DNA of 64,000 nt from Mantamonas sphyraenae STR306 (GCA_026936335.1 JAPMXV010000067.1:186001-250000); one strand, 5' to 3'. Shown: positions 1-64,000, counted from the stretch's first letter. Made by a program: numbers and translations. Notes: a model not told the origin generated them from the sequence alone.

Positions 1-385
1 CGTCTGTGGGAGGCGTGGACCAAGGTAAGGACGGGTGCAGTGGGAAAAGACGGCGACGGGGTTTGCTGTGTGTTGTTGCTGGACAACGTGCGTCCACGAG
101 TGGCGAGGGCGGCTTCAGGACGCATGTACATGTGCACAGGGCACACTGGAGGGATGTGTGGTGCACGTGTGCGGGGTGATTAAGCGATGGGAAAGGTGTG
201 ACGTGCACGGAGCGGTGGGACGGCGTGTGGCAGTTTCCCACCGGCGCTTCTGGCTAACACTCACAACCTTTTTGCCCACGGACACACAACACGTGACACA
301 AACGGCGGGTGTGCCTGACGTGTGTTGGACTCGACGACACGCCAATTGTGTGGGGTGGTGTGGTGGCACAGCAAGCCAAGCAGAG

Positions 386-2008
386 ATGGAGGACACGCTG
401 TGCAGCATGTTTCCTGCACACAAGCGGGAAAGGATCGCCCAAATCTTGACGCTGGTGCACTACGACTTTGACCAGGCGGTGACGCTTCTGTATATGCCGC
501 GGAACCAGGGCGGTGTGCAGGGCAACGAGGACGCAGGAGCAGTGGAGGCACAAGTGGTTGTGTCGGGACACGGGAACGGCGGGCCGGTGACGGCAATTCC
601 GTTTGCCCAAAGCGGAAACGGACATGGCGGGGCGGGGACACACACAGTGCAGGCGTACCCTGTGGGCGAGGATGGGACGGGCATTCGTGTGGACGAGCAC
701 GGATGGCAGATGGTGGAGGGGACGGACGCAGCTGGGAGCGAGGAAGGCGAGGAATGGGCGCCCCGGCGGAGTTCGGGGTTCTGCGGGCCCCGATCGATGA
801 ACGGTGCCGGAGCAGGCGGATGCGACTTTGAACGGCTCAAGCGCAAGCTGGGCCTGGCGAAAGAGGACAGTAGTGTGGATAGCGTGTCGTCACATGGCTC
901 CAACAGCAGCAGCGGCAGCGGCTCGGGCAGGGAAGGCGGCGGGCGTCACTCGCGGCACCACAGCCGAAGCAACAGCAACAGCAGCAATGGCGGGAATGTG
1001 TTTCCGGCAATGATGAGTGGGGTTCCGTTGCGAACGGCGATTGAACAACGGCGCGGGAGCAGTGCGAGCAGCAGCAGCAGCAGCAGCAACAGCAACAACG
1101 GCAACAGCAACAGTGGATGGAGCCTTGGATTGGGTGGTGGGAACAGCAGTAGCAGTGGCAAGGGCAGGCGTGAGTTGAGCCCCGAGCAACTGGAGCATTT
1201 GTACAACTTTGGGTTTGTGGTGGTGCCGGGGGCAGTGGAGGGCAAGTATGTGCGTGCTGCAAAGCGTGCCATCAACGCAAGCCTGGGCAAGGGTATGGAC
1301 AGGAGCGGAATGGAAAAGGCAAAGAAGAGCACATTCTGCCCGGAACTGGTGACGAAGCAGGTGATCACGGACCTGATGAAGGCAAGCGGGGCGTCGGAGT
1401 ATGTGGAGAGTGCAGCAGGGAGGCTGAACCCAATCTGGGGTGGGCAGGTGGCACTGCGCTTCCCAGGCGACTTTTGCGGCTTGGATGGGAAGAACACAGA
1501 CGACGCCTTTACGCCGGCGCCGTGGTGGGACAAGGCGTGGCACATCGACGGATGGGGAGAGGACAAGATGCGAGAGTACCTGAAGCAGTATCAGGAGACG
1601 GGACAGGTGGAGTTGGACTCGTTCACGTGCCTAGCCGGCGTGATGTTGAACGACGTGGACGAAGATTTCTCGGGCAACCTGACGGTGTACCCGGGCACAC
1701 ACCACCAGCTGTCACAGTTTTTCAACGCACACGACACAGAAACGACCCTGAAGCTTGCGCTGGAGGGATTGCAGGAGGGGTTGGATTTGCCGACGCCTGT
1801 GCAAATCAAGGCAAAGGCGGGCGACCTTGTGATTTGCCACTACATGCTGGCACACACGGTGGCACCCAACTGCAGCGACGACGTACGATACGCAGTGTAC
1901 TTTCGACTGACCAACCGTGCGTTTGAAAACAGCATGCGCAGCGTGACGGGCACGCTGTGGAACGGGTGGGATGGCATTGCGCCGTTTGAAGAGAATGGAA
2001 ACACGTGA
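386..2008 (+). CDS. CUE-domain + PhyH-family Fe(II)/2OG dioxygenase
   Basis: N-terminal CUE-like segment (LCSMFP..RERIAQIL...DFDQAVTLL), Ser/Gly linker, then PhyH-like domain (GFVVVPG, WHIDG, GNLTVYPGTH, KAGDLVICHYMLAHTVAPN, R-Y-A-V-Y-F-R). First ATG is at 386; a GTAAGG donor at 25 may mean an upstream exon. Confidence 0.75.
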   Translation: MEDTLCSMFPAHKRERIAQILTLVHYDFDQAVTLLYMPRNQGGVQGNEDAGAVEAQVVVSGHGNGGPVTAIPFAQSGNGHGGAGTHTVQAYPVGEDGTGIRVDEHGWQMVEGTDAAGSEEGEEWAPRRSSGFCGPRSMNGAGAGGCDFERLKRKLGLAKEDSSVDSVSSHGSNSSSGSGSGREGGGRHSRHHSRSNSNSSNGGNVFPAMMSGVPLRTAIEQRRGSSASSSSSSSNSNNGNSNSGWSLGLGGGNSSSSGKGRRELSPEQLEHLYNFGFVVVPGAVEGKYVRAAKRAINASLGKGMDRSGMEKAKKSTFCPELVTKQVITDLMKASGASEYVESAAGRLNPIWGGQVALRFPGDFCGLDGKNTDDAFTPAPWWDKAWHIDGWGEDKMREYLKQYQETGQVELDSFTCLAGVMLNDVDEDFSGNLTVYPGTHHQLSQFFNAHDTETTLKLALEGLQEGLDLPTPVQIKAKAGDLVICHYMLAHTVAPNCSDDVRYAVYFRLTNRAFENSMRSVTGTLWNGWDGIAPFEENGNT

Positions 2009-2064
2009 GCACACACACACACAGGGCACAAGGAGTTGATTTGTTTCATGAGCCGCGTTGTCTC

Positions 2065-3078
2065 CTATCCCCATCGCTCCTTGGCCTCTGCGGCCGTCAT
2101 GATGGTGCATCGGTCGTCGTTTTGGGAGCACATGTCTTGGACGGTGCGCACAAACCGGTTGCCCAGGCGCAGGGCACCCTGTTTGGCATCGGAAGTGGGT
2201 TCAGGTTTGTTGGATTGGGTGGATTGGGTCTTGGAGGCGACGAGGGCGGTGGCGTAGGACATGGCGGCGTGCTGGAGGGCAGGAAACAAGACGAGGCCGC
2301 TCATCTCGACAAACTTGCCTGGGCTGACCTGGTACTGGGTGAGCACGTGCGAGTCGTCGATGGGTGCGTTGGGAACCACAAAGCAGGCGAGGTGGAGGTC
2401 GCCCGTGCTGGTTTCGCCGAGGACGACCTTGAAGAGGTGGGTGGGCACGGCGACGTGGTTGGGCCCGATGGTGTCGTACTTGACCACCGACGTGTGATCC
2501 TTGGCAAACCGACGCTGTACAAGGGCCGCCTCGTTGCTCGCAGGGCCCACCTGGCTGGCACGGGCCTCGTCGAGAAAGAGGGGGCCGGAAAAGATGACCA
2601 CACGCTCGTAGATGCCTGTGAGCTTGCGTGCCCACAGCTCCATACGCATCCAGAAGCCCGAGTTGTTGTTGTACTCCTGTGGAACGATGTTTGTGAGGGC
2701 AAAGGTGTCGTCCATGGCACCCTGGGAGCGCTTGTTGTCTGCTGCCGGGTTCATGTGACCGCGTGACAAGCCCAGGGGCCACCCTGCCTTGTAGTCTGCG
2801 TTGGTGGACTGGAATTCGAGCGGCAGCCGTTCCTCCGCGTGGAAACGGCTTTGTTTGCGCGAGGCCTTGCCCTTGAGCATGTCGCGTGTGAGGAGTTCGG
2901 CGACCCAGATGGGGATGCGGCGGGCCTGATCGTAGCACAGCACGTGGTTGTCATACCCAATCACCACCTGGTTGCTGGGGATGCCGTATTGCAGGATGTC
3001 GCCATGGCGTGAGGGCGTGTTGGAGTCGGCGCGGGCGTCCACGAGGGGACGGACAAACATGGGTGTGGAGGAGGACAT
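2065..3078 (-). CDS. DNA/RNA non-specific endonuclease (endonuclease G/Nuc1 family)
   Basis: YDQARRIPIWVAE, SRGHMNPAAD (DRGH-like), TFALTNIVPQ, NSGFW..ME, SGPLF, VAVPTHLFKV. Start placed at ATG 3078. Confidence 0.9.
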   Translation of the reverse strand: MSSSTPMFVRPLVDARADSNTPSRHGDILQYGIPSNQVVIGYDNHVLCYDQARRIPIWVAELLTRDMLKGKASRKQSRFHAEERLPLEFQSTNADYKAGWPLGLSRGHMNPAADNKRSQGAMDDTFALTNIVPQEYNNNSGFWMRMELWARKLTGIYERVVIFSGPLFLDEARASQVGPASNEAALVQRRFAKDHTSVVKYDTIGPNHVAVPTHLFKVVLGETSTGDLHLACFVVPNAPIDDSHVLTQYQVSPGKFVEMSGLVLFPALQHAAMSYATALVASKTQSTQSNKPEPTSDAKQGALRLGNRFVRTVQDMCSQNDDRCTIMTAAEAKERWG

Positions 3079-3184
3079 GGTGTGGTGTTGGAGACGACGG
3101 GGCGCATGGGTTTGGGGCGAGGAAACGATCGGTCCATTTGAGAATGTACAAAGAGGGGAATGCATTGGGTGAGGGGAGGATTGA

Positions 3185-3510
3185 TCACGATTCCTCGTCT
3201 GCTTGGGAGTCAAGGGGCGCGCCAGAGACAAGGGCATCGACGTTGTTCATCACCTGGCCCGTACCACGGGCCAGGGAGACTACGCGTGCATTGTGTGCAA
3301 CAAGAGAGGCAGAGTGGTGGGACAGGGTCTGCAGTTCTGCGTTGAGCGTCTGTTGTTTGTGGGAGTGGGCAAGGAGAGTGGGGGCCGGGGAGATGAGCGC
3401 GGGATTTTGGCGCGGGAACGGGCTTGGAACGAACGGACCTGCATGTTGTCCACAAGCTGCTGGTACTGCGCCTCTGTGTCTGCCGAGAGGGACGTGGCAG
3501 AGCCGGACAT
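3185..3510 (-). CDS. 78-aa spliced coiled-coil micro-protein, possible DASH/Dam1 small subunit (Hsk3/Dad3-like)
   Basis: Exons 3439-3510 and 3185-3349 with a phase-0 GTCCGT..CAG intron. Product: MSGSATSLSADTEAQYQQLVDNMQTLNAELQTLSHHSASLVAHNARVVSLARGTGQVMNNVDALVSG... Family call is by resemblance only. Confidence 0.5.
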
Positions 3511-3593
3511 GGGTGGCGCGGAGTGAGTGTGGGTTGTTGTGGTTGGGTGCGCAGGGGCGGCCAGCGAGAGAGTGGAGCTGGAGCTGAGCGACG

Positions 3594-4465
3594 ATGTCGA
3601 CGAAGCTGGGCGGGTCGGTTGTTCTTGGGGACAAGAGGACGACGGCGTCGAAGCAGGAGTCGCTGATGCACAACGAGGCGCTGAGGATGGCAAAACACAT
3701 ACGGGACATGGTGGAGGTGGCGACGCGGCTGTACTCGAGGGCACGGAAGACGGAGGAGGAGGAGGAGCGGGAAGAGTTGAGCGGAGAGCTGGAGGAGCTG
3801 CAGAAGCAGGTGCGGAAGGCAGTGGAAGTATTTTATGTGTTGAAAGTGAGGCAGAGGGCGTGGCATACGATTCGCATGCAAGGGGTGGAGCAACACAGAG
3901 CGAGGAGGCAGACGCAGGGGTGTGGCCGGAAGACGTGTCGGAACGGTACAAGGCAGAAGTGGAGGAGGCCAAAGAGGCGATGAGTGTGGAGTGGGTGGAG
4001 GAAAACGAGCTGGACAATGCCAGTGCGCGTGTGGAAGCCATGCTGGAAGAGCTGACGCAAGGAGACGGGTTGCCAGTGCGTCCGAACGCGTGTGCGCTGA
4101 CGGGAGAGCCGCTGACGGATCCTGTGACCACGTAGGTTGGGAGAGGGGGAGGCAGGGAGAGAGAGAGATGGAGGCAGGGGGGGCTGACATTGTTGTTGGG
4201 GGGCGGTGGGGTGCGGTGCAGTGGCGTGTGCCAGCACGTGTTTAACGCCGAGGCGATCAACGAACTGCTGCAAAGCGAAGGGCGGATTGTGCCCGGGACG
4301 GGGGGAGCCCGAGGAATCATGTGTCCCGTGGAGGACTGCAATGAGTTTATTCTGCAGTCGAAGCTGGGTTTGGATGCAGAGACGGTGGAGATGCTGGCGG
4401 AGGAGCTGTTGAAACAGGAGATGGAGGCGCTGAAGGCGTCAGGGGCCATGGAGACCGAAGAATGA
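3594..4465 (+). CDS. NSMCE2: SMC5/6 SUMO ligase Nse2/Mms21-like (SP-RING)
   Basis: Exons 3594-3845, 3899-4131 and 4222-4465 join in frame via GT-AG introns. N-terminal coiled coil plus CALTGEPLTDPV..CQHVF...CPVEDC SP-RING. Confidence 0.75.
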
Positions 4466-4579
4466 AAAGCATGGGGTTGGATGGATCAGAGGAGAGTGGG
4501 TGGGTGCGTGGGTGCGGCGGTTTGGTGTTGGGTGCTGTGTATGCATGCGAGGGCGGCACCAGCAAAAACACAATAGAAA

Positions 4580-5695
4580 ATGGTGAGCGGCTGCGAGGAC
4601 GGCGACGTGTGGGGAGGCATTGTGGAAGTGGGTGTGTGGGAAACTGACACACATTTGGGTTGGGTTGGGATGTATGTGCAGGTTGCCCGTTTGAGCAAGA
4701 ACCGCAAGAAGCGAGGACACGTGAGCGCTGGTCACGGTCGTGTCGGTGAGTTGGAGGGTCGGGGTGGATTGCGCGAGGGAGAGGGTTTGGACGGGGCTGC
4801 AGGACGGAGGATAGGTGGAAATGGGAGGAATGGGCGGTGGATGGGTGGATGGGGTTGGTGGAAGGATGGTGAAGGGTGGAGGGTGGTGCAGAGTGGGTGC
4901 AGGGAGGCATGGGCGGGGAAGATGGCTGGCCGGCGCGGGTTTGCATGCGAGGGGCAGCCGGGAACGGGCCGCCTGGACGACGCAAGGGAGACCGGACGGG
5001 GATGGGGAGCGTGGGAACGGGTGCATGGATGGTGTGTGCATGGGGAGAGATGGAAGAGAGGGGAGTGGGGTGGCACGGAAGGAGCAGGAGGAGGGGAATT
5101 GTGGCTGGGCGGGTGGGAAAAATGCGGCTTTGGCAAAGGATGAAGGCAGCCCTGCGGTGGAGGATAGAGAAGAGGTGGAGGAAGAGGGAAAGGGAGAGAG
5201 GGGAAGGGGGGAATGGGGAATGATGGAGTGGGTGTGTGCAGACAGCTGACACAGAGAATGGGGAACATGGACGGCGGTGACGTGTGTGTGTGTGTGTGCA
5301 TTGAACCCACAGGCAAGCACCGAAAGCATCCGGGTGGACGCGGTAACGCGGGTGGCCTGACGCACCACCGTACCCTGTTTGATCGTTACCATCCGGGTTA
5401 CTTTGGTAAGGTCGGCATGCGCTACTTCCACAAGACGCAGCAGAAGTTCTACCGCCCGGCGCTGAACGTGGACAAGCTGTGGACGCTGGTGAGCGAGGAG
5501 ACGCGCACCAAGTACGCTGGAGCCAAGACTGGGGACAAGGTGCCTGTGATTGACATCACCAAGGCTGGCTTCTACAAGCTGCTGGGCAAGGGAGTGCTGC
5601 CGAAGCAGCCGGTGATTGTGAAGGCCAAGTTCTTTTCTGCCGAGGCCGAGCGCAAGATCAAGAAGGTGGGCGGTGCTTGCGTGCTGACTGCTTAA
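4580..5695 (+). CDS. RPL27A: 60S ribosomal protein L27a (uL15)
   Basis: Exons 4580-4582 (ATG only), 4682-4745 and 5313-5695. [31 protein letters not shown]...[14 protein letters not shown]...GGACVLTA. Confidence 0.97.
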
Positions 5696-5948
5696 ATGAA
5701 CCATTGTTGGCTTAGTGCGGGAGAGCATGGGGTGGGGGGGGGGGGTTCTTGTGATGGGGAGCGTGTGAAGGGTGTTTTGAGGAGATTGGAGATTGTGCGG
5801 AATGGTGGGGGGTTGGGGGAGATTGGAATGGGTGGGGGTGTGTGGGGAGGGGTTGGAATTGGGAGAAGGGAAGGGAGTGTGAGAGAGATGCTGGGAAAGG
5901 AGCGGATGGGGTGCAGGGAGAGTGAAGGTGGGGGGGGGGAGGCGAGGT

Positions 5949-8900
5949 TCATTGCGGGTTCGAAAGCATCTGAGTGCAATTCTGAATGCCCATCAAGATA
6001 GCAAACACAAGCTCAGGCTCTACCTGCGTCGTTTGGAGGATCACTCTTGCTTGCTCATACAGCTCCAGTGCCCGAAGGAAGTCACCTTTGGATTCGTACA
6101 CATCAGCGATGTTGTTGATGGTCTTGGCCACATCTGGGTGCTCATCCCCACCATGCACCCGTCGCATGATCGCCAGTCCCTGCGTCAAAAGCTCCAGTGC
6201 CCGGTCGGACTCTCCCTTGGATTCGTACACCCCAGCCACGTTGTTGATGCTCTTGGCCACATCCGGGTGCTCATCGCCACCATACACCCGTCGCCTGATC
6301 TCCAGTACCTGCTCAAACAGCTCCAGTGCCGGATCGTACTCTTTCTTGTTGATGTACACCACAGCCATGTTGTTCATGCTCGTGGCCACATCCGGGTGCT
6401 CATCCCCACCATGCAGCCGTCGTGTGATCGCCTGTGCCTGCTCATACAGCTCCAGTGCACGATCACACTTTCCCTTGGCATTGTACACCCTAGCGATGTT
6501 GTTGATGCTCTTGGCCACATCCGGGTGCTCATCCCCACCATGCAGCCGTCGTGTGATCTTCAGTGCCTGCTCATGCAGCTTCAGTGCTCGATCGTACTCT
6601 GCCTTTTCATAGAACACAAACGCCACGTTGTGGATGCACGTGGCCACATCCGGGTGCTTGTTCCCACCATGCACCCGTTGCATGATCTCCAGTGCCTGCT
6701 CACACAGCACCAGTGCCGGATCGTACAGCATCATGGCTTTGTACACATTAGCCATCATGTTGATGCACGTGGCCACATCCGGGTGCTCATCCCCACCATG
6801 CACCCGTCGCAGGATCTCCAGTGCTTGCTCACACAGCTCCAGTGCCCGATCGTACTCTCCCTTGGCTTTGTACAGCAAAGCCATCTTCTTGATGCTCGCG
6901 GCCACACTCGGGTGCTCATCCCCACCATGCACCCGTCGCCTGATCGCAAGTACCTGCTCATACAGCTCCAGTGCCCGATCCAACTCTCCCTTGGCATTGT
7001 ACACCCTAGCCATGTTGTTCAAACTTCTTCCCCATCCCTCATTCTCCTCCCCATCCATGCCGGTCCTCTGCTGCACCTCCATCACCTCCACCAGCACCCT
7101 CTCCGCCTCTTCATATGCTCCCATCCATTCATGCACCGCTGCCACATTCTGCCCAACCCAGCAGACCTCTTCCACCTCACCTGAAGCTTGGCACGCTGCT
7201 TGACACACCCTCCACACCCGCTCCCCATGCATCAGCATCTCCCTGTGCCACACCAGCTCTTCCAATGGCTCACTTGCATCAAAGGCAAACTCCTTCCGCA
7301 ACATCTTCAACACACGCCTCCACGCCGCTATTCCCCCCTCTGCCTCCACCTGCAGCTCCTCCCCTCCCCGTGTCATCATCTGCACCAGTCCATGCACTTG
7401 CCATCCATCCCCATCCACAGCCCGTTGCACCAGCGACACACGCTCCAGCGATTCCATCGCCTTCTCTGCCCGCATGTCTGCCTCATCCCTGTGCCCCACG
7501 CCCTCCATCAGCGTCGCTATCACCCTCTCCTGCACCTCTCCCCCATTCAGCAGTGCCAGACACTGCATCAGTCCCACTGCATCCTTGTTCTTCTGCCCAG
7601 CAGCGTCCATCGCCATCTTCCACACTGCCATCGCCGTCATGTCGTACACATCTGACTCAATTCCATCCTCCATATCCTCTACAGTCGCCTTGAGTCCCTC
7701 TCTGAAGTCGCTCACAGGCGTTTCGTCATCTTCTGCCCCAATCACAGCTGCTGCTTGACGCACTTCCAGCGCCATCCCTCCCAGAAGCTCCTTCAGCTCC
7801 CCATACGCCTTCACCTCCTCCTTTTCATCCGCTCCATCTACCACCACCACCCCTTCACTGGCAAACACTGCATCCACCTCCTCATCCTCCATGATCCCCA
7901 CTCGCACCACTTTGTCCACCGCCCCCGTGTCCCAAATCCCATCCTTCCACGTCGTCACCACCACCGTCCCTCCCTCCTGCAGCACAGGTTTCACATCGCC
8001 CCACTCCTCCACTCCATCCACAACCATCACCCACCGTCGTCCCTTCAGCGCAAGCATGGTCCGCCGTGCCATCCCTTCCCGCACCTCCTCCTTGTCCGCC
8101 TTCTCCACCTTTTCATCCGTGGTCATACCCAATGCCACTCCCAGCTGCAGCACATCACTCATCAACTCCTCCCTGCTCTGCCCACGCACCCACCACACCA
8201 CCTCCGCCGCCCGTTCCTCCTTTACCTTCCACGCATACATCTGTGCCACACTTGTCTTGCCCATGCCCCGTGCCCCATGCATCACTACCACCCCTTCTTC
8301 ACCCCACACCTCCTTCATGACCCCATTCCTCTCCACCAGCTCTCTTTTCTTCTTCAGATTGTCCACCTGCTTTGCCCATCCCGCCTCTGCCTCCTTTGCA
8401 CTCCTCCCTCTCCCATTCACCAGCCTCTCCTTCTCCCACCCCTCCCATGTCACCAACACTGCCTTGTTCCCCTCCCTGTCCCCTCCTGCCTTCTGGGCTT
8501 CCCCAAACGCCGTCTCCACGCTCTCTCCCGCTCCCAATGCCTCATAGAACGCCCCTGCCATCCGCACAGCTGCCCCATCCAGCACCTTCTCCCTGTATCC
8601 AATCACCACAGGCACATACTCACCCACCCTCTTTGCCATCTCCTCGCTCTCACACCCGTTCAGAAACACCAGCACGGGCCTTGCCTCCCACACCGCATCC
8701 ACAAGCGTCTGCCGCATCACATCCCCATCCACAGCCTCCACATACTCCTTTCCCATGTGCGCGGCAATATGCACCATGTGCTTTCCTTCCTCACGCACCA
8801 GCCGCAAGACTTCCGCCTGCTGTGTGGCCACTTGCCCCAAAACATCCATCGGTCTCCCTCGACATGCCCCTTCAATCACCCGCAGCTCCTCCACAGATCC

Positions 8901-9123
8901 CAGTGTCCCTTCTCCCATCATTCCCCAGCACCAGCACCCTCACATCCCTCATTCCGCCCTCCTCCCACCAGTGATCACCAAACTTCCCTCTTTCCTTCAT
9001 GCTCCCCTCGTTTCCCCGCCCATCCCTCCTTCCGGACGACGACGATGACTCACCCGTGTGCGTCTCTTCCTCCCTCCCCACTTCCCCAACTTCCACAGCC
9101 TCATCGTTCTCTCGTTTCTCCAT
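5949..9123 (-). CDS. NLR-like STAND protein: CHAT (caspase-like) + NB-ARC + about 8 TPR repeats
   Basis: CHAT motifs VHIAAHMG and LVFLNGCES, then V(I)GY..V.D.AA.....FY.AL..G..V..AF..A. Walker A GARGMGKT, Walker B WVMVVDGVE, VVVTTW, LGGMALEV, WQVHGLVQ. 43-aa HPDVA..INN.A.VY repeats. Main ORF is 5949-8921; the N-terminus (ATG 9123, ...VRVLVLGND) is joined by a frameshift near 8915. Confidence 0.88.
6040..7040 (-). repeat. Tandem 129-bp TPR-coding repeats (about 8 units)
   Basis: The motif ggccacatccgggtgctcatc recurs on + at about 129-bp spacing (near 6127, 6256, 6385, 6514, 6643, 6772, 6900). Confidence 0.95.
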
Positions 9124-9215
9124 TTGTTTGTTTTTGACGTGGGCTGACCTGCGCAGCTGCGCAGCGCTCCTTCCAAACCAAACCTCACCTGCGCTCCTTC
9201 CACAAACAAGAACCA
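9124..9215. promoter_or_regulatory. Putative bidirectional promoter between the NLR and ankyrin genes
   Basis: 92-bp gap between divergent ATGs. Contains the perfect 16-bp palindrome ctgcgcagctgcgcag (9149-9164) and the direct repeat gcgctccttcca (9164 and 9191). Confidence 0.45.
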
Positions 9216-10034
9216 ATGACCACCAACACAGCCCACACTCCCCTTTCACACTCGGACATGCACTGGCTGATCGAGTCAGCACGCGCAGGCGACGAGGCCT
9301 CTCTCTCGTCACTTGCCACCCTCCACGCAAGCAACATCAACACGGGCAACGTCATGGGCATAACCCCCCTCATGGCTGCTGTCACGTGCGGCCGCATCGA
9401 CCTCGTGAAATCCCTCCTTGCAGCAGGCGCCGACGTCAACCAACGCGACGCAAACAACATGTCGGCCCTCGCCCTAGGTGCCCTGGATGGGAACGAGGAC
9501 ATCGTCGAGATCCTTGTCGCTGCAGGTGCACAATCCAACCCAACCATGGACAACGGTGACTCTCTGATCGCCGTTGCGGCGAGCCTGGGCCAGCTCGAAG
9601 TCCTGCGTGCTTGTTTGCGTCTCGGAGTCGACCCGAACACGTGCGACAACAGCGGCATGCCTCTCATCGTTCATGCGACAAGCGTTGGCCTGGAGGAGTT
9701 GATGCAATTGCTCATTGAGGCCGGGGCCGACGTCAACGCCACAGGCGAAGCGGGAACTTCTGCCCTTGTCCTCGCTTCCATGATCGGCGACGTGGACAGT
9801 GTGCAGCAACTGCTCGATGCTGGTGCAGACATCCACCTGGTCACCTGTGATTCCAAGTGTGCCTTGTCCACGGCCGCCTTTTGGGGGAACATCGAGATTG
9901 TCGAGCTCCTATGGGCTGCAGGCGCCGACATCAACGTTTCAACTGACCCCCAGCTCACCTCCATCCTTGCTGCCGCCGAGGAAATCCAACCAATCGAGCA
10001 GATGCTTCGTAGGACGGGCCGGTGGGCCGAGTGA
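9216..10034 (+). CDS. Ankyrin-repeat protein (about 6-7 repeats), intronless
   Basis: GITPLMAAV..GRIDLVKSLLAAGADVN, LLIEAGADVN, LLDAGADIH, LLWAAGADIN. Confidence 0.92.
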   Translation: MTTNTAHTPLSHSDMHWLIESARAGDEASLSSLATLHASNINTGNVMGITPLMAAVTCGRIDLVKSLLAAGADVNQRDANNMSALALGALDGNEDIVEILVAAGAQSNPTMDNGDSLIAVAASLGQLEVLRACLRLGVDPNTCDNSGMPLIVHATSVGLEELMQLLIEAGADVNATGEAGTSALVLASMIGDVDSVQQLLDAGADIHLVTCDSKCALSTAAFWGNIEIVELLWAAGADINVSTDPQLTSILAAAEEIQPIEQMLRRTGRWAE

Positions 10035-10226
10035 TCGCTTTCCTCCTGACCTCTCCAATTTCATTCGCCTCGGGAAAGCGTCCCAACAATATCCACATAC
10101 ATATCACTCCGCCTCGTACAGCGTCGTTCATAAATGCAGTACGTTTCCAGCGCGTCTCTCTCTCTCCTGCGGTCGCGTTTGCGCTCTGCCCATCTCTCTC
10201 CCCTCCCTCCCCTTTCCCCCGCCCTC

Positions 10227-10436
10227 TCACAACTGCTCGCCACGAATCCTTCGTGCAAGCTGGACATCGCGTGGCATGATGGTCACTCTTCGCGCGTGAA
10301 TGGCGCCCAAATCTGTGTCCTCCATGGCTTGAACGAGCCGCAGCTCCCTTTCCGCCTCCTCTTCAACACCCACGCTCATCCCGTCCCGTTCCTGCCCGTC
10401 TTCACGCTCATTTCCCTGGCGTCTGCTCTCGCTCAT
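10227..10436 (-). pseudogene. Histone H3 C-terminal fragment (69-aa micro-ORF or truncated pseudogene)
   Basis: [36 protein letters not shown] matches H3 [36 protein letters not shown]. No H3 tail or alpha1 is visible upstream. Confidence 0.8.
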
Positions 10437-11306
10437 CCTAGAACCTTGTTTTGCATCCACCGGCGCGCAACCAAAAAAAAGAGAAGTCGATCGTAGCCAC
10501 CATTTTGCTTTTGCAGACGTTGGTACTCCCACAGACGTTCTACGAAACGATCGCATCGCCATATCTCAAAGCTCGAGGCTTAACGCGAAGAGGTTTGAAA
10601 GGGGCATGATCATGTCATCGAACATGTGTCCTAGAGAGAAACCAACAAAAGTTCAGGCAAACAGGCCTTGTCCCGGGGAGGACGAGGCCAAACGCAATCC
10701 GTAGAGTTGAGGAGAGTTCGCCCACGGAAGGCCGCAGACGTAACACAATTCAACACTTACAGACCAAATCACAAGGGCTTCAAACCAGTGGCAGGTAAGC
10801 TCATGCTGGGATGGAAGCCCAAAGTGGCCGACACCACACGGTGGAGCCCGGGAACAACCTCCTTAACAGAGGGCCACAGTCAACTCACCGCAAACAGAGT
10901 CGAAATCAAAACAGCACAAAAGCACAAATTGGTAACTACGACCGCTCGCAGAGGTGTGTTGGATCCCTTTTTCAAGCGCCGGAGCGTGTCCGCAGGAGAT
11001 CCGGATCGCAACCCAGTCCGCGCACCAACCCTGTCTACAGCCGCGGACACAGCCCCAGACTCCTGTCACACCACGGTACGCATAAATGCGCACGCTCCCG
11101 GTCCTTAGAACTCACCCGTGGACTGCTCTGTTCACGTAGCGCCTCACCGGGCCCGAGCAAACCTTGCGCGCTCCAAGCCCATCCATCCACACGTGCACAC
11201 ACTCATCCCACACACACACCCACAGAGGTCTCCACCCCACAAACAACGCACCACAGTTTCGTTCAGCCCCGGCCCACCCACACCAACGCGAAATCCGCCA
11301 GGGGTC

Positions 11307-12925
11307 ATGGCACTCGTCACGAAAAACTCGGTCAAGAAGGGCATGCTGACCACGGCCGAGGTCTCTGTCCACCACCCGGGGTACAAACGCTTCATGTCCA
11401 ACAACTTTGGCCGCAAGCACATGGAGAAAATGGGCTGGGAGAGGTACGTCCGGGCGCCTTTCGAGCATGCACCTCCACGTCCGCAGCCCCACACGCCCGC
11501 CCTCGCCGTCTCCTGGGCCCTTGGCCCACAGAAAAGCCCGTAGCCATCCCACGCCACTCACTGACACGCCCGTTTGCCCCGCTTGGCACCCACAGTGGCC
11601 AGGGACTCGGCCGCAGGAAGGACGGACGCCGCGAGCACGTCAAAGTCAAGCTGCGCAGTGGCAACCTGGGCGTAGGTTTGCCCTCTGCGAGCAGACAGCA
11701 CTTCCTCCGCGTCCCACGTCACTCACGCCACCCACGCACTCATTCACACACGGGCGCAGATCGGCGCCGAGAAGCAAACCGAAAACTTCCAGGACATCTG
11801 GTGGGATCACATGTACGCGGTGGCGTCCAACTCGCTGGGGAACGAAGAGAAGGACACGGGGGCGTCGGAGAGTGCCAGTGACTCGGATAGCAGCAGCAGC
11901 GACTCGGACGGCGAAGAGGACGTGTTCCGCAACCGCGTGCTGCAGTTTACACGCCAAGAGGGCCGTGGCGGCAAAAACCGTATCAATGTGAACGACCCCA
12001 AGAGCATGCTCTACTCGCGCTTTGTGCGTCCCTCCTCTCCCAGTGCCGCGTTCAACCCCGACGCTTTGCTGAACAGCACCAGCACCAGCACCAGCACCAG
12101 CACCAGCACCCAGCCAAAGGGACCGCTCAACCAGGCCGAGGCGGACAAGAGCAAAGAGGAGCGCGCAGGGACGTTGTCCACCACGCCACGGGTGCGTGTA
12201 AAGAGCGTGGAGGGCGATTCGGACACGTCGGACTCGGATTCGGATTCAGACACAGGCGCCGATAGCCTCGTGTATGCGGATGGGATGAAGCTGGAGGGCC
12301 ACGCAAAGGAATTGGGCCATTTCAAAGCCACAGGGGGACGCACACTGAAAAAGTACAGCCAGCGGGGTAAGATGGCAAGGTTGTTGGCAGCGGAGGAGGC
12401 GTTCAAGGCCTCGCAGGACGTGTATGGGTTCAGCGAGGTGATGCAGAGCAAGGCAGAGGTGCGCAAAGTGACTGTGGTGCGCAGCAAGGGACGCAGTGCC
12501 AAGCTGGAGCCCCTCGTGGACGACAAGGCCGCACGCAGGAAAGCCAGGCAGGCGCGACGGGAAGCCAAGGCACAGCGCAAGCTGGAGAAGAAGGAAGCCA
12601 AAAAGCACGCAAGGAAGCCAAGAAGCAAGCCAAGAAGGAGGCCAAGAAGGAGGCCAAGCGCAAGCGCAAGCGAGAGACGCAGCCGGACGATGAGGTTGAG
12701 GAGGACGACGACGACGAATGTTCACGAACGAAGCGACGCCGCAAGGAACCGGAGGCCGACACCGACGACAACGCAAGCAGTAGCCATGGGGCAAGCAGCA
12801 GCAGCAGCAGCAGCAGCAAGAAGAAGAAGAAGAAGAAGAAGGAGCGCAAGGCAAGCAAGGAGGAAAAGAAGCTGAAGAAGAAGGAGCGGAAGAAGAAGCA
12901 GAAGGCGAAGAAGAACAAAGAGTGA
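11307..12925 (+). CDS. G-patch domain protein (GPATCH4/PINX1-like), Lys-rich C-terminus
   Basis: Exons 11307-11443, 11596-11671 and 11760-12925. NFGRKHMEKMGWESGQGLGR..G....VKV...G.G and WWDHMY. One A appears to be missing at about 12600. Confidence 0.8.
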
Positions 12926-12940
12926 GCTTGATTCGCATTA

Positions 12941-13594
12941 TTACTCCTTGCCCATGCCAGTGTACATGCACGTGCTGGCGTAGACAGAGCCTGCGAGACC
13001 ACCCACAAGCAGGAGCGTGGTCACGGCCATCTTGCCCTTGTCTCCGGGCATCTTGAGGTAGGTCGGGTTGGACACTGCCTTCTGCGCGCCGTCAAAGCAA
13101 ACGGACGGACGTCGACAACACACACACACACACACGCAAGTCGCGACACAGGCCGTGTCCAGTGTCAGTGTCATCCTGTGCACACACGGCAAACATACAC
13201 ACAGCCCACACGTGGCCGCGTTGGATCGCCCATGCCTCATCCAAGCCCTCGCACGGGGGGTGGGCAACACGTGAGAGGGCATGCATCCAACCTTCCGCCC
13301 CTCCGCACTCGCTTGGTATGACGTGCACACACACACAAGCACCGGTCGGAGACTGCTACTCATCGCATGCACCGCTCTATCCCTCAGTTCATGCACATCG
13401 ACGCAGTATGCGACCACGAGACCACGCGGCGACCCTGCAAACTCCGGAACCCTCTCGCTCCCATTCCTCCCCACCCCCCCCCCGCACCCTGCTCTGTGTC
13501 CACATCCTCCACCTCCCGCCTCCCTCCACATACACACCCGCTGTCTTGCACGTACCTGGGCAATCTTCTGCAGCTCAGGAACGGGGTTGGTCAT
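12941..13594 (-). CDS. Cytochrome c oxidase subunit VIIa/Cox7-like (59 aa)
   Basis: Exons 13556-13594 and 12941-13081. MTNPVPELQKIAQKAVSNPTYLK..D plus one TM helix; resembles the N-K-V-x-x-L-Q-K-x-F-Q...P-x-Y-L-K pattern. Confidence 0.7.
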   Translation of the reverse strand: MTNPVPELQKIAQVRARQRVCMWREAGGGGCGHRAGCGGGVGRNGSERVPEFAGSPRGLVVAYCVDVHELRDRAVHAMSSSLRPVLVCVCTSYQASAEGRKVGCMPSHVLPTPRARAWMRHGRSNAATCGLCVCLPCVHRMTLTLDTACVATCVCVCVCCRRPSVCFDGAQKAVSNPTYLKMPGDKGKMAVTTLLLVGGLAGSVYASTCMYTGMGKE

Positions 13595-13798
13595 TCTTGC
13601 GGGGATTCGATTTCGGATGGCCCCGCCGTCGCACACCCAACCCAACCCAAGGTCTGTGTTCGTCCACCCTTCCCCCCGTTTCCTCTTTCCACCCCATCCC
13701 TGTTTCATTTCCTCCTCCTCCATGCCCCCTGTCTCACCCCTGCCCCATCCATCCCATCTCCGTCCGCCTCCGTTCCCAGTTCTCAGAAAACTCCCCTC

Positions 13799-16277
13799 AT
13801 GGACGTCCACCAGCTGAACGAGCAGGACAAGGCGCAGGGGAAGATTGCTGTGGACAAGGCAACGACGTACGTGCCCAACGCCATGGGCAACTACGAGGCC
13901 GTTCCCGACATCGACGAGCGCTGGGTGGAGTCCTTGGACATGCTGGCCTACGTGCCGCCCAACACCGAGGACGCAGGCAGCATCACGCGCGAGGAATACC
14001 TTTCGGCGTGGCAGAGCGACGTCGACGGGTTGCTGGCCATGAAGCAGTCTCTCTTCTGGTCACACCTGTTGTACGACTCCTCGGTGCTTCGCTTCCTGGA
14101 CACCTTTCTGGCCTACCAAACGCGGCCGCTGCACGCCCCCACGCCTTCGCTGGCCCCGTCATCCGGCGGCGCTTCGTCCGCCTCCGACTCTGCTTCCTAT
14201 GCTCGTGCACAGGAGCAGGCGGAACAGGCACTGCGTGAGTCTGTGCTACGTTTGCTGCTGCGCATGTCCACAGCCTCCGAGTCCCCCACAGCCTACTTTT
14301 CCTCCGACACCGCTCTGGGCGACCTGCTGTACAACAATTGGCTGCTCGACATGCCCAAACTGCTCGACGTGGCCTCTCTCTACACTGCCGGCTACCCGAC
14401 GCTGGTGCGCTCCTTTCTCCTGGACGTCTTTGAAGCACAGCCGGCCTACATCGACGACCTCATGGCCTCTCTGCCCACCACCATCGAGATTCTTGGCGAC
14501 GTCGAGGGTCGTTTCGACAAGGCCACCCACTTGGCACGTGCAAGCTCTGAATTGCTGGCAGAGGCCGGTTCCATCGCAGACTACCTTCTGGACATCCATT
14601 GGGCCCTGTTTTGCTTCATTCGTGCCTACCCAGAGAGCGCACACTGTTTCCACACAGACTGCCTCCGTGACACACGCGTCTCACTCCTGTACAAACTCGC
14701 ACGCACGTACGACCACACCGTAGCCGGCCTCGCCCAGCTTGCACGCAATCCGCCTGCAAACGCTTTCAAGTGGGCTCGTGTCGCCGCAACCGTACGCCAG
14801 CTCAAGTTGTGCATCCTCCAATGGGCTGCCATCCTCATCAGCCATTGCTACACTGAGCCCCTGGCACAGACGGCCCTCGTGCCCTCGCCCGCAAACGACG
14901 CCGAACAAACCGCTTCCACAACACCCGGCAAGGGCAAGGCACACCTCGATCATGACGCACACGCTGACGACAAAGACGCCGTCGTGGCAGACGTGACCTG
15001 CCTGCGATGCTCCGAGGCCGTGCAAGACGCCAGCGGGCTCACGCGTGACTTTCTTCACGTGCTGCATATGCTCAGTGGCACCAGCGAGGACAAGCCCATG
15101 CGCTTTGTGTACCAGGGCAAAGGTGAACCCACAGGCAGGCGAGCAAAGGAAAAGGATGTGCTCACGGGTGCCATGCTCAAGGCCTTGGCCACCATGTATC
15201 CCCTGTACGACATTGTGTACGCTCTCAAGCCGTATGAGCACTCTTCCCTACTCGCCTCCGTGCAGTCGGTGCTCATGGCTGTTCGTGGTGGTGTCGCGGA
15301 CGCTCAGGACGACGACCAGGCCTTTCTCGCCGCTGGCGACGATCCCGTCGCTGCACTGCAGAGCATGCTCAGCCACTTGGGTACAGGTTACATCGAAGCA
15401 GCTTTGGAAGCGTTTGGAAACGACGTACACGTCACCATCGAGCACATCCTCAACGACGACCTGCCGCAGAGTGTTCGCCGTCTCGATCCTGCACTAACGC
15501 GCGAAGAGAAACAGCGCATGGATGGCAGCAGCAGCAACAACTACAACGACACCAGCACCAGCACCAGTAGCACCAGCAGTAGCAAACGACAGGGTGGCAA
15601 CAACACCGTGTTTGAGGTCCTCAACCGCAACAGGCAGGTGGATGCATTCGACGTCCTCGACGACGACACCGACAGGCCAGACTTTGCTACCATCACCGAG
15701 TTGCTGTATGAGGACGAGTACGACGACTCGTACGACACCTTTGAACCTGGCCTTGACGCCTCAGAGACCTCGGAGGAAATGGGCGCCCAGGTGTTGAACA
15801 CAAAGCGCAACCACGCCAAGAGCCAAGACGATGACTCGACAACGGACAACGATACCACTGCGAGCGCCTCCTCTTCGTCGTCGTCCTCCTCCTCCCTCCT
15901 CCTCGGGACTCTCGGCTCCTTCTCATCGCTCGGGCAAGCGCAACAGCGAATCCAACCAGGGACAACACCAGAGGACCAATCAACACAACAACAACAACCG
16001 AAAGGGCCGAGAAGCAGGTGGCGACGGTTCCAGCGACACAAGACGCTCATATCATGGCAAAGGAGGCGAGAGCAACCACCGCAGCGACAACAACAACAAC
16101 GACAGCGGATCGGACTCTTCATCAAAGTCCAACACATCAAAGCAACGCCGGGGTGCTACCAAGAAGAAGCCGTCCAAGTACACAAACACCTCGACAGCTC
16201 AACAACGCCGCCACCAGCAAAAGGCATCGCACAACCGCAAGAATGCCTCAAGCAAGAAAAAGGGACCGCTGGCGTGA
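13799..16277 (+). CDS. ASCC2: Activating signal cointegrator 1 complex subunit 2 (CUE domain)
   Basis: FWS..LYD....FLDTFL, LLYNNWLLDMPKLLDVASLY, CUE (LG.GYIEAALE.F), YEDEYDDSYD, C-terminal KASHNRK..S.KK. One extra C at about 15894. Confidence 0.85.
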
Positions 16278-16302
16278 GAGTCAATGAAACAGTCAGGTCG
16301 AG

Positions 16303-17112
16303 TCAAAACTTGCCACTGTTGGTCAACTCTTCTTCAGGGGGCACTGGCTCGCTGTTGTCCCAGTGCTCGACAATTTTGCCGTCCTGGACGCGAAAGAGGT
16401 CGACGTGGCACAGATCCTGTTTGTCGGCCCTGGCACGGGTCAGTGTGGCCACCATATCGCCCTCTGCCACACTCATGAACAGTTCTTGGTAGGACAGGGG
16501 GCAGTCATCGGCGCGGTAGAACTGCGCAAAGGCCTCCAGGCCGTCGGACAGCTCCGCGCTGTGTTGGATCAAGTCGGGGCTCACAAATTCCTCAATGGCA
16601 TCCACATCTCGTTGGATGAGCACCCGTTCAATGTACTGGCTCACCACCTCCTTGTTTGATGCCGTCTGTTCCTTGTCCAGTTGTGCAGGCTCCGTTGGAC
16701 CGTCGATGCACGTGTGTCCGCTCGCGTTGGTCTTGTTGGCGTGGTAGGCACTGATGACGTCCCAGTGCTCCGTCATCAGATTGTTGTCGTCGGTGGTGAA
16801 AAAGTCGGTGGTCAGCCACGCGCTTTCGCCGCCGTTGATGATCTGGGTCACCTGCAGAAACACGTTTCCGTCCTCCTCCAGCGCTCGGACCACCTCGATT
16901 TCCCGCTGTGGACACCGTTTCACAAACTCCTCAAAGAACTCAATGAATCCCTCGCGTTGGTCTTTGACTCCTGTGGAGTGCTGCTTGTACCCCGACGGCG
17001 AGGCAAAGTTGTCCTGCGCTTCCACGGGCTTTCCGTCTCGGATTCCCACCATGTACAGGCCGATGGCGTTTTCTTTGGCTGTGTTCTTTTGGGTTCCAGA
17101 TGCAGATGACAT
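16303..17112 (-). CDS. Tandem SnoaL/NTF2-like protein, bacterial-type
   Basis: Two NTF2-like halves (YKQHS.GV.D..EGF..FF...EHWDVI; NKEVV..Y...LIQHS..L.DG.EAF...DLFRV.DGKIVEHWD). Intronless. Confidence 0.85.
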   Translation of the reverse strand: MSSASGTQKNTAKENAIGLYMVGIRDGKPVEAQDNFASPSGYKQHSTGVKDQREGFIEFFEEFVKRCPQREIEVVRALEEDGNVFLQVTQIINGGESAWLTTDFFTTDDNNLMTEHWDVISAYHANKTNASGHTCIDGPTEPAQLDKEQTASNKEVVSQYIERVLIQRDVDAIEEFVSPDLIQHSAELSDGLEAFAQFYRADDCPLSYQELFMSVAEGDMVATLTRARADKQDLCHVDLFRVQDGKIVEHWDNSEPVPPEEELTNSGKF

Positions 17113-20100
17113 GAGGCAAATTGGAGGATTTGGAAGGGATGGGGAAGCGGGGGCGGGGCCAAGTTCGGGGGCGTCTGCACAAGTCAATCCAATGCTGGGC
17201 AAGGTCAAAGCCAAGGCCAAGGCCATGGCAGGGCAGGGAATGACGGTGGAACAGGCCACTCGCATGTTCGAGAAGCCCAGTTCCGAGTCGACCGCGAGCC
17301 ACAGGACGACGCTGCAGGCATCTGGAGGTGGAGGAGGCCAACAAACCGCCCTGGAAGAGGTGCTCAGCAGGCGTCGCGCACAAATGGAGGCTGACTCCGA
17401 CAGCAATGACAATGTACAGGGTTCCACAGGAGAGAATCGAGGCACGCACACGCAGAGCAGCGGCAGCGGACGGTCGGTGTGGGCGACGCAAGCAAAGTCG
17501 ACGCCCACAGTGCAGCTTCGGACACGGGAGGAGAGGCCGAAACAGCAAGAACAGCACGCAGACACATCCAATGACACAGAGGTGAACACAGACAATGACA
17601 CAGGAATCACACAGGAAGAAAAGGGCGGCAGTGGCAATGGGGCGGAGCAACCCTCTTCGTTTGCCTCGTCCACGCTGGCTAGGACGGGCAGCAACTTGTC
17701 CAGCGTCAGCCAGGCAACAGTCATCCAGCCCATGTACCAAAGCAGTGGTTTGTCGGCGGACAGGTCGCTGAGCGGCGTGTTGGGTGTTCGTGAACGCAGT
17801 GCAAGGATTCACGGTTTGCTGGATCCCACTGCCAAACGAGGCTCGTTGTCGCTCGGCAGCAGCCCTATTTCCTCATCGACATTGGCTTCCGGCACCTCCT
17901 CGTCTTCTGCACTGTCATCCTCCTCTTCGTCGTCGTCCTCGTCCTCTTTGTCCACCTCTTTGGATGGGACCAATGACAACGACAACGCCGGCGACGAAGA
18001 CGGCGCAGCCATCGACCTGGCATCGGTGCTGAGCGACCTCGACGGCCAACGCATGCCGCGGATGCCGTCGCAACAGGGGCGTTCGAGTGGTGGCGAGGGC
18101 AGCCAGGGTGGTGGGAGTGGTGGGAGTGGTGGGAGTGGTGGTAGTGGTGGAAGTGGGCGCGGTGGACGTACAATGACTGCGTCCTGGACGGGCAAGGACA
18201 CGCTTCGTTTGCATCGGGACTCTGGGTCAAGTCGCGGGGAGGCAGAAGTGTCGCTGAGTGCATTTGGACTGTCGGAGGACGAGGAGATGGTGTTGTGGAG
18301 TGACACGTGCGTGTTTGACAACTCGGTGCTGGTCAAGGGCCGCCTGGTGATCACCGACCTGCACGTGGCATTCCACAGCAAACTGTTGGGCAACGAAACA
18401 ATCCAGGTGATTGCGTTGGAGGACATCCAATCGCTGTTGAAGCGCAACACGGCCCTGTTCATCCCAAACGCCATCGCCATCGTCACCTCCGACGCACGCT
18501 TCTTCTTTGGACGCTTCTCTTCGCGCGATCGCACCTACGAGTGGATCGACTATGCGTGGCGCATGCGTCTGTACACGCTGATCAAGTCGGAAGACAGGAT
18601 TGTGCAGCAGCTGCTGGCAAGGGCAGACACCGCACGCACTCTCGACCACGTGTACACAGGCGAACGGCTCCTTCGTCAGTGGGACAAGGTGGCCCATATC
18701 AACCAGAGTGGAGGGATGACGTATGGCACGCTGTTTGTCACCACGTACAGGATGACGTTTGTGTCAAAGTCGAATCTCACCGAGAAGCTGAGCGGACACA
18801 GCGCAAGCACGTCGCCGTTCATGCTCTCCATCCCGTTGGGGCTCATCGACCACATGCTCAAGGACGGAGCCCCTGGCGACCGGTTGTTCAACGTGCAGGT
18901 GAAGCATGCACCCAACGAGGGCGGCCAAGAGGTGCCTGTGTCGGAACAGGACTACGACAAAGAGCTGGCGTGGGCCCAGGAGAATCTGGGCCAGAATGTG
19001 AGCGAGGCCTCGGCCCAGCGGCAGTTGCAACGGCTGGGCAACTCGTTCATGGTGGAATCCGACAGTGGCATGGCAGGCAAGCTGGGTCTCAAGGTGGAGA
19101 AGTTGACGGGCAAGACCGAGCGTGTTCTTGAGCTGGTGGGCAAGGACACACGCAAGGTGCGTCTCGCCTTTGCACCGTACAGTGGCGACCGCGGCCACGT
19201 CCACGACCTCATCCACGAACTCATGTTCCCCACCAGCTTGTATCACCGCTTTGCCTTCAACTTCCGCTACGAGAGCAGCTCAGGACACGACGGCTGGGCC
19301 ATCCTGGATGAAGAGGCAGAGCTTGGGCGCCTCGGTCTGCCCAACGACCAATGGCGCATCAGCACAGCCAACCAGGACTTTAATCTGTGCCGTTCGTACC
19401 CGCGCACGCTGTGTGTGCCGCGTGAGATCAGCGACGACATGTTGCGCAAGGATGCGCTGTTTCGATCGCGAGGCCGTCTCCCTGCCCTATCCTGGATCCA
19501 TCCCGAACACTATGCCAGCATCACTCGATGCTCGCAGCCACGCGTGGGATTCCAGAACAACCGCAGCGAGGTGGACATCGAGTTGATCCGCGCCATTGGC
19601 GAGACAAACCCAAACGCAGGCATCCTGTTCATTGTGGACGCACGACCCCATCTGAACGCAGTGGCCAACACGGCCAAAGGCGCCGGTTTTGAATCCAGCG
19701 AGGACTATCCGGACACGAGGCTTGTGTTTCAGGGCATCGAGAACATCCACGTGATGCGCGGGTCATTTGACAAGCTGCGCGATTGCTGCCAGAGCAGCAA
19801 CCTGGAAGACGGTGGCTCGTGGCTCATCGATTTGGCCAACACGGGATGGTTGAACCACGTGCGCAGTGTGCTCAAGGCGGCAGTCGTGGTTGCGGAGCTG
19901 GTGGAGCGCAAGCACACCTCGGTGCTGGTTCACTGCTCGGACGGCTGGGATCGCACCTCCCAGCTCACCTCGCTGGCCATGCTGCTCATGGATCCACACT
20001 ACCGCACCACACGCGGCTTCATGCAGCTCATCGAGAAGGAATGGCTGCGTTTTGGTCACAAGTTTGCCGAGCGGCTCGGCACCGCCGATCGCTCCGTCTC

Positions 20101-20497
20101 GCTGAAGGAACGCTCGCCCATCTTTTTGCAGTGGATCGACTGCGTGTGGCAGGTCCTCAACCAGTTCCCCTATGCCTTTGAGTTCAACGAGTTGCTCCTG
20201 ACCACCATTTGCCACCACGCCTACGCCGGCATGTTTGGCACCTTTCTCCTCAACAACGAGAGCCAGCGCAGCGCCGCCAAACTCAGCACACGCACTGCTT
20301 CGCTGTGGACCCTGCTTTTGGATGAGCAGGAACAGTTTCGAAACCCGTACTACATGGAGCCGGAGAAGCTGCCACGCAGTCAGCTCGCTCTGTTTCCCAT
20401 GACCAGCATTGTCCGCATGCAGTTCTGGAGCGACCTCTACCTGCAATTCAGCGATGCCTACCTGGCCGAGATTGACGATGGGTTCTGGGAGGGATGA
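17111..20497 (+). CDS. Myotubularin-family PI3P phosphatase with an extra N-terminal GRAM domain
   Basis: Active-site VHCSDGWDRT, SYP..L.VP, FRSRGRLP.LSW, RCSQP.VG, IEKEWL.FGHKF, SPIFLQW.DCVWQ, FEFNE. GRAM domain near 18270-18570. The start could instead be 17192. Confidence 0.93.
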   Translation: MRQIGGFGRDGEAGAGPSSGASAQVNPMLGKVKAKAKAMAGQGMTVEQATRMFEKPSSESTASHRTTLQASGGGGGQQTALEEVLSRRRAQMEADSDSNDNVQGSTGENRGTHTQSSGSGRSVWATQAKSTPTVQLRTREERPKQQEQHADTSNDTEVNTDNDTGITQEEKGGSGNGAEQPSSFASSTLARTGSNLSSVSQATVIQPMYQSSGLSADRSLSGVLGVRERSARIHGLLDPTAKRGSLSLGSSPISSSTLASGTSSSSALSSSSSSSSSSSLSTSLDGTNDNDNAGDEDGAAIDLASVLSDLDGQRMPRMPSQQGRSSGGEGSQGGGSGGSGGSGGSGGSGRGGRTMTASWTGKDTLRLHRDSGSSRGEAEVSLSAFGLSEDEEMVLWSDTCVFDNSVLVKGRLVITDLHVAFHSKLLGNETIQVIALEDIQSLLKRNTALFIPNAIAIVTSDARFFFGRFSSRDRTYEWIDYAWRMRLYTLIKSEDRIVQQLLARADTARTLDHVYTGERLLRQWDKVAHINQSGGMTYGTLFVTTYRMTFVSKSNLTEKLSGHSASTSPFMLSIPLGLIDHMLKDGAPGDRLFNVQVKHAPNEGGQEVPVSEQDYDKELAWAQENLGQNVSEASAQRQLQRLGNSFMVESDSGMAGKLGLKVEKLTGKTERVLELVGKDTRKVRLAFAPYSGDRGHVHDLIHELMFPTSLYHRFAFNFRYESSSGHDGWAILDEEAELGRLGLPNDQWRISTANQDFNLCRSYPRTLCVPREISDDMLRKDALFRSRGRLPALSWIHPEHYASITRCSQPRVGFQNNRSEVDIELIRAIGETNPNAGILFIVDARPHLNAVANTAKGAGFESSEDYPDTRLVFQGIENIHVMRGSFDKLRDCCQSSNLEDGGSWLIDLANTGWLNHVRSVLKAAVVVAELVERKHTSVLVHCSDGWDRTSQLTSLAMLLMDPHYRTTRGFMQLIEKEWLRFGHKFAERLGTADRSVSLKERSPIFLQWIDCVWQVLNQFPYAFEFNELLLTTICHHAYAGMFGTFLLNNESQRSAAKLSTRTASLWTLLLDEQEQFRNPYYMEPEKLPRSQLALFPMTSIVRMQFWSDLYLQFSDAYLAEIDDGFWEG

Positions 20498-20534
20498 GGA
20501 ATGGAGTTCGTTTGCTTTTGTTTGCCACGCATCG

Positions 20535-20589
20535 TCACGCTGCCCCGGCCACCGTCGGTTCGTGCGTGGTGCCGGTGCTCTCTGGTGTT

Positions 20590-20632
<43 letters not shown>

Positions 20633-22471
20633 CTTTGGTCGGCGTGGCATCGTTGGTGACGGAAGTTGCGGCTGCTGCTGCTGCTGCCGCCGCCGCTTCT
20701 GCCTTTTGCTTGGCGGCTGCCTCTGCTGCGGCGTGTTTCTTGGCTTTTGCTGCTGCCGCTGCCGCCTTGGCCGCTGCTTTGGCCGCCGCCTTGGCCTTGG
20801 TTGCGTCGGTTGCTGATTTGGCGTTGGATGAGGACGATGATGAGGTTGAGGCTTTGGCGGCGGCAGCAGGAGTGGGGCTGGGAGTGGGTGATGGAATCTC
20901 GTCCTTCCCGTACATCATGACCTCCACGGCGTCGTCGCCCTCAAAATGCACCACATCCATCTGGACCAGCGCATACACCACCACAGGTGTCACCACTGCC
21001 ACGGCCATGAGTAGCAGCAGCAGCACCGAGAGCACTCCGACGCCCTCGTCGGCAGCCCGATTCTTCTTCTGCTGCTGCGCCGTTGCCTTTGCCTGCGCCT
21101 GCTTTGTCCTTGTGCCCTTCTTGCTCTTCTGTGCATCCCCATTGCTCTTGCCTTTGCCATTGCCTGTGCTCTGCTTTCCCGTCTCCTGCGTCTCCTGTGC
21201 CGCCTGTGTTGTTGTCGTTGCCGTCGACTTTGATGTCTGGAACGCAGGGTGATCCTTGGTCACCGCCTTGGTGCCCTTTTTGCTCGCTTTGCCAGCTTGC
21301 TTGTCACTGCTCCTTCTGCTGCTTGGCTTGGCAGCGGCCGACTCTGCCGATGCGCTGGAGGCTCGTTTCTGCGTTTCAATGTACTTTTGCCTGCCCAGCT
21401 CGGCAAACGACGTTTCCATGTTACTTCGTGTCTCCTGGCTGAGGGTGTCCAGCCCTTTGGTTTGTCCTGTGCTTTCAATTTCGCCCTGTTCGATGGCTTT
21501 GCCGCTGTAATCCAGGCTGCTTTCGTGTTGCTGCTTCTCCTGAAACACACGAGCCAACGACTCGTACGCACGTTTGCGCTCCCCCGCCACCTCCTGCTCA
21601 CTCGGGGGTGCCACGTACACCATCCCATCCTCACCTCGTTCCTCCTGCCGTGCTAGCATGACCACCGTTTGCTCGTACACCTGCTTTTCGGCGGCACGGA
21701 ACTGCAGGCTTCCGGGCTCGAATCGTCACCAAACGAGTCGGCCACGCGGCCCAGGTACTTGCCAAGCGAAAACATGCCCAGCATGTCGGTAGTGTCGTGC
21801 AGGATGATGGCATCCATGTACGAGGCCAGCTGTGCATCGAGGTTCCCTTGAGCGCCAAACTGCTCGGCTCGTTGCAGGGCGGCCTCCACCAGCTTCCTGT
21901 TGCGTCCGTCCAGCTCCTCCAGATCCAACTCCGGTGCAGGCAGCCGTGTGGGGATGGCACTGAAATGCAGAGGCAGCTGTTGGTCCATGTCTGCGTCGAG
22001 ATCCATGTCCACGTCTGCTGCGTTGTCCCACTCCGTCTTGCGTCCGTTGCGGGAGGGTTTCCCGCCCTCGTCACCGCCACCGCCTCGCTCCTTGTCACTG
22101 CGTCCGCCCTCTCCAGACTCCCGCGTCTGCTCCCTGTCCCGTTCCTCCCGGCTTCGATCCGAGGCCGCCCTCCCTTGCGTGATGCTTACTTCGTTGATGC
22201 GCTTGGGTGCCACCGGAGGCGGGGTGCGTCCTTGCCGCGCGGCTGCACTGCCCCGGCTGCTGCTGTTGTTGCTGGCAGTCACGCTGTCATTGCCACCCGT
22301 GCCACTGCCATTCGACGACAACGGCGCATGCGGACGTACGGAGGAGCCGCCACCCACCGCGTTTGGTGAGGTCATCAGCAGGCCGTGCGCACGACGTGGC
22401 GCCGGCGCTCGCTCATCACCGCCCTTGCGAAGAGAGGTCCGTGAACCCGCCTTGGTCGTTGAATCCGACAT
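20535..22471 (-). CDS. Uncharacterised protein with helical domain and one C-proximal TM helix
   Basis: Two frames are joined by a missing C at about 21707 (EA-LQFRAAEKQVYEQ). Hydrophobic VGVLSVLLLLLMAVAVVTPVVVYALV followed by an Ala/Lys-rich tail. Confidence 0.6.
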
Positions 22472-22607
22472 GAGGCGAGGCTTTGGGGGGGGGGGGAAGG
22501 ATTGGGTGTGTGGTGGGTGGGTGTGCTTTTGGTTGCGGGAAGTGCCCGCGCAGCGCCACACCGACCAACACATCACACACACACACACACACACAACACT
22601 TCCGCCC

Positions 22608-25600
22608 ATGTACGAAGAATACGGGGAAGCGTCTGACGAGGAGGAGGAATCCATTGTGTTGGAGGAGCCGTGGGATCCGACGTATGAGCCGACACAAGAG
22701 GAGATTCGTGAGTACGCGTTGTGGCTGGGCATGGAGCTTCCAGCGGACAACGATCTGCTTTGGATTGCTCGCGAGGGCCTCAAGGCACCTCTGCCTTCCG
22801 AGTGGAAACCTTGCAAGACCAGCGACGGCCAACTGTACTACTTCAACTTTAGCACGGAGGAAAGCACCTGGGACCACCCGTGCGATCAACACTACAAACA
22901 AGTCCTCGCCCAGGAGAAGAGCAAGAAGCAGCGCGAAAAGAATGTCATGCAGCAGGAGCGCGCCAAGAAGAACCGTCCCAAGGTAAGAAGTGCCACGCGT
23001 CTACCCCCGTGCATGAGTCCCATTGCAGCCGTTTTCCCAAAGAGGCGGATTTTCCGTTGGCCGTTTTGGCGCCACCGCGCTTGTCCTCGGCTGAAAAGCG
23101 CACGCGAGCATGCACGAGACACGCTGAAGGGTCATCTGCCCTTCGAGTGCGTGTGGAAATACAACAGGAGAGCATCCACGGGCAGGCGTGTGGATGTAAG
23201 CGCGCATGTGAGCTAACTCGGAGCCTGTGAATGGGCGCCATTCGTCTCATCTCAAAAATCGCACAGGCGGCAGACGACATTCTGGGCATGATCGTACGTG
23301 AATAGGCAGGGGAAAGAGAGGAGAACCTACCCACAGAGAGGGTGTGGTGGATGGGGGGAGGGGTTGTGCACTGACACCAGGAGTGGGAATCGCAGAGCGG
23401 CGGAGGCGGGTCGTCCGGCAAGAAACTCGGCGGCCTCAAGACCAGTGGAGGCGGAAGCGGCAGTTCGCTGACAAGTGGAAGCGGAGGCAGCAGCAGTGCG
23501 CTGGCCTCGAGTCAAGGTGACGATCCATTCAAGCCGAAGAAGAAGCTGGGCGGGCTGAGCAAGCCCTTGCCCCTGGGCGGGCTTGGCAAGGAAGACAATG
23601 GGGGCAGCAGCAGCGGCAAGCGCAAGAAGAAGGGAAGCAAGAAGGGCAAGAAGAGCAGCAAGGACAAGGACAGGGACGCAAGTGGGAGCGACAATTCGGG
23701 AACCGAGGAGGAGGAGGGTGGCATGAGCATGAACAGCGCACCGCAGACACACAGCAAAAAGGGGAACAGCAGCAGCAGCAGCACCCACAGCAACAGTGCC
23801 GTGTCGAAGGAGGCGCCACACGCCCATGCACCGTCGGGACAGGACACGCACGGGACGCACGCGGGCCACAACGCACACGAGGACCACATCCGGGCGACGG
23901 AGGAGGACGAACGGCACTTTGAGCAACTGCGCAAGACGAACCGTGCGCGTATGGAGCGGGAGTACGAAGAGTGGGAGGCGGAGCAGCAGAGTGCGCTGAA
24001 GAAGAAGCGGCGTGCGCTGGAGGAGGAGCTCTTTGAGCAGGAGATGACGATGAAGCGGGAACACCGTGCGGCATTGGACGAGAAGCAGGACGCGTGGCGA
24101 CGGGAGCTGCAGGAGGCGGAGGCGTTTGAGCGCAAGGCGTACGAGGATCGTGTGGCGGCGCTCAAGACGAAACTGGAGGAGGAGTACAAGCAGGCGGAGG
24201 CCACGGAGCGGCGAGTGGCCAAGGCCACGCTGGAGCAGAAGCAGAAGCAGTGGGATTTGGAGGCACGCAGCAAGGAGCACGCGGCCAAGGAGGCGCTGGA
24301 GGAACGCAAGCGCGAGGCAGAACGCGAGGCCGAGCGCGACTTTGATGCATTCCAACGCGAGCTGCAGAAGGAGTACGAGTTCAAGAAGGACGAGTACGAC
24401 CGCGAATGGTGGGCAGAGACAAAGGCCAAGGTGCAGGCGGAGGCACAGGAAGGCACAGCAGCAGCAGCAGCAGCAGCAGTGGCGGTTGATGACTCGGCGC
24501 AGGAAGCCAAGTTCCAGGAGGAGGCAGAGGCACGCGAGCGGGCACGCGAAGAGACACGTGCATCGTGGGCGGCAGAAGAGGAGGCAGAACGCAAGGCACA
24601 CGAGCAGCGCATGCAGCAGCTGCGTGACACGCATCAGGATCGCATGCTGGCGCTGAAGAAGCAGCACCGCGAGGAGCAGCGTGCGCTTGTGGACTCGCAG
24701 GACGAGGAAGTGCGCAAGGAAAAGGCGCGTCTGCAGGCGGAAGTGGACGCAGAGGTGGCCGAGGAACGGGCACGCTTGGAAGGCGACAAGGCCGCACGCG
24801 TGGCAGCGCTGCGGGAGGCGCTGGATGGCGACGAGAAGGAACTGCTGGAGCAGCGGGAGGCGTTGGCCACGCGCCTGGCAGACGTGCGTGCGGCACACGA
24901 CGAGGAAGTGCGCGGCCTGCAGGCGGCCATTGAGGCGGCGAGGGAGGAGCGTGCGGCTGCGGAACGCGAGGCACGCGAAGAGGCGGCACGCACGAGTGCC
25001 ACAAAGCAGGAGCTGCGCGAACAGCTGGACCGCTTCAAGGAGGGCAACACACGCCAGGTGGAGGAGTTTGAAGCTCAGCGGCGTGCGGCAGCGGCACGGT
25101 ACGAAGCGGAGCTGGCGGATGTGCGGGCCACACATGCACGGCAGCTGGATGAAGTTCGCCAGGAGCTGGCACGCAAGCTGGGCGCCGAAGAGACACGCAT
25201 TGGAGCAGAGGTGTTGGTGGCACGTCAGAGCAGCGGGGCGCAGGAGCTGGCGGAGGCGGAGAAGAAGGTGAGCGAAGCACGCACGGCGCTTCTGCAGCAG
25301 CAAGGTCGGCTGGAGGCGCAGCAGGAGAGGGCCGAGGAGGCTGAACAGGCGGCTGCTGCACGTGTGGAGGCCGCACGTGTGGCAGAGGCCTCTGCACAGG
25401 CAGCGGTGGAGGAGGCGGAAAAGCAGGAGGCGGCGGCTCAGGAACGGGTGGAGGCGGCGCGAGAGGCGGCGCAAGCGGCGGAACGCGAGAGTGCATCTCG
25501 GGTGGCACGTGCGCAGGCGCAGGCTCAAGCAGCCGAAGAGGCATTGGCAGCAGCGACAGCGGCCGCTCAGGCTCAGCCGGGAGCCCAGGAAACAGGGGCT

Positions 25601-27358
25601 TCGGATGGAGGACAGCAGCTGAGTGGAATCCAGGAGCAGATCAGCCAGCTGCACGAGATGATGGTCGAGCAGGCCGAGAGGCAGGCAAAAGCCCAGGCCG
25701 AGGCCGAGGCCGCTGCCGCCAAGCAGGCCCAGGCGGCGGTGGACAAGGAAAACATGGTTGCTTCGAGTGGAAACAACAACGGAGAGGACGGCGCACACAC
25801 AGGCACAGGCACAAGCGCAGGCACAAGCACAAGCACAAGCACAGCGGCGCAGCGCACGGAAAAGTGGGCAGAGGCACGCGTGCAGGCACACCGCCTGCCT
25901 ATGGCAGCGTCGTCGCCGTCGGGCGGAAGCGCAACGACAGGAACCACAGCTGGGTCGCCGTCCATTATTGATTTGGACGACGATGGCAATGCGCAGGACG
26001 ACGACGGGCGCAGGGTGCACTTTGCCGCCTCCAAGGGCAAGCACCCGGGCAAACGCGGCACATCGTCCGGGCACCAGCAGCACAAGCAGCAGCACCAGAG
26101 CGGCAGCGGCAGCGGCAGCGGCAGCAGCAGCCTGCATGCAATGGAGGAAGAGAAGATGCGGCTGAAACAGGCAAAGAACATCATCCGCGAGCAGAAGCGG
26201 GATCTTCGCGCACAGCAGAAGGAGCTGGAACGTGCACGGGATGCCCTGAAGCAAGACATGGGTGCGTTGGACCGCAGGGACAGGGATTACCGCACGAAAA
26301 AGTCGCTGCTGGGAGCGGTGAAAAAGACGCTGGACAAGCAGAGCCGTGCGTACAACGACACCGTGCGCCAGCTGCAAGCCAGCCAGCGGTACCTGGAGTT
26401 GCGTGAGCAGCGCTTGGGGCTCGTCGAATCCTCCTTTGTGTTTGACTGTGACGACGCCGACGATGTGTCGTCGTCGTCGTCGTCGGATGCCTCGTCGTCC
26501 ATGCTCGACGACACGGGTTCCCTCGACAGCCCGGCGGCCTTTGATTCGGACGCACGCTACCGCGCCCTCAAGGCCAAGGTGCGCGCTCTGGAGGGCGAAC
26601 TGCAGCAGGTGATGGCCGACATGAGCGGCAAGCAACGCGGAGGCAGCAGCAGCAGCAGCCGTTTGGCGTCCCATTCTGTGCGTCCGCGTTCGCCCATGCG
26701 CAACGAAGCACAGCAAGAGGCACGCAAGTCGCACGCGTACAAGACGTCCCGTACGGCGTTCAAGTTTTACCACGACGACGAACCCGAACGCAACCGCAGC
26801 AACGGGGGCGGCGACGGCGTGGGCAATCTGGCACACAAGTGGAACGTGTACCTGCCCCTTCCCGGCATGGGTGCGTACGACGATGGCCACGACGTGGATC
26901 AGGTGCCGCACATCATTGCACGCAAGCAGGCGTTCAACGAACGCCTGCTGTCGTGGACGGGTGAACGCGACTCGGTGCAGGCCATCCTGTCCAAACATGC
27001 AAACTGGCTGCATGCCATGAACGAACAGATGCGCATTGGCGCAGCGTCTCGACGTGGAACGTCCAGCAGCACCGCAGGTGACAGCGACAACGGGAATGCC
27101 CTCACCACGATAAAGTCGGGCTCGGTGCGTGTGCCCTCGCTTCGCCCGGGCAGTGCTGGACAGCTGCTGGAGTTGGACGACTTGGCTGAAGACGACCAAG
27201 TGGCCATCACCATCAACTTTCGCAAAAAGGGAGACACCCTCGTGGCCGATCAAATGACACGCGGCGTAATCCAAATGCATTTCACCTTCCCCCTCCCAAC
27301 CCAAGCCGCTTCTTGGTCTCCTCACGCTGGAACCTCCTCTCGGCATTCCTTTCCATAA
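22608..27358 (+). CDS. CEP164: Centrosomal protein CEP164-like (WW domain + long coiled coil)
   Basis: Exon 1 (22608-22982) encodes LEE..D..YEPT.EEI.EYA..LGM.....DLLWIAREGL.APLP.EWKPC....G.LYYFNF.T.ES.WDHPCD.HY. Exon 2 starts at 23381 or 23396 and encodes an E/A/R/K coiled coil. Confidence 0.88.
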
Positions 27359-28565
27359 TGTCGGCGCGTGTGTCGTCGGCCTGCATGGCCAGGTAGGTGA
27401 TTTGGTTCTTGTTGCGCATGGCTCCTTTGACCGTACGCGTCCGCTTGGGTTTCACCATCGCCGCCGCAGTGGGATCAAAGTCGTTCACGGGATCGTAGCC
27501 CACGACTTCCATCACCTGCGGCCCTGCCTGTGATGCCAGCTTGGCAATCGCCGCCTGTTCCCGGTTCCCGAGGTTCCCTGCCATGGCCTGCCATGCCCCA
27601 CTCACAACCATGTTCCCGTCTCCTTGATATTCCCCTGGCACACTGTGCACCGCTTCCATTCCCATTTCCGTCATCTTCACCTGTGGGCCTGCTGTCTGTG
27701 CGTCGTCTTGTGTCCTCATCGCCTCTGGATCAAAGTAGTCCCCTTCCATCTCCAGGTACGCGTCTGTAAACGCATCCTGCTCCTCTTGGGTCATACCAGC
27801 CCATCGTTCCTGTCTCTGGATCCCATTCAACGCCTTCCACTGAGTCACAAGAGCCTTGCCATCGACCACGGCGTCCTCCTCCTCCTCCTCCTCCTCCTCC
27901 TCCTCCTCCCCTTCCTCGTCAACATCCTTCCCGGTCCCCGCTGCCACCTTGCCTTGTAGCACGTACGGGATAAACATCCCATTCTTTGTTTTGCTGCGGA
28001 TCCGTGTGTTTTCCTTCAGTGTGGCATTGCCCCAACGGCTGCTGCTGCTCACGTTGGCACCCATGCCAAACAGCGGCTTCTTCTTTGGCGCCCCTTCTTG
28101 CTCCGGGTCGCCCTCCACACGTGCTCTTTTGCTATCCTGGACAATCTCGTTCCCGTCTCCTGTCCCGGGCGATGCCTTGTGCAGATCCACGGCCACCACC
28201 GAGCGCGCACGCTTGCGATTCTCTTCGGCTGCCGCCTCCCGCGCTTCGGCTTCCGCAGCTTTTGCCTTTTCCTCTGCCTCTTGCGCCTGCACCTCTTCCA
28301 GAAGCTTGCTCGTTTCCACCGTCACTTTGCCACCCTGGCTCTTCCGCAGCTTCCTTTCCAGTTTCCGCCTCTTCTTCTCTGCCCGCCGTTCCTCCTTGCT
28401 CTTGGTTGCACTCACCACCGGCGCAGACAGCCTGCTCAACAGGCTTCCACCACCGCCTGCTGCTGCTGCTGGTGCACTCTCTTCCTTTGAGCCTGAATCA
28501 TGGGCCACCACGGCTTCCTCCTCATCGTCGCTGCTGTCCGACGCATAGTTGCCCAAAGCCTGCAT
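27282..28565 (-). CDS. PRCC-like protein
   Basis: N-terminal LGNYASDSSDDEE and C-terminal RNKNQITYLA..A......ER.AE....REETKKR.G, typical of PRCC family termini. Confidence 0.7.
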   Translation of the reverse strand: MQALGNYASDSSDDEEEAVVAHDSGSKEESAPAAAAGGGGSLLSRLSAPVVSATKSKEERRAEKKRRKLERKLRKSQGGKVTVETSKLLEEVQAQEAEEKAKAAEAEAREAAAEENRKRARSVVAVDLHKASPGTGDGNEIVQDSKRARVEGDPEQEGAPKKKPLFGMGANVSSSSRWGNATLKENTRIRSKTKNGMFIPYVLQGKVAAGTGKDVDEEGEEEEEEEEEEEDAVVDGKALVTQWKALNGIQRQERWAGMTQEEQDAFTDAYLEMEGDYFDPEAMRTQDDAQTAGPQVKMTEMGMEAVHSVPGEYQGDGNMVVSGAWQAMAGNLGNREQAAIAKLASQAGPQVMEVVGYDPVNDFDPTAAAMVKPKRTRTVKGAMRNKNQITYLAMQADDTRADIMERNAERRFQREETKKRLGLGGGR

Positions 28566-28626
28566 CCCACTTGACCACTCGTTTTGCGCTGGCTCCCTCA
28601 GCGCAACCTCACAATCTCTCTGGGCC

Positions 28627-30074
28627 ATGTCCTCCTCGTCGGCCACGCACACAAAGAAGCCACAGGCAGACGTGGAGCACTTCCACGTGCAGGTCACCTG
28701 GAAACGCTGGCTCATGCTGGGTATGTGCGCGTGACACGTCCAGTTTCCACGCGTGGATATCTCCCGCTTACACTTCTCCCCTCTCCCGCATATCACCCTC
28801 TCCCTCTTTGGCTTTGCACACACACAGGACTCTTTCTGCTGCTGGCCATGATGAATGCAGTGCAGTGGATCTCCTTCTCCAGCATTGCCGTGCAGACGGT
28901 GGCCTACTACGGCGTCACCTCCCTCGACGTTGACATGACCAGCAACCTGTTTGCCTTTGTGTACATTCCCGTCATCCTGATTGCCCCATACCTGTTGGAG
29001 CGCTTTGGTCTGTACAAGGGCCTGGTGTTTGCCGGCCTCCTTACAGTCGCGGGCGCCTGGCTTCGCATTCTCGCCGTTAACCCGGCCACCTTTGGCTGGA
29101 TTTGGGCCGGCCAGATTCTCGCCGCCGTGGCCCAGCCCATCATCATGGTGTGCCCCACGGTGGTGAGCAACACGTGGTTCCCAAGCAATGAGCGTACACT
29201 GGCCACCACCATTGCTTCGGTTGCCAACAACGTGGGCACTGCCATCGGCTTTGTCGTCCCTGCCGCCCTCGTTGGCCAGGATCCCACGCGCATTCCATCC
29301 ATGCTCACTGTCCTTGCCATTGCCTCCTCTGTCATCACCCTCATCCTCATCCTGGGCTTCCGTTCCCGTCCCGAACACGCCCCGTCCGTGGCTGCCCATG
29401 AACAAGAGTCCCACCACACCAGTCGTGCCAGCATCATCGCCATGCTTCGCAATCCCAACTTTTGGATTGTTTTTGCCACCTTTAGTGTGGCTCTGGGCAG
29501 TTTTAGCTCACTTGCTACTCTCCTCGACCAACTCCTCGTCCCCTACGGCTACCACAACACCTTCAACTCCCTCCTTGGTGCCCTCACCGTCCTTGTCGGC
29601 CTTGTTGGCGCCGCTGCTGCCGGTATTTACGTCGACAAGACACTGGAGTACAAACGCGTCATCGCTATCCTCATGGGTGGGGTCGTCGTCGCGCTCCTTG
29701 CTTTCAGCCTCTTCATGCGGCCCGGCCAGGAAGTGGAGCTCGCTGTAGTTGCTTCCTTCCTGGGCTTCACCATGACACCGCTCATTCCCCTATGCCTCGA
29801 GCTCAGTGTGGAGGTTTCCCATCCGGCTGGCGAGGCCGCTCCTTCGGGTCTCCTCATGTTTGGCGGACAGATAACCAGTTTTGTCTATGTGTTTGCAGGC
29901 AACTCATTTATTGAGAAAGGCCACACCGAGTGGGTCATGTACATGCTGGCTGGCACCCTGCTCATCTGCGCCCCGTTTTTCCTGTTTGTCCTCGACGCCC
30001 GACTGCTCCGTCACCAGAGCGAAGTCGACGCAGAAACCAACCAGGAGCGATCCCCGCTGGTTGTCAGTACGTGA
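28627..30074 (+). CDS. MFS transporter, FLVCR/SLC49 family
   Basis: Exons 28627-28720 and 28828-30074. KRWLML, NAVQWISFSSI, GAWLR, GQILAAVAQP, WFPSNERTLAT, about 12 TM helices. Confidence 0.9.
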
Positions 30075-30270
30075 TTGTGAGGATACACACACACACACAC
30101 AGAATCAATGGAATCAAAAGGGTTCATTCCCATCTTCCCCAGACGATCATCAGTCACAATTCTGGGTGCAATTTTGACACATACACAGTTCACCGAGTGG
30201 GCTGTTGTACACCCCTCGACGAGAGAGAGAGCATTCGTGCTGAAACAATGGCTGAGCGCGGTCTGCGACA

Positions 30271-32185
30271 ATGCAATTTGCGAGACGCGCAACCAAGAGC
30301 CTGATGAGCAGCAGCAGCAGCAGTGCAGTGGTGGGGTCGGCAGTTGGGGTGATGGACAGCTCAGCCTCAATGAGCACGGAGGAAGTGAAAGAGTCGCTGG
30401 CAGCCAAGTACGCCGAGGTGGAGCCCGAAGAGGTTGTGAACAAGACATTCAAGCAGCGGGTGCGTCAGAGCAACTCCGAGTCGCGGAAGCACAACAGTGC
30501 TCCCCAGCCACAGTCCAAGAACTCCAAGAAGAAAAGGAAACGCAACAAGAAACGCAAGGGTCTGGTGCGCTTGAGCCAGATCAGCGCAGAAGGCGGCCTC
30601 ACGTGCGAGCACCACCACAATCACACGCGAGTGATCGACGAGCCACCTGCTCCGTCGGTGGCGGCTGCCCAAGATGGCAAGCCCAAGCTTGAGGGCTACG
30701 CGTACTTTGAGGCGCTGGGGTCGCCCAAGTACATGGTTGCGCCGATGGTCGACCAGTCCGAGCTGGCCTTCCGCATGCTCAGCCGCAAATACGGCGCCAC
30801 CCTGACCTACACACCTATGGTTCACTCCAAGATCTTTCTGGAGTCGCAGACGTACAGGGAGGAGGTGCTCACGTTTTGCCAGGAGGACCGTCCCGTGCTC
30901 GTGCAGGTGAGTGACCCTTTCATCCCCGCCCGCTACCTCTTGACCATGAGAGACAGTGCCAGGAACTGACACCGGTATGACGACGTTGGATGATAAACAC
31001 GCACCATGGACGGATGGGCATATGGCACCCGCGTCTCCACTCAGTTCTGCGCAAACGACCCGGAGATCGCATTGCAGGCTGCCAAGGTTGCAGAACCCTT
31101 CTGCGACGGTATCGACTTGAACCTGGGCTGTCCGCAGAACATTGCCAAGCGAGGCCACTATGGGTCCTTCCTGCAGGAAGATCCGGAATTGATCAGCGCC
31201 ATCGGTAAGTGAGCAAAAGCGATTTCGATTTCCCCGGACTTTTGGCATCCCGACGGATGGTTTGCAGCGTGTGTCCAGGAGGAAGCTGACGCATCGATGG
31301 CCATTTGTCACCTCGCATGCCCTGCAGTGTCGACGTTGCACAAGAATTTGAGCGTGCCGGTGACCTGCAAGATCCGTGTGTTGGACACTGTCGACGCCAC
31401 CGTCGAGTACGCAAAGATGCTCGAACGCAGTGGCTGCCAGCTGCTGGGTGTCCACGGGCGCACCCGTGAGATGAAGGGCCACAAGCAAGGACTGGCTGAT
31501 TGGAGCAAGATCAAGGCTGTCAAGTGAGTGTGTGTGTGTGTGTGTGTGCGTGTGTGTGTGAACAACGGATTTTCTTGCAGCTGTGCTCATGTGCTCACAC
31601 ACCCCATCCTACGCAGAGACGCGCTGTCGATTCCCGTGGTGGCAAACGGAAACATTCTGTCGCTGGATGACGTACACAAGTGCATGGAGGAGACCGGAGT
31701 GGATGCGGTGATGTCTGCGCAGACTCTGCTCAAGAACCCCGCGCTGTTCTCCGGCGAGGACATCCCTGCAGCCAAGCTCGCTCGGGAGTATCTGGACTTG
31801 ACCATGGTGTATCCTACGCCGAAACGCATGGTGCGTGCACACCTGTTCCACATGTTGACGGACGACCTGCGCATTGCCACCGACCTGCGCGAGCTCATTT
31901 CCACCGTGTGGGAGATGAAGGACTTTGTGGCGGTGGTGGACACCCTGCTGGAGCGTTTGGACAGAGGTGACTTGTCTCCCTGCGACGAGGGTGACTCGTA
32001 CGTGTCCTCGCTGTTGCGCAAGGCTCGTGGCGAGGACGAGGATGCCACCCTGAGTGATGACGAGCAAGACGAGGAGGAGAACGAGGCCGACGAGATCCAG
32101 CGCCACGGCAAAAGCACACGCACTCCGAACGAAGCCTCCAAGTCGGATGAGAGCAAACGCAGGCGCAAGGACGAGGATGTGAGCG

Positions 32186-32223
<38 letters not shown>

Positions 32224-32244
32224 TCGGAAATGCAAGTCGAGTGA
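30271..32244 (+). CDS. DUS1: tRNA-dihydrouridine synthase DUS1-like
   Basis: Exons 30271-30906, 31045-31204, 31328-31523 and 31617-32244. [57 protein letters not shown]. Start uncertain. Confidence 0.93.
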
Positions 32245-32279
32245 ACACCTGTAGTTTGGATGGCTAAACACGATTTCCT

Positions 32280-33370
32280 TTATGCAAATCCGCGTGCGCC
32301 AGCGTAGCCCTTGAGGCCGCCGCACTTGTCGTTGGCGCAGCGCACGAAAACGTGGTGGCAGGACAGCATCTTGCTCTCGTCCGAGAAGTACATGTTCTCG
32401 TAGTTCTTGCAGTCGGAGTTCTCCGACGTCAGCGTGGTGTAGCAGCGCTTGAGACACACACGCTTCTCGTTCAGCGTCAGCTCCTGCGTGTTGTCGGCGT
32501 CCGTCAGAAAGTCCTGGATCTTCTCGTCGGCAAAGGCAAGCGTGTTGACCGCATCCTCGGCCTCGTCGTCAGAGTCCTCCTCGTCCTCCGAGGCGTCCTC
32601 CTTGGCGGCAGCCTCGTTGTCCTCCGCCAACTCCTCGTGCACCTGAGCCTCCATGTCCTCCTCGTCCTCAGACTCCTCTTCGGCATCGTCGTCCTGCAGC
32701 ACGTTCTCGTTCTCCTCTTCAGACAGGTCCGGCGCAACCACAGAATCCTCTGCGTCCTCCGCGTCCTGTGTGTGTGGGTGGGTGGGTGCCACAGCGTGTC
32801 GGTGTGTGTGTTTTGGCAATGTGCGTGTGTCGTTTGTCAGCTGCCCGCCCTCGGTTTCCTCGCCATCTCATTTCCGCCAAGAGGCGTGGACCCAACGCCC
32901 AGCCTCTCTCTCCCGATTTTCACGTACGGGCTCCTCATCGTCCGAATCCTCAATGTCGCTCGTGTTCTCCTCGGCCGAGTCCTCCATCTCCACGTCGTTC
33001 CTGTGAGCATGGTGTGTCAGCAGACGAGCACGCAGCACGCAAGAGGGCCGGCACGAGAAAAAAAAAGGTGGATGGATGGGCAGCGGGCTTTGCAAGGCCA
33101 CGCAAGGCACAGCACGGTGTGTATGGTACAAGCGACACAAACGCACACACGTGTGCGCCATTCTTCTGTGCCTTGGGACCGTGCGTGGCCTGTGGTGAGA
33201 CGCGGGCATGGAGAACAAACGCACTTTTCATCCTGGTCGGCAACATCGACAATGCTCTGGTCGGCGGCGGTTTCCTCGCCGGCAACCTTTTCAGCAGGGG
33301 CATTTTCGGCCACAGTGTCGGCCATGACAGCGCCACAGATCAACAAGATGAGCAGCACAGCGGTCTTCAT
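32280..33370 (-). CDS. Secreted acidic protein with C-terminal 6-Cys domain (about 234 aa), unknown
   Basis: Signal peptide MKTAVLLILLICGAVMA. Exons 33225-33370, 32928-33000 and 32280-32765 join in frame. Confidence 0.7.
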
Positions 33371-33485
33371 GGGTGATTGGTTGTTCTGCACCCCGTTGCG
33401 CCGCCTCGGTCGCAAAGACCTGCCCGAGCAAAACCAATCCAGCCAAGCCGCAGACCCGCAGAGACGAAGCCAACACACGGTTAGG

Positions 33486-36400
33486 ATGTCCATGGAACAC
33501 GTGGATATCATGCGGGAGGCCCACGGGGCTCCCATTCGGTGCACGGCGTACAATCCGTTCGGCCGCCTCCTTTACGTGGCTGGTGAGAGTGAGTTTGACA
33601 CAACGAGCATGTGCACGCAGGCGTCCAGTGGCCCATGTTGCTTGTTCCGGCGTGTGCACTCGTGACTGTGCCGTGGAGTGGCCCCGCACCGACACAGGCG
33701 GGCGGCGCGCAAAGGTACCGTTGGATCGGCGTCTGACACACCCCCCCTTTCTCCTCTTTGGCGCGCTCGCCCTCACCCCACAGGCAACATCATCCACGTG
33801 TGGGACATGGAAACCCACAAATTGGCCAATGTGTTTACGGCCCACAAGGGCTTTGTCACAGATATGGTGTATTGGTAGGTAGAGGGAGGCCGGGAGCCGT
33901 GTGGGTGCCATCTGCGAGAACGCCACTGACACAGGCGCACACACACACACCCACTGACCCGCCTCACACCCAAACGCAGTTATTACGAGGATGAAAAGAG
34001 CCGGAACAAGTCTGGGGCACTGATTTCGTGCAGTGTGGACTACGACTCGACCCTGATCGTCTGGGGCGAAACGGGAAAGGTGCTGGACACGTTCAAGCTG
34101 GACAGCGAGGCACACAGCATGGTGTGGGAACGCAGCAAGGATAGGCTGTACGTGGGCGAACAGAGTGGCAACATCAGCGTGCTGGAAATCGACTTTGCGG
34201 TGCTGCGCGAGAAAAAGTCGGCGCTGCTGACCAGCCTTCACAGCGGCCGCTCCGTCCTCTCGCGCTGCACTGTGCTCGTGGACAGCAGCTCCTTTCTGGG
34301 CAAGGAAAACGACAAAAAGGCCAAGAAGAAGAAACGGCAGGAGGTGCAGGACAGCGAAAAGGTGCAGGCGGTGAAGCGAAAGAGCAAGTGGGACAGCGTC
34401 AAGTCGCGTGTGGCCTGTCGCAACCCGGGCTACGAACGCAAGCTCAAACTGACCATGGAGCTGATGATGATGGCCGACGACGACGAACCCGAGGAGTACC
34501 AAAGCTATCAGCAACAGGTGCAGGCGCTCAAGACGCAGTCAACCAGCACCCGTCGCCAGGTGCTCCTGGACGACGTGCACGACAATCTGGTCAACGCAAT
34601 GGTGTTTGCCGACGGCAAAATCATCAGTGGGGACTTTGACGGCGTGTTGGCGGTCACTCGCACGGATCAGATGCGATCCTTCAAGGTCCAGGCTCACAGT
34701 GCAGCCATCACCGCCGTGGACTACGACGTGGACAACTCCTGGTTCATTTCTGCCTCGTACGACTGCACCGTGCGCATTTGGACGCTGAACGCAGACGTGG
34801 ATTTGGATTCGCGCAAGTTTTTGCTTCTGCAGGAACTGCCCTTGCCCTACTCCCAGGGCGTCTCCGGCATGGTCTACGTCACCGAGGCACGTGCGCTGTG
34901 GTCCACAGCCAGTTCGACCATCCCAGACATGTACGACTTGCGCTCGGGCACATATCTGAACCCCATCATGGACACCGAAGCCATGCGTGTGTCGCGCAAA
35001 TTGGCGACACCACGCCCCTGCTGCAAGCCGCCGCCTCGGCCTCGGTGGACAGTGGAGCGTCGAGCAACAGCAGTGGAAGCAGCAGCAGCAGCAGCAGCAG
35101 CAACAACGGCGGCGATCTCGTCGACGCCATGATCAAACGCCAAATGGATTTGCGCAACCGACGCCGTCGCGAGGTGGAGAAGGCGGCGGTGGGACGGGTG
35201 CAGGGGTCAACAGGCGTGTGCCCAACCACGGAGACATGCCAGCCATCATGGACTTTCGAGCCATCGGCACCACGCCCGATTACCTGGAGCTGGAGGTGAA
35301 TCTGATGTCGTCTGCTTCGACGGAGGAAATCGAGACCACCACTGTGCATCGTGTGGACGACGACGAGGACAACCAGCTGCTGGCACTCACCGACGCAGAG
35401 TACGGCCCCATGTTTTGGATCACGGGCCTGAAGAAGCTGGTGACGGTGGTCAACCAGCGCTCACTGGTGGTGTGGCAGTACAACCCACGCGCGGCGTCGG
35501 CCGTGATCAAGGCCCATCCAGACAGCCTGGAGTGCATCAGCTACGTGGTGGACACCCCACCCACGGTGCACGTGGAGGAAATCGCAGGCTACGAACAGTT
35601 CCTGCAAAAGCTGGAGGACAAGGACGGCGAGCTGTACGAGTTGCACGAACGCGACCTGGAAATTTTCACCTGCGGCAAAGAGGGGACGCACAAGGAGGGA
35701 AACGGCGTGTTGAAGCGGTGGGAGTCGTTGCAGCTGAACCCCCACCTGTACATTGAGCACACGGTGTCGCAATCGGTGCCGCACGTCACACGCATGACGT
35801 ACTTCAAGTCGCCCGTGCGCCTGTTGGTCACGGCCAGCGTGGATCAGACCCTGCGTGTGTTCCCCATGGATCCCACAGAAACGTCGGAAAAGTACGTCAA
35901 CATGATCTACAACAACACCATGGTGGACAAGAACCTCAGCAAGGGCTCGCACAAGGCCGACATCACAGGCATGGTGCAGGTCAACAAGGACCAAAAACAC
36001 ATCCTCATCACCGTCTCCCTCGACTCCATGATCAAGTTCTGGGACGTCGATGCCCTCAAGATCACAGGCAAGTCCATCTACCACGAAAACGCCCTCGCCA
36101 GCTACGAAGGCCGACCCATCAGCCGCATCAGCTCTGGATCGCCCCTGCCTGGGTCCTCTTCCTCTTCATCCTCGTCATCTTCATCATCTTCATCATCCTC
36201 GTCATCCTCGTCATCCTCATCCTCGTCGACGACTGACGGCAGCGGGAGTTCCGGCCGGCTGACAACATCGGCGCTGGGAAGACGCAACGAATCGCGCGGC
36301 AGCAGCAGACTGCGCATGCAAACTCCGGAATTCAGGCATCAGACATCGTCGTCCAACATGAGCGTGTCTTCTGTGACGTCTGGGATGTCGTCTTCCTCGA

Positions 36401-37371
36401 GTGGGACGACGGGACGAGAGTCTGGCATCCTTGGCATTGCCTATGCACCGGAGCTGGACGAATTTGCCATCTGCTGCCGCGACCACTGTGTGTATGTGTA
36501 CGGGTACCGGCCACGGGACGACCGAGCGGTGTTGAAGTGGGTGATGCGCGGGCACGAACACGTGGTGAGCTGTATTGTGTGGAACCCTGTGGATCGGGTG
36601 TGGGTCACGGCGTCGGAAGACTTTACGATCCGCGTGTGGAAGTCGCAGGAGTACAACATTCCGCCAATCAAGACGCTGAGTGTGCCGGACGAGCAGGTGG
36701 TGACGGCAATGTGTGTCGACCGCATCTTTGGCTTCATTGTGTTTGCGTCGCTGGACAGGACCATCACCGTGTTCGATTACAAGAAGAACGTGGTGGTGCA
36801 GCAACACACAGGCCACACCGACGAAATCCGAGACATCATCCACATCCCCGAGCAGCACAAGTACGCGAGCGTGTCCATGGACGGCACCATCCGCCTGTGG
36901 GGCGCATACTCCATCACCGAGCAGCACTGGCGATCGACAGGCCACCGCGTCGGCGCCATGGCCGGCGCCTTTCATGCCATGATGGACGAACTGCACGGCA
37001 AGGACGAGACGCCCGAGGTGAAGGAGCCCGTGGCCCCGTATGACTACACAGAACCCTTCCAGACGGAGACATGGACCAAGGACCACATTTACTCTGGTGT
37101 CAGCTTCAAAGGCATCCGTCCGCCGCGTGTGGGACGCACAGAGGTCAAGTCGGAAGCGCAGCAGCAGTACCTGGAGCAGACGGGCCAGGACAGCGCCGAT
37201 GAAGCAGAGAGCAACGACGCATACTCCCGGGCCACAGACGTGTTTCCCCAGGACTTTTTTAAACTGACGTCGCCACGCAAGAGCCTGCCACAGAGTGAGG
37301 CGTTGTCTCCTGCCATCGAGACGTTTGGGGCGCAGCTGGATGTGTTGATTGGGACGCTGGGCAACCGGTGA
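33486..37371 (+). CDS. Large WD40-repeat protein
   Basis: Multiple H..S.D..IR.W repeats (AHSAAIT..SASYDCTVRIW, GHEHVVS..TASEDFTIRVW, GHTDEIR..SVSMDGTIRLW). Introns near 33583-33783 and 33875-33979; single-base deficits at about 35000 and 35205. Confidence 0.82.
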
Positions 37372-37388
37372 CGCGTGACGCATGATCT

Positions 37389-39384
37389 TCATTGTTCCCA
37401 CTGTCGATTGGTCATAAACACATATCGCTTGTATGTCATGACCAGTTCGCCCGCGCGTGTCTTTTCTGTGCCGTCGGCAAAGCGCACCTTGAACTTATTC
37501 TGCTGGCCCTTGCCAAATGCGCCTGTGATCTTGCCCTTGGCCCCGTCTGCGGTGCGCACCACCGTCTTGCCGATGAAATCGTTCATGTCGACATTCTGAT
37601 GGAACATCTGCATGCCCACGAGGGTGTGTTCGTCGTTTGCCGCAGCAATCTTGGCTCGCTTCTGCTTCAGCTTGTACACCTGCAGCGAGGCCTTGAACTC
37701 AGCCACATCCTTGATGGTTTGGACCACGCGCCCTGAAAAGGCCAATCGGCACGAGCCCGGGTTGTTGATGAGTTCCAGCTTGGATGCGATCAGCGTCGAG
37801 TTTCTGGGACACAACACTTCGGATTCAAACTCCACCAGCGCGTACTGTTCGCGTTCTGTGCTCAGTGTGCCCTGCCACAGGTATTCGTTGTCGAGGGAGA
37901 ATGTGGACAGGGAGGAGGGAGAGGAGGAAGACGAGGATGAGCTTGAGGACGAGGAGGACGATTCTTCCGAGGACGATTTGTCGTCGGATGCCACGTTGGC
38001 GGGGTCGTCGAAAAACACCACGTGGCCGTCGGTGTTTGTGTGACCCATGGTAAAGTGGAACTTGGCGTTGGTTTCGCAGTCATCCTTAAAGTACGGCACC
38101 TTGCGCAACGCGCACAATGGCGCCGCGAAAGGCAGAGACAGTGCCTGGGGCACATGCGAGGCCACGCTCGATGCGCTTCGGGTCGAGTTGGGTCAGACAG
38201 ATGCCCACACGGTCGCCCTTGCGAGCAAAATTGACGGACTTGCGAAACATCTGCATGGATTTGACCTTGCGCGTTTCGCTCAGCTGCGGCAGGTCGATCT
38301 CTTGGCCCACACACACCGACCCGTCGAGCACGGTGCCTGTGAGCACAGTTCCCTGTCCATGAATGGCAAAGCAGTGGTCGATGGCATACAGGAAGGAGTC
38401 TGCATCCGTGCCGTCGCGTGCGGGGATGGGCACGTGTTCCAGCAACGCATCCAGTAGGTTTGGGATGCCTGTGTCTTGCAAAGCCGCCTCTATCTCGTTG
38501 TCTGTCATTTGGTCGAGGTCAAGGCTTGTATCGTCATTGTTGCGGCCGCTGTCGTCGGCGACGTCGTGTGTGGATTGTGGTTGTTCATCCGATTCCGTTT
38601 CCTTGCCTTTGCTCGCCTTGTTATCGTTGCCCTCGTCATTGTCCAGTGCGATGCTGCCGCTGCTACTGTTGCCGTTGCTTCGATTGTGTTTGCCCCTGCG
38701 AATGATGCGTGCGGCTGTGCGTGCACACACAGAGACGGACGGGGAGCCTGCAAACTTGGTGCTCTCGAGGGTCTTTTGGAAGCGCTTTGTCATTTTGGCA
38801 ATGGCTGCGTCACGTTTCTTGGGCTGCAACAGATCGGTCTTGTTGAGGACGACCAGCATGGTGTCACTAGGCACGGACATTTCGCCGACCACCAAACCTT
38901 CCGCCGTCTGCGTCTGCATGCCCTTGGTCACATCCACAACCAGCATCATCATGTCGATGATCTGTGCGCCCCCAATGATCGTTTTGATGAAGGAGGCGTG
39001 GCCAGGGCAATCCACCAGGGTGAACTGCAGCGTTTCCACCTCGTCCGGCAGCGCCGCAAACTTGCCGCCGAACCGCTCCCTTAGCGCGTCGTCCACGGTC
39101 ACCTGAAAGGCAGAGAAGCCCAGATCGGTGGTGATGTTCTTTTCCATGCTGTGTGGATGCTTGTCAAACGCAGCCGTGGAGGCAATGTCGCTTAGGGCCT
39201 TGGCTACCCTTCGGGGTCAGTCGCTGTGGTGGCAGTGAGGGCAAAAGAGGGCAAACGCAGGCATGTCCTTGGGCCGAGACCACGTACCCAGTGTTGTTTT
39301 GCCGCTGTCCACATGGCCGAGAATGCCAATGTTGATGTTGACGACGGACGAGGAGGGCGACTCTTTGTCGGAAGACGAAGACAT
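37389..39384 (-). CDS. EEFSEC: Selenocysteine-specific elongation factor
   Basis: NIGILGHVDSGKT, ASTAAFDK.P.S.E..IT.DLGFS, TLVDCPGHAS.I.TIIGGAQIID, KGMQTQTAE, IDHCF.I.GQGTV.TGT, CRLAF.G, G.I.G.FG. Intron 39204-39287; 1-nt indel at about 38107. Confidence 0.92.
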
Positions 39385-39425
39385 TGCAATGGACGCACAC
39401 GAGCACTGTGTTCATTGTGACATTC

Positions 39426-42400
39426 TTAGAACCCGCGCGAGGAAGAAGAGCCCTGGGGCTGAAGGATGGAAAGACCACCCACCTGAGCGCCGACCATGGA
39501 CAGCTTGCAGGTGTTGCACAGGTTGCCCGAGAAGTCGGGCACATACGCCGACGAGCAGTAGGGACACAGGACGACGTCGGAACCCTTGTAGATGGGAGTA
39601 AAGGTCTCGCAACAGACGACAAACGGGTTGCGCTCGTCATAGTTGATCTCCATGGCGTTGGAGCGGCCCTGGTTGTCGCAGATCTGCTGCACCTTGCGGC
39701 ACTTGACAGCCACGTCGTCCGGCGGGCTCAGCTCCAACAGACGGCGTGCAAACCCACCCGCGTAACCAAAGTTCTTCAGCTTAAAGTGCAACGTCATGGC
39801 CGAGCGCAGACTGAGTTTCAGGTGCGACGGTTGCATCTGGCAGTTGGCAAAGTACGACGCGAGTTCGACCTGGGTACAGAGGCGTAGGTGTGCAAGGTGA
39901 GTGGAGTGGGGTGGAAGGGTGGGCACGGAAGGGCAACGGCAAGGCCAACGGGCAGTGTCCGGTGTCGCGACATCAGGAATATTCTATAAAATCACTGCAC
40001 TCCTCTTATGTTTGAAGGGAGGCCGAATTCATCTCCACAGCCAAGAATATTAGGTATCATCATATGTTGACACCGGACAAGGGGAGAAAAGCGGGAAAAC
40101 GGCAACAAAAGGGAACAAAAAACACAGAGTTGCTTACCATGCGGCCAGGATCCTGCTTGCTGACTTCCTTGCGTGCGCCCTCGAGACGCAGGCCGGTAAT
40201 GTACTCGCGGCAGATGCGAATGAGCTCGAGGACCTCGTTGACTTCGACGTTGGACTTGACAACAAGGAGCGGGATGCCGTGGAGAATGGCGGTGAAGTGG
40301 TCGATGGCCTCGCCAAACTTGCCGTTCGTGGTGGCCTTGTAGGCGAGCTTGAGCCGGTTGACAAAGCGTTCCACGGTCAAGGTGATGGCCGGGAGGTTGC
40401 CGCCTCGGCTGAGACCCGTGCTGAGGGGAGGGAGCAGAGGCAGGGCCGACAGGGTTGCGTGCGCACCCATGTACACGGAGATGAAGTTGGCCTTGAGCGG
40501 GCCGAAATTTACAATGCCCAGCTGGTTGTTGAGGAGCTGCATGGCCACGTCAAAGTTGCCTGCTGCCACTTGGTCTGCTGCCAGGTTGCTCGAGTCGCTC
40601 CAGCGCTGCTCCACAGGCTGGCCTGCAGTGGGCGCCACATAGTAGCCCTCTGCACCTGAGCCCGACAGCAGCGAGCCCTGGCCGCCAAAGTCGCCCATGC
40701 CGTCCAGGTCGAGCTCATCCTCCTCCCAGCCTCCGCCTCCGCTTCCACCCATGCCTCCTCCGGCGCCGCCCAGATCCAGGTCGTCGTCGCCGTCGCCAAA
40801 CGGGTTGCCTCCCGAGCTGCCGCCCAGAAAGTCGCCAGCACCCATGGCCGAGGAGCCACCCTCGCCAAAGTCGAGGTCGAGGTCGTCCGCGCCCCAGTCG
40901 CCGGCTGCAGCTGCGCCGACGTCGTCGCCCTCACCCTCGTCCAGACCCATACGCATGATCTCCTCGGCGGAGGAGCCGTCAAAGTAGCCCTTGGACACCT
41001 TGAGCAGGGGCCAGTTCTCGCCAAAGAGGATGGGGATGGGCGGTTTGAGGAGGGTTGCGCGCTGAAGGGCCGCGTCGACGTCATAGTTTGCCAGCGGGTC
41101 GACAAACTCGGGCTGTGTGTCCTGCTGCGAGTCGGAGTCGGCTCCGCCTGCACGCTGCTGAATGCCCTGTTGGCGGACGGCGGCCTCCTCGCGGATGTTT
41201 TGTGCGAGGACGGCTGCATCTTCGTCAAGGCCGTGCATGGCAGCGGTGAGGTAGGCGAGCGGAAGTTGACCGACGTCGTTGAGGACGCGCACACGCTCGA
41301 CGACGTCGCCGAGAAAGAGGGCGTTGTGGAAGCGGCCCATGGTGTCGTTGCGTCGCTCGGCAATGTCGACCATGCGGCGCAGCTTTTCCACGTTGCCCGT
41401 GATGAGGTAGAGGAAAGCGAGGCGCTCGTAGTCCTTGGTGCGCTGGTAGGCCATCTCCACAGTCTGGTGGTCGCCCTGCTGCAGGGCCGCCATGCCCAGG
41501 CGACGCCAGCAGTCGTTGTCCTGCAGGGCACGTGCGCACTCCTGGGCCACGTCGATGTTGCCGCACTCGAGGGCCAGGTTGAAGCGCGTCTTGTCGTCCT
41601 TGACAAAGTGCAGGGCGACCTCGGCGTAGCCCTTCTTCTGCAGGTAGGCAATGATGCTCTGGCCCTGCAAGCGCGAGTGTTTGATCATGCGCAGGACTTC
41701 ACCGTAGCGCTTGTTGGCCAGGGCGAGCTTGAAGCGGTACTCTGTGTTGTCGATGCCGATGACGCGTGTCTTGAACTTGCGGTCGAGGGCGTACACGGTG
41801 GAGCCCTTGACCTTGGTGATGTAGATGGGTGTTTCGAGGGTGCGGATGACGCCCGAGTCGCCCGACGGGAGGACATACTTGATGTGGTTGAGCGTGGAGT
41901 AGACAAACACGCCCGACTCGTCCCAGGCGCCGCTCTTGACGCGCACGGTCTCGTGGATGGCACACTGCTGCTCGAGGTTGTTCTTGCTGGCAATGACAAT
42001 GAGGTGCTTGGACAGCAGGGCGATGTACTGCATGTCGGGCGACCACACGGTGTACTTTGTGCCCGGGCAGGAGATCTCGGCGAGGGCTTTGCGGTGCTGC
42101 ACATCAAACAGGGTGACGCGGTCCTCGCAACGCAGCAGGACCTGGCCCGTGCCTGCGTACCACATCATGTCTGTGCCTGCGTGGGGCGGCGGGCAGCGCT
42201 TGGTGACCTCGTTCTTAAAGTTCTTGACGACGACCTCGCCCTTCTTGTCGAGGACGGCAAAGCGGTTGCGTGCGATAAACACGGCGCATCGGCCTGCGCC
42301 ACGCTTGCTCTCGGGCACCTGGGGCTGGGAAGAGGAGGAAGAGGAGGAGCCCTGGTGGCCTGCGTCGCGCGGGATGTGGTAGAGTTCGTACATGCCGTCG

Positions 42401-44067
42401 TCCTGGTCGGTGCAGATGACGATGGCGTGTTCGATGGGGTTGTAGGCGATGGTGCGCGGGTTGGCAGGGGCGTTGTTGTTGCGACGCATGCTCATGACGG
42501 GCACCTCGCGGTTCTTTTCAAAGTCGTACATGCGCACGTAGCGGTCCTTGATGTAGAAGAGGGTGTTGGGCGTGCTTGTGTAGGCCGGACGCTCGCGCTC
42601 GAGCTTAAAGACGATCATGCCCGAGTCGTGGCCTGCGGCAAAGAGGTTCATGTTGGGGTGTGCACACATGATCCAGAAGCGGTCGTGTGCTCGCGGCGGA
42701 AGGTCTTGACGGGCATGCGCTTGCTCATGTCCCACACACGGATGCTCTTGTCCTCCGAGTTGGACAGAATGAGGTCTGAGCGCGGGTGAAAGATGACACA
42801 CGAGACGTTGTTGAAATGGCCACGCAGGGTGTCCACCTCCCAGGCCTTTGTGTCGTTCATACGCCAGAGCTTGACGTGGCGATCGTCGGCGGCCGAGACG
42901 ATCAGAGGCAGAGACGGGTGGAAAGAGGCCCAGTTGACGCCACGGTCATGGCCCTGTGGTGTACGAGAGGTGCGGGTGGAGGGTGTGAGTGCGGGTTCGT
43001 TACACGCAGGGCGGGTGTGCGAGGCACGGGACGGCGCGTGGGAAAGCAAGGCGCGAAAAGCCCTCTGAAATGCGACGACACGAGAGGCGCGGAAAACGGG
43101 GAAACGAGGAGGAGGCGTACCTCGAGGGAGTACTTTGTGGCGACGTCGTTGCCGCCAAAGAGCTCGTTGTTGAGCTGTGGGATGCGCACGTTGGGCTGCT
43201 CCTGCATGGGGGTAAAGTTCTTCTTGGCGAGCGCGGAGAAATCCCACACGCGGACAGTCTGGTCGAGCGAAGCCGAGACGACGAGGTCCTCCTTGGGGTG
43301 GAAGGCGGCACACATGACATAGTGGTTGTGGCCTGTGAGGACGGCAATGCAGGTGCGGGACTGCCAGTTCCAGATGCGGACAGTCTGTGCGGGAGCGAGC
43401 GGTGTGAGAGCGTGAAGCGAGAGGGAAAACGTGGCGTTCCGGGGGTTTCGGGGCCAGCGCTGAAAGGCCACCCATGGCCTGAGACGAGACGAGGGACGGG
43501 GCTGAGAGCATGGAGGGATACAAAAGGGTGATGCACAGCGTGGAGGAGGAGCGCGGCATGGAAGAGGGCCACACAGAAGCGTGCGTGGGGCGAGAGGAAA
43601 AAGTGGTGTGATGGGGCGGTGAAAAGTGCATGGTTTGCAGCGTCGCGGCAAAGGGGGAGGAGAAGGGAGGAGGCAGCGGGCATGCGAGAGGCGGTGGGCA
43701 CATGAGAGGCGCAGTGACATACCTGGTCATCCGAGGCAGAAATGATCCAGGGCAACTCGTGGTGGAACTGGACGGTTCGAATGTAGTCGAGGTGGCCCTG
43801 GAGGGTGAAGAGGCAGCGACGGGTCTTGTAGTTCCAAACCTTGATGCGATAGTCATCGCCACCCGAGACAAAGATGGGCTGCGACGGGTGGAAGTGGACG
43901 CCGCGGACAGGGCCGTCGTGCTCGTCGAAGCGATCGAGGAGGGTGCCCATGCGGTAGTCCCACAGCTGGATCACGCCGTTATGGAGCGATGCCAGCACCC
44001 AGGGACGCGAAGGGTGGAAGCACAGCCCCTTGACGCGGTTTGAGCGCGTTTCGAATTTGGTGAGCAT
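39426..44067 (-). CDS. COPA: Coatomer subunit alpha
   Basis: [36 protein letters not shown]..., WD40 repeats, ELA.YF..C.MQP.H. Introns near 43386-43722, 42955-43120 and 39870-40137; extra AC at about 42686. Confidence 0.97.
39968..40068 (-). ncRNA. Intronic box C/D snoRNA (LSU rRNA guide) in the last COPA intron
   Basis: On the minus strand: box C ATGATGA (40057-40063), box D CTGA (39973-39976), 11-bp flanking inverted repeat tgtccggtgtc/gacaccggaca. Guide CTTGGCTGTGG (40035-40045) is complementary to conserved LSU rRNA CCACAGCCAAG. AT-rich island. Confidence 0.85.
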
Positions 44068-44210
44068 TGTGGTGGGTGGGTGAGCGCTCTGCTCAGGTGG
44101 AACTTGTCTTTGTCCTGATGAAGAAGCTGAGGAGGGAAGAGGAAAGGAAGAAACGAGGTTAGAAAAGGGCCCCGAAGAAAGGTTGCCGAGTGACCGAGGC
44201 TGAAACAGGG

Positions 44211-45677
44211 ATGCGCCCGTGGAGCCAAGAAGGAATGGCTCAGGAACTCGACAGCCTGGACGAGGCCAAGGGGCCGAAACAGGCTCACCGGGCATGGGGC
44301 ATCGATGAGACGGATGAGATGTCGTCTGTGGCACCCGGTGGTGATGCGTATGCGCTCATCTACGAAAGTTTGGGCGAACGAACGGTGTCAGTGGTGGAGA
44401 TTCTGGGCCACGTGCGGGACATCCTGCTGTATGGTCTGGTGTTTGCCGTGATCAACGCCGGGCTACTACTTCTGTGGAGCAGCATCCCTGTGTACGGATA
44501 TACGCCGGCAGGGGACATCTATGTGCTGCAGGTTGCCAGCTGGTTTGTTTTGTTCCTGGGCTTCTCCATCAGTGGGTTTGCGGCGCCGTTGGCGCTGTAC
44601 CAAGTGACTTTGGGCAGGTACCATGCGTGGGAGATGGTGCGCAAGTGGTATCCGCGCGCCTTTGTGTTGTACGTGGCGCCGATTTCCACGCTGCTTTTCA
44701 CGAACTCGTTCTGCACTCAAATCAGCGAGTTTACAATCCTTGGGATGTACGCGGTCATGCTGGCGCTGTTCTTTTTGCTTGCGCGCGAACATTGCGTGGA
44801 CCGGTTTGAAGGGTTCACTCCCAAGGAGGTGTCCAAGGCGACGTGGCTCTCGTTTGCCGCGGGTTTTCTGATTTTCCTCTTCTACTATGCAGTTGCGCAG
44901 CTGATGCGAGTGTTCCCGGGGTTCGATTTGAACACACAGCTGCTAGTGCGCATGGTGTACTACCCTGTGGTGGTGGAGCTGGTCATGTGGGTGCTGCGCA
45001 ACATCTCGCGGCTTCTGAACCCGTTCCTCGGGGAGCATGGAGACATGCACGGGGTGTTTGTGCACATGCAATTCCTGCACGCGCTGACAAACCGGTTCAT
45101 GCTTGTGACCATCTCATCGTTCGAGGTGGAATTGACGGTGACGGTGCTGAACGGTCTGATGGAGACGGCGTTGCGGCTCACACACCACGCACGCGATAAC
45201 TTTCTCAACCGCGTGGTGCTGCGCAACAAGGAACTGACCGACGACACACGTGGGTCGCTTGCGCTGCTGCGTGCGAGCTTTGTCAACCTGGAAATGGCCG
45301 TGGAGTACGCTGCGCTGCTCAACGTGCCCATCATTGTGTTTTCATTTGCCACACAGCCCGTTATCTATCCCATCCTTGCAGGCCAGGCGCGTGTGCGCAC
45401 GGTGGAGCAGGTGGTGCTCTCGACGCTGCTGCAGTTTGTGGTCGAAGTGGTCGTGGACATCCTGTGCACCATCATCGAGGTGCGCAAGCTCAAGATCAAC
45501 CTGATTGCGGCGTGGCGCAGTTTGTGGACACGAGACAACATCAAGCGCACCGTCACCATGCACATCGTCATGTGGTTCAGCAGCGTGCATCTGTTTGGGA
45601 TCATCTTCGAGTACGACTGCCAGAACTGGTGCGACACCGCGTGCCTCGACCGTTCCTGGTTCTACCTCTCTCATTGA
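44211..45677 (+). CDS. Uncharacterised multi-pass membrane protein
   Basis: Intronless ORF of about 488 aa with roughly 10 hydrophobic segments and host-like codon usage. Confidence 0.7.
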
Positions 45678-45801
45678 GCAAGGAAGTGGCGACGAGTGGA
45701 TGGGGTGTGTACAACAGAGCAGAGAGAAGAAGGAAAAGGCCTGTCGACGCACCGAAAGAACCACCCAAAAATCAACACCAGATTCATCAACATCCAACAC
45801 C

Positions 45802-47386
45802 ATGTCGACGAACAACACGAGCAACAACGGCACTGACAGCAACGGCTTTGTGGAGCTGAAGGCACCGGACACGTCTGGGCTTCCGGCGGGCGGACGTGCA
45901 GCGCTGCAGACACTGCTGAAGGCAGAGGACGAGGCCAACGCAAAGGCACTGGTGTTCCTCAACGGCACCTCGACCATCTACCGCGATAGCACCGACGTGA
46001 ACTACCGCTACCGCCAGGAAAGCAACTTTTTGTGAGTGTGGCGAGCCCGGACCGAGAACGGAAAAGAGGGGGGGGGTGCGGCGACGGTGAATTTTCCTCC
46101 TCCGCGTGTACGGAACGGGAGAGGCTGACACGCGGGTCACGGACACGTACCACAGCTACTTGACGGGTGTGGACGAGCCGGACTTTCAGTTGAGCATCGA
46201 CCTTGGCACGGGCAAGGTCACGCTGTTTGCAGCTGTGCTGGACGACGACCACGCGATCTGGCACGGCCACATGCCGACGCTGGAGGAGACCAAGACCCGT
46301 TACGGAGTGGACGAGGTTGTGTGGAACACGGCAGAGAACGTGGCGGCTGTGCTGGAGAGTGCAGGCGAGGGAGGACGCGTGCTGACGACGGCCAAGTGCG
46401 TGGAGGTCAACCAGGAGGCGTTTGACAAGGTGACGGCAGCTGGCACAAGCGTGGACACGGAAGCGTTGGGCAAGGCGATTGTGTCGTGCCGCCTGATCAA
46501 GAGCGAGGCAGAGATTGAGTGTATGCGGTACGCAAACGCGGTGTCGGCGGTGGCCCACAAGGCGCTGATGCGCGAGGTGCGCGGGATGAAGAACGAGGCG
46601 GAGCTGGAGGCACTGTTTACGTACCATTGCATGCGCCACGGCCTGAAGGAGCAGGCGTACGGGGCGATCTGTGCCAGCGGAAACAACGGCGCGGTGCTTC
46701 ACTACACGGACAACAACGAACCGATCAACAGCGACGATCTGGTGCTCATTGACGCAGGGTGCGAGTACTACCACTATGCGTCGGACGTGACGCGGTGCTT
46801 CCCGGCCAACGGCGAGTGGACAGAGAAGCAGAAGCTGATCTACAACATTGTGCTCAAGGCACACAACGCGTGCGTGGAGGCCATGGTGCCCGGCACAGAC
46901 TACACGGACATCCACCGCCTGGGCCAGAGGATCATCTGCGAAGAGATGGTGGAGGCCGGATTCCTTGTGGGCGACGTGGACGAGTTGATTGAGGCGCAGG
47001 TGCCCAACGCGTTTTTCCCGCACGGCCTGGGCCACCACATCGGCTTGGACGTACACGACGTGGGCGGATACGCCGAGGGAGTGGAGCGCATCCCAGAGTT
47101 TGGAACCGCGTTTCTGCGTGCGCGTGGCGTGCTGAAGGAGAACATGGTGCTGACCATCGAGCCGGGCCTGTACTTTGTCGATGTGCTGCTGGACAAGATG
47201 ATCAAGGAGGACGGCGAGTGGTCGGACAAGCGCAAGTACCTGAACGTGGAGAGGATCGAAGAGTTCCGCGGGTTTGGCGGCGTGCGCATCGAGGACGACT
47301 GCGTGGTGACGGCGCAGGGCGGCCAGACGCTGACCCAGGTGCCCAAGGAGATTGCGGACATTGAGGCGTGGGTGGCATCGGCATAA
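45802..47386 (+). CDS. PEPD: Xaa-Pro dipeptidase (prolidase, M24B)
   Basis: YRQESNFFYLTGV across intron 46032-46155; AY..ICASG.N.AVLHY, DAG.EY..YASDVTR, PHGLGH.IGLDVHDVGG, TIEPG.YF, GGVRIEDD. Confidence 0.95.
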
Positions 47387-47447
47387 GTCAAAAAGTGAAA
47401 GGGCGGGTCAACATTGAAATGCAAGGAGGAAATCCATTTACAGGCAA

Positions 47448-49109
47448 TCATTCTTGCTTCTTTTCGCCCTTTGACTGCTCGCGCTTGCGGTAGAGACGCA
47501 GCATGGGCTTCATGGGGTCGCGCATGAGGACATACTCGCCATCGGAAAGCTTTGCGCAGGCTTCGAGGATGTGATGGATGATGCCCCAAACATGGGACAT
47601 CTTGAGGTTGATCATGTTTGCGAGCTGCTTGATCTGGTACTCTTGCACACCGAGGATGGTGTGCTTGGCGGAGCTGCGCTTGCTGTCACGTGCACAACAA
47701 AGCCAAGCTTCATGACATCGACGCCTGCGAGCACGGCCTGGATGACCCACTTGCCAAACTTGCACGAGTTGTTCTTGATGCCCGTTGCGACAACGGCACC
47801 GCGTGTGGTGTCGAGTTTTGCGCGCCAATCCTGGGTGCCGTACTCGTTGAGCGACTTGACCATAAGCAGAGTTTCGGCGTCGTCGTCGAGGGCGGCGTCG
47901 ACGGAGCAGCGGCAGGTGATTTCGTAGTCGTCGAGGAGGAAGCGCTTGTACAGATAGGCGGTGGAGGCCTGGTTGTCGCCCTGGGCAAACGGAGACTCCT
48001 CGTCCATGTCGATCCAAGAGTCGGTGAGGACCTGCTGGGACATGGTCTGGTTGATGTAGGTGGCCTCTGCGTGGAGGTCTTTGACCGGCTCTGCGTTTTC
48101 GTCGGCAATGGGCGGCGTGTGGGCGGTTTCGTTGACGGTGAGCTGCTCAAAGGAGGTTCCTTCGCGCTTGTCCAGCACAATGGTGCCGTCCTTGATGATG
48201 ACACGGATGTCCCAGGGCTCGACGCTGCGCGGGGCAGCCATGAGGGTGGTGAGGACGGTGTCCACGGTGTACACACGGCGTGGCTTGTCGCCCGACTGGC
48301 CGTACTCGATGAGGCGCTGCATGATGGCGTCCTTCTCCACGACGGGGTTGTAAAAGGCACGGGAGGTCTTTGTCAGAGGCATGTCGTTCTTGGAGGAGAC
48401 GCGGTCGTAGTCGCGATCATACACGGCGAGACGACCTGCACGCACAAGGGTCTCTGTGTCGTTGTCCAGATCCACAGGGGTGTGGGAGCACTTGATGAGG
48501 GTGGCCATTTGGATTTGCTCCACACCCTCCCAGTGCTGCTGGACCTCGATGGACGGGTCGCGCAGCACAATGTAGCGGCCGCGGATGTCGCGCATGTAGC
48601 GCACCGAGGACTTGTTGCGGCTGTTGGACGATGAGCTGGACCGGCTGCTGCTCGACGACGAGCTTGAGCCACCGCTGCGTGCATACTTGCGGCTGGGCGC
48701 AAGGTTGGGTGTGGCCTTGCTCGATTTGGCCTCCACCACCTGGAAAGACTGGTCCTCGTCGGCGTTGTGACGGTAGGTGTACGCAGTGTCGAGGTCTGTG
48801 TCTGCGTTGCGTGCGTTGCGTCCTGTGTGGGCGGGTTGCGAGCAAAGGGGGGTGGGTGTGGGGCACGTGTGAGGTTCTGGGAAATGGGAGATCGGGGCCC
48901 GGGGAGAGGCACATGCAGGGCGGGGAGGGGCGCCGTGGGAGCGCAGGTGGAGACGTACGGAAGTTTGTGTTGGTCTGCATCCAGTCTGCACATCGGCCCA
49001 GCTTGTCTGTCTTTTGGAAAGGGGCATAGGGGATGTCTGTGTACTTCTGGGGCAGTTTGGAGGGGCCCCAGCCGCGCTCGTTCTTGGTGTCGGAAACGAG
49101 GAAGCTCAT
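47448..49109 (-). CDS. EIF3D: Translation initiation factor 3 subunit D
   Basis: GWGP, PYAPF.K.DKLGR.ADW, LM.APRSV.PWDI, LTVNETA, EATYINQ, DWR.KLD..RGAV.AT..KNN..K..KW, Y.LMRDP.KP.LRLY. Intron 48823-48958; indel at about 47695. Confidence 0.93.
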
Positions 49110-49144
49110 TTCGGATTCGGTTGCTGTGCGCCGAAGCGCGCAGT

Positions 49145-50710
49145 ATGACTCGCAAGGCGGCCAAGACACAAAGCAGGCGAGAGGAGGAGGTGGACAATGG
49201 ACATGACGACAACGTGAGCGTGGCAGGTTCCATGGTGAGCCGAGCCAGCAGCAGCGCGGGAGCGGCGGCAGCGGGCGGCGATTCAACCTTGCGTCGTCGC
49301 CAGGCGAAAACGGCCACCAACACACTGCCGCAGCTGAAAAAGTGGGACGATGGAGACGAGAAGCCGCTGCTGGACAAGGCGGAGGAACGAGTGCAGAAGG
49401 GAGGAGCCACGGCGACGACAAGCACGGCAAAGAGCGTGTACCACATCCACAGCGTGCAGTACCACACGCCGGCGGCGACGATTCTCTCGGGCGAGTACCC
49501 GCACGAGGTGCCATTCAACGGCCTGTGGAACCTGGCGATTCTGGTGCTGATTCTTGCGAACCTGCGTGTGGCGCTGGTGAACGTGCTGAAGTACGGCATC
49601 CTGGTGAATCCGAGCGAGTTGTTGTCGCGCGTGCACGATCCGGACAACTGGGCGGCGTTTCTGCTGCTTCTGTCGCTGTGGCTGTACGCCGTGCTTGTGT
49701 TTGTGTTTGAGTGGCTGGCGTCACGTCGCATGGGCTCGTCGGGCATGTGGACGACGCTGCAGTGGGTGGCAACGGTGGCGAGTTCGGCGGTGCCCGTGTA
49801 CCAGATCTACTTTGGGAGCATCCATCCTGTGAAGGGCATTGCGCTCATGCTGTGTTCCACCATCATGTTTATGAAGCTGGTGTCGTACACGCTGGTGAAC
49901 GGTGAGCTGCGCGACGCCTACCTGACAGGCAGGGCCATGCGGCTGCCCAAGAACTACCACGGCGAGTTCCAATGCCCCGAGGAAGACTCGTACCCACACA
50001 ACGTGACCCTGGGCAACCTGGCGTACTATGTGGTGGCGCCCACACTGCTGTACGAGCTGAACTACCCGCGCACAGAAGCCATCCGCTGGCCGTACTTTTT
50101 CCGCAAGATGGGTGAGGCTCTGATCATCATTGGCATCCAGATCATGCTTGTGGAGCAGTACTGTGTGCCGTTGGTGCGCAATGCGCTGGTGCCGCTGGCA
50201 CAATCGGACTACCCCAAGGTGTTGGAGCGTGTGCTCAAGCTGGCGCTGCCCAACGCATACATTTGGCTGCTGGGCTTCTATTGCTTCTTCCAGGTGGGCC
50301 TCAACGCCCTGGCCGAGGTGCTGCGCTTTGCCGACCGCAACTTTTACAAGGACTGGTGGAACTCGACCACCCTGGACTACTTTTGGCGCACGTGGAACAT
50401 GCCCGTGCACAACTGGTGTGTGAAGCACGTGTTTATGCCGGGCATCCGTCGCGGCCACTCCAAGTCGACCATGTCCTTCCTGGTGTTTGTGTTTTCCGCA
50501 CTGTATCACGAGGTCGTCGTCAGCGTGCCCTTCCACTCCATCAAGCTCTGGGCCTTTGCCGCCATGATGGCCCAGCTGCCCCTCATCTACCTTTCGCGCC
50601 CGCTGAAGGGCACCCGCATCGGGAACATCATCTTTTGGTTCAGCATCATCCTTGGCCAGCCCCTGGCCGTCTTGATGTACGCATTGGATTTTCTTGGGGA
50701 GAGTGGGTGA
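49145..50710 (+). CDS. DGAT1: Diacylglycerol O-acyltransferase 1 (MBOAT)
   Basis: YP.N.T.GN..YY..APTL.Y, AEVLRFADRNFYKDWWNS, WNMPVH.W...H, F..SA..HE, GN.IFW. Confidence 0.93.
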   Translation: MTRKAAKTQSRREEEVDNGHDDNVSVAGSMVSRASSSAGAAAAGGDSTLRRRQAKTATNTLPQLKKWDDGDEKPLLDKAEERVQKGGATATTSTAKSVYHIHSVQYHTPAATILSGEYPHEVPFNGLWNLAILVLILANLRVALVNVLKYGILVNPSELLSRVHDPDNWAAFLLLLSLWLYAVLVFVFEWLASRRMGSSGMWTTLQWVATVASSAVPVYQIYFGSIHPVKGIALMLCSTIMFMKLVSYTLVNGELRDAYLTGRAMRLPKNYHGEFQCPEEDSYPHNVTLGNLAYYVVAPTLLYELNYPRTEAIRWPYFFRKMGEALIIIGIQIMLVEQYCVPLVRNALVPLAQSDYPKVLERVLKLALPNAYIWLLGFYCFFQVGLNALAEVLRFADRNFYKDWWNSTTLDYFWRTWNMPVHNWCVKHVFMPGIRRGHSKSTMSFLVFVFSALYHEVVVSVPFHSIKLWAFAAMMAQLPLIYLSRPLKGTRIGNIIFWFSIILGQPLAVLMYALDFLGESG

Positions 50711-50941
50711 GTGGATGTGAGGCAATCCAATGGATGTGTTTTGTTTGGAGGGAGATGGTGATGGTGATGAGGGGGAAAGGGGGTTTTGTGCGAGGAGAAA
50801 ATTGGAATTTGTTTGCGAGTTGAGTCATGCCGATCAGAGAGAGAAGGGACCAGTTTGTGAGTAATGGGTGCAGGTCGACTGATGGACGGAGCAAAGAGAT
50901 TGTGTGCAGGGGGGATTTGTCGTGTGGTTTCCATTCATTCA

Positions 50942-53900
50942 TCACGTGCTGAGCAAGGGCTTTGCCATCCTGTCCATCTGCAATGGGCGGTCGTGACGGT
51001 GTGTGATGATGCTCCATCGATCCACGGTGCGATCACGGACACGAACAAGGCTTGTCCAGACGCTCTTGCCGCCCATGACAGAGACGAGAGCCACACCGAC
51101 GACAACGGTGACGACGACGACGCCGAGGGCGACAACCTCGACGGCGCCGGTGTCAAACCTGGATCGGCTGAGAGTCACTGCCGTGCCGGTGACAAAGACG
51201 GTGAGGAGGGTGAACAGGCTGAGGGTTTCCAGGCGGTTGTCGAGATCGCGGACAAACGGACGTGTGCGCTGATGGAGCCAGATGGAGAGGACAAGGGTGA
51301 GGAAGAGAACGATGAAAAAGGTGATTTGGGAGTAGTACGGCACAGCAGTGACCAACACAGTGACGACGACGCGTCGGGCGATGACAATGAGCTCGTAGCC
51401 CGCGTGCTCGGGGCGGTACGACCGGTACAGGAAGCCAAAGGAGGCCTTTGCCCACTCCTGCTCACGGAGTCCGTTCCAATGCAGCCATGCCAAGGCGGCG
51501 GCGTCCACGAGAGGCAACCCGATGCCGAGACACAGGAGCAGAGCCCACGACACAGCCTGCACGGTGGCCAGAGCACCATCGTCCGCATCTACGCCTGGAC
51601 CAGCACAAAGGATGAACGGGTATTGGTTCAGGTACCACCATTCGGCGTGGGTGCCACTGCCCAGGCCCGTGTTTGCATCGGTGCACATGAGGAAGCTGGT
51701 CGCCTGGAGAAGAATGGGACCGTACGCCAGGTGGAGAGTGAACAGGGTCAAACCAACCACTCTGTGTGTCCACTGCACATTGTGGCTGTTGTCGCCGTAG
51801 TCGTGGCGCTTCCATCTTCTCCAGACAAAGTGGCCGAGCAGGCCCAGGAGGAGCAGAGGAATTACCAGCGCCGTGCTGGCTACGAATTGTCCATTCCACC
51901 GCTCAGAGTATCCATGCGGGGCCACAAACAGACATTGGAGGGAGGCCATGCTGAGGTTGAGAGACGAGGCGACGGCATTGACCCAGCTCATGATGCCATC
52001 CAGGACGGAACGCAGCTGCGATCCCTCGTTTCCAATACCGTGGACAGTGTGCAAGGCCGTCGTCAGCGAGATGGACGATCGTTCCACCGTGGCCAGGATC
52101 TGCCAGAAAAAGAGGACGATCTTGAGGGTTGCCGAGTCGCCGCCCTGGTACAATTGCTTGCGGCTGGCAACGAGGACAAAGAGAGCTATGGCAAGGGCAT
52201 AGACCACGATGGTTAAGGCAATCATTGTGTCCGAGGGACAGGCTTGGCAAACACGCGCTGTCTTGAAGAAACCGGCGTCGCATTCGCTGCAAAGGCGCGA
52301 TCCGTCGCGGTAGCCAGGGGCACAGGTGAGACTGTGGCTTTTGCGGGTCGGGTCGTTGTCTTGGCGCACGTGGACGCAGGATTGGGCTACGGGACAGGGC
52401 AGGACAGCGAGGAAGGTGTCTGTGTCGTTCGCTTGGGTGACGACACGGCATCCGCGGATGCCTCCGGCAGTGCAATGGCATTCGGAAAACTCCTCAGGGC
52501 AGACGAGGCACTGTTCGGCGTAGCCGTAGAAGCGGTCTGCACAAGCACACTGTTCGAGCCAGTTTTCGGGCAGGTAGAAGAAGAGCGTCGGGTACCCGTC
52601 ACTGCGGACAAAGGTACGGCATGAAATATTGGCAAAGAGGCGATGGTTGGACGGGGTCGCCTGGAGGAAGGCCGTGTGGCCCTTGGCGAGGCGCATGGAG
52701 GTATTTGTGACGTCGATGTAGGCCAGGGCTGCGCTCTGCTGCATGGAGGCAGGAAAACCTCCAGAAATGCGGGAGTCGTGCACATCGAGACGCACGAGGT
52801 TCTCCAGGCTGTTCCAGCCGTCGATGGTTCCAGTGAGGCTCGTGTTGTACACTTTCAGCTGTTCGATCGCGGGGAGGGAGAGCTTGGAGATGTCACCGGT
52901 CATGTGCGGGTTGTCCGAGATGTCCAGGAAGCGCAAAGTTTGTAGGTCCCCATCAAAACCGGTGTGCAAGATGGAGGCATTGCAGTTGGCGATGTTGAGA
53001 GAGACGAGATTCTGTGGCCAGACTCCCAACTCGACGATCTCCAGCTGGTTGAAGGAAAAGTCCAGGGAGACGAGGGGAATCACGCTGACGAAGCCCCAGG
53101 GTAGTTTTGTGATGAGGTTGTGGGAGAGATCAATGGATGCGAGTTGGGAGAGCAGTTCAAGAGAGTCGACGTCGACGAGGCGGTTGAAGGAGAGATCGAG
53201 GGAAGAGAGGCTGCGGGCAGAGAGCAAGCCTGGGGAAAGGACAGAGATGTTGTTGTGAGCGGCCTGGAGGAAGCGTAGCTTGGGCATGGTGGAGCCGTTG
53301 AGGGGAATGTGGGTGAGGTTGTTGCGGTCCAGAATGAGGTTGCGAGATTGGGCAGGGTGGCGAGCGATGAAGGAAGCTGGGTGAGCCTGTTGCGAGAAGC
53401 TTCGATGCGTATGAGGAGTGAGAGGTCGCCCAGGGAGTCTGGCAAAGTGGTGAGGAGATTGTCGTTGACAATGAGATCCTGGACACGGAACATGTGGCCG
53501 AGGGATTCTGGAAGGGCGTTCAACTGGTTTCCTGCCAAATAGAGCATGGTGAGGTTTGTGAGGCGTGTGAAGGAGGCGGGCAATGCGGTGAGTCGGTTGC
53601 CGGTGAGGTCGAGTTGATCGAGCTGGGTCATGGAGCCGATGTTGTCGGGGAGGACGTCGAGGCGGTTGTGGCTGATGTCGAGTTGCGTGAGGAGCGGCAT
53701 TTGAAGGATGGACTCTGGCAAGCGAGTCATGGATGAGTGCGTGATCTGGAGCTGTGTGAGGCTTTGCAAGGTTGCGATCCAGGGGGGCAGGCCTGGGAGC
53801 GCGGTCTTGCGCAGATCGAGCTCCTGGAGTCGGCGGAGGTTGTTGAAAGAGTCGGGCAGAGCCTGAAGGGGATTGGAGAACAAGGAGAGGTCTGTGAGGA

Positions 53901-54698
53901 GGCTCAGAGAGCCGATGGAATGCGGGACGGAGGTGAGGCGGTTGCCTCCCAGTTCCAGATCCGTCAATTGGGACAGCGAGCCTATGGAGGAGGGTAGGGA
54001 AGTGAGGCGGTTGTACGTGAGATCGATGGCGGTCAAGTTTGTGAGTTGGCCGATGGAGTTCGGGAGGGTTTCGAGCCTGTTCTCGCGGAAGTCAATGAGC
54101 AGGAGGTTGGTCAACTGGCCGATGGAGGAAGGCACGGTGCGCAGTCGATTCTGGGATAGTTGAAGAGAGTTCAGTGTTGACAAGGAGCCGATCCAGGGAG
54201 GGAGGGTGGCGATGCGGTTTGTTTGGAGAACGAGCGTGCGGAGATTGGGCAGGCTCAACAGGAACGGAGGCAGCTCTGTGACTCTGTTCTTCTTGACCAG
54301 CAAGCCAGTGAGGTTTTTCATGTCGGCAACAAATTGGGGCACGTCGTTGAGGCCGTTGTTTGTGAGAACAAGGATATCGACAGTGGGCACTCGCGCGATC
54401 GCCTCGCCCGCGTGCGCCGAAACGGGCATGCCCTCAAACTGAAGGACCAAACTCAAGTCATATGGTGCACAACAGGGAGAAGAAGCGTTGAAAGCCGGGT
54501 CAGAGGTGTCGCAGGGCCCTACGATGGGCCAGGAGCAGAAGCAGGTTTGCGGGTCCACGTGAAGATTCACGCGATTTGCGACATCGACCAAGGCCCGGTG
54601 TTGGGCGCAGGAGGCGGCAACGGGGGAGGTGAGGAGGGGGAGGCGAGGATGAAGAGGGAGAGGAAAAGAGGGAGGAGATGATTGGTGGAGAAATGCAT
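50942..54698 (-). CDS. Signal peptide + more than 20 LRRs + Cys-rich (EGF/furin-like) + about 7 TM receptor-like protein
   Basis: MHFSTNHLLPLFLSLFILA signal; 23-aa L..L.L..N.L..LP.SIG repeats; CAPGY..SRLCSEC..GF; LKIVLFFWQI, FGFLY.SY...YEL...RR, RPF....NRLE..SL. Frames are joined at about 54593 and 53338. Confidence 0.82.
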
Positions 54699-54711
54699 TG
54701 TGGTGACCGCC

Positions 54712-56668
54712 TCAGCGCAGCATGGCGGTGGTGGGGTCTGTGATGCCACTGGATGAGGAACTGAGGCTGCTTTCGCTTCCACCGCGGTCGCGGTTGTTGG
54801 CGGGCGGATGATCGTGGTTGGGGTGGTTGGCGTGGATGGAGGACATGGCAGAGAGGGGAAGCATGTCAAACTCGCTGCCGGAACCGCCCTGTGTGTTTGT
54901 GCCGATTGGAGACTGCTGCTGGCGCTCCACGGGCATGTCGATGTGCACACTGTTGCTTTCCTTGTCGTCGTCGTCGTCGTCGTCGCCGTCTGCGTTGTTG
55001 TGTGCGTGTGTGCCCTTGCGTCGCTTGCGCCGCTTCTGCGGGGTGGCGAGGTATGTGTGGCGTTCGCGCTTGGTGGGACCCTTGACGACGTAGAGGGAGG
55101 TGTGTGCGGCGTCGAGGGCAGGTTCTTCGTCCTGGTCCGAGTCTGAGTCTGCGTTGTAGTCGGGAAAGTTGCGGAGGCGGAGGAACCAGCCGACGGTGAC
55201 GATGACGCCCCACTCGACGAGTTCGCTGAGGAGGTGCTGGACCCAGGCTGTGTTTTCAAGGAAAAACAGATCGACAATGACGACAATGACGAGGAGGCAG
55301 ACATATAAGTGGCGACGGTGGCTTGGAAGGCGTGGAAGAGCTTGAACTTGGCAAAGACCGGGGTGCTGTGTGCATCGATGCCATAGTCGGCAAAGGTGCG
55401 TAGTTGCATCTTGATGGAGCGGACATTGATGGCGATGGAGGTGAAGATGATGCGGATGACCAGTATGTGCATGAGAATGACCGCAAAGAGGAGGAAGGAC
55501 TGGTAGAGCTTGTGAAAGACCACGGCCGTGACAAAGAAGAATACAGTTGCTGGTGAGAGTGAGGGAAGGTGGGTTAGTTTTGGGTACAAAGGGGAGAGGG
55601 GCGGGCGGGGGGGGGAGGGGGGTGGAGGGGAAAGAGGGGCCCACATACCGACGGTGACGCGGAAATCAGACAGAGAGGAGCGTGTGATGCCCCAGCCCTT
55701 GGCAATGACCATGAGGGAGAGGAAGAAGGCGCCTTGGAAGGCAGCGTAGGAGAGGAGGTAGAGGGAGAGGATGGAGATGGAGATGGTGCCTGTGGAAGGG
55801 AGGGTCAGGTGTGCAAGGGGCAAAGAGAGGAACACGGGAAATCGGGGTCAGCATCGTCTGCGTCGGCGGGTTTCGAGGGGGCCCGGGAGCGGCAAGGGAT
55901 GGGCGGGAGACGTACCGTTGACGGACACGTAGTTCCAGTAGGCGGCAGAGGCAAGCATCTCGAGGATTTTAAAGAGCGGGACACAGGAGAGGAGGCGGTG
56001 GACAGGGATTGTGACGCGCCAGTGGAGGAGAAAGTTTGCGAGCCAGACGGCGGTGATGCCGATCCAGACGTAGACGAGGGTGCTGTACATGGCAGGCAGG
56101 GGAATAAGGGATGTGCTGAGGTGCTGACCGTTGGGATTGGTAAAGTTGACCTTGATCTGGAAGCAGGGCGGGGGTTTTGTGAGTTGGGGGGGGGCGATGG
56201 AAGAAGGGGCATGGAGCGTTTCGCAAGGCCAGGGAAACGGAAAGTGGTACCGGGGCTGAGACGTACCTCGCCGGTGAGCTTTACGGCGTCACAGTTGCCA
56301 AGGAGGAAGTAGTAGGTGTCGTCGTGCTTCATGATGTCGTGGCGGTCGAGGGTGCCGTTTGCGACGTCGGTTTTGACCTCGCACTTGATGTCCGCGGCTT
56401 TGTTGCACATGTCTGTGGCGTCGAGGTAGGAGCGCATGATGGTGTTGTACTCACTCTCACGGCATACGAGCATGAGGAGCTGGGCCTCTGTGGGCTTGTA
56501 GGTCATCTGGACGTGGGAATCGCCGCCCTTGTAGAAGCCGAATTTGAAGAACTGGACGAAGCGTTCGTTGATGGAGAACGGGATGTCATTGCGGAGGGCC
56601 ACGGCAGACGAGGTGCATGCGGCAAGCACCAGGACGAGCGTGAGCACGTGGGTGGTCCGCAGCTTCAT
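54712..56668 (-). CDS. GPR107/GPR108-like (lung seven transmembrane/GOST) protein
   Basis: Signal peptide, FGFY.GG, Y.FLL.NC, VH..LS.VP..K, L..IAKGWGITR..L, KF.LF..F. Several introns; indel at about 55297. Confidence 0.8.
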
Positions 56669-56917
56669 GCGGGCTGCGGTTGGGACTGGGTTTTGGGTTG
56701 GGGTCGGGAGCGTAGAGGGAGGGGGGGGTTTGTGGGAGGAAGTGAGGGTGGAAGGGTGGATGGGGTAAGGGGGGGAGGGGAAGGGGTCAGCAAAAGGTGA
56801 CGGTGGGACCCAGCGGGGATTGTGGGTGCGGAGTCGTTGGTCACGGGAATGGATTTGGGAGGGTGTAAACTGCATTTGTGAATGTGAAAATCGAGGTTGG
56901 TAAGTGCTGAAATATCA

Positions 56918-56989
56918 GCGCCGGTGGTTCAGTGGTAGAATTGGTGCTTGCCACGTGCCAGGCCCGGGTTCGATTTCCCGGCCGGCGCA
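56918..56989 (+). tRNA. tRNA-Gly (GCC)
   Basis: Cloverleaf: GCGCCGG/CCGGCGC acceptor, GTTC-AGTGGTA-GAAT D arm, loop TT-GCC-AC, CCGGG-TTCGATT(T)-CCCGG T arm, T-run terminator. The extra T is probably an error. Confidence 0.93.
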
Positions 56990-57206
56990 CTTCTTTTTGT
57001 GTGTTGATTTCTTTTTGCCCTGCCTGGGAGTGTGTTTTTGAGCATGTGAGCATGTGAGGGCCAACGGAGGATGTCGGGGCTTGGCGGAGAAGATGGGCGC
57101 TTGGGAAACCAGTTCGGTGCGGTGGGCATGGTCTCGGGGCTGTATTTGCAGAATTGGTGGCGCACTCCTAGAATGAGCTGATTGACTGGGATAGTCGTTG
57201 AAAACA

Positions 57207-57277
57207 GCGCCGGTGGTTCAGTGGTAGAATTGGTGCTTGCCACGTGCCAGGCCCGGGTTCGATTCCCGGCCGGCGCA
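57207..57277 (+). tRNA. tRNA-Gly (GCC)
   Basis: 71-nt copy followed by cttcttttttt terminator. Confidence 0.97.
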
Positions 57278-57333
57278 CTTCTTTTTTTGTGTGTTTTCCA
57301 TTTGCATCCATCCAGAGTTTCGTTTTGCGATGA

Positions 57334-57505
57334 AGAGGGGATGAGGGGATGAGGGGATGAGGGGATGAGGAGTGGTGGGTGGGGGTGTGGGAGCGGAAGC
57401 AGATCAGGCTGTAGCCGGAAACACGGAGATCCTCCTCCAGCTCTCCACAGACACACAGACACACACAGACACACACAGACACACACAGACACACACAGAC
57501 ACACA
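57334..57505. repeat. Microsatellites (GAGGGGAT)n and (ACACACAGAC)n between tRNA copies
   Basis: About four GAGGGGAT units at 57334-57368 and about five to six 10-bp units at 57447-57505. Confidence 0.9.
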
Positions 57506-57586
57506 TTACGCTGCTCTTTCATTCAACACCTCTCTCTGCACCCTAGACTTAGGGCTGACGCATGCAAAAAAAAAGAGAAAAAGAAG

Positions 57587-57657
57587 TGCGCCGGCCGGGA
57601 ATCGAACCCGGGCCTGGCACGTGGCAAGCACCAATTCTACCACTGAACCACCGGCGC
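57587..57657 (-). tRNA. tRNA-Gly (GCC)
   Basis: Exact reverse complement of the 57207 copy, with downstream T-runs on the minus strand. Confidence 0.97.
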
Positions 57658-57817
57658 GATTGTTCAACACTTACCCAATGCCGTTTTCACATATACAGAT
57701 GCACCTCCATGCGTCCAACTGCCGGCCCCGAGACCAAACCCCCTCGCCTTTCTCCAATCAATTGCATTGCTCACCGCTCCCACACGTCACACACATCTCT
57801 TCGGAATCGCCTCCAGA

Positions 57818-58626
57818 TCACACCTTGTGCTCCTTGCCCACCCTGCGCGTGACGGGCACGGCGTCGAAAAAGTAAAAGAAGCTCCAGGAGCTGAGGAGGT
57901 GCCAGATGCCATGGTTCATGCGACACCAGTCGGCGTGCTCGTCGAGACCGCGTGCAAAGAACACCAGGGAGACGAGCAGGACGCCAATGCCAGTGTTCAG
58001 CTTCTTGCGGTCGTACACTGGGCGCTTTTCGGGCACCCAGTACCAGCGCACCCAGAAGAGCACCAACGCGTACAGCAGCGGCACAATCATGTGCTCCAGG
58101 CGCCATGGATGCCTCTCCTGCAGCACGAGTGTGATGACAACCCCCGACGCCTTCAAGAACTCGTCCACCTCCCGTTCGCTGTCCAACAGGTACCACAGCG
58201 CGTTCTGCAAGTGTGCCGTGGACGTGGATGTGTGTCAGTGCGATTCGTTCTGGCCAAAGCCTCTGCCCCCTGCCCTGTCCGGCCTGCGCCTGCGCCTGTG
58301 CGACGCTCGCGCCGCCCAGAAAGCTCGAGGCGGCCCGCGCGTACCTGAAAGGCCAGGATCGAAAACACGTTGTCCAGCCTGTGCCACTGTCCGGGATTCA
58401 TGTCAAACATGCGAATCTGCAGCGTGTCACCGAGGTGGTACAGCATGCTGGTCAGCATGGCCATAAACCCAATCACACTCTCGTACAGGAAGCCGTGTTT
58501 CACGCCGTCCCGCACGCTCAAGATCGCTGTGCTGTTCGACACCACCGTAAACAGGATCTGCAGCAGAGTCTCTGTCGCCAGAAATGGCACTTGTGTCTCT
58601 GGCAGTCGTTCCCACAGAGTCACCAT
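57818..58626 (-). CDS. TMEM8/PGAP6/myomaker-like CREST-superfamily membrane protein
   Basis: Exons 58345-58626 and 57818-58207. SMLYHLGD (SxxYH), WHRLDNVFS, HGIWH motifs. Confidence 0.78.
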
Positions 58627-58684
58627 TTGCGTTGCATGCCCCTGCGTACGCCGGCCCAATCCCTCACCCCTCACCCTCGCCTTC

Positions 58685-59599
58685 ATGTCCGCCTCCACCT
58701 CCACCTCCACACCCACATACACCTTTCACCCGCTGTCCAACGACGACGCCGCGCTGGCGATGCCTGCAAACGACACGGTGATGGACAACGTGTCCAAGTG
58801 GGGCCTGCACGGCTTCAAGCTGGCCAAGTTGCGTTACAACGAGTACTTCCAAGAGTACCACGCACAGGCGTTTGTCCAGGCCCTGATTGACAGCGAAGCG
58901 CTGCAAGAGGTGCTTGGCAAGGCCTGGGGCCAGCTCAAGGATCTGCAGATGGCACGTGTGCCCGCCACCGTCATGTCCTTTGACTTTTTTGATCGTTTGC
59001 AGGGCGACGACGCCGTCGTCCGCAACAACGGCGCCATCCGCAAGTGCATGGAGGTGTTTGTGGACGAATCGTGGAATTACAGCGACGAGCTGCGCAAGAT
59101 GCTCATGCAGCCCGACGAAAGCGAATACGACGCTTGCTTCTACGAGGAGGAAGAACGGTTGGTTTTCTCGCCCTCTCATGGCCGCTGTTGGCCACCGTGA
59201 GCCCCCGTCACACTCACACCGCCCTCACACCACTGCAGTGACGAGCTACTGTACCGTCTCTTCTCGCTCTTGGTTGTCGGCGGGCCCCTGAACCAGTACG
59301 AAAACACTCTCGAACCGTACTTGGACGCCACAAAGGCACTGTACAAAGATGTGGTCAGCGTGAAAAAGACGGTGGCTGCTAGCTCGGGCGACAGCGACAG
59401 CACAGAGGACACAGAGGCGCAACCCAAGGTCCAGCTGACGGTAGCGTCGTTGGTGTACGCCGTCTCTTCCGCCACCGGCACCCATGGCGACCTCTTTTCA
59501 CAGCCAGACAGCCCATACGGCAACCACTGCTACGTGAGCATCAATCCCGTGTATCGCCACGTCACCGTAGTGTTCAACGAGCCCGCGAGTGCGTGGTGA
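58685..59599 (+). CDS. CFAP300: Cilia- and flagella-associated protein 300 (C11orf70)
   Basis: KWGL, V.AT..SFDFFDRL, SDELRKML, ER.E.LYRLF..LV.GG..NQYE....PYL..TK.LYKD.VSV.K. Intron 59158-59238. Confidence 0.9.
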
Positions 59600-59666
59600 C
59601 GGCCACACAAAAACCCAAAAACAAAAACCCCCCACACCCCCACACCCCCCCCCTTTGCTTCTCACC

Positions 59667-61214
59667 ATGAAGACACACGTTGCACTGGCTCTGTGCGCCG
59701 TGCTGTGCCTTGTGGTTCATGGCGTGTCGGCTGTGCAGACGGAGGAGCAGCTGCGAAACGAGCTCTGCGCGGAACACAACCTCTGCAGCGGTGCTGTGCG
59801 TACGCTGCAGACATGGGACCGTGTGATGACCGATGCCACTGATCGTGGTGTGCACCGTCTGTATGCCAAGGCCAACCAGGACGAAGACCGTACGTTTTGA
59901 CGGTGTGGCTTTTGCGTGGCATCCCCCTTTTTTTTTTTCCAACCGCTCACGCCACGCAACACACGCATCCCTGGGCGCGTGCGCCATCGCCTGTGCTCGC
60001 CGTTTCGCACACACAGTGGCCCATGCCATGCACAAGCTGCACGCGCTGTTGATGGACTCGGACGAAGAGGTCCAGGACCAGGACGAGTACCTGGGTGCCG
60101 TGTCTGGCTCGGGTAACATCTGGAACTTTGGCAACATCGGCCCCAACGGCGATCTGCTGTATGCCTTTCTGTCGCGTGCCGTGTACGACCGCAGCAAGCC
60201 GCTTCCGGTCGGCCTGGAGCTGCGCTTCAGCAACGGCTGGAGCTCCAAGAGCCTCAAGGTGGTGAAGCGCATTGATGTGCGCTCGAGCTCGTCGAACGCA
60301 GTGGTGTTCCGCAGCGGCAGCAGCATCTACGTCGCCTTCCGCGGCAGTGAGAGCAACTCGATGGAACACTTTTACAAGGATTGGGTCAAGACCAACGGCA
60401 ACGTGCTCAAGACCAGCGCCTGCTTCGGGAGCGACGGGTGCGTGAGCGGCCGGGCCCACTCGGGCTTCCTGCGTTCTTTCAACGACGTGCGTGGCAGCTG
60501 GGACTTCCGCTCCCTGCTCTCGTCGTACCGTTCGTCCACGTGGTACTTTACGGGCCACAGTCTGGGCGGCGCCATGGCCACGCTGGCTGGCAGCTGGGCA
60601 GCCAAGAAGGGCCTGCGCATCGGCGCCGTGGTCACCTTTGGCTCACCCGCGTGGGCGATAGCTCGTACGCAAGCGGCTTCAACTCGGCCGTCGGTCGCTA
60701 CAACCGACGCTACGTCAACGAGTACACCATCAGCAAGTGCGGTTGGTTCGGCTCGGTCGAGTCGGATGCCGACAGCGAGGTCATGGACTCGGAGGAGGGC
60801 AAGCGTGTGCGCACCCTGCACCTGCTCCACATGATGAAGCTCAACCCGCAGGCGTCGCGTGCTCTGGTGGCCCAGCTCACCAGTGTGTCCCTGGACCAGA
60901 TCCAGGACTTTGACACCGAGCAGAAGGTTGACCCGGCCTGGAAGGACCAGATGGTCTCTGACAGCAACGAGATTGCAAGCACCCTGTCTGGCTGGATCAA
61001 TGACATCAACCCGTTTGGCACCTCCACGGGTCAGGATCTTGTCACCCTGCTCCCGCCCAGCGAGTTTGGCTACACCGCCGTCTCGGGCAAGCGCGGCGTC
61101 AAGTGCCCCACCAGCTGCAGTGGCTTCTGCTGCGGTCTCACGCCGTCTCGCATTGCCTCCACGGGCATCTGCCACACCATCGACAACTACATCACCGCCC
61201 TCGGTGGCAAGTAG
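59667..61214 (+). CDS. Secreted class 3 lipase
   Basis: Signal peptide; IYVAFRGS, HSGF, FTGHSLGGAMATL, TFGSPRVGD (restored by one C at about 60647), DLVTLLPP, CHTIDNY. Intron 59890-60016. Confidence 0.88.
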
Positions 61215-61269
61215 GTTTCCTAATGGATAGAGTGTACGGTGACCCGTTCATTCATTTCTTTTTGTTTCA

Positions 61270-61665
61270 CTATTGCTCCACCACAAAGGTGTCTTTGGTG
61301 TACAGGTTGTACACAGTGCGCTGGCGTTGCGCGGCACCCAGATCCCGCACCGCCTTTTTGTACAGTGTGGCCACAACCTGCGGGTCCGTTTCGTTCTGGT
61401 GGTAGCGAAAGGCGTCCTGTGGCGCCGACGATGGCAGGGTGCGTCGTGTGAGCGGTTGCTGTGTGTGTCGCGGCGGGGGATCCGGCGGAGCGAAAAGTGG
61501 GTGGGGGCCGGAATGTGCCGTGTGCGTGCGGGGCGTGGCTGGCAGCCGTACCTTTGTGCGCGTGGTGGCAAACTCGCGCACCACGTAATTCTTGTACTTG
61601 GCACTCTCGCGCAGCAGGCCACGGTAGACACTGCGCACAGCAGAGGCAGACGGGGCAGAGGACAT
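61270..61665 (-). CDS. LYRM4: LYR-motif protein 4 (ISD11)
   Basis: VYRGLLRES.KY.NY..REF...R.KDAFR......D...RQ..V..LY.....VVE. Intron 61417-61551. Confidence 0.9.
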   Translation of the reverse strand: MSSAPSASAVRSVYRGLLRESAKYKNYVVREFATTRTKVRLPATPRTHTAHSGPHPLFAPPDPPPRHTQQPLTRRTLPSSAPQDAFRYHQNETDPQVVATLYKKAVRDLGAAQRQRTVYNLYTKDTFVVEQ

Positions 61666-61762
61666 GGTTGGGGAGGTTGGCCCAGCCGGCGTCCAAACAT
61701 ACGCCCCATTGCATCCACACAAACCCTCTTTCTGCACCTTTTCCGGTCACCCAATACCATCC

Positions 61763-62802
61763 ATGAGGACAACGGGGCAGAGACTGGCAATTGTCATCGC
61801 AGTGTGTGCGTGTCTGTGCATGGTTGCGCTGGCGGCAGACTCAAACAAGGCCGCAGACGCAGACATGCAGGTGGATCTCGAGAGCAACAACTACTACACT
61901 CGCCTTGGTGTGTACCCGTGGGCATCGGCAAAGTCTATCAAGCTGCGCTACCTCAAGCTGGCCAAGAAATGGTGCGTTGCATCGTTCTCGCGGCCGGCGG
62001 AAAAACCCTCCACGGCTTGACACGTGGCAGCCCCGCTCACACCTGTACACACACACGCACAGGCATCCCGACCGCAACAGCGACGATCCCAAGGCCAGCG
62101 ACAAGTACATGAACTTGCACACCGCATACAACACCCTCAAGGACCCCGAGAAGCGCGATCTCTACGACGCGGTCATGATCCTCACCCTCGGTCAGGGCAG
62201 CATGGACGAGGCTGACAGGCTGTACACGGTACGTAAACGACATAGAGAAGACGGGATTGGGGGTTTGGAGGGTTGGGAGCACTGACACGCGTGTGGGCAT
62301 CTCTCGGCTGGCACAGGAACTGTCCAAGGACTTGCTCAACTGGCTCAAGAGCGACCAGATCAAGCCTTACTGGGACATGGTGCCCAAGATGCCAAAGTGG
62401 CTGAAGCAGAACAAGCTGCGTCTGACGCTGGCGGTGGTGGCTGTGAACGGCCTCGCCACCTTTTGGCTTGTTGGCAGCTCCAAGATCATGGGCGGGATTG
62501 TGGGCGCCGTGTGGTGGTGCATCACGGGCGTGTTTGACCTCGTGCGCTTCTTTATGCTCGCTTTTACAGTCGACGGGATGCTGCATCCGAATGAGAAGCC
62601 TGAGGAGGCGCCAGTCGACGGCGACTGGCAGAGCTTCGGCATCTCCGTTGCCATTTCGTTGGTGCTGTGGTATGTGGTGCTGCCGCAGTTGTGGAAACTT
62701 ATCTGCTGTGGTGGGAGTGGCCCCGCCGACGAGGAGGACGGGCCAAAGACCTTGAAGAACAAGCGCGAGGGCAATGCACGCAAGGCGCGTGGGGGGAAGT
62801 GA
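61763..62802 (+). CDS. Signal peptide + DnaJ domain + TM protein
   Basis: Exons 61763-61971, 62064-62228 and 62316-62802. YY..LGV...AS...IK..Y.KLAKKWHPDRN, AY..L.DPEKR..YD. Confidence 0.88.
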
Positions 62803-63179
62803 TTCCTGTTTGCGCAGCGCAACACGTCAGCCAATCCTTCCACATTTCCTCCACTTCCAACCTCTCCTCATGTCCACTTCCCCCCCACCTCCCCTCTCCT
62901 CCGTACGTCACCACCAGTTCGCCTTGCACACACCTCTCAGAATCAACTTGCACACCCGGTCGCACCCACTTTGCTTCCATCACCACAGAACGCCTCGTTT
63001 CCGAGTGAACACCATCCGTGCACCCATCTCGTCGACTGGCATCCCAAAACCAACTGCACGAATCTTCTTTTGTTTCGGTGCTGTGCCCTCGACAGCCAAT
63101 CTTGGTCAATCACTTCCCATGTGCTTCGACACCCAGCTTGTGGGTCTCTCACCCTCCTGGTCCACGACCGATGCACCGA

Positions 63180-64000
63180 TCACCACGCTGCCATCGTGTC
63201 CAGCAGCATCGTCGCCGCTTCTGCGTGAGTCTGCGCAGTTGCAAAACACAACGGGGTCAATCCATGCGGATCCACCTTGTCCACCTCTGCACCATGGCCC
63301 AACAGTACCATCACCATGTCCACGTTACCAAAGGCTGCGGCAACAAACAGTGGCGAGAAGCCGCGGTCATCCGCCTCGTCCACCTCTGCTCCTCTGTCCA
63401 ACAGCATCATCGCCACCTCTGTGTACCCGTTCTGTGCTGCAATGTACAACGGCGTGGCACCGTTCGTCGACGCCTTGTTCACATCTGCTCCTCTGTCCGC
63501 CAGCAACGTCGCCGTCTCCGTATCTCCGTTCTGTGTTGCAATGAGCAACGGCGTCCACCCGTCCCAGTCCCCCTTGTTCACATCTGCTCCTCTGTCCACC
63601 AGCATCATCGCCATACCCGTGTACCCGTTTTGTGCTGCAATGAACAATGGTGTGTCTCCGTTCGCGTCAACATTGTCTACCTCTGCGCCCCTGTCCAGCA
63701 GCATCACCGCTGTCTCCGTATCTCCGTTCTGTGCTGCAATGAACAATGGTGTGTCTCCGTTCGCGTCAACATTGTCTACCTCTGCGCCCCTGTCCAACAG
63801 CATCACCGCTGTTTCCGTGTGCCCATTCTCTGCTGCAATGAACAATGGCGTGGCTCCGTTCACGTTGACCTTGTTCACATCTGCTCCTCTGTCCAGCAGC
63901 ATCGTCGTTGTCTCTGTGTGACCGTTTCGTGAAGCGATGTGTAAAGGCGTCCACCCGTCCCAGTCCCCTTTCTTCACATCTGCGCCCTTGTCCAGCAGCA
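63180..64000 (-). CDS. Ankyrin-repeat protein (3' part; continues beyond the window)
   Basis: At least 8 repeats of G.TPL.IA..NG.TE....LLDRGA.V. Near-identical 99-bp units at about 63625-63860. Confidence 0.92.
   Translation of the reverse strand, partial: LLDKGADVKKGDWDGWTPLHIASRNGHTETTTMLLDRGADVNKVNVNGATPLFIAAENGHTETAVMLLDRGAEVDNVDANGDTPLFIAAQNGDTETAVMLLDRGAEVDNVDANGDTPLFIAAQNGYTGMAMMLVDRGADVNKGDWDGWTPLLIATQNGDTETATLLADRGADVNKASTNGATPLYIAAQNGYTEVAMMLLDRGAEVDEADDRGFSPLFVAAAFGNVDMVMVLLGHGAEVDKVDPHGLTPLCFATAQTHAEAATMLLDTMAAW

Follow-up and report, generated by a model that had tools for sequence, protein, structure and literature searches.

A Mantamonas gene joining a caspase-like CHAT protease, an NB-ARC-type switch and a variable TPR array belongs to a 13-member NLR-like family

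Genome surveys have revealed CHAT-type NLRs in multicellular bacteria and fungi; to our knowledge, no such protein has yet been studied in a single-celled eukaryote outside the fungi. The closest described proteins are bacterial. CHAT-NB-ARC-TPR proteins, of which P0075 (GCA_046328715.1) is an example, and the CHAT-NACHT-HEAT and CHAT-NB-ARC-WD40 proteins of multicellular bacteria share the three-part order of the gene described here and likewise begin with a short CHAT domain. Among solved structures, the protease domain is best matched by SAVED-CHAT, from a type III-B CRISPR system of Haliangium (PDB 8TL0). The SAVED-CHAT protease is switched on by sensor-driven oligomerisation, and mutating its dyad (H375/C422) abolishes activity. 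Sensing there is done by a SAVED domain with cyclic tri-AMP as its ligand, where the present protein has an NTPase with TPRs; the SAVED-CHAT substrate, PCaspase, is encoded nearby. In fungi, CHAT is found fused to TPR or ankyrin repeats (PMC8851545, PMC12881547). The fungal NLRs and HET-Q2-like CHAT proteases (TPR-, ANK- or WD40-linked, some in NLR architecture) are, as here, eukaryotic NLR-like proteins with protease effectors and with variable repeats that closely resemble one another, and the CHAT proteases are typically clustered with the gasdermin gene whose product they cleave. For the NOD and TPR parts, the best family match is to the FxSxx-COOH TPR proteins of actinobacteria (NF040586) and the related TIR-NB-ARC-TPR proteins, where the N-terminal effector is a TIR or is missing, in contrast to the CHAT found here. 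The Apaf-1/caspase-9 apoptosome and the NLRC4/caspase-1 inflammasome follow a common logic, in which a STAND NTPase, once oligomerised, switches on a clan-CD cysteine protease through proximity. Those systems recruit the protease through CARD domains and carry WD40 or LRR repeats, whereas here the protease is fused to the receptor and the repeats are TPRs; the protease fold is related to caspases, and no sequence-level relation to solved NODs is detected.

The window is a stretch of 64,000 nucleotides from Mantamonas sphyraenae STR306 (GCA_026936335.1, JAPMXV010000067.1:186001-250000). The receptor gene and its parts are as follows.

5949-8952, minus strand: CHAT-NB-ARC-TPR (NLR-like) gene, from the ORF and its translation, with start and frame conserved in paralogs.
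8442-8952, minus strand: short CHAT (caspase-like) protease domain of about 170 aa at the extreme N terminus, from Pfam, profile search, PDB, AF2 and Foldseek.
8757-8759, minus strand: predicted catalytic His codon, His55 of the 990-aa ORF and His65 of intact paralogs.
8652-8654, minus strand: predicted catalytic Cys codon, Cys90 of the ORF and Cys100 of intact paralogs.
7242-8324, minus strand: NB-ARC-type NTPase with a helical/winged-helix part, from Pfam NB-ARC, NCBIfam FxSxx_TPR and motifs.
6042-7124, minus strand: TPR array of about 8 units of 43 residues (129 bp), TPR_10/TPR_12 type, from Pfam TPR_12 (E 2e-105) and the 129-bp register.
8953-9111, minus strand: 5' flank common to all close paralogs (leader and/or core promoter), from blastn against seven paralog loci.
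8913, minus strand: a base present here but in none of the seven close paralogs, from DNA alignment.

The receptor locus is a real, single self-contained gene, and its fusion of a caspase-like protease, an NLR-type switch and a variable repeat sensor is a design already known from bacteria and fungi. Ignoring base 8913 the gene has 1000 codons; as assembled, it is a 990-aa ORF (5949-8921, minus strand, start at 8921). The tripartite CHAT-NB-ARC-TPR architecture of the original prediction is borne out by Pfam domains and by motifs in the stated order, with the His motif at residues 51-57 of the 990-aa ORF, the Cys motif at 88-92, the P-loop at 216-224 and TPR_12/TPR_10 at about 620-965. PADLOC returns generic TPR and ankyrin models and none else. 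The alignment with bacterial P0075 is colinear and full-length (912 columns, 23% identity, E 4e-18). The bacterial proteins are uncharacterised, and they differ from ours in that the host here is eukaryotic (introns, histones, RPL27A), the family numbers 13 copies, and the 43-residue TPR units are near-identical and hypervariable at three positions. With this full-length likeness, the idea that eukaryotic death machinery came from bacteria can be tested in a simple system.

The CHAT assignment is borderline with Pfam (PF12770), which scores 24.6 bits against a cut-off of 24 and covers the C-terminal part only. A profile built from the family's own CHAT domains matches 9204 proteins, with CHAT proteins at E-values down to 9e-32; the best 20 of the 9204 were scanned and all 20 belong to the short-CHAT family, 19 of them reaching Pfam CHAT and P0075 by our profile only. 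Against PDB, a profile search finds SAVED-CHAT 8TL0 at E 5.8e-40. An AF2 model from a 77-sequence alignment (pLDDT 88.3, pTM 0.88) supersedes an earlier poor one that used 12 paralogs only (pLDDT 56). With this model, Foldseek returns 8TL0 (TM 0.83), then CED-3, caspase-7/8/9, legumain and MALT1, and by the model the domain has a caspase-hemoglobinase fold. The His (HIAAHMG) and Cys (FLNGCES) that had been read as retained are invariant as His65 and Cys100 across 12 family sequences, and they align with His355 and Cys402 of the 8TL0 chain, which are H375 and C422 of SAVED-CHAT; the reading holds, and the dyad is retained and predicted from this alignment to be catalytic. All 12 aligned family sequences read His-Met-Gly, whereas the consensus of 67 outside relatives is His-Gly, as is SAVED-CHAT. 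In CHAT proteins and caspases a Gly comes directly after the catalytic His; the family has Met-Gly in its place, a departure that counts against the sensor-protease reading. The genome has other CHAT genes as well.

For the switch, Pfam NB-ARC gives 29.8-32.1 bits, above its cut-off of 23.5. The NCBIfam FxSxx_TPR model (NF040586) gives 270.7 bits over residues 205-519, and 115.7 bits without any TPR. The score of 270.7 is below the curated equivalog cut-off of 300 bits; by these scores the receptor is related to the FxSxx-COOH system TPR proteins, but is not a member. Four elements do not vary across the family: the P-loop GxxGxGKT/S (8250-8276), the Walker B Asp (near 8016), and GLPL-like and MHD-like motifs. 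Placed by eye against the textbook motifs, the family has TTW then K/R where TTR is expected, GGMAL for GLPL, and VHG for MHD, in which the His is retained. By this placement a Trp stands where NB-ARC has its sensor-1 Arg, which counts against the sensor-protease reading. Searched against PDB sequences, a NOD profile matches no solved structure. A word-indexed protein search with residues 1-560 gives five weak matches and no self match, which means that the genome's own proteins are absent from the collection searched.

The original prediction asked how many paralogs there are, and we find 13 (8 + 5) in the 25 Mb genome. The family is lineage-specific, in an orphan protist lineage whose RPL27A reaches at best 79% identity to other sequences; its nearest named relatives, spread among chlorarachniophytes, animals, a jakobid and Corallochytrium, are non-fungal, unlike the hosts of fungal NLRs. 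The shortest TPR array among the paralogs has 4 units and the longest more than 56. Across 87 distinct units, three positions (1, 4 and 23) stand out with an entropy of 2.5-2.9 bits, the others being close to zero. The family thus combines an effector-NOD-repeat architecture, expansion, and variable repeats with concentrated hypervariability, and the hypervariable, copy-number-variable array fits the NLR-like sensor logic that had been proposed. We consider it likely that the locus is best read as a single self-contained gene of a 13-member NLR-like STAND family, with CHAT, an NB-ARC-type switch and a TPR array, and with the ankyrin and H3 sequences described below as neighbours. The hypervariable positions of the TPR array would form a recognition surface that binds a non-self or danger ligand; binding would release the NB-ARC switch and let the protein oligomerise. 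The CHAT domains, once crowded together, might become active as they do in SAVED-CHAT filaments or as caspase-9 does on the apoptosome, and the active protease would then cleave substrates, probably leading to cell death or arrest. We infer ligand binding, oligomerisation, protease activity and substrates by analogy with relatives. Such a receptor would in effect be an apoptosome and its caspase in a single chain, and an expanded, expressed family with variable TPR sensors suggests that protists use all-in-one sensor-protease receptors.

An immune role is not the only one that a protein of this kind could have. The family that comes closest to the NOD-TPR part is an actinobacterial STAND-TPR one whose function is unproven, and 10.64898/2026.09.02.748808 places transcription regulators among bacterial NLR-related proteins. 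The 13-member family could be a STAND-TPR regulator, of the AfsR/MalT type or a developmental cell-death switch, with a protease serving housekeeping signalling. A Pfam scan of the receptor finds no DNA-binding domain, and the family's expansion, its variation in repeat number and the concentrated hypervariability in near-identical repeats are hallmarks described for fungal and bacterial NLR-type receptors. We find a non-immune family unlikely and retain the NLR-like sensor-protease as the preferred reading.

Because of the extra base at 8913, the conserved start (8952-8950) and the first CHAT beta strand are not in the reading frame of the 990-aa ORF. If the base is real, translation that begins at the conserved start would reach a stop after 26 codons, and any product from the downstream ATG would be missing the protease fold's first core strand. 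The copy would be a dead pseudogene if the insertion, which is in the assembly and missing from all seven close paralogs, were both real and fixed; a second family member, the copy on contig C77, is broken too. Three sequencing runs bear on this. In the DNA-like runs X1 and X2, only the version without the base is seen, at about 2x single-copy depth, and no contig carries it. The 31-mers at the 8913 junction also occur in one paralog, so that the X1/X2 contig without the base could derive from that paralog alone. All of X1, X2 and X3 also lack one base each at 10842 and at 10860, a pattern suggestive of assembly indel errors. GT..AG joints mark X3 as RNA-like, and one of its contigs, 205 nt long, matches the window receptor copy exactly and differs from every paralog by at least 20 mismatches over that stretch; the window receptor copy is transcribed. 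The remaining 2970 nt are open although the other frames on the same strand are full of stops. We therefore regard a dead pseudogene as doubtful; either an error of the assembly or a variant private to the strain may account for the extra base, and the frameshift is probably not fixed.

The receptor gene had been proposed as one part of a three-gene module with the following two neighbours.

9216-10034, plus strand: ankyrin-repeat gene of 272 aa, intronless, head-to-head with the receptor gene, from Pfam Ank_2 (E 4e-32).
About 10230-10346, minus strand: isolated H3 C-terminal segment (end of helix 2, loop 2 and helix 3) inside the ORF 10227-10562, from Pfam Histone profile positions 89-122 only and tblastn.

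The head-to-head arrangement of receptor and ankyrin gene is as described, but the distance of 92 bp is not: start codon to start codon it is 263 bp, and the shorter figure arises because an unconserved open frame runs on upstream. In blastn, paralog homology ends at 9095-9111, about 105 bp short of the ankyrin start codon, and the ankyrin gene has no DNA homology at paralog loci; judged from this homology, the duplicated unit is the receptor gene plus about 160 bp upstream. Ankyrin genes are head-to-head with three of the 13 copies, through two different ankyrin genes and with start-to-start distances of 263 and about 415 bp. The second ankyrin gene lies beside two tandem copies on the window's own contig (C67), the only recurrence; the two genes are 34% identical in the best local alignment and about 32-34% identical across repeat matches. 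None of the 10 copies outside C67 has an ankyrin gene adjoining within the flanks read. The upstream neighbours of the five other close copies are unrelated and housekeeping, and the neighbours scanned at other copies include transporters, an SNF2 helicase, an rRNA methylase and a BEACH protein. We find no conserved neighbour gene of the gasdermin/CHAT or Craspase/Csx30 type, the neighbours being different at 10 of 13 copies, and no Pfam gasdermin match in the genome, where distant gasdermins could escape such a search; this contrasts with fungal CHAT proteases and with SAVED-CHAT. In the one RNA-like run, X3, a perfect ankyrin contig at 9233-9555 has a depth of 2.7 against about 29 for the locus-specific receptor contig, which does not agree with the proposed co-regulation.

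The H3 piece corresponds to residues 98-135 only of the genome's own H3 (74% identity by tblastn). It is missing the complete histone fold (helices N, 1, 2 and 3) and the N-terminal tail, and we find no convincing further H3 exons on the minus strand within about 1 kb; it is, as first described, a micro-ORF with only the H3 C-terminus. Compared with canonical H3 it has pS 0.79 and pN 0.15, and its codons look constrained. An H3 piece is found beside none of the paralogs.

A single co-regulated unit, in which the ankyrin protein is a substrate, inhibitor or guardee of the receptor-protease and the H3 piece a decoy, would be favoured by that codon-level constraint and by the head-to-head ankyrin genes at three copies, which in our judgement exceed chance expectation. 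Two ORFs (C3, 1628 aa; C21, 2005 aa) also seem to combine a CHAT-like match with ankyrin repeats, and fungal CHAT proteases cleave the products of adjacent genes (PMC8851545). The three ankyrin-linked copies share an RPL27A fragment, however, and hence are not independent; ankyrin repeats are very common in this genome (more than 180 matches); and a spliced plus-strand transcript runs antisense over the H3 piece. With the duplicated unit ending short of the ankyrin gene, 10 of 13 copies having unrelated neighbours, and receptor and ankyrin depths far apart, we consider such a module quite unlikely, and no link of the ankyrin gene or the H3 piece to the receptor gene, beyond adjacency, is demonstrable. 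The original prediction named a lack of recurring neighbours among its refuting outcomes, and by that test the module fails. A complex prediction for the window CHAT piece (175 aa) and the ankyrin protein scores 0.00, which speaks neither for nor against binding. That the receptor-ankyrin pairs are true two-gene units (the ankyrin being substrate, inhibitor or guarded target) and that the H3 micro-ORF is a functional mimic of the H3 four-helix-bundle interface is very improbable. We know of no eukaryotic operon-like immune module of the receptor-ankyrin kind described outside fungi. In a repeat-rich eukaryote genome, gene neighbourhood is weak evidence for a module.

The flanking genes, which we searched exon by exon, have these features.

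4670-5695, plus strand: RPL27A, two exons with an intron at about 4746-5311, convergent with the receptor gene, from Pfam Ribosomal_L27A (E 8e-16).
10236-11400, plus strand: spliced transcript into the G-patch gene, antisense over the H3 piece, from GT..AG joints and contigs of X3.

RPL27A and the G-patch gene do lie on either side of the cluster, and both are spliced. Copies of RPL27A exon 2 adjoin two of the paralogs. The exons of the plus-strand transcript are at about 10236-10791, 10877-10951, 11039-11074 and 11225 onward, with the H3 piece beneath exon 1. The G-patch gene has several introns, and Pfam scores its G-patch at 28.1 bits on the exon piece 11576-11701.

The reading of the window receptor gene as a receptor-protease is well supported by homology, predicted fold and the behaviour of its family, and we infer its likely mechanism from its relatives. 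The host genome is eukaryotic (25 Mb, 78 contigs, GC about 0.6), and the window sits in its contig C67. The features at the locus are:

5949-8921, minus strand: receptor open reading frame, 990 aa
8757-8759, minus strand: codon of the predicted catalytic His, from alignment to 8TL0
8652-8654, minus strand: codon of the predicted catalytic Cys, from alignment to 8TL0
9216-10034, plus strand: ankyrin open reading frame (Pfam)
10227-10562, minus strand: open reading frame with an H3-like end, the isolated H3 C-terminal segment being 10230-10346 (Pfam)
about 4670-5695: RPL27A, on one side of the receptor gene, intron at about 4746-5311
11576-11701: exon piece of the G-patch gene (G-patch 28.1 bits), on the side opposite RPL27A

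Both flanking genes are identified by profile matches from exons taken one at a time. RPL27A reaches at most 79% identity to any relative, and its best matches with a name are spread among chlorarachniophytes, animals, a jakobid and Corallochytrium; the host fits a protist from an unsampled lineage and is unlikely to be fungal. The original prediction placed an intronless cluster between these two genes, and as an observation it is largely right; we correct it in the frame of the receptor, in the spacing, and in the structure of the flanking RPL27A and G-patch genes, which are spliced. The sequencing run X3 behaves as RNA because it has three plus-strand GT..AG joints (10791>10877, 10951>11039 and 11074>11225). 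These belong to a plus-strand transcript at 10236-11400, with introns 10792-10876, 10952-11038 and 11075-11224, which continues into the G-patch gene and is present in X3 in both spliced and unspliced forms. This transcript accounts for the apparently non-coding block at 10640-11160, which it covers. On its coding strand the receptor family, window copy (5949-8921) and close paralogs alike, is extremely rich in G and poor in C, with a GC skew of about 0.6, which explains the abrupt change of skew near 5.9 kb; G is also abundant on the plus strand at 3000-5900.

The N-terminal 200 residues of the receptor have 12 other strong matches in the genome, seven at 79-85% identity (with the window copy, subfamily 1) and five at about 45% (subfamily 2), and a whole-genome search with the NOD part returns the same 13 loci. 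Searched alone, these 200 residues score 24.6 bits with Pfam CHAT, covering profile positions 223-265 only. A CHAT profile of the family (12 sequences, 185 positions), searched against 1.84 billion representatives, returns 9204 proteins with E up to 0.001, 530 of them with E up to 1e-10; the best (9.4e-32) lies on a bacterial contig that is operon-like and has three CHAT genes. Of the top matches, 20 were scanned and all are short-CHAT proteins: Pfam CHAT recognises 19 of them, at profile positions of about 100-265, and the bacterial protein P0075 is matched by the family profile only. Since the Pfam matches start at about 100, the first 100 model positions are not part of the compact version of CHAT. 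Seven other CHAT genes of the genome lie outside the family.

Compared with solved structures, an alignment of 77 sequences finds one match, the SAVED-CHAT filament 8TL0 (E 5.8e-40). The invariant His65 and Cys100 of the family (His55 and Cys90 of the window ORF) align with 8TL0 chain residues 355 and 402, which, with a constant offset of 20, correspond to H375 and C422; mutating this dyad abolishes SAVED-CHAT activity. The AF2 model of the domain on the same alignment has pLDDT 88.3 and pTM 0.88, and Foldseek ranks 8TL0 first for it (TM 0.83), then CED-3, caspases 7, 8 and 9, legumain and MALT1. In every family member the predicted catalytic His is followed by Met-Gly, where normally Gly comes directly after His.

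Pfam places NB-ARC at residues 207-359 of the window ORF (29.8 bits, cut-off 23.5). The P-loop and the Walker B Asp do not vary in either subfamily, nor do a GLPL-like motif and an MHD-like VHG motif, and the apparent sensor-1 position has Trp in place of the usual Arg. A stronger identification than that of Pfam is the NCBIfam family of FxSxx-COOH-system TPR proteins, with 270.7 bits over residues 205-519 and a full-length score below the 300-bit cut-off; a paralog piece without any TPR still scores 115.7 bits. A word-indexed protein search returns only distant NB-ARC-TPR proteins of bacterial type, and the NOD profile has no match among the sequences of solved structures. Eight strong TPR stretches (Pfam TPR_12/TPR_10) follow at about residues 620-965, in units of 43 residues (129 bp). 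In the close paralogs, which have 87 distinct units, entropy reaches 2.5-2.9 bits at unit positions 1, 4 and 23, is moderate at 21, 34 and 37, and falls to near zero elsewhere, as reported for NLR-type receptors whose repeats are highly similar. Genes carry from 4 to at least 56 units. The extreme example is the copy in contig C51 (L017/L018, G000:C51:133000-143219), whose open frame of 3478 aa includes at least 56 tandem units.

The CHAT-NB-ARC-TPR architecture is not in itself novel. The 857-aa protein P0075, encoded in a bacterial assembly, has the same order of short CHAT, NB-ARC and TPR, and its alignment to the window protein is colinear across 912 columns (23% identity, E 4e-18). The top CHAT profile matches further include CHAT-NB-ARC-WD40 and CHAT-NACHT-HEAT proteins. 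For fungal NLRs, CHAT is listed among the previously reported effector domains, and in fungi CHAT proteases joined to TPR, ankyrin or WD40 repeats cleave gasdermins encoded by adjacent genes. A Pfam search of the Mantamonas genome, which could miss distant gasdermins, finds none.

The window receptor copy is transcribed: X3 includes a 205-nt contig identical to it at 7235-7439, where every paralog has at least 20 mismatches. A perfect ankyrin contig (9233-9555) has a much lower depth. We limit the conclusion to transcription of the receptor because contig depths are poor measures, and nothing in X3 points to co-regulation of the receptor and ankyrin genes.

A three-gene module of receptor, ankyrin gene and H3 piece, as originally proposed, is not supported, given that the duplicated homology stops before the ankyrin gene, that neighbours differ, and that H3 lies beside no other copy. 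At the DNA level, each close paralog is homologous to the window in the gene and its 5' flank only, and the homology ends sharply at 9095-9111, about 105 bp short of the ankyrin start codon. In tblastn searches of all fetched paralog flanks, the ankyrin protein matches only at two tandem copies (111-123 kb of C67), and H3 has no match outside the window. The remaining five close copies have as upstream neighbours an EamA/TPT transporter, an SNF2-HIRAN-RING helicase, an rRNA adenine dimethylase, a BEACH-WD40 protein and an unknown ORF. The tandem duplication (L015/L016, G000:C67:111300-122900) has a period of 5415 bp, and its unit is an ankyrin gene, a receptor paralog and, downstream of the receptor, an RPL27A fragment without exon 1 whose protein is 100% identical to window exon 2; this exon-2-only RPL27A indicates descent from a window-like RPL27A-receptor segment. 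The two tandem ankyrin copies are 96.5% identical to each other. They have 34% identity to the window ankyrin in the best BLASTP match (32-34% across tblastn matches), and are a different gene that is not the best genome match of the window ankyrin. Ankyrin adjacency therefore arose at two junctions. With about 11 independent loci, two junctions of this kind would be unusual, by a rough estimate of order 1 in 100 that assumes at least 70 ankyrin ORFs among about 10,000 genes and is post hoc; the three ankyrin-linked copies are related, and ankyrin genes cluster on C67. The conserved 5' flank has a TGAGTCA (AP-1/Gcn4-type) site at about 9050-9065 on the minus strand, in the same place in seven paralogs, and the non-conserved spacer has a 16-bp palindrome at about 9147-9162. 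Elsewhere, two ORFs in which a CHAT-like match seems to be combined with ankyrin-repeat matches are possible CHAT-ankyrin fusions:

G000:C3:340631-344929, minus strand: 1628 aa
G000:C21:17931-21083, minus strand: 2005 aa

The H3 piece covers only residues 98-135 of H3, with no other H3 exon on the minus strand up to 11320, and is antisense to exon 1 (about 10236 onward) of the spliced plus-strand transcript that continues into the G-patch gene. Elsewhere in the genome there are four canonical H3 genes and one CenH3-like gene. Over 30 codons, the piece and canonical H3 differ by an unexpected pS of 0.79, near saturation, and a pN of 0.15, matching the comparison of canonical H3 with the CenH3-like gene (pS 0.85, pN 0.17). 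Because pS is near saturated and pN is low, the piece is either a coding segment under long-standing constraint or a fragment recently derived from an H3 gene that is foreign or lost; it looks unlike a decaying recent copy of the genome's own H3. Nothing ties it to the receptor, for which it had been suggested as a decoy.

All intact copies of both subfamilies start with Met and a hydrophobic strand (M-R/S-D-V-R-V-L). In the window copy, this conserved start codon (8952-8950) is out of frame with the 990-aa ORF, and DNA alignment identifies one extra base at 8913, absent from all seven close paralogs. Sequencing evidence over the window comes from the Logan contigs of the DNA-like runs X1 and X2 and of X3. 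At 8913, X1 and X2 have only the form without the extra base, at depth 84-90 compared to 37-48 in neighbouring single-copy sequence, and no contig among them carries the base. The 31-mers of this form are also found in one paralog, so the contig need not derive from the window locus, and the doubled depth is compatible with two loci having the form without the base. The insertion could be real and fixed, which would make the window copy a pseudogene; we find this rather improbable. The frame is otherwise open over the remaining 2970 nt. In all three runs one base is also missing at each of 10842 and 10860 of the window, which suggests that single bases were wrongly inserted in the assembly, or that the strain is private. 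For 8913, our favoured and fairly likely explanation is an assembly error or a strain-private variant.

Other copies have peculiarities of their own. The subfamily-2 paralog in C77 (L009, G000:C77:80117 onward) has a frame break near residue 251-266 and is likely a pseudogene. The paralog at C67:112859 carries about 46 inserted residues between CHAT and NB-ARC (L015, about 7400-7540), among which a hydrophobic stretch resembles a membrane helix. A conserved same-strand ORF of about 100 aa, located about 300 bp upstream of the CHAT start, accompanies all five subfamily-2 copies and none of subfamily 1. It has no Pfam match and is probably an extra N-terminal exon. Its positions include:

L035:7494-7829
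L037:7818-8156
L040:7604-7939
L042:7680-8255
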